From positions 1-17,268 of the forward strand of contig JALUEE010000026.1 of NCBI GenBank assembly GCA_027053075.1: 17,268 bases of DNA. Direction: 5' to 3'. The notes under the pieces are model-generated. The model saw nothing but the letters and a program-made list of their open reading frames with translations, made no database searches and had not been told where the DNA came from. The number at the start of each line of letters is the position of its first letter. The stretch's first letter is position 1. The position numbers were made by a program, and so were the translations under genes. Shown here piece by piece: positions 1 to 17,268 of the stretch. The DNA comes from a candidate division WOR-3 bacterium. Lineage in GTDB: Bacteria > Hydrothermota > Hydrothermia > B15-G9 > WFZT01.

Positions 1-31
1 CTTTATGCTGGTTTGTGTTATAATCAGTCAT
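1..31 (-). CDS. N-terminal fragment (MTDYNTNQHK...) of a gene running off the window, probably the IS transposase
   Basis: AGGAGG 7 nt upstream of the ATG at 31..29, with an open frame to the window edge. Only 10 codons are visible, so the product is inferred from context. Confidence 0.4.
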   Translation of the reverse strand, partial: MTDYNTNQHK

Positions 32-60
32 AGTAGAACCTCCTTATGATGTAATTTTTG

Positions 61-85
61 CCCCCAGGTCCTACGGACCTGGGGG
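61..85. repeat. Perfect 11-bp inverted repeat (CCCCCAGGTCC-TAC-GGACCTGGGGG) inside the IS end
   Basis: Seen directly. No 3' U-tract on either strand, so not a clear intrinsic terminator. Confidence 0.85.
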
Positions 86-131
86 AGTATTATATTGTAC
101 TCCTTACACAAAATTATTCTAACACCCTTCG

Positions 132-554
132 AATCAGGTTCAGGAAAATGTGGAAGTCCCCATGATACATATCGCTGATGCAACGGCGGAGGAAATAAAG
201 AAGAAGGGACTTAAAAAGGTGGGATTGCTGGGCACGAAGTTCACCATGGAGGGTGACTTTTACAGAAAAAGATTTGAAAAGCATGGAATAGAAACGGTAA
301 TTCCGTCAAAGGATGAGCGAGAGGTTATTCACAGGATTATTTATGATGAGCTTGTGGTTGGGATAATACGGGATGAAAGCAGGAAAAAGTATCTTGAAAT
401 AATAGAGAACCTGAAACAGCGAGGTGCAGAAGGGGTGGTCCTGGGCTGTACAGAAATACCATTACTTATCAAGCAGGAGCATGTGGACATACCAGTTTTT
501 GACACAACCAGAATACACGCTCTGAAAGCGGTAGATTTTGCCCTCCAGAAATAG
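132..554 (+). pseudogene. C-terminal half of an aspartate/glutamate racemase family protein (RacX/YgeA-like), 5'-truncated by the IS
   Basis: Motifs PMIHIADATA, KVGLLGTKFTME, GAEGVVLGCTEIPLL and PVFDTT are present. The frame extends upstream only to NQVQENV before IS-like DNA and a TAA at 120-122. The N-terminal domain with the first catalytic residue is missing. Confidence 0.8.
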
Positions 555-605
555 ATACCTTGTGCTAAGTGCAAGGGGGAAATCTGACAGAAATTTTGTG
601 GGATC

Positions 606-1565
606 TCAGGCGGAAGATGCGTCAAGGACGCCTTTCAAGACTTCCTCTCGTTTGTAGTTCAGGTAATTGTAGAAGTTTTCGAGATTTTCAACGACATCTC
701 TATCAGGCAATTTCTCCAATAATTTTATGCCGTTATCGAGAAATACTTTTGCCTTCCCGAGGGCATATTCATAGCCATCATTTTCGATCACAAACCTTTT
801 TAGTTCCTCGAGTTCCATGTCGAGGGATATTTCATGGTGGTTACTTGAGTTTATGAGTGCACCAATTACTGGAAGGGTTATTTTTTCAAGGCTTATGTCG
901 CTATCAGTATCGGAGAAAAGGTCTTCGCAATCATCAATGATCTGATACGCCATGCCAAAGTTGTAGCCCAATTTTCGGGCCGTTTCCTGAACTTCTGAAT
1001 TCATTCCACGCCATAGGGCTCCAAGCTTAAAACTTGCTTCAAACAACGAGGCAGTTTTCTTGTAAATGACTTTGTAGTAAAAATCTTCCTTTAACCTGTC
1101 CTCAAATTTAAGGATTTCCTCAAGGAACTCACCTTCAACCATGACAAGCACTGATGAAAGAAAGACATCCATTATGTCAGGATTTCTAAGCTCATTTGTG
1201 GCCATAATTGCCCTTGAAAAGACAAAGTCTCCGGCGAGAACAGCGACAGAGTTGCCAAAGCGGTAGTTCAGGGCAAGGTTGTCTCTTCTAAACTGTGCCT
1301 CATCCACAATATCATCATGTATGAGGGATGATGCATGAATTAGTTCGATGGCCGTTGCAAGAATGATGGCGCCTCTCTCGAGACCTGTGTATGCCCTTGC
1401 CATAAATAGAAGTGAGGCAGGCCTTAATCTTTTGCCCATTGAAACGTATTTTTTTAGAGGAAAATCGTAATCAATGGACAGTCTATTAACAATCTCTTCC
1501 TCTACTTTGTGTAGAGAAGGCAGAATTGGCTCATATACCTGTTCGAGGAGCTTATCAACTTTCAT
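606..1565 (-). CDS. Trans-polyprenyl diphosphate synthase, probably long-chain (hepta/octaprenyl, IspB/HepT-like)
   Basis: GKRLRP, first Asp-rich motif LIHDDIVD...RR, KT motif (KKTASLF) and second motif YQIIDDCED. Small residues (S,S) at -4/-5 before the first motif favour long-chain products. Confidence 0.9.
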   Translation of the reverse strand: MKVDKLLEQVYEPILPSLHKVEEEIVNRLSIDYDFPLKKYVSMGKRLRPASLLFMARAYTGLERGAIILATAIELIHASSLIHDDIVDEAQFRRDNLALNYRFGNSVAVLAGDFVFSRAIMATNELRNPDIMDVFLSSVLVMVEGEFLEEILKFEDRLKEDFYYKVIYKKTASLFEASFKLGALWRGMNSEVQETARKLGYNFGMAYQIIDDCEDLFSDTDSDISLEKITLPVIGALINSSNHHEISLDMELEELKRFVIENDGYEYALGKAKVFLDNGIKLLEKLPDRDVVENLENFYNYLNYKREEVLKGVLDASSA

Positions 1566-1576
1566 AGGTCGGACTA

Positions 1577-1606
1577 ATTATAACTGTTGAATTTCCGGGA
1601 TGTCAA
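1577..1606 (-). promoter_or_regulatory. Sigma70-type promoter for the polyprenyl synthase
   Basis: TTGACA-18 nt-TATAAT, with the ATG 11 nt after the -10 and no Shine-Dalgarno. Confidence 0.7.
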
Positions 1607-1611
1607 ATAGG

Positions 1612-4600
1612 TCATAGATTTGATAATATTTTTTTAAACTCCACAAATTCTTGAATGATTGGGGCATTTTTATAGTACTCGTCTATATCTTCCAATCTTT
1701 CTCCTCGTTTCTCAAGATTTTCAATAAGACCGGTAAATTTATCCCTTATTTCGGCTGCTTTTTCTTTATTACCCATGGCAAGGTAGGATTTCATCATATA
1801 AAAGTAGGCAAGAGATTCAAAGAAAAGGGAATTTGAAATCTTTAAGAGTGATAGAAGCTCCTGAAATGTTTTAAGAGCATCTTGGTATTTTTTATTGTCA
1901 AAAAGACATTTCCCGAAGTGCAATAGTTGTCTCTGTGCGTAGAAAAAGTAACCATTACTCTCAGAAAATTCGATGAGGTCCTGGAAACGTTTTTTGCATT
2001 TCTCTATATCACCTGCCCGATTGCTTAGAAGAGCCGTGTACTCAAGATAGTGCATCTTCGGAAACGCAAGGGTTTGAATGATAGATTTGTAAGTGACATA
2101 GAGGTCTTTATCATCGATGGTGACATGTCCGAGCATCAAGTCATTTATTGCAGTTATTATCTCTCTGATGCAGTTGCAGATAGGGAAGGGTTTTGTGTAC
2201 TCACTCGAAATTTTGAGGACCTTTTTATTCATTCCGTAGTTTTCAAGGTCAAAAAGGATGGTTGAGATAATATTGAATACAAATGGGGCGGGCTCTCGTA
2301 ATGGCTGGGGATTTTTGAAAGCCTTTAAAAGATAGTCGTTTATTATTTTAAGTGAGCCAAATGGATTGAGAAATATTAAATCGAGCAGGGCCCTTATGGC
2401 GTAAGCTTTTAATTTAATCGGGAAACTTTCGCATCTGTTAAGATATTTCTGTAGCTCTGTAATTGTCTTAAAGGCTTTTGTATAGGATCCACCAACGATG
2501 TAAATGAGGGCCATGTAAAGGTTAACCTCGAGAAAATGCAGAGAATTTGGAGCGCTGGAGAGTCTTGATTGAGCATTCTCAAGCCTGAAGATAGCATTTT
2601 TCATATCCCCTGTGAAGAAGTAGCACATAGCCTCTTCCTTCAGAATCAGTCCTATCAAAGTGGGATCAAGCAGTTTCTTGGCCTCGTCCATGGCCTGAGA
2701 AAGCATGGCAAAGGCAAGCTCGAGGTCCCCCCTAAGTCTCTTTATCTTCGCACCATAGATAACTGCAAGTATCTTCTGTCTGATTCTCGAACGGCTTTTT
2801 GCAATTCTATAGCCTTCTACGAAATATTTCTCGGCTTTGTCCAGCTTTGCCATTTGCAGGTAAAATACTCCTGTGACAAGATAGATGTCTATGAGTTCAT
2901 CATAGGCATGGGTGGATGAAAGGAGTTTGGTGGCCTTTTTTATTTCCTCTGTAGCGGCAGAGAGCTTGCCAAGGTCAATGTAAATTCTGGCTTTGAAGAG
3001 ATGGGCCCTTCCTTCCTCAAGGATATTCCTTGCCTTCTGCGCCTCAGTAATGGCAAGGTGAAAGACTTTATCAGCCTCTGAGAGATTACCAGCTGCATAC
3101 TTTATTTCAGCAAGCAAATTTATGTATCTTGCTCTGTCCGTTTGATCCACATTTTGACTCAAAATTTCTCTTACGTCTCTCTCTGCTTCGGCAAACCTTG
3201 AAAGCACGATATTTATTCTTGCCTTGTTTTCGAGGATTCTCAGGTAAATGGATTCGTGTACAGGCAGAGCTTTTTCCGTCTCTTTCAGCTTGTTGTAGGC
3301 ATCCAGAGCCATGTCGTAGAATTTGAGCGCGTCCTTAATCGAGCCGTTAACTTCTGCCCACTGGCCAGAGGAGATCAAATAGTACAGTGCTTTGTCATAG
3401 ATTCCGGCTCTAAGATAGTTGAGGGCCACGTCTGGCATCAGGTCCTTCTCACCGTATAACATCTTCTCCTCGAGGACAGATGCAGAGGTCTGGTAAATCT
3501 TTCTCAAAGCCTCGTCTGTCTGCCTTTGATGTAGTTTTTTCCTGACAAAATTTTTAATACTTTCGTTAATAAACTGATAAACTACCTCGCCCTCTTCGGT
3601 TTCTTTTAGTTTCCTTATAAAGCCGTTCTGGGCAGATAGCTCGAGATTCTTTTTAACGTATGAATCTATATCGTCGCCGCTGTATTTAAAAGCTGAATTT
3701 TTCTTGATAACCTTGACAATATCACTTGATGAAAAGGTTGTCCCGAGGGTTGAGGCAATGCCAAGAATGAATAGGATATCATCACTTATTTTCTGAATTT
3801 TCCTTTCAAAAATCTTCTCAATCTCCGGTGTGAATTTAACATCCCCTTTGCCTTCCCAGACCCATTTGCCACCTTTCTTCCGAAGTTCGCCATTTTCAAT
3901 CAGTGATTTTAGCAATTCTTTCATAAATAGCGGGATGGCGGATGTCTCTTTTATTACAAATTCGATCAGTTCATCCGGAATTGATGTGGTAAGGAGGAAA
4001 TCCTCTATGTATTCACGAACCTTTTCGCGAGTAAAGGGCTTGAGATCAATGATATTTAGCAGATTAGATTTTTCAAAATAATCAAATGTGCTCTCTACTT
4101 TTTCCTTTTCCGAAAGGGATTCGGTTGAGTAGGTCCCAACGAATAAAATTCTGGCCCACTTGTATGTTGCTACAAGATGCGTGAGTACAGTGTAAGAGAG
4201 GTCATCAATATACTCGAGGTCGTCAATTGCTATAACAATGGTGCCCGCCTCTACAAACATTTCAACCAGTTTCTCAAGCCAGCCTATAAGGCGGAGTTTC
4301 CGTTCATCTTCATCGAGTTCTTCTTCTGGAATGGCGTTTTTTGCAAGCTGGGGGATGGTCTCGGCGATGACAGGAGGTACCTCGTCAATACTGCTTAAAA
4401 GCTCCAGGTTTGTGGGGTCCTGAATGAAATCGCGAATTAAACCAACTATTGCACTCGCTGTCGCTGGTGTCTGGGTGGCTGAGAGATTTGTTTTAAATAT
4501 CCAGGTATTTTTGTCACCCTGAATTTTGTTTAAAAATTCTTCAAGCAGGGTCGTTTTACCGATTCCTACAGGACCCCTTATAAAGACGATTTTTTCGACC

Positions 4601-6366
4601 CCTTTCCCTGAAACCGTCTCATAAATATCAAGCAGTGTATTGAGTTCATTCTCTCTATTTACAAATTCCGGTATGTGGTATTCCTGTCTCTCCTGGGACA
4701 GGCTTGAGAGGCAAACAACTCGAGAAGAAACGTCTCTCCTGTGAGTCCCTGCTCTTAAACTTATCTCAGTTAGCACAAATTCGAGTCTTTTTAAAACGTC
4801 TCGAAAATCACCTGCCTCTTTAGGATACTCAATAAGGCCGGCTTCAAGTTTAATTTCGTAATAATCTCCAAGAATGCTCTCTTTTTTCTCAATGACGTCC
4901 ACGAGTTGCTCGAGATATTTTTTAAGTTTGAAACACGGACTTTTATGAAGAAAAAGAAAAACATCCTGGTATAGGCGGGTGACAAATACATTCCCCTTTT
5001 CAATGTCATCCCCTAACCTGCTTTTTATCTCAAGCCCGATTGTTTGAATTACATTTGTGGCAATGTCCTCCCCATAGGATTCAATAAAACTCTGAAATCC
5101 TTCGATATTAAGGATGGCGAAGGTGAGAGTTTCATTTCTCCGCATGGCCCTTGCCATTTCTTCATTTGCGACTGAAAAGAACTGACAGGGATTCATAAAG
5201 CCAGTAACCGGGTCTTCTCCCTGGTAGTTTTTCATCCTTTTAATCAGGGGCATTCCACGGAACTTTATCGAGAGAAGGGTTTTGCATTCCTGGAGCATCT
5301 TCATAAAACTGATAAGCGATTCCCTGTCGTATCCGGTTTCTGCAGCCATGCGGAGGTAATTTATGGCCTCATCCACTTTGCCGAGTTCAAGGTACCGGTT
5401 TGCGAGGTCAACAAGATAGTGGGCGTATTCACGGGATTGAAGCTCAGGTCTTTCCTGGATCATTCTTGCAAGCACTTCGAGTGCCCTGCTGTTATTTGGG
5501 TCCTTGTCAAGGGCGTTTAAAAGACTTTGAAGGGCGTTTTTCAGGTCTCCGGACCGGTAATAGAGTTCGGCAAGTTCTGTATAGTATTTCGAAGCCTCCT
5601 CAAGGTCTCCTTTTTTCTCGAGAAGGGTTATAAGTTCCCGGTAGTCATTTATCGTGCCATTAGATTCGACGATTCTCTGTTTAAGCTCCTTAATTGCTTC
5701 GTTCAGTGTTTCTTTATCGACAGTGGAGCTTATTGCAAGCTTAACTTTTATCTTCTTATAAAATGGGCTATCTTTTGGGATTTTTTTGTAAAGTTCCTGA
5801 GCCCTGTCAATTTTTCCAAGTTGTTCGTATTTTTCGGCGATATTTATCAACAATTTTTCGTAAAAGCCAGATTTGTCTTTGAGCTTTTCTTCAACAATAC
5901 TCGTGATTATTTGAAGCATTTCTTCGTCTTTTGCGAAGTTTTTGAGAATATACTCGAGGTCGTGGTAAAGCTGTTCCTTATTGATAAAAATTTCACCTGC
6001 GCGGACTTTTTCCACATATTCCCTGATCACCTCTTCAGATTCCCTGATCATTTCCTGTTTGAGGTAGAGATCGGCGAGTTTGAAATAAACGTAGCGGTCT
6101 TTTGGCATCACCCTCTTGGCTTTTTTCAGGATGGCGATGGCGTATTCGTAAAGTTCCTGACTTTCATAAATTCTTGCAGCCTCAGCATAACTTTTCAGTG
6201 CTTCATCAACTGCCCCCGATTTTGCATATAGGTCCCCAAGCATATTGTAAATAGATGCATCGTTGGGATTCTCGGCTATAACCTTTTTATATTCTTCGAT
6301 AGCGGCATTGTAATTGCCCTTTAATTCATACTGCCGCGCTTTTTTCAATATATCAGCTTTTACCAT
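1612..6366 (-). CDS. 1584-aa multidomain protein: N-terminal TPRs, degenerate GGDEF domain, STAND-class P-loop ATPase (AAA_16-like), C-terminal TPR/helical repeats
   Basis: TPR patterns at about aa 1-360. GGDEF fold from DPVTGFMN (aa 385) with RLYQDVF in place of RxGGDEF. FVNRENEL (aa 568), Walker A GPVGIGKT (aa 598), Walker B IVIAIDD (aa 710), and SAIPLF at the GxP position. MalT-like TPR helices follow. Confidence 0.85.
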   Translation of the reverse strand: MVKADILKKARQYELKGNYNAAIEEYKKVIAENPNDASIYNMLGDLYAKSGAVDEALKSYAEAARIYESQELYEYAIAILKKAKRVMPKDRYVYFKLADLYLKQEMIRESEEVIREYVEKVRAGEIFINKEQLYHDLEYILKNFAKDEEMLQIITSIVEEKLKDKSGFYEKLLINIAEKYEQLGKIDRAQELYKKIPKDSPFYKKIKVKLAISSTVDKETLNEAIKELKQRIVESNGTINDYRELITLLEKKGDLEEASKYYTELAELYYRSGDLKNALQSLLNALDKDPNNSRALEVLARMIQERPELQSREYAHYLVDLANRYLELGKVDEAINYLRMAAETGYDRESLISFMKMLQECKTLLSIKFRGMPLIKRMKNYQGEDPVTGFMNPCQFFSVANEEMARAMRRNETLTFAILNIEGFQSFIESYGEDIATNVIQTIGLEIKSRLGDDIEKGNVFVTRLYQDVFLFLHKSPCFKLKKYLEQLVDVIEKKESILGDYYEIKLEAGLIEYPKEAGDFRDVLKRLEFVLTEISLRAGTHRRDVSSRVVCLSSLSQERQEYHIPEFVNRENELNTLLDIYETVSGKGVEKIVFIRGPVGIGKTTLLEEFLNKIQGDKNTWIFKTNLSATQTPATASAIVGLIRDFIQDPTNLELLSSIDEVPPVIAETIPQLAKNAIPEEELDEDERKLRLIGWLEKLVEMFVEAGTIVIAIDDLEYIDDLSYTVLTHLVATYKWARILFVGTYSTESLSEKEKVESTFDYFEKSNLLNIIDLKPFTREKVREYIEDFLLTTSIPDELIEFVIKETSAIPLFMKELLKSLIENGELRKKGGKWVWEGKGDVKFTPEIEKIFERKIQKISDDILFILGIASTLGTTFSSSDIVKVIKKNSAFKYSGDDIDSYVKKNLELSAQNGFIRKLKETEEGEVVYQFINESIKNFVRKKLHQRQTDEALRKIYQTSASVLEEKMLYGEKDLMPDVALNYLRAGIYDKALYYLISSGQWAEVNGSIKDALKFYDMALDAYNKLKETEKALPVHESIYLRILENKARINIVLSRFAEAERDVREILSQNVDQTDRARYINLLAEIKYAAGNLSEADKVFHLAITEAQKARNILEEGRAHLFKARIYIDLGKLSAATEEIKKATKLLSSTHAYDELIDIYLVTGVFYLQMAKLDKAEKYFVEGYRIAKSRSRIRQKILAVIYGAKIKRLRGDLELAFAMLSQAMDEAKKLLDPTLIGLILKEEAMCYFFTGDMKNAIFRLENAQSRLSSAPNSLHFLEVNLYMALIYIVGGSYTKAFKTITELQKYLNRCESFPIKLKAYAIRALLDLIFLNPFGSLKIINDYLLKAFKNPQPLREPAPFVFNIISTILFDLENYGMNKKVLKISSEYTKPFPICNCIREIITAINDLMLGHVTIDDKDLYVTYKSIIQTLAFPKMHYLEYTALLSNRAGDIEKCKKRFQDLIEFSESNGYFFYAQRQLLHFGKCLFDNKKYQDALKTFQELLSLLKISNSLFFESLAYFYMMKSYLAMGNKEKAAEIRDKFTGLIENLEKRGERLEDIDEYYKNAPIIQEFVEFKKILSNL

Positions 6367-6375
6367 TTCGCCTGA

Positions 6376-6405
6376 ATTATAAAAGTTTTGAGGCTTTTAC
6401 GTCAA
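6376..6405 (-). promoter_or_regulatory. Sigma70-type promoter for the STAND protein gene
   Basis: TTGACG-18 nt-TATAAT, with the ATG 9 nt after the -10. Confidence 0.7.
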
Positions 6406-6412
6406 TGAAAGT

Positions 6413-7549
6413 TTATAAACTTTTTACGTATAATCTATAAGTTTTGTACTTTTTGCCACCCATAAATTCGGTGGCTCTGATGATGAGGTAGTTATCCTCA
6501 AGTAGCCAGGAAACCTCGCAATAGCTCCATTTCCTGATTTTGAGGCCGTCTTCAAGAAATCTGTAATACATCAAAGAATCAGCGCCTCTTTTTCTATAAC
6601 CTTTTTTGATTCCAAGGGCTATTAAACGAAGGCCATCGATTTTCTTAAATTCAAAGAAAAGCCTGAAGATGCCAAATGGGAAAAGTTTCCCTCTAATCTT
6701 CCTCAAAATCTGGTTTACATCAGGGATGAGGAGCCCAAATGCGGCGGGGTCGCCTTTGTATTCAACGATTTTTGTAAGCTCCGGTATGGCTATTTGCTTG
6801 AGATCAAGGGCAAGGTGCTCAAACTCTTTGTCGGTCATTGGGACGAATCCCCAGTTCTTTTCCCACGCGTTATTGTAGATATCGCGTAAACGCGGAATTT
6901 CCTCATCTACCTTTTTAAAGTTAACATTCCTTATGGTAAAACCGTTTTTCATTGCTTTTTCTGCGAGGGGCTTGAGTCTCCTCTTCAACCTGTCGGTAAA
7001 GGCAATGAATTTGTCGTCAACATTAATTATGTATGCTAAGAGGTCTTTTGCCTTTCTGAAACCGTACTTTTCGATATGCTCGGCATAAAATGGTGGATTG
7101 TATGGCATCATTACAACAGGAGGTTTATCAAATCCCTCTATCAGTAGCCCAGCTACACTATTTGTGGAAAATGACAGGGGGCCTAAAATTTGTTCCATCC
7201 CGCGTTTTCTAAGCCATTCGGATGCGGTGTCAAATAGAGCCTTCGAGACAGCATAATCGTTAATAGTCTCGAAAAATCCAAACTGGCCGGTCTTCTCATC
7301 GTGGAATTCGTTATAGTTGTGGTCAATGTGGGCAGTGATTCGACCGACAGGTTGACCGTCTTTGTAGGCAACAAAAAGCTGGACCTCTGAATGCTCATAG
7401 AATGGATTTTTCTCCGGGTTAAAAGTCTTTTTCTCTTCCATAATCAGGGGTGCTACCCAGTTGGGGTCATTCTTGTAGAGCTTGAACGGCAATTTTATAA
7501 ATGTCATCAAGTCCTTCTTTGTTTTTACGGGTCTTACTTCTATAGCCAT
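6413..7549 (-). CDS. GNAT-like N-acyltransferase of the YghO / bacterial ceramide synthase-like family
   Basis: Family motifs FIKLP..LYKNDPNWVAPL, NPFYEH, GRITA, FGFFE, GLLIEGFD.PP.VMMPYNPP, AWEKNWGFVP and EVSWLLEDN. Start moved to the ATG at 7549 (MAIEV), which has GGAGG upstream and directly follows the HAD stop. Confidence 0.8.
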   Translation of the reverse strand: MAIEVRPVKTKKDLMTFIKLPFKLYKNDPNWVAPLIMEEKKTFNPEKNPFYEHSEVQLFVAYKDGQPVGRITAHIDHNYNEFHDEKTGQFGFFETINDYAVSKALFDTASEWLRKRGMEQILGPLSFSTNSVAGLLIEGFDKPPVVMMPYNPPFYAEHIEKYGFRKAKDLLAYIINVDDKFIAFTDRLKRRLKPLAEKAMKNGFTIRNVNFKKVDEEIPRLRDIYNNAWEKNWGFVPMTDKEFEHLALDLKQIAIPELTKIVEYKGDPAAFGLLIPDVNQILRKIRGKLFPFGIFRLFFEFKKIDGLRLIALGIKKGYRKRGADSLMYYRFLEDGLKIRKWSYCEVSWLLEDNYLIIRATEFMGGKKYKTYRLYVKSL

Positions 7550-7550
7550 A

Positions 7551-8258
7551 TTAAAGCCTCCCATCTAAAATTATTGGCAAAATTTCGCTAAAATTCTTTA
7601 CTTTAAAGTTTGCAAGCTGGTGAATTTCGGGTCCCACGAGTATAACTTTCATCCCCACTCTTCTGGCACCCAGGACATCATGTTTCGGTGAGTTTCCAAC
7701 GTAGATAGATTTTTCTCCTTTAACCCCTGCCTTTTTAAATGCAACCCTGAAAATTTTCGGGTTGGGCTTTCCAACACCAACCTCTTCTGATGTCGTCACT
7801 GAGTCAAAGAATTTCTCAAGGTCAAATTTTTTGAGAACTCCATAAATAAGGTCTGTGACGATATCAGAAATTATGCCGATATGGCCTTTAAACTCACTCC
7901 TCAATTTTTCTAAAGCTGGTAAAACATCTGGAAAGAGTTCCATGTATTTGACATGAAGGTCAATGTAGGTTTTGACAAAATTTTCTTTCTCCTCTTCACT
8001 TAAGGTCTTTCCAAATTTTCTGGCAAGTTTTTCGATGGAGTTTTTTAGAATTCCACTGACATCAGGCCATTTTTGCTCGGCATTTTCAATTTCAACAAGC
8101 AGGTCATGAGTTAGAAATTTGTCTATCTCTTCGTGTGATAATGGGATGCCGTAACGTTTTTTTACAAAGTCTGCGATGTGGTAGTGTGCAACTCGATCTG
8201 ATTCCTCACTTACCATAGTCCCACCAAAGTCAAAAAATATAGCCTCGAGCTCTTTCAT
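7551..8258 (-). CDS. HAD-superfamily hydrolase (subfamily IA)
   Basis: Motif I FFDFGGT, motif II GIISD, motif III GKPNPKIF, motif IV YVGNSPKHD. ATGA overlap with the upstream protease stop. Confidence 0.88.
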   Translation of the reverse strand: MKELEAIFFDFGGTMVSEESDRVAHYHIADFVKKRYGIPLSHEEIDKFLTHDLLVEIENAEQKWPDVSGILKNSIEKLARKFGKTLSEEEKENFVKTYIDLHVKYMELFPDVLPALEKLRSEFKGHIGIISDIVTDLIYGVLKKFDLEKFFDSVTTSEEVGVGKPNPKIFRVAFKKAGVKGEKSIYVGNSPKHDVLGARRVGMKVILVGPEIHQLANFKVKNFSEILPIILDGRL

Positions 8259-10771
8259 TTCACCACCGATAAAAGCCCTTTTGTAGTTGTAAAACCAGAG
8301 CGTAATAGAATTATATAGGTTCCAGGGGAAATTTTTTCAGGTAAATTCAAAACAAATTTGTTCTCCCCGATTCCTGTGCAGCCAAGACTCTTCTGTGTAA
8401 CAAGCTCTCCTCCAATAGTATAAACGTATGCTCTGATTAGACCCGTATGGAAGGACCTGTATTTGATTTTAACTGTATTTGTACCCTTTAGAGGGTTGGG
8501 ATATATAGCGATAATTCTGTCTCTATCTCCCGGAGCGGGGACATCAAGGGGCTCATGTTGGAGCAAACTAAGGGCGTTGAAAATACCATATCCGGTGAGG
8601 TTATTGGGATCAGGTAGCCCAGGAAACCTTGATGTGGTTTCGTGAACATATTGGAGAATTTTTTGTGCATTCCATGAAGGATGGGCCTCAAGAACAGCCC
8701 CAATACCACCTGCTACAATGGCTGTAGAGATAGATGTTCCTCCAATGATATACACCGTGCCATCAGTATCAGGCCAGCTTATCCTGTATGGTGCCACGAT
8801 GTCGGGTTTGATGCGCCCATCCGCTGTTGGGCCAAACCCGCAGTTGGGCTCCACACTGTCAGGAGAGACTATCCCACCAACTGATATAACATTTCGTGCG
8901 TCTGCAGGCACCACGAGGCTGGTGTCTCCTATAGTGGGATCAGGAAACGAGAAGTGCGAGACATTTCCCATAGCTGTTATAACCACCAGATTGTGTTTGT
9001 AGGCCTCTGAGGCCATTTTTGAGCTGTGGGCGAAATTTCCGGTCATAAGAGAATCTCCATAATTATCCCTGCCATTTGTGTACCGGTATCCGAGCGAACT
9101 TGAAAGGAGCTGCGCACCGTGCCTGATACTCCATTCCATAGCTTCGACCCAGAAATCCTCCTCAATTACACTCTCAAAATCATTACCGTTAGGGCCTGAG
9201 ACAACCCTTTCTGTTTTGGCAATTAAATAATCGGCACCGGGTGCACCTCCCACAATGCTCCCCTCAAGAAATCCTCCAATGATACTGAGCATTTTTGTGC
9301 CATGCTCGGTGGGGTCATAGGGATCAGGTGTTATATCCGTATCCCCCCTCTTTCTGTAAACTGTGTAAATACCGGAAGAGACAAAGTCGACAAATTCTGA
9401 ATCTATTAAAGTAACCGCTGGATTTGAAAGAGAAGTGCTCCATAGACTACCATCTGCAACGTATGCCGTATCGCCAGAGATCGAGATATTGTAAATAAAA
9501 TCCGCGTCCTTTGAGAAAATCTCCACGGGATTGGAAAGCCCGGTGGAGAATCTGTAAAACTTTACCTTTGAGCTATCAAAAACTCCGATTACTACATTCC
9601 CGTCAATCAACTCCACAGCTGGCAGAATCCCGTTTACCGTGGCGATCTCAGTATCACTGGAGGTGGCAAAATAAATCATGCTTGAATCACCAACTCCGCA
9701 TGAGACTATAAGCGTGTCATTACGCATAAGGCCGTCAAGACCCGCTGGCAAACCCTCGAAGCTGATTAGAGTATCGGGTGGAAAAAAGCTTCTACCGCCA
9801 TCTGTTGATACCCTGAGCATTAGCCCCGCAGTGGTGTCAACCCAGGCAATATAGACGCTGGACTGATTTGCAAGCACGATTGGGTTTACAGATTCATGAT
9901 TTCCAGTTGAGAGCAATACAGGTGTACTTAAATTTCCGCTCACGAGATCATAAGTTACAAATTTAACCCTGAAATTTCCCTGATACTCCTGATATGCCAC
10001 AAATGCTGTGTCGTTTCTCAGGGCAATTGAAGGAAAATTTTTCTCGGTCGCGTAACCGTCAATATGAATGGTATCCCATGATGTAACCTGACCATAGCTC
10101 AGATTGCCAACGGTAAGGCCAAGTGTCCATTTCCCATAAAGATAAGAACTCCCGATACTGTCCGTAGGTGAAATGCTGTAAATTACCACCAGATGGCTGG
10201 AATCAGAGGCAACATCAAAACTATTAATATACTGAATCAGTCCATGCCTGATCAGCGGTATTTCAGAATTAAGACCACGCAGGTAAAGGTGGTCTCCTGA
10301 ATTAAAATCATGCTTCGCAATTACTCCATGTCTTCGCCAGATGTGAGAAACTGCGGGGTGGGTAGAATCCACCCCCACGTCAAGCAGGGCTATTTTAACA
10401 CCGATGCCCACAAAACCCTTTTTGTGAACCTCGGGAATCTTTACCATTTCAAGGGAGCTTCGCGAATCTCCGTAGTCAAAATCCTCGGGTCTGTAAAGTT
10501 TTTGACCATCGATCTGGGTCTTCATCTCCGAAACAAATGAGAATGTTAACCCTTTGCTCATGCGGACGCTTAGAGGAGAGGCAAAGTATGAGCCTGCCTT
10601 TAAAATCCTTGAATCGGCCCGCATTCTGGCAAGGTAGAGATGCAGCAGGTAGTTATTCTTTACCGAATTACTACCATCAACCCAGACATTCCGATAATCG
10701 GTAAGGCTTTTTGAATTTAACCACGTAGACTGTGGCAAAAATGCAAAAAGAACCAGCAAAGAGGTAATCAT
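8255..10771 (-). CDS. Secreted subtilisin-like S8 serine peptidase with a large internal insertion and a T9SS type-A-like C-terminal domain
   Basis: Hydrophobic N-terminus. Catalytic D131 (IALLDVG), H490 (HGTKM), oxyanion N (TAMGN), GRIKPDIVAP, S680 (GTSIS) and GYG. C-terminal IYPNP...VYTIGGELV...SPGTYII...VVK. Confidence 0.88.
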   Translation of the reverse strand: MITSLLVLFAFLPQSTWLNSKSLTDYRNVWVDGSNSVKNNYLLHLYLARMRADSRILKAGSYFASPLSVRMSKGLTFSFVSEMKTQIDGQKLYRPEDFDYGDSRSSLEMVKIPEVHKKGFVGIGVKIALLDVGVDSTHPAVSHIWRRHGVIAKHDFNSGDHLYLRGLNSEIPLIRHGLIQYINSFDVASDSSHLVVIYSISPTDSIGSSYLYGKWTLGLTVGNLSYGQVTSWDTIHIDGYATEKNFPSIALRNDTAFVAYQEYQGNFRVKFVTYDLVSGNLSTPVLLSTGNHESVNPIVLANQSSVYIAWVDTTAGLMLRVSTDGGRSFFPPDTLISFEGLPAGLDGLMRNDTLIVSCGVGDSSMIYFATSSDTEIATVNGILPAVELIDGNVVIGVFDSSKVKFYRFSTGLSNPVEIFSKDADFIYNISISGDTAYVADGSLWSTSLSNPAVTLIDSEFVDFVSSGIYTVYRKRGDTDITPDPYDPTEHGTKMLSIIGGFLEGSIVGGAPGADYLIAKTERVVSGPNGNDFESVIEEDFWVEAMEWSIRHGAQLLSSSLGYRYTNGRDNYGDSLMTGNFAHSSKMASEAYKHNLVVITAMGNVSHFSFPDPTIGDTSLVVPADARNVISVGGIVSPDSVEPNCGFGPTADGRIKPDIVAPYRISWPDTDGTVYIIGGTSISTAIVAGGIGAVLEAHPSWNAQKILQYVHETTSRFPGLPDPNNLTGYGIFNALSLLQHEPLDVPAPGDRDRIIAIYPNPLKGTNTVKIKYRSFHTGLIRAYVYTIGGELVTQKSLGCTGIGENKFVLNLPEKISPGTYIILLRSGFTTTKGLLSVVK

Positions 10772-10773
10772 CG

Positions 10774-11037
10774 CTAATACTCTGAAAGCTTATTGAGGTG
10801 TTCTTCAGCGTCCTTATTCGAGGGCTCTTTGTCGATCACTTTTTTAAAGTACTCTTGAGCCTTTTCCCTGTCGTTGATAATTTCGTACAAAATTCCGAGG
10901 TTATAGAGAGCCTCGACATTATCTGGCTCAATCTCCAGTATCCTCTTTAGAATATGCTCAGCCTTCTCGTACTGCTGGTTGACTATATAAAATTTTGCCT
11001 CCTCAAGGAGCTCTTTGACGTTAAATTCGTTATCCAT
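10774..11037 (-). CDS. Small TPR protein (about 2 repeats)
   Basis: YEKAEHILKRILEIEPDNVEALYNLGILYE...AQEYFKKVIDKEPSN matches the TPR consensus. Overlaps the ktrA stop. Confidence 0.85.
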   Translation of the reverse strand: MDNEFNVKELLEEAKFYIVNQQYEKAEHILKRILEIEPDNVEALYNLGILYEIINDREKAQEYFKKVIDKEPSNKDAEEHLNKLSEY

Positions 11038-11725
11038 TTTCCTTAAACCTTTCGATGTTTTCTGTCGAGCCTAATACTACGAGAACATCCCCTTTGAGAA
11101 TTTCCTCTGCCGGATCAGGGGCAACAAGTACTTCCTCTTTGTAGTCAATTTTGCCATCTGCATTCATCTTTGGGACTTTTCTTTTGATGGCAATAATGTA
11201 AATCCCATACTTGGAGCGGACCCCGGATTCCCGGATGCTTTTCCCTTCAAGGTCCGGTGGGGCAACTATTTCAACAATGGCGTAATCTTTTGAAAGTTCT
11301 ATAATGTCAAAAATCCTTGGCGAAACGAGACTTTCAGCGATCTTTTGCCCCATCTCACGCTCTGGGAAGACCACCCGGTCGGCCCCAATTTTTTTCAAAA
11401 TCCTTGCGTGAACATCGGAGCCGGCCTTGGAAAGTACCCTCTTTGCACCTAACTCTTTGACAAGCAGTGTGGTGAGGATTGATGATTCAATATCGCTACT
11501 GATTGCCACGATAACCCAGTCAAATTCCTGAACCCCTATGGTTTTCAAGGCCTTGTCGTTTGTTGAATCCATAATTAATGCCTGAGAGACATTTTCCTCT
11601 ATTTCGGAAACCCGCGCCTCGTTGCGATCAATGGCCAGAACTTCATGGCCGGACTCCGCAAGAGCAAGGGCCACCGAACGCCCAAATCTCCCAAGACCTA
11701 TGACGCAAAACTGTTTTTGTTCCAT
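11030..11725 (-). CDS. ktrA: Ktr/Trk potassium uptake regulatory RCK subunit
   Basis: VIGLGRFG nucleotide-binding motif, IGADRVVFPEREMG, and a C-terminal RCK_C domain. Adjacent to a KtrB-type membrane subunit. Confidence 0.9.
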   Translation of the reverse strand: MEQKQFCVIGLGRFGRSVALALAESGHEVLAIDRNEARVSEIEENVSQALIMDSTNDKALKTIGVQEFDWVIVAISSDIESSILTTLLVKELGAKRVLSKAGSDVHARILKKIGADRVVFPEREMGQKIAESLVSPRIFDIIELSKDYAIVEIVAPPDLEGKSIRESGVRSKYGIYIIAIKRKVPKMNADGKIDYKEEVLVAPDPAEEILKGDVLVVLGSTENIERFKENG

Positions 11726-11726
11726 T

Positions 11727-13076
11727 TTACCCTACGATGTATTTCCCTTCTACATGCCTAACAGGCTCAGCCTTTTTCTCTGCCAGCAATGCTACAATTG
11801 ATAAAACCCCCACTTTCCCTATCAACATGAGAGTAATAATAATCCATTTGCCCAAAATTGAAAAGTCAGCAGAGAGTGAAACATTCTGATAAATCTTGGA
11901 GCCAAGCGAAAGCCCAACGGTCCCAAATGCCGATGCGATCTCGAAAAGATAGGGGAGAAGGCCGTTTTTCTCGATACCGTGGAGTTCCGTGATGGACAGT
12001 AAAAATCCAGCCGAGAGAATAACAAGGGTCGTTATTATCAAAATAGTAACTGCCCTTTTGAGTGACTCTTCTGGAATTCTGTATCCGTGAAACACAGGCT
12101 CCTTTCTCTGAAAGTATGCCTTGATCCATGCAAGATACGCGTAAAAAGTGGTGGTCTTTATTCCACCTGCAGTTCCACCAGGTGAACCTCCGATAATCAT
12201 GAGTACGATCAAGAGAAACAGCGAGGCAGGATGGTAAAAGTTCAGGTCAATTGTGTTAAACCCCGCTGTCCTTGGAGTAACTGCCTGGAACATGGAGGCA
12301 AATATCCGCTCAATAAGATTGTAATGTCCGTACCCGTAAATTGACTCATAGATAAGGAAGAAGAGCGTTGATAAAAGGATCAAAACACCGGAGATAGAGA
12401 GTGCAGCCTTGGTGTGTAGTGAGAGCTTTTTTCTGATCTTCAGAATATATCTTTCGTAGAGCTCCATAATCACAAAGAAGCCTATTCCACCGATAAAAAT
12501 CAGAGCCATGACCGTGAGATTGACGATAGCATTTGCCCTGAAAGATACAAGACTATCAGAAAAGGTCGCAAATCCAGCATTACAGAAGGCAGAAACACTG
12601 ATGAAAATAGAGTGCAGAAATGCCCTCACCGGTCCGATACCATGCATCAGAAAGCCAATAAAAAGCAAAGCTGCCCCGAGCCCTTCCAGAAGGAACGTGA
12701 TTTTTAACACGTTTATCGCAAATTTCCAGATATTCCCTGGTGTGAGAGCAGGAAAGCTCTCTGCAGCGATGAGCCTGAGCTTCAGGCTCGAGCGTCTCCC
12801 AAGGGCAAAGATAAAAACTGTAGCAAAAGTCATGTAACCAAGACCACCAATCTGGATGAGTAAGAGGATTACCAGTTTACCAAAAAATGTGAAGAAAACG
12901 GGTGTGTCCTTTACGATTAGCCCTGTTACACATACAGCAGAGGTGGATGTGAAAATGGCATCAGTTAACCCAAGAGGACCTCTCCTTGATATGGGAAGCA
13001 GCAGGAGGAATGCCCCAACAAGAATAATCGAAAAGTACCCCAATATGAGTATTTTGACCGGTGTTAGTTTTTTCAT
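11727..13076 (-). CDS. ktrB: Ktr/TrkH-family potassium uptake membrane subunit
   Basis: Four pore loops (SAVCVTGL, SAFCNAGF, TPRTAGF, SAFGTVGLS), intramembrane loop GGSPGGTAGGIK, and C-terminal IVG. Confidence 0.92.
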   Translation of the reverse strand: MKKLTPVKILILGYFSIILVGAFLLLLPISRRGPLGLTDAIFTSTSAVCVTGLIVKDTPVFFTFFGKLVILLLIQIGGLGYMTFATVFIFALGRRSSLKLRLIAAESFPALTPGNIWKFAINVLKITFLLEGLGAALLFIGFLMHGIGPVRAFLHSIFISVSAFCNAGFATFSDSLVSFRANAIVNLTVMALIFIGGIGFFVIMELYERYILKIRKKLSLHTKAALSISGVLILLSTLFFLIYESIYGYGHYNLIERIFASMFQAVTPRTAGFNTIDLNFYHPASLFLLIVLMIIGGSPGGTAGGIKTTTFYAYLAWIKAYFQRKEPVFHGYRIPEESLKRAVTILIITTLVILSAGFLLSITELHGIEKNGLLPYLFEIASAFGTVGLSLGSKIYQNVSLSADFSILGKWIIITLMLIGKVGVLSIVALLAEKKAEPVRHVEGKYIVG

Positions 13077-13561
13077 CTAACAATAAAGACGATAACCCTC
13101 CTGGGGCCGTGTGCCCCTTTTACCAAAATTTTTTCAATGTCTGCTGTCTTTGACGGTCCAACGATAAAAGTTATGTCTGGCAAAGGATGGGGTATATTCT
13201 CAAAAAGAACGTCAAAATCGTCAAGGATGTTGGATTCCCTTAAAAGAGCGATGTGAATATCTGGCAGTAAAGATGGAAGCTTGTCTGAAGGGCTTTCTGC
13301 CAGCTCTACAAGGCCCCCAGAATAAGCTATGCCAAAATCTGCCTCACTCAATCCAGCATCCACATCTTCATAAAATTTTTCGGTGAATTCAATGTCCAAG
13401 GAAAGCTCGTTTATTAGTCCCTTAGGCCGCACGAAAACACGCTTGATACCTTCCTTTTTGAAAAACTCATTCAAATCCTCATTTAGCCTCGATCGTGAGG
13501 TGAGGTAAACCTCAACGTCGTTCCTTTTTAGCTCCTCTATGAATTTTTCCGTTCTTTCCAT
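13073..13561 (-). CDS. lutC: Lactate utilization protein C (LUD domain)
   Basis: SLLPDIHIALL and FIVGPSKTADIEKILVKGAHGP. Third gene of lutABC. Confidence 0.88.
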   Translation of the reverse strand: MERTEKFIEELKRNDVEVYLTSRSRLNEDLNEFFKKEGIKRVFVRPKGLINELSLDIEFTEKFYEDVDAGLSEADFGIAYSGGLVELAESPSDKLPSLLPDIHIALLRESNILDDFDVLFENIPHPLPDITFIVGPSKTADIEKILVKGAHGPRRVIVFIVR

Positions 13562-14922
13562 AGTTCTCTAAAAGATTTGCCCGGAAGGGGCTCTATATCT
13601 TTCCACTTTGTCCAGTTTGAGAAGACGAAAGGGAGGTGCGTAAGTTTGTCCTCTTTCTTAAAAATTCCCTGAATTTTTGATGCCAGATGGAATCCTAATT
13701 TATTTAGAACTGGTTTGGTCATCAGTTGAGACCACAGGCCAACAAGTGCCTTCTCCTCAAATTTTCCACCTGTTTGCTCTATGACCCTGCGTCTCAACTC
13801 AAGTAGAATACGCGGGATGTTAATCCTGACAGGGCATATTTCGTAGCAGGCACCGCAGAGAGTTGAAGCAAATGGGAGTTCTTTTGCGACCTCGGGGCCG
13901 AAAATAGCATAAGTCCAGATAATCCCGATTGGGCCTGAATAAACACTCCCATAGGCATGTCCACCGACAAGCTGGAAAATGGGACAAACGTTTGAGCATC
14001 CACCACATCTAATGCACATTAGAGCTTCACGTAAAACAGGGTCATTAAGCATTCTGCGACGTCCATTATCTATTAAAACAATATGGACCTCGTGGTCTTT
14101 TGAGGCTCGTGAGAAAATGTTGGTATAGACTGTCTGATGTTGTCCTGTGCTGCTCGGAGCAAGTATTTTCAAGAAGACAGGCAGGTCTTTAATCGATGGG
14201 ATCAGTTTCTCAATACCCGTAACAGCAACGTGTAAAGGGGGTAGAGTAGTGGACATGCGAGCGTTTCCTTCATTTTCGACCACCACAAAGGAGCCCGTGT
14301 CGGCAATGAGAAAATTTGCTCCGGACATCCCTGCATCCGCTTCGAAGTATTTTCCCCTCAAGTAATTCCGGGCAAATTTTGTTAATTCCTCAGGCTCCTC
14401 TGTGTATTCCATGCCCAATTTTTCATTAAACAATCTGGCAATCTCGCGTCTCGTGAGATGTATGGCCGGGGCTGTAATGTGGGATGGTTTTTGATGGGCG
14501 ATCTGGATGATAAACTCCCCGAGGTCGGTTTCATATTTCTTGATACCGTGAGCCTCAAGAAACGGGTTTATTTCAATTTCTTCCTGAGTCATTGATTTGC
14601 TTGAGACGGCCAGTTTCACGTTTCTCTCTTTAAAAATCTGCAAAATAATTTCTCTTGCCTCACGGGCATCCCCTGCCTCGTGAATCACAAAGCCGTTTTT
14701 CCTGGCATTCTCTTTAAATTTCCCAAGGTAGCCGTCGAAGTCCCGGAGTATTTCCTCTTTCGCCGCTCTTGCCCTGTCTCTTAATTCCTCAAAGTCAGGT
14801 ATCCGTGCGATGGTCTCTCGTCTTTTATCGAGGGCATGCATGGTGGCTTTCTGAACAGCCTCTACTACCGTGGGATTGGATAAAATTTTTCTTGCGTTTT
14901 CGTAGAAATTAATCTTTTTCAT
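13537..14922 (-). CDS. lutB: Lactate utilization protein B (LUD domain plus 4Fe-4S)
   Basis: SKSM..EEI, ETDLGEFIIQ, PSHITAPAIH, ENEGN, CIRCGGCSNVCP and STLCGACYEICPV. ATG at 14922 (MKKINFY), overlapping the lutA end, is preferred over the longer track start. Confidence 0.92.
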   Translation of the reverse strand: MKKINFYENARKILSNPTVVEAVQKATMHALDKRRETIARIPDFEELRDRARAAKEEILRDFDGYLGKFKENARKNGFVIHEAGDAREAREIILQIFKERNVKLAVSSKSMTQEEIEINPFLEAHGIKKYETDLGEFIIQIAHQKPSHITAPAIHLTRREIARLFNEKLGMEYTEEPEELTKFARNYLRGKYFEADAGMSGANFLIADTGSFVVVENEGNARMSTTLPPLHVAVTGIEKLIPSIKDLPVFLKILAPSSTGQHQTVYTNIFSRASKDHEVHIVLIDNGRRRMLNDPVLREALMCIRCGGCSNVCPIFQLVGGHAYGSVYSGPIGIIWTYAIFGPEVAKELPFASTLCGACYEICPVRINIPRILLELRRRVIEQTGGKFEEKALVGLWSQLMTKPVLNKLGFHLASKIQGIFKKEDKLTHLPFVFSNWTKWKDIEPLPGKSFRELWKERKNS

Positions 14923-15652
14923 CTTCCAGTCCTTCGGCAAGTATCTCAACGATATGGACAGGCTTTATCTTTAAGCCAAGCCTCGATAGCACACCACCAA
15001 TATTCATCAGGCAACTGAGGTCAGACGAGGTCACAAAATCGGCATGCGTACCCTCAATGCTCTCGGCTTTCCTTTTAGTCATGTTGTATGAAAGGTCCGG
15101 AAACTTTATGGAGAAAAGCCCCCCGAATCCGCAGCAGGTCTCTTCGAGGTCCATTGGAATAAAGTCCGCATTTTTCAAATTTTTCAAGAATTCCTTCGGT
15201 TCCCCTTTCACTCCGAGGCCACGTAGATAGTGGCACGAGGCATGATAGGTAACTTTTCCTCTGAAAGTGGATGGAATTTCTTTGACTCTTAAAACTTTTG
15301 TGAGAAATTCGACTATCTCATAAAGTTTCGGCTTTATTCTTTGTACCCTTTCGAGCGTTTTAGGTTCATCTTTGAACAGTATTTCGTAGTTTTCTCGAAT
15401 CATATGTACGCACGAGCCAGATGGTGCGACGATGAAATCAAATCCAGGGACATCATAAACATCGAGCCAGGCCCTTGCCATCTCTTTCGCATCTTTCCAG
15501 TAACCCACGTTGAAGGCAATCTGGCCGCAGCAGGAGGGTTTATCGGGTACTTCGACCTCAACACCGAAATGCTCGAGGAGCTTTACGGTATCAAATCCGA
15601 TCTTTGGCTTTATATGATCAACGAGACATGTTGGAAACAATAAAACCCTCAT
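14909..15652 (-). CDS. lutA: Lactate utilization protein A (two CCG Fe-S domains)
   Basis: LFPTCLVD, CCGQ, PSGSC, YHASCH, CCGFGGLFSIK and SCLMNIGG. Confidence 0.92.
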   Translation of the reverse strand: MRVLLFPTCLVDHIKPKIGFDTVKLLEHFGVEVEVPDKPSCCGQIAFNVGYWKDAKEMARAWLDVYDVPGFDFIVAPSGSCVHMIRENYEILFKDEPKTLERVQRIKPKLYEIVEFLTKVLRVKEIPSTFRGKVTYHASCHYLRGLGVKGEPKEFLKNLKNADFIPMDLEETCCGFGGLFSIKFPDLSYNMTKRKAESIEGTHADFVTSSDLSCLMNIGGVLSRLGLKIKPVHIVEILAEGLEDEKD

Positions 15653-15661
15653 TCCATGGAA

Positions 15662-15691
15662 ATTTTAATCTTCCCTCCAATAAAGGGTCAA
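15662..15691 (-). promoter_or_regulatory. Sigma70-type promoter for the lutA-led operon
   Basis: TTGACC-18 nt-TAAAAT, with the lutA ATG 9 nt after the -10. Confidence 0.55.
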
Positions 15692-15710
15692 ACAGTTTTA
15701 GGCATATGAT

Positions 15711-15794
15711 GAATCCGTATACCATCTTTAAGGTATCTACCACCCTCTCCGCGTACGCATTCCCCACTTACCCCATGCTCGCCCTTGTACCATT
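15711..15794 (-). pseudogene. Degraded fragment of an IS3-family DDE transposase (integrase core)
   Basis: Manual translation gives NGTRASMG*VGNAYAERVVDTLKMVYGF, which matches the I-S-M...N-A-x-A-E-R...L-K-x-E-Y segment carrying the third DDE residue. It has an in-frame stop and is not in the ORF track. Confidence 0.55.
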
Positions 15795-16135
15795 TCAAAA
15801 TGATTATACTTTCGTCTCTTTATTAATGCCAAAGTCAATCAGGCTTTGCCTACTGGGGATTTCTCTGTTTTTCTCTATGGCTCTGCCTCTTGATGGAAAT
15901 TTTTTGCCTTAAGTTTTTTTGATGATATTTGTTTTTTATTTTCTCACCAGGCCCTTGAGTGAAGATAGCTTAAGCATGCAACCAAAAACTACCACTTCCC
16001 GCATAAATACTTGTGAGGAGAGGATTCAGGTGGGGCCCACATCTGAAAATTTCAATCAAAAAATCCATCAATCCCCCTCTCCCGCTTTCGGGAGAGGGTC
16101 GGGGTGAGGGTTACATCTTAAATTTTTTATTTTTC

Positions 16136-16366
16136 AAGCGGAAAGCCCCCTCCCTCAATCCCTCCCCCACAGGCAAAGCCTGTGGGGGAGGGAGGTGTTC
16201 CTGGAATTGTGTGGAGAGGTATGGTGAGGGCTACATATGAAAATTACTTTCATTTAAAAGTCTAAAAAGAATCTTTGGAAGCCACTTTTTGTCCAGTTTT
16301 TGCTACCTCACACGAAAAAATAACTCTCCTCTCCCCGCGTAAATTCGTGCGGGGAGAGGCCGGGTG
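16136..16366 (+). repeat. About 230-bp direct repeat, copy 1 (units C0-D0-A1)
   Basis: Aligns with 16917-17143 from AAGCGGAA to GGTG. Confidence 0.92.
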
Positions 16367-16547
16367 AGGGGCCACATCTGAAAATATTAATCAAAAATCA
16401 ACCAATCTCCCTCTCCCGCTTTGCGGGAGAGGGGTGGGGTGAGGGCCAACATCTAAAAATTTTCAATCAAAAATCATCAATCTCCCTATCAACATATTCC
16501 AAGATTTGACGCTGAATATATCCTGAAAAACTTCACCGGTGGGAAAT

Positions 16548-16883
16548 TTAATTATCTTTATTTAGTTCGTACCATATCCTCTGGAGAACCGCTTCTGACT
16601 CTTTTAGAACTTCATTGTCCCAGAATCGTAAGACTGTGTAACCTCTTGACTTCAAATATTCATCTCTTTTACGGTCATACTCATTGTTTATGTGCTGAGA
16701 GCCATCTACTTCGATAATTAGCTTTTTAGAAGGGCAAATAAAGTCAACTATGTAATTTCCGATAGGTACCTGTCTTTTGAATTTGAAGCCCAGTTGTTTT
16801 CCACGTAATTTACTCCAGAGACGACGTTCAGCATCAGTCATATTTTTTCTGAGCTGTCTTGCCCTCTCAGTGAGTTTTCGCAT
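16548..16883 (-). CDS. DUF559 / Vsr-like endonuclease domain protein (YcjD-like), stand-alone, 111 aa
   Basis: Hallmark motifs RARQLRKNMTDAERRLW, FKRQVPIGNYIVDF, KLIIEVDGSQH and YDRKRDEYL...GYTVLRFW. Confidence 0.92.
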   Translation of the reverse strand: MRKLTERARQLRKNMTDAERRLWSKLRGKQLGFKFKRQVPIGNYIVDFICPSKKLIIEVDGSQHINNEYDRKRDEYLKSRGYTVLRFWDNEVLKESEAVLQRIWYELNKDN

Positions 16884-16889
16884 GGTAAG

Positions 16890-16918
16890 ATTATATTGAA
16901 AGGTGAGAATTGTGTTAA
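16890..16918 (-). promoter_or_regulatory. Putative leaderless promoter of the DUF559 gene
   Basis: TTAACA-17 nt-TATAAT-6 nt-ATG, with no Shine-Dalgarno. The -35 touches the edge of direct-repeat copy 2. Confidence 0.6.
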
Positions 16919-17143
16919 GCGGAATGCCCCCTCCCTCACCCTCCCCCGCGCGAAGCGCGGGGGAGGGTGGTTTTCCTGGAATTGCGGAGAGAGGTAAAGT
17001 GAGGGCTACATATGAAAATTACTTTCATTTAAAAGTCTAAAAAAGAATCTTTGGAAGCCACTTTTTGTCCAGTTTTTGCTCCCTTACACGCAAAATAAAT
17101 TTTCCTCTCCCCGCGTAAATTCTATGCGGGGAGAGGTCAGGTG
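16917..17143 (+). repeat. About 230-bp direct repeat, copy 2 (units C1-D1-A2), cut by an IS at its 3' end
   Basis: Aligns with 16136-16366. Similarity stops abruptly after GAGAGGTCAGGTG. Confidence 0.92.
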
Positions 17144-17268
17144 TCCCGTCCTGATATATGTTTACAGTACAACTCCCCACGTGGATGATTATAAAACCCT
17201 GAAAGGAGGTCACTTATATGCCTGATAACAACAAACATTATACCGAAGCCTTCAAACTCAAGGTTATT
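17142..17268 (+). mobile_element. Left end of an IS3-family (possibly IS481-like) insertion sequence, partial
   Basis: Begins TGTCCCGTCCTGATATATGTTTACA (5'-TG/TGT terminus) exactly where repeat homology breaks, followed by an RBS and an OrfA-like start. Confidence 0.7.
17218..17268 (+). CDS. Transposase OrfA N-terminus (MPDNNKHYTEAFKLKVI...), partial
   Basis: AGGAGGT at 17204-17210. Y-T/S-E-A-F-K-L-K-V is the typical start of IS3-type HTH domains. Confidence 0.7.
   Translation, partial: MPDNNKHYTEAFKLKVI

Follow-up and report, generated by a model that had tools for sequence, protein, structure and literature searches.

Why does a single small nuclease gene lie between inverted copies of a hairpin repeat that is itself dispersed through the genome? 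BoxC repeats were described in the 1990s and occur in over 260 genomes, and to our knowledge their origin and spread are unexplained. DUF559 is a large protein family for which we know of no assigned function. Both meet at the end of the DNA stretch analysed here (the window; 17,268 nucleotides), which comes from a candidate division WOR-3 bacterium with a genome (G000) of 2.44 Mb at 95% completeness. An array of hairpin-plus-G-tail units around one ORF of 111 amino acids closes the window.

The first-pass annotation had read this array as a higher-order repeat of four unit types, A to D, and upon re-location of the units in the sequence all of its coordinates and spacings held. A0 and A1 are spaced by 336 bp, B0 and C0 enclose 35 nt (16111-16145), and B1 and C1, with their G-tails pointing inward, enclose 481 nt (16446-16926). 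The array consists of the following features.

15992..16035, plus strand: A0, decayed long-loop hairpin plus G-tail unit (folding z 0.02)
16075..16110, plus strand: B0, BoxC/TMECO unit fitting the published consensus
16111..16145: B0-C0 spacer, AT-rich, 35 nt, gene-less doublet
16146..16193, minus strand: C0, inverted hairpin plus G-tail unit, tail towards B0
16203..16230, plus strand: D0, tail-only unit, begins the block duplicated at 16959-17122
16328..16370, plus strand: A1, long-loop hairpin plus G-tail unit
16409..16445, plus strand: B1, BoxC/TMECO unit located 3' of the DUF559 gene, tail towards the gene
16446..16490, plus strand: A-to-B-type spacer with a truncated B stem, left over from another unit
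16548..16883, minus strand: putative DUF559 (YcjD-type, Vsr/EDxHD-fold) nuclease gene, 111 aa
16890..16918, minus strand: predicted sigma70 promoter, 11/12 by consensus match only
16927..16969, minus strand: C1, inverted hairpin plus G-tail unit, located 43 nt upstream of the ATG with its tail towards the gene
16978..17005, plus strand: D1, tail-only unit, duplicate of D0
17104..17141, plus strand: A2, hairpin with its G-tail cut at 17141 by the end of an IS
17142..17268, plus strand: left end of a presumably IS3-like element, eight copies, outside the system

Of seven units tested for folding as DNA, six form hairpins with z values of -2.7 to -7.5, and the seventh is the decayed A0. A sharp homology boundary near 15984 marks the left end of an A-B-C composite that recurs genome-wide. 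B1, among the two commonest exact B variants (three copies), is no clean terminus, since it is followed at 16446-16490 by a second spacer of the A-to-B type and a B head that is truncated. The two copies of the D-spacer-A block are identical at 149 of 163 positions, and their spacer has one other similar spacer genome-wide. C0 and C1 are different hairpin subtypes. The locus reads as a local tandem duplication, one copy with the gene and the other with a generic spacer. In sequencing run X1, which may be the source sample of the assembly, a 531-nt unitig spans B1, the gene and C1 at a depth of 53, compared to 46 for neighbouring single-copy DNA, and supports the assembly at this point.

By its motifs, the element at 17142-17268 is presumably IS3-like. 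That this element targets the repeat was considered and rejected, as only two of its eight copies adjoin A-type hairpins (C26, C32); in some copies (C71, C37) a different element has interrupted the sequence. Upstream of the array lie a remnant of another repeated element at 15712-15796, which has four similar copies at other sites, and, at 15840-15859, a decayed arm of the C type. The remaining window encodes, on the minus strand at 1612-6366, a STAND-like signalling protein of 1584 aa that combines TPR repeats with a GGDEF-like domain, an AAA ATPase and a MalT-like TPR region, a subtilase at 8255-10771 and, on the minus strand at 11030-15652, lactate-utilisation-like lutABC (CCG and LUD domains by Pfam) followed by genes that by eye resemble Trk/Ktr potassium uptake genes.

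The likeness to boxC proposed in the first-pass annotation is borne out by B0 and B1, which fit the TMECO consensus of Holder et al. 2015 (PMC4666352), consisting of a C-rich stem, a loop, a G-rich stem, a short loop and a second G-rich tract; the A, C and D units are looser variants of it. The source genome holds 33 matches to this consensus and 107 copies by a looser pattern, and fuzzy tail matches number 163 versus 2-3 in three shuffles. Shuffles and the controls given below reject a chance origin. The repeat is dispersed and intergenic (2 of 248 unit hits lie inside long ORFs), occurs with inverted pairs of two subtypes and recurs as the A-B-C composite of approximately 210 bp. A search of Rfam gave no gathering-level match, so a reading as structured RNA was rejected. 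The repeat is the BoxC/PIT/TMECO triplex motif, with which it agrees in consensus, intergenic location and inverted pairs of two subtypes; unlike the elements described by Holder et al., the units here build an A-B-C-D mosaic and bracket a nuclease (PMC4666352). For the E. coli units, the same study reports intrastrand triplex formation in vitro, no stable triplex by in vivo footprinting, and instability of TM loci. Its available text names no partner gene (ycjD and endonuclease do not occur in it) and describes no mobility genes nearby.

The ORF at 16548-16883 matches DUF559 (PF04480) over its whole length, with an E value of 7e-42 and 142 bits against a cut-off of 20.6, and is the only DUF559 gene found in the source genome. 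E. coli YcjD and the Neisseria protein 3hrl belong to the same family (PRK09767, E 6e-32, below the equivalog cut-off); we know of no function for either. The Vsr-like nuclease fold suggested at first agrees with profile matches to 3hrl (E 4e-41) and to the homing endonuclease I-Bth0305I (3r3p, E 7e-5), which point to such a fold at the level of sequence. In an alignment of 33 rows, E19, E58, D60 and H64 are invariant and D47 and D70 at least 90% conserved. Aligned with 3r3p, whose D196, N208, H213 and D222 (numbering of PMC3239194) would correspond to D47, D60, about H64 and D70, the residues E19, D47, D60, H64 and D70 map to the predicted Vsr-type active site (PMC3239194, PMC12907096), and the catalytic residues appear intact. 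The protein has neither a separate DNA-binding domain nor strand-transfer chemistry. The cassette is under purifying selection: dN/dS was 0-0.29 in 11 of 14 pairs tried, after exclusion of one pair without synonymous change, of L044/L046 (1.47) and of an E. coli pair, the latter two giving values in ungapped comparison that suggest a frame slip.

That the pairing of DUF559 genes with BoxC repeats is real and general we regard as virtually certain. In the source genome, one of 2008 ORFs is bracketed by inward-facing units within 150 nt, and this is the DUF559 gene; within 300 nt there are three. The enrichment near DUF559 genes anticipated in the first-pass annotation was found among GTDB loci from many phyla (the best 80 of 595 confirmed, 77 of them with enough flank): 68 of the 77 have a unit within 300 bp and 46 have units on both sides, with tails inward in 30 of these 46. 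Unit density is 3.4-3.5 per kb beside the gene, compared to 0.03-0.2 per kb beyond 1 kb. Neighbouring ORFs of the same loci carry a unit in 23 of 269 cases and units on both sides in none, and shuffled sequences gave no units. Metagenome loci (80 of 346, many of them close kin) behave alike, 56 of 66 having a unit and 40 of 66 having units on both sides. In Xanthomonadaceae all of 20 stand-alone DUF559 loci, taken from the top of the match list, have a unit as opposed to none of 29 Vsr loci. The cassette, which recurs across phyla, comprises hairpin-tail, gene and tail-hairpin and measures 393-589 bp from stem to stem in 27 clean examples. Repeat-encoded peptides are found at the ends of 40 of the 120 top homologs, and some cassettes lie in frame inside larger proteins. 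The open-access papers covered by our search, a set that does not include the original BoxC/PIT papers, hold no link between a DUF559 gene and the BoxC repeat.

Two observations concern individual loci. In four Xanthomonadaceae loci (L346, L357, L358, L359) DUF559 with repeat-encoded peptides on both sides lies in frame within larger proteins, two of which resemble DNA methyltransferases by eye. A Novosphingobium genome (G065) has six DUF559 paralogs (L191-L196), five of them with flanking repeats that differ in subtype and the remaining one, L196, without a repeat.

A genome-wide correlation of repeat and gene, as proposed earlier, was found in two families and in the class of the window, but repeats persist in some gene-less genomes. 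Among 150 scored Xanthomonadaceae, at least five copies are present in 65 of 85 genomes with the gene versus 6 of 65 without, and at least 25 copies in 38 of 85 versus 1 of 65; these counts are the same when the unpublished genome G258 is omitted. Among 119 scored Legionellaceae, at least five copies are found in 19 of 55 genomes with the gene versus 2 of 64 without, and 17 of the 55 gene-bearing genomes do not hold the searched subtype. In the window's class, four congeners have neither gene nor repeat. DUF559 in G032 and G034 is flanked by another subtype, of which these genomes hold 20 and 14 copies (7-8 or fewer of them right beside the gene); they hold none of the G000 subtype, and G000 holds none of theirs. 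The fourth DUF559 match in the class is an 862-aa fusion without repeat. Copies without the gene include 96 in the sister genome G004, which is 89% complete and in which DUF559 was not found, and 61 in one gene-less Xanthomonadaceae genome.

Subtype also follows the protein. On a tree of 89 proteins, 70 of them labelled and 56 of 86 forks open, repeat subtype changes 21 times versus a mean of 31 and a minimum of 26 upon shuffling, and one group of seven proteins from several phyla has a common subtype. Hitch-hiking alone would make linked repeats track the protein tree. Since kin are not independent and linked DNA travels together, the counts demonstrate association rather than recognition.

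E. coli ycjD is, as the first-pass annotation stated, a DUF559 gene, and a TMECO lies approximately 170 bp downstream of it. A degenerate unit covers its stop codon, and the gene is flanked on one side only. E. coli K-12 has one ycjD gene and 23 TMECO, another ycjD-positive strain has 13, a ycjD-negative strain has one, and E. coli O157 has 11 without DUF559. The gene is present in 3378 of 5426 E. coli genomes and occupies the place of the eef efflux operon of other lineages (eef: PMC12817139). At individual loci the fabI-sapF interval contains either ycjD with BoxC at its 3' side or the eef efflux operon (L005:5041-5830, L178, L179, L180), and in one strain ycjD is divergent and its stop is covered by an intact BoxC.

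The DUF559 nuclease is likely the cognate enzyme of the BoxC/triplex repeats bracketing it in the mosaic array. In the most likely mechanism, which we consider slightly more probable than not and of which we infer all steps, the enzyme would nick or break folded repeats in a structure-directed way, and host recombination would follow. The repeat would fold as single-stranded DNA into a hairpin with a third strand. The enzyme would recognise this folded shape, as Vsr does distorted DNA, and introduce a nick or break at that point. Repair by host recombination from another copy of the repeat would then copy, convert and shuffle units, yield local tandem duplications like the one at the window locus and now and then move the cassette as a whole. 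B0-C0 and other gene-less inverted doublets would be non-autonomous products and would persist after the gene is gone. More tentatively, as a possibility we place just short of probable, DUF559 and BoxC may constitute an undescribed selfish element, in which a minimal Vsr-fold nuclease recognises a shape, the intrastrand triplex, rather than a sequence, cuts at it and spreads via host recombination without a transposase.

The more specific claim of the first-pass annotation, that B0-C0 is the gene-less derivative of B1-gene-C1, could not be established. The source genome contains 14 generic B-C doublets with this spacing, B0-C0 among them, C0 and C1 differ in subtype, and no empty orthologous site was found in the relatives compared. 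In the sister genome G004 the locus is rearranged: upstream of lutA it has a different neighbour, whose G000 ortholog lies on another contig beside a MITE end. The relatives G001 and G005 are only about 69% identical in this comparison. Excision joints listed from sequencing runs are short-sided and fit other repeat copies. With fourteen empty doublets versus one filled site, filling is rare.

The main rival, which we hold to be unlikely, assigns the nuclease a domesticated caretaker role, in which it resolves folded repeats that stall replication while the repeats are spread as cargo of MITEs and IS elements and by gene conversion. It accords with the single DUF559 copy in the source genome, with purifying selection and with the gene's rarity among plasmid records (32 of 72,556) and phage records (2 of 50,697). 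Moreover, conventional transposases demonstrably move some of these repeats, namely in a MITE of the source genome and in an IS5-family element of Legionellaceae. The MITE is abundant, with sizes of approximately 122-127, 296 and 350 bp (e.g. C27:18245-18369, C29:12345-12694), and has short TIRs, target duplications of about 9 bp and a related hairpin; in the 350-bp form a second element of about 230 bp is inserted in the hairpin. Duplications of 8-10 bp flank 26 of 46 MITE end pairs versus 2 of 2000 controls, four sites are polymorphic between G000 and G004, and the doubly tailed (E-type) triplex-like hairpin of the MITE has 70 of its 156 strand hits inside TIR pairs. In the search for an autonomous partner, the one long TIR pair proved to contain an inserted IS110, and no transposase lies behind a TIR among the ORF starts listed. 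This IS110 transposase gene (PF01548 and PF02371) is inserted in the MITE hairpin at G000:C14:7052-8919.

In Legionellaceae, DUF559 rides in the IS5-family element, convergent with the transposase (L204, L209, L211, L227-L230). The triplex motif is contained in both TIRs, which measure approximately 150 bp; its loop is promoter-like, and its G-tail lies at the distance of a ribosome site. TA is found at both ends, and shorter derivatives without transposase exist. The genome G166 of this family has four DUF559 copies that are 95-97% identical; since the gene lies inside the element, the transposase explains such multicopy DUF559.

Several observations speak against the caretaker role with spread by other elements. 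Few A, B and C units fall inside TIR pairs (8 of 162, 1 of 50 and 4 of 36), the MITE's TIR is absent from the window at up to one mismatch, and an IS5 motif was found within 1.5 kb in none of 80 GTDB loci. Flanking direct repeats are not in excess at 47 full-length or near-full A-B-C composites (from G000 and 40 of the 370 contigs of G004), leaving the composite without a target duplication. Outside the 27 clean cassettes neither direct nor extended inverted repeats are in excess, which sets the cassette apart from DDE transposition. A caretaker, furthermore, would have no need of a position between inverted copies, which in many cases run into its start and stop.

An improbable explanation is that the repeats act only as cis parts (promoter, ribosome site, terminator or recombination handles) and that the target of the enzyme is unrelated to them. 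Many loci do have an upstream G-tail at ribosome-site distance and a downstream unit overlapping the stop. At the window locus, the promoter proposed in the first-pass annotation was recovered as a sigma70-like consensus match of 11/12 at 16918-16890, ending 6 nt before the ATG, with its predicted -35 box at a conserved extension of the C1 tail; the mRNA starting from it would be leaderless. On its own this match is weak, since the scan gave 2 sites versus 1.5 expected. In earlier work summarised in PMC4666352, PIT elements had neither promoter nor terminator activity, and a cis function leaves unexplained why dispersed copy number and subtype follow the gene genome-wide. Least probable is that DUF559 serves very-short-patch T:G repair for a distant cytosine methylase, as proposed for Caulobacter VsrA, with the repeats being incidental. 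In its favour, VsrA contains a DUF559 domain whose active-site spacing is similar, and it triggers a DNA-damage response in the absence of the ScmA methylase (PMC12907096). Against it, VsrA is 177 aa long and possibly a member of a different subfamily, a search for PF00145 methylases in G000 (95% complete), G004, G032 and G034 found none, a C5-methylase motif lies near 21 of 29 Vsr loci versus none of 80 and none of 20 DUF559 loci, and the repeat association is far above chance.

Pairing BoxC with DUF559 makes both puzzles testable in E. coli K-12. If the reading as a selfish element is true, it would supply the missing cause of the abundance of BoxC and of the reported instability of its sites, and thousands of gene-less repeats would have been spread in this way across bacterial phyla. 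Specificity of a nuclease for a triplex or hairpin-tail structure would be new, and such an enzyme might serve as a probe for non-B DNA. The pairing may also offer a second reading of VsrA-dependent DNA damage in Caulobacter. To this the window locus contributes two doublets within one duplicated unit, one filled and one empty, together with controls at genome level, subtype matching and the qualification that part of the repeat family is moved by transposases.

Among known systems, REP/RAYT shares with the window locus a single-copy nuclease gene flanked by a dispersed palindrome, gene-less inverted doublets and mosaic arrays (PMC3733652), as well as subtype-specific pairing and repeats that outlast gene loss (Di Nocera et al. 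2013, PMC3733652). The likeness drawn in the first-pass annotation holds for this arrangement but not for membership. It is analogy only, since fold and chemistry differ and the Y1 transposase was not found in the genome (HUH-Y1, PF01797; control 6 of 14). The enzyme of the window has a predicted Vsr/PD-(D/E)XK hydrolytic fold instead of HUH-Y1, and its repeat has a G-rich third-strand tail instead of the GTAG tetranucleotide (PMC3733652); PMC2267715 is cited beside these REP and fold comparisons.

I-Bth0305I has a homologous catalytic domain with equivalent acidic and histidine residues (PDB 3r3p; PMC3239194) and a selfish role via break and recombination (PMC3239194). The window protein differs in having no N-terminal NUMOD/HTH region, no intron or intein and a D-to-H loop that is shorter by one residue. 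Vsr is of the same fold group (group 58 of PMC3424549, with 1cw0, 3hrl and 3r3p), but Vsr genes are not repeat-flanked (0 of 29), and no C5 methylase was found linked to the window gene or elsewhere in its genome. As the catalytic residues appear intact and no cytosine methylase is linked, Vsr-type repair is unlikely here. VsrA is the only DUF559 protein for which we found genetic evidence that it damages DNA in vivo (PMC12907096). The features of IS elements and MITEs of the DDE type were found only in the Legionellaceae form of the cassette and not at the window locus. Judged by its sequence, the window system would belong neither to RAYT/REP, homing endonucleases or very-short-patch repair nor to IS elements, yet in its arrangement it is RAYT/REP-like.
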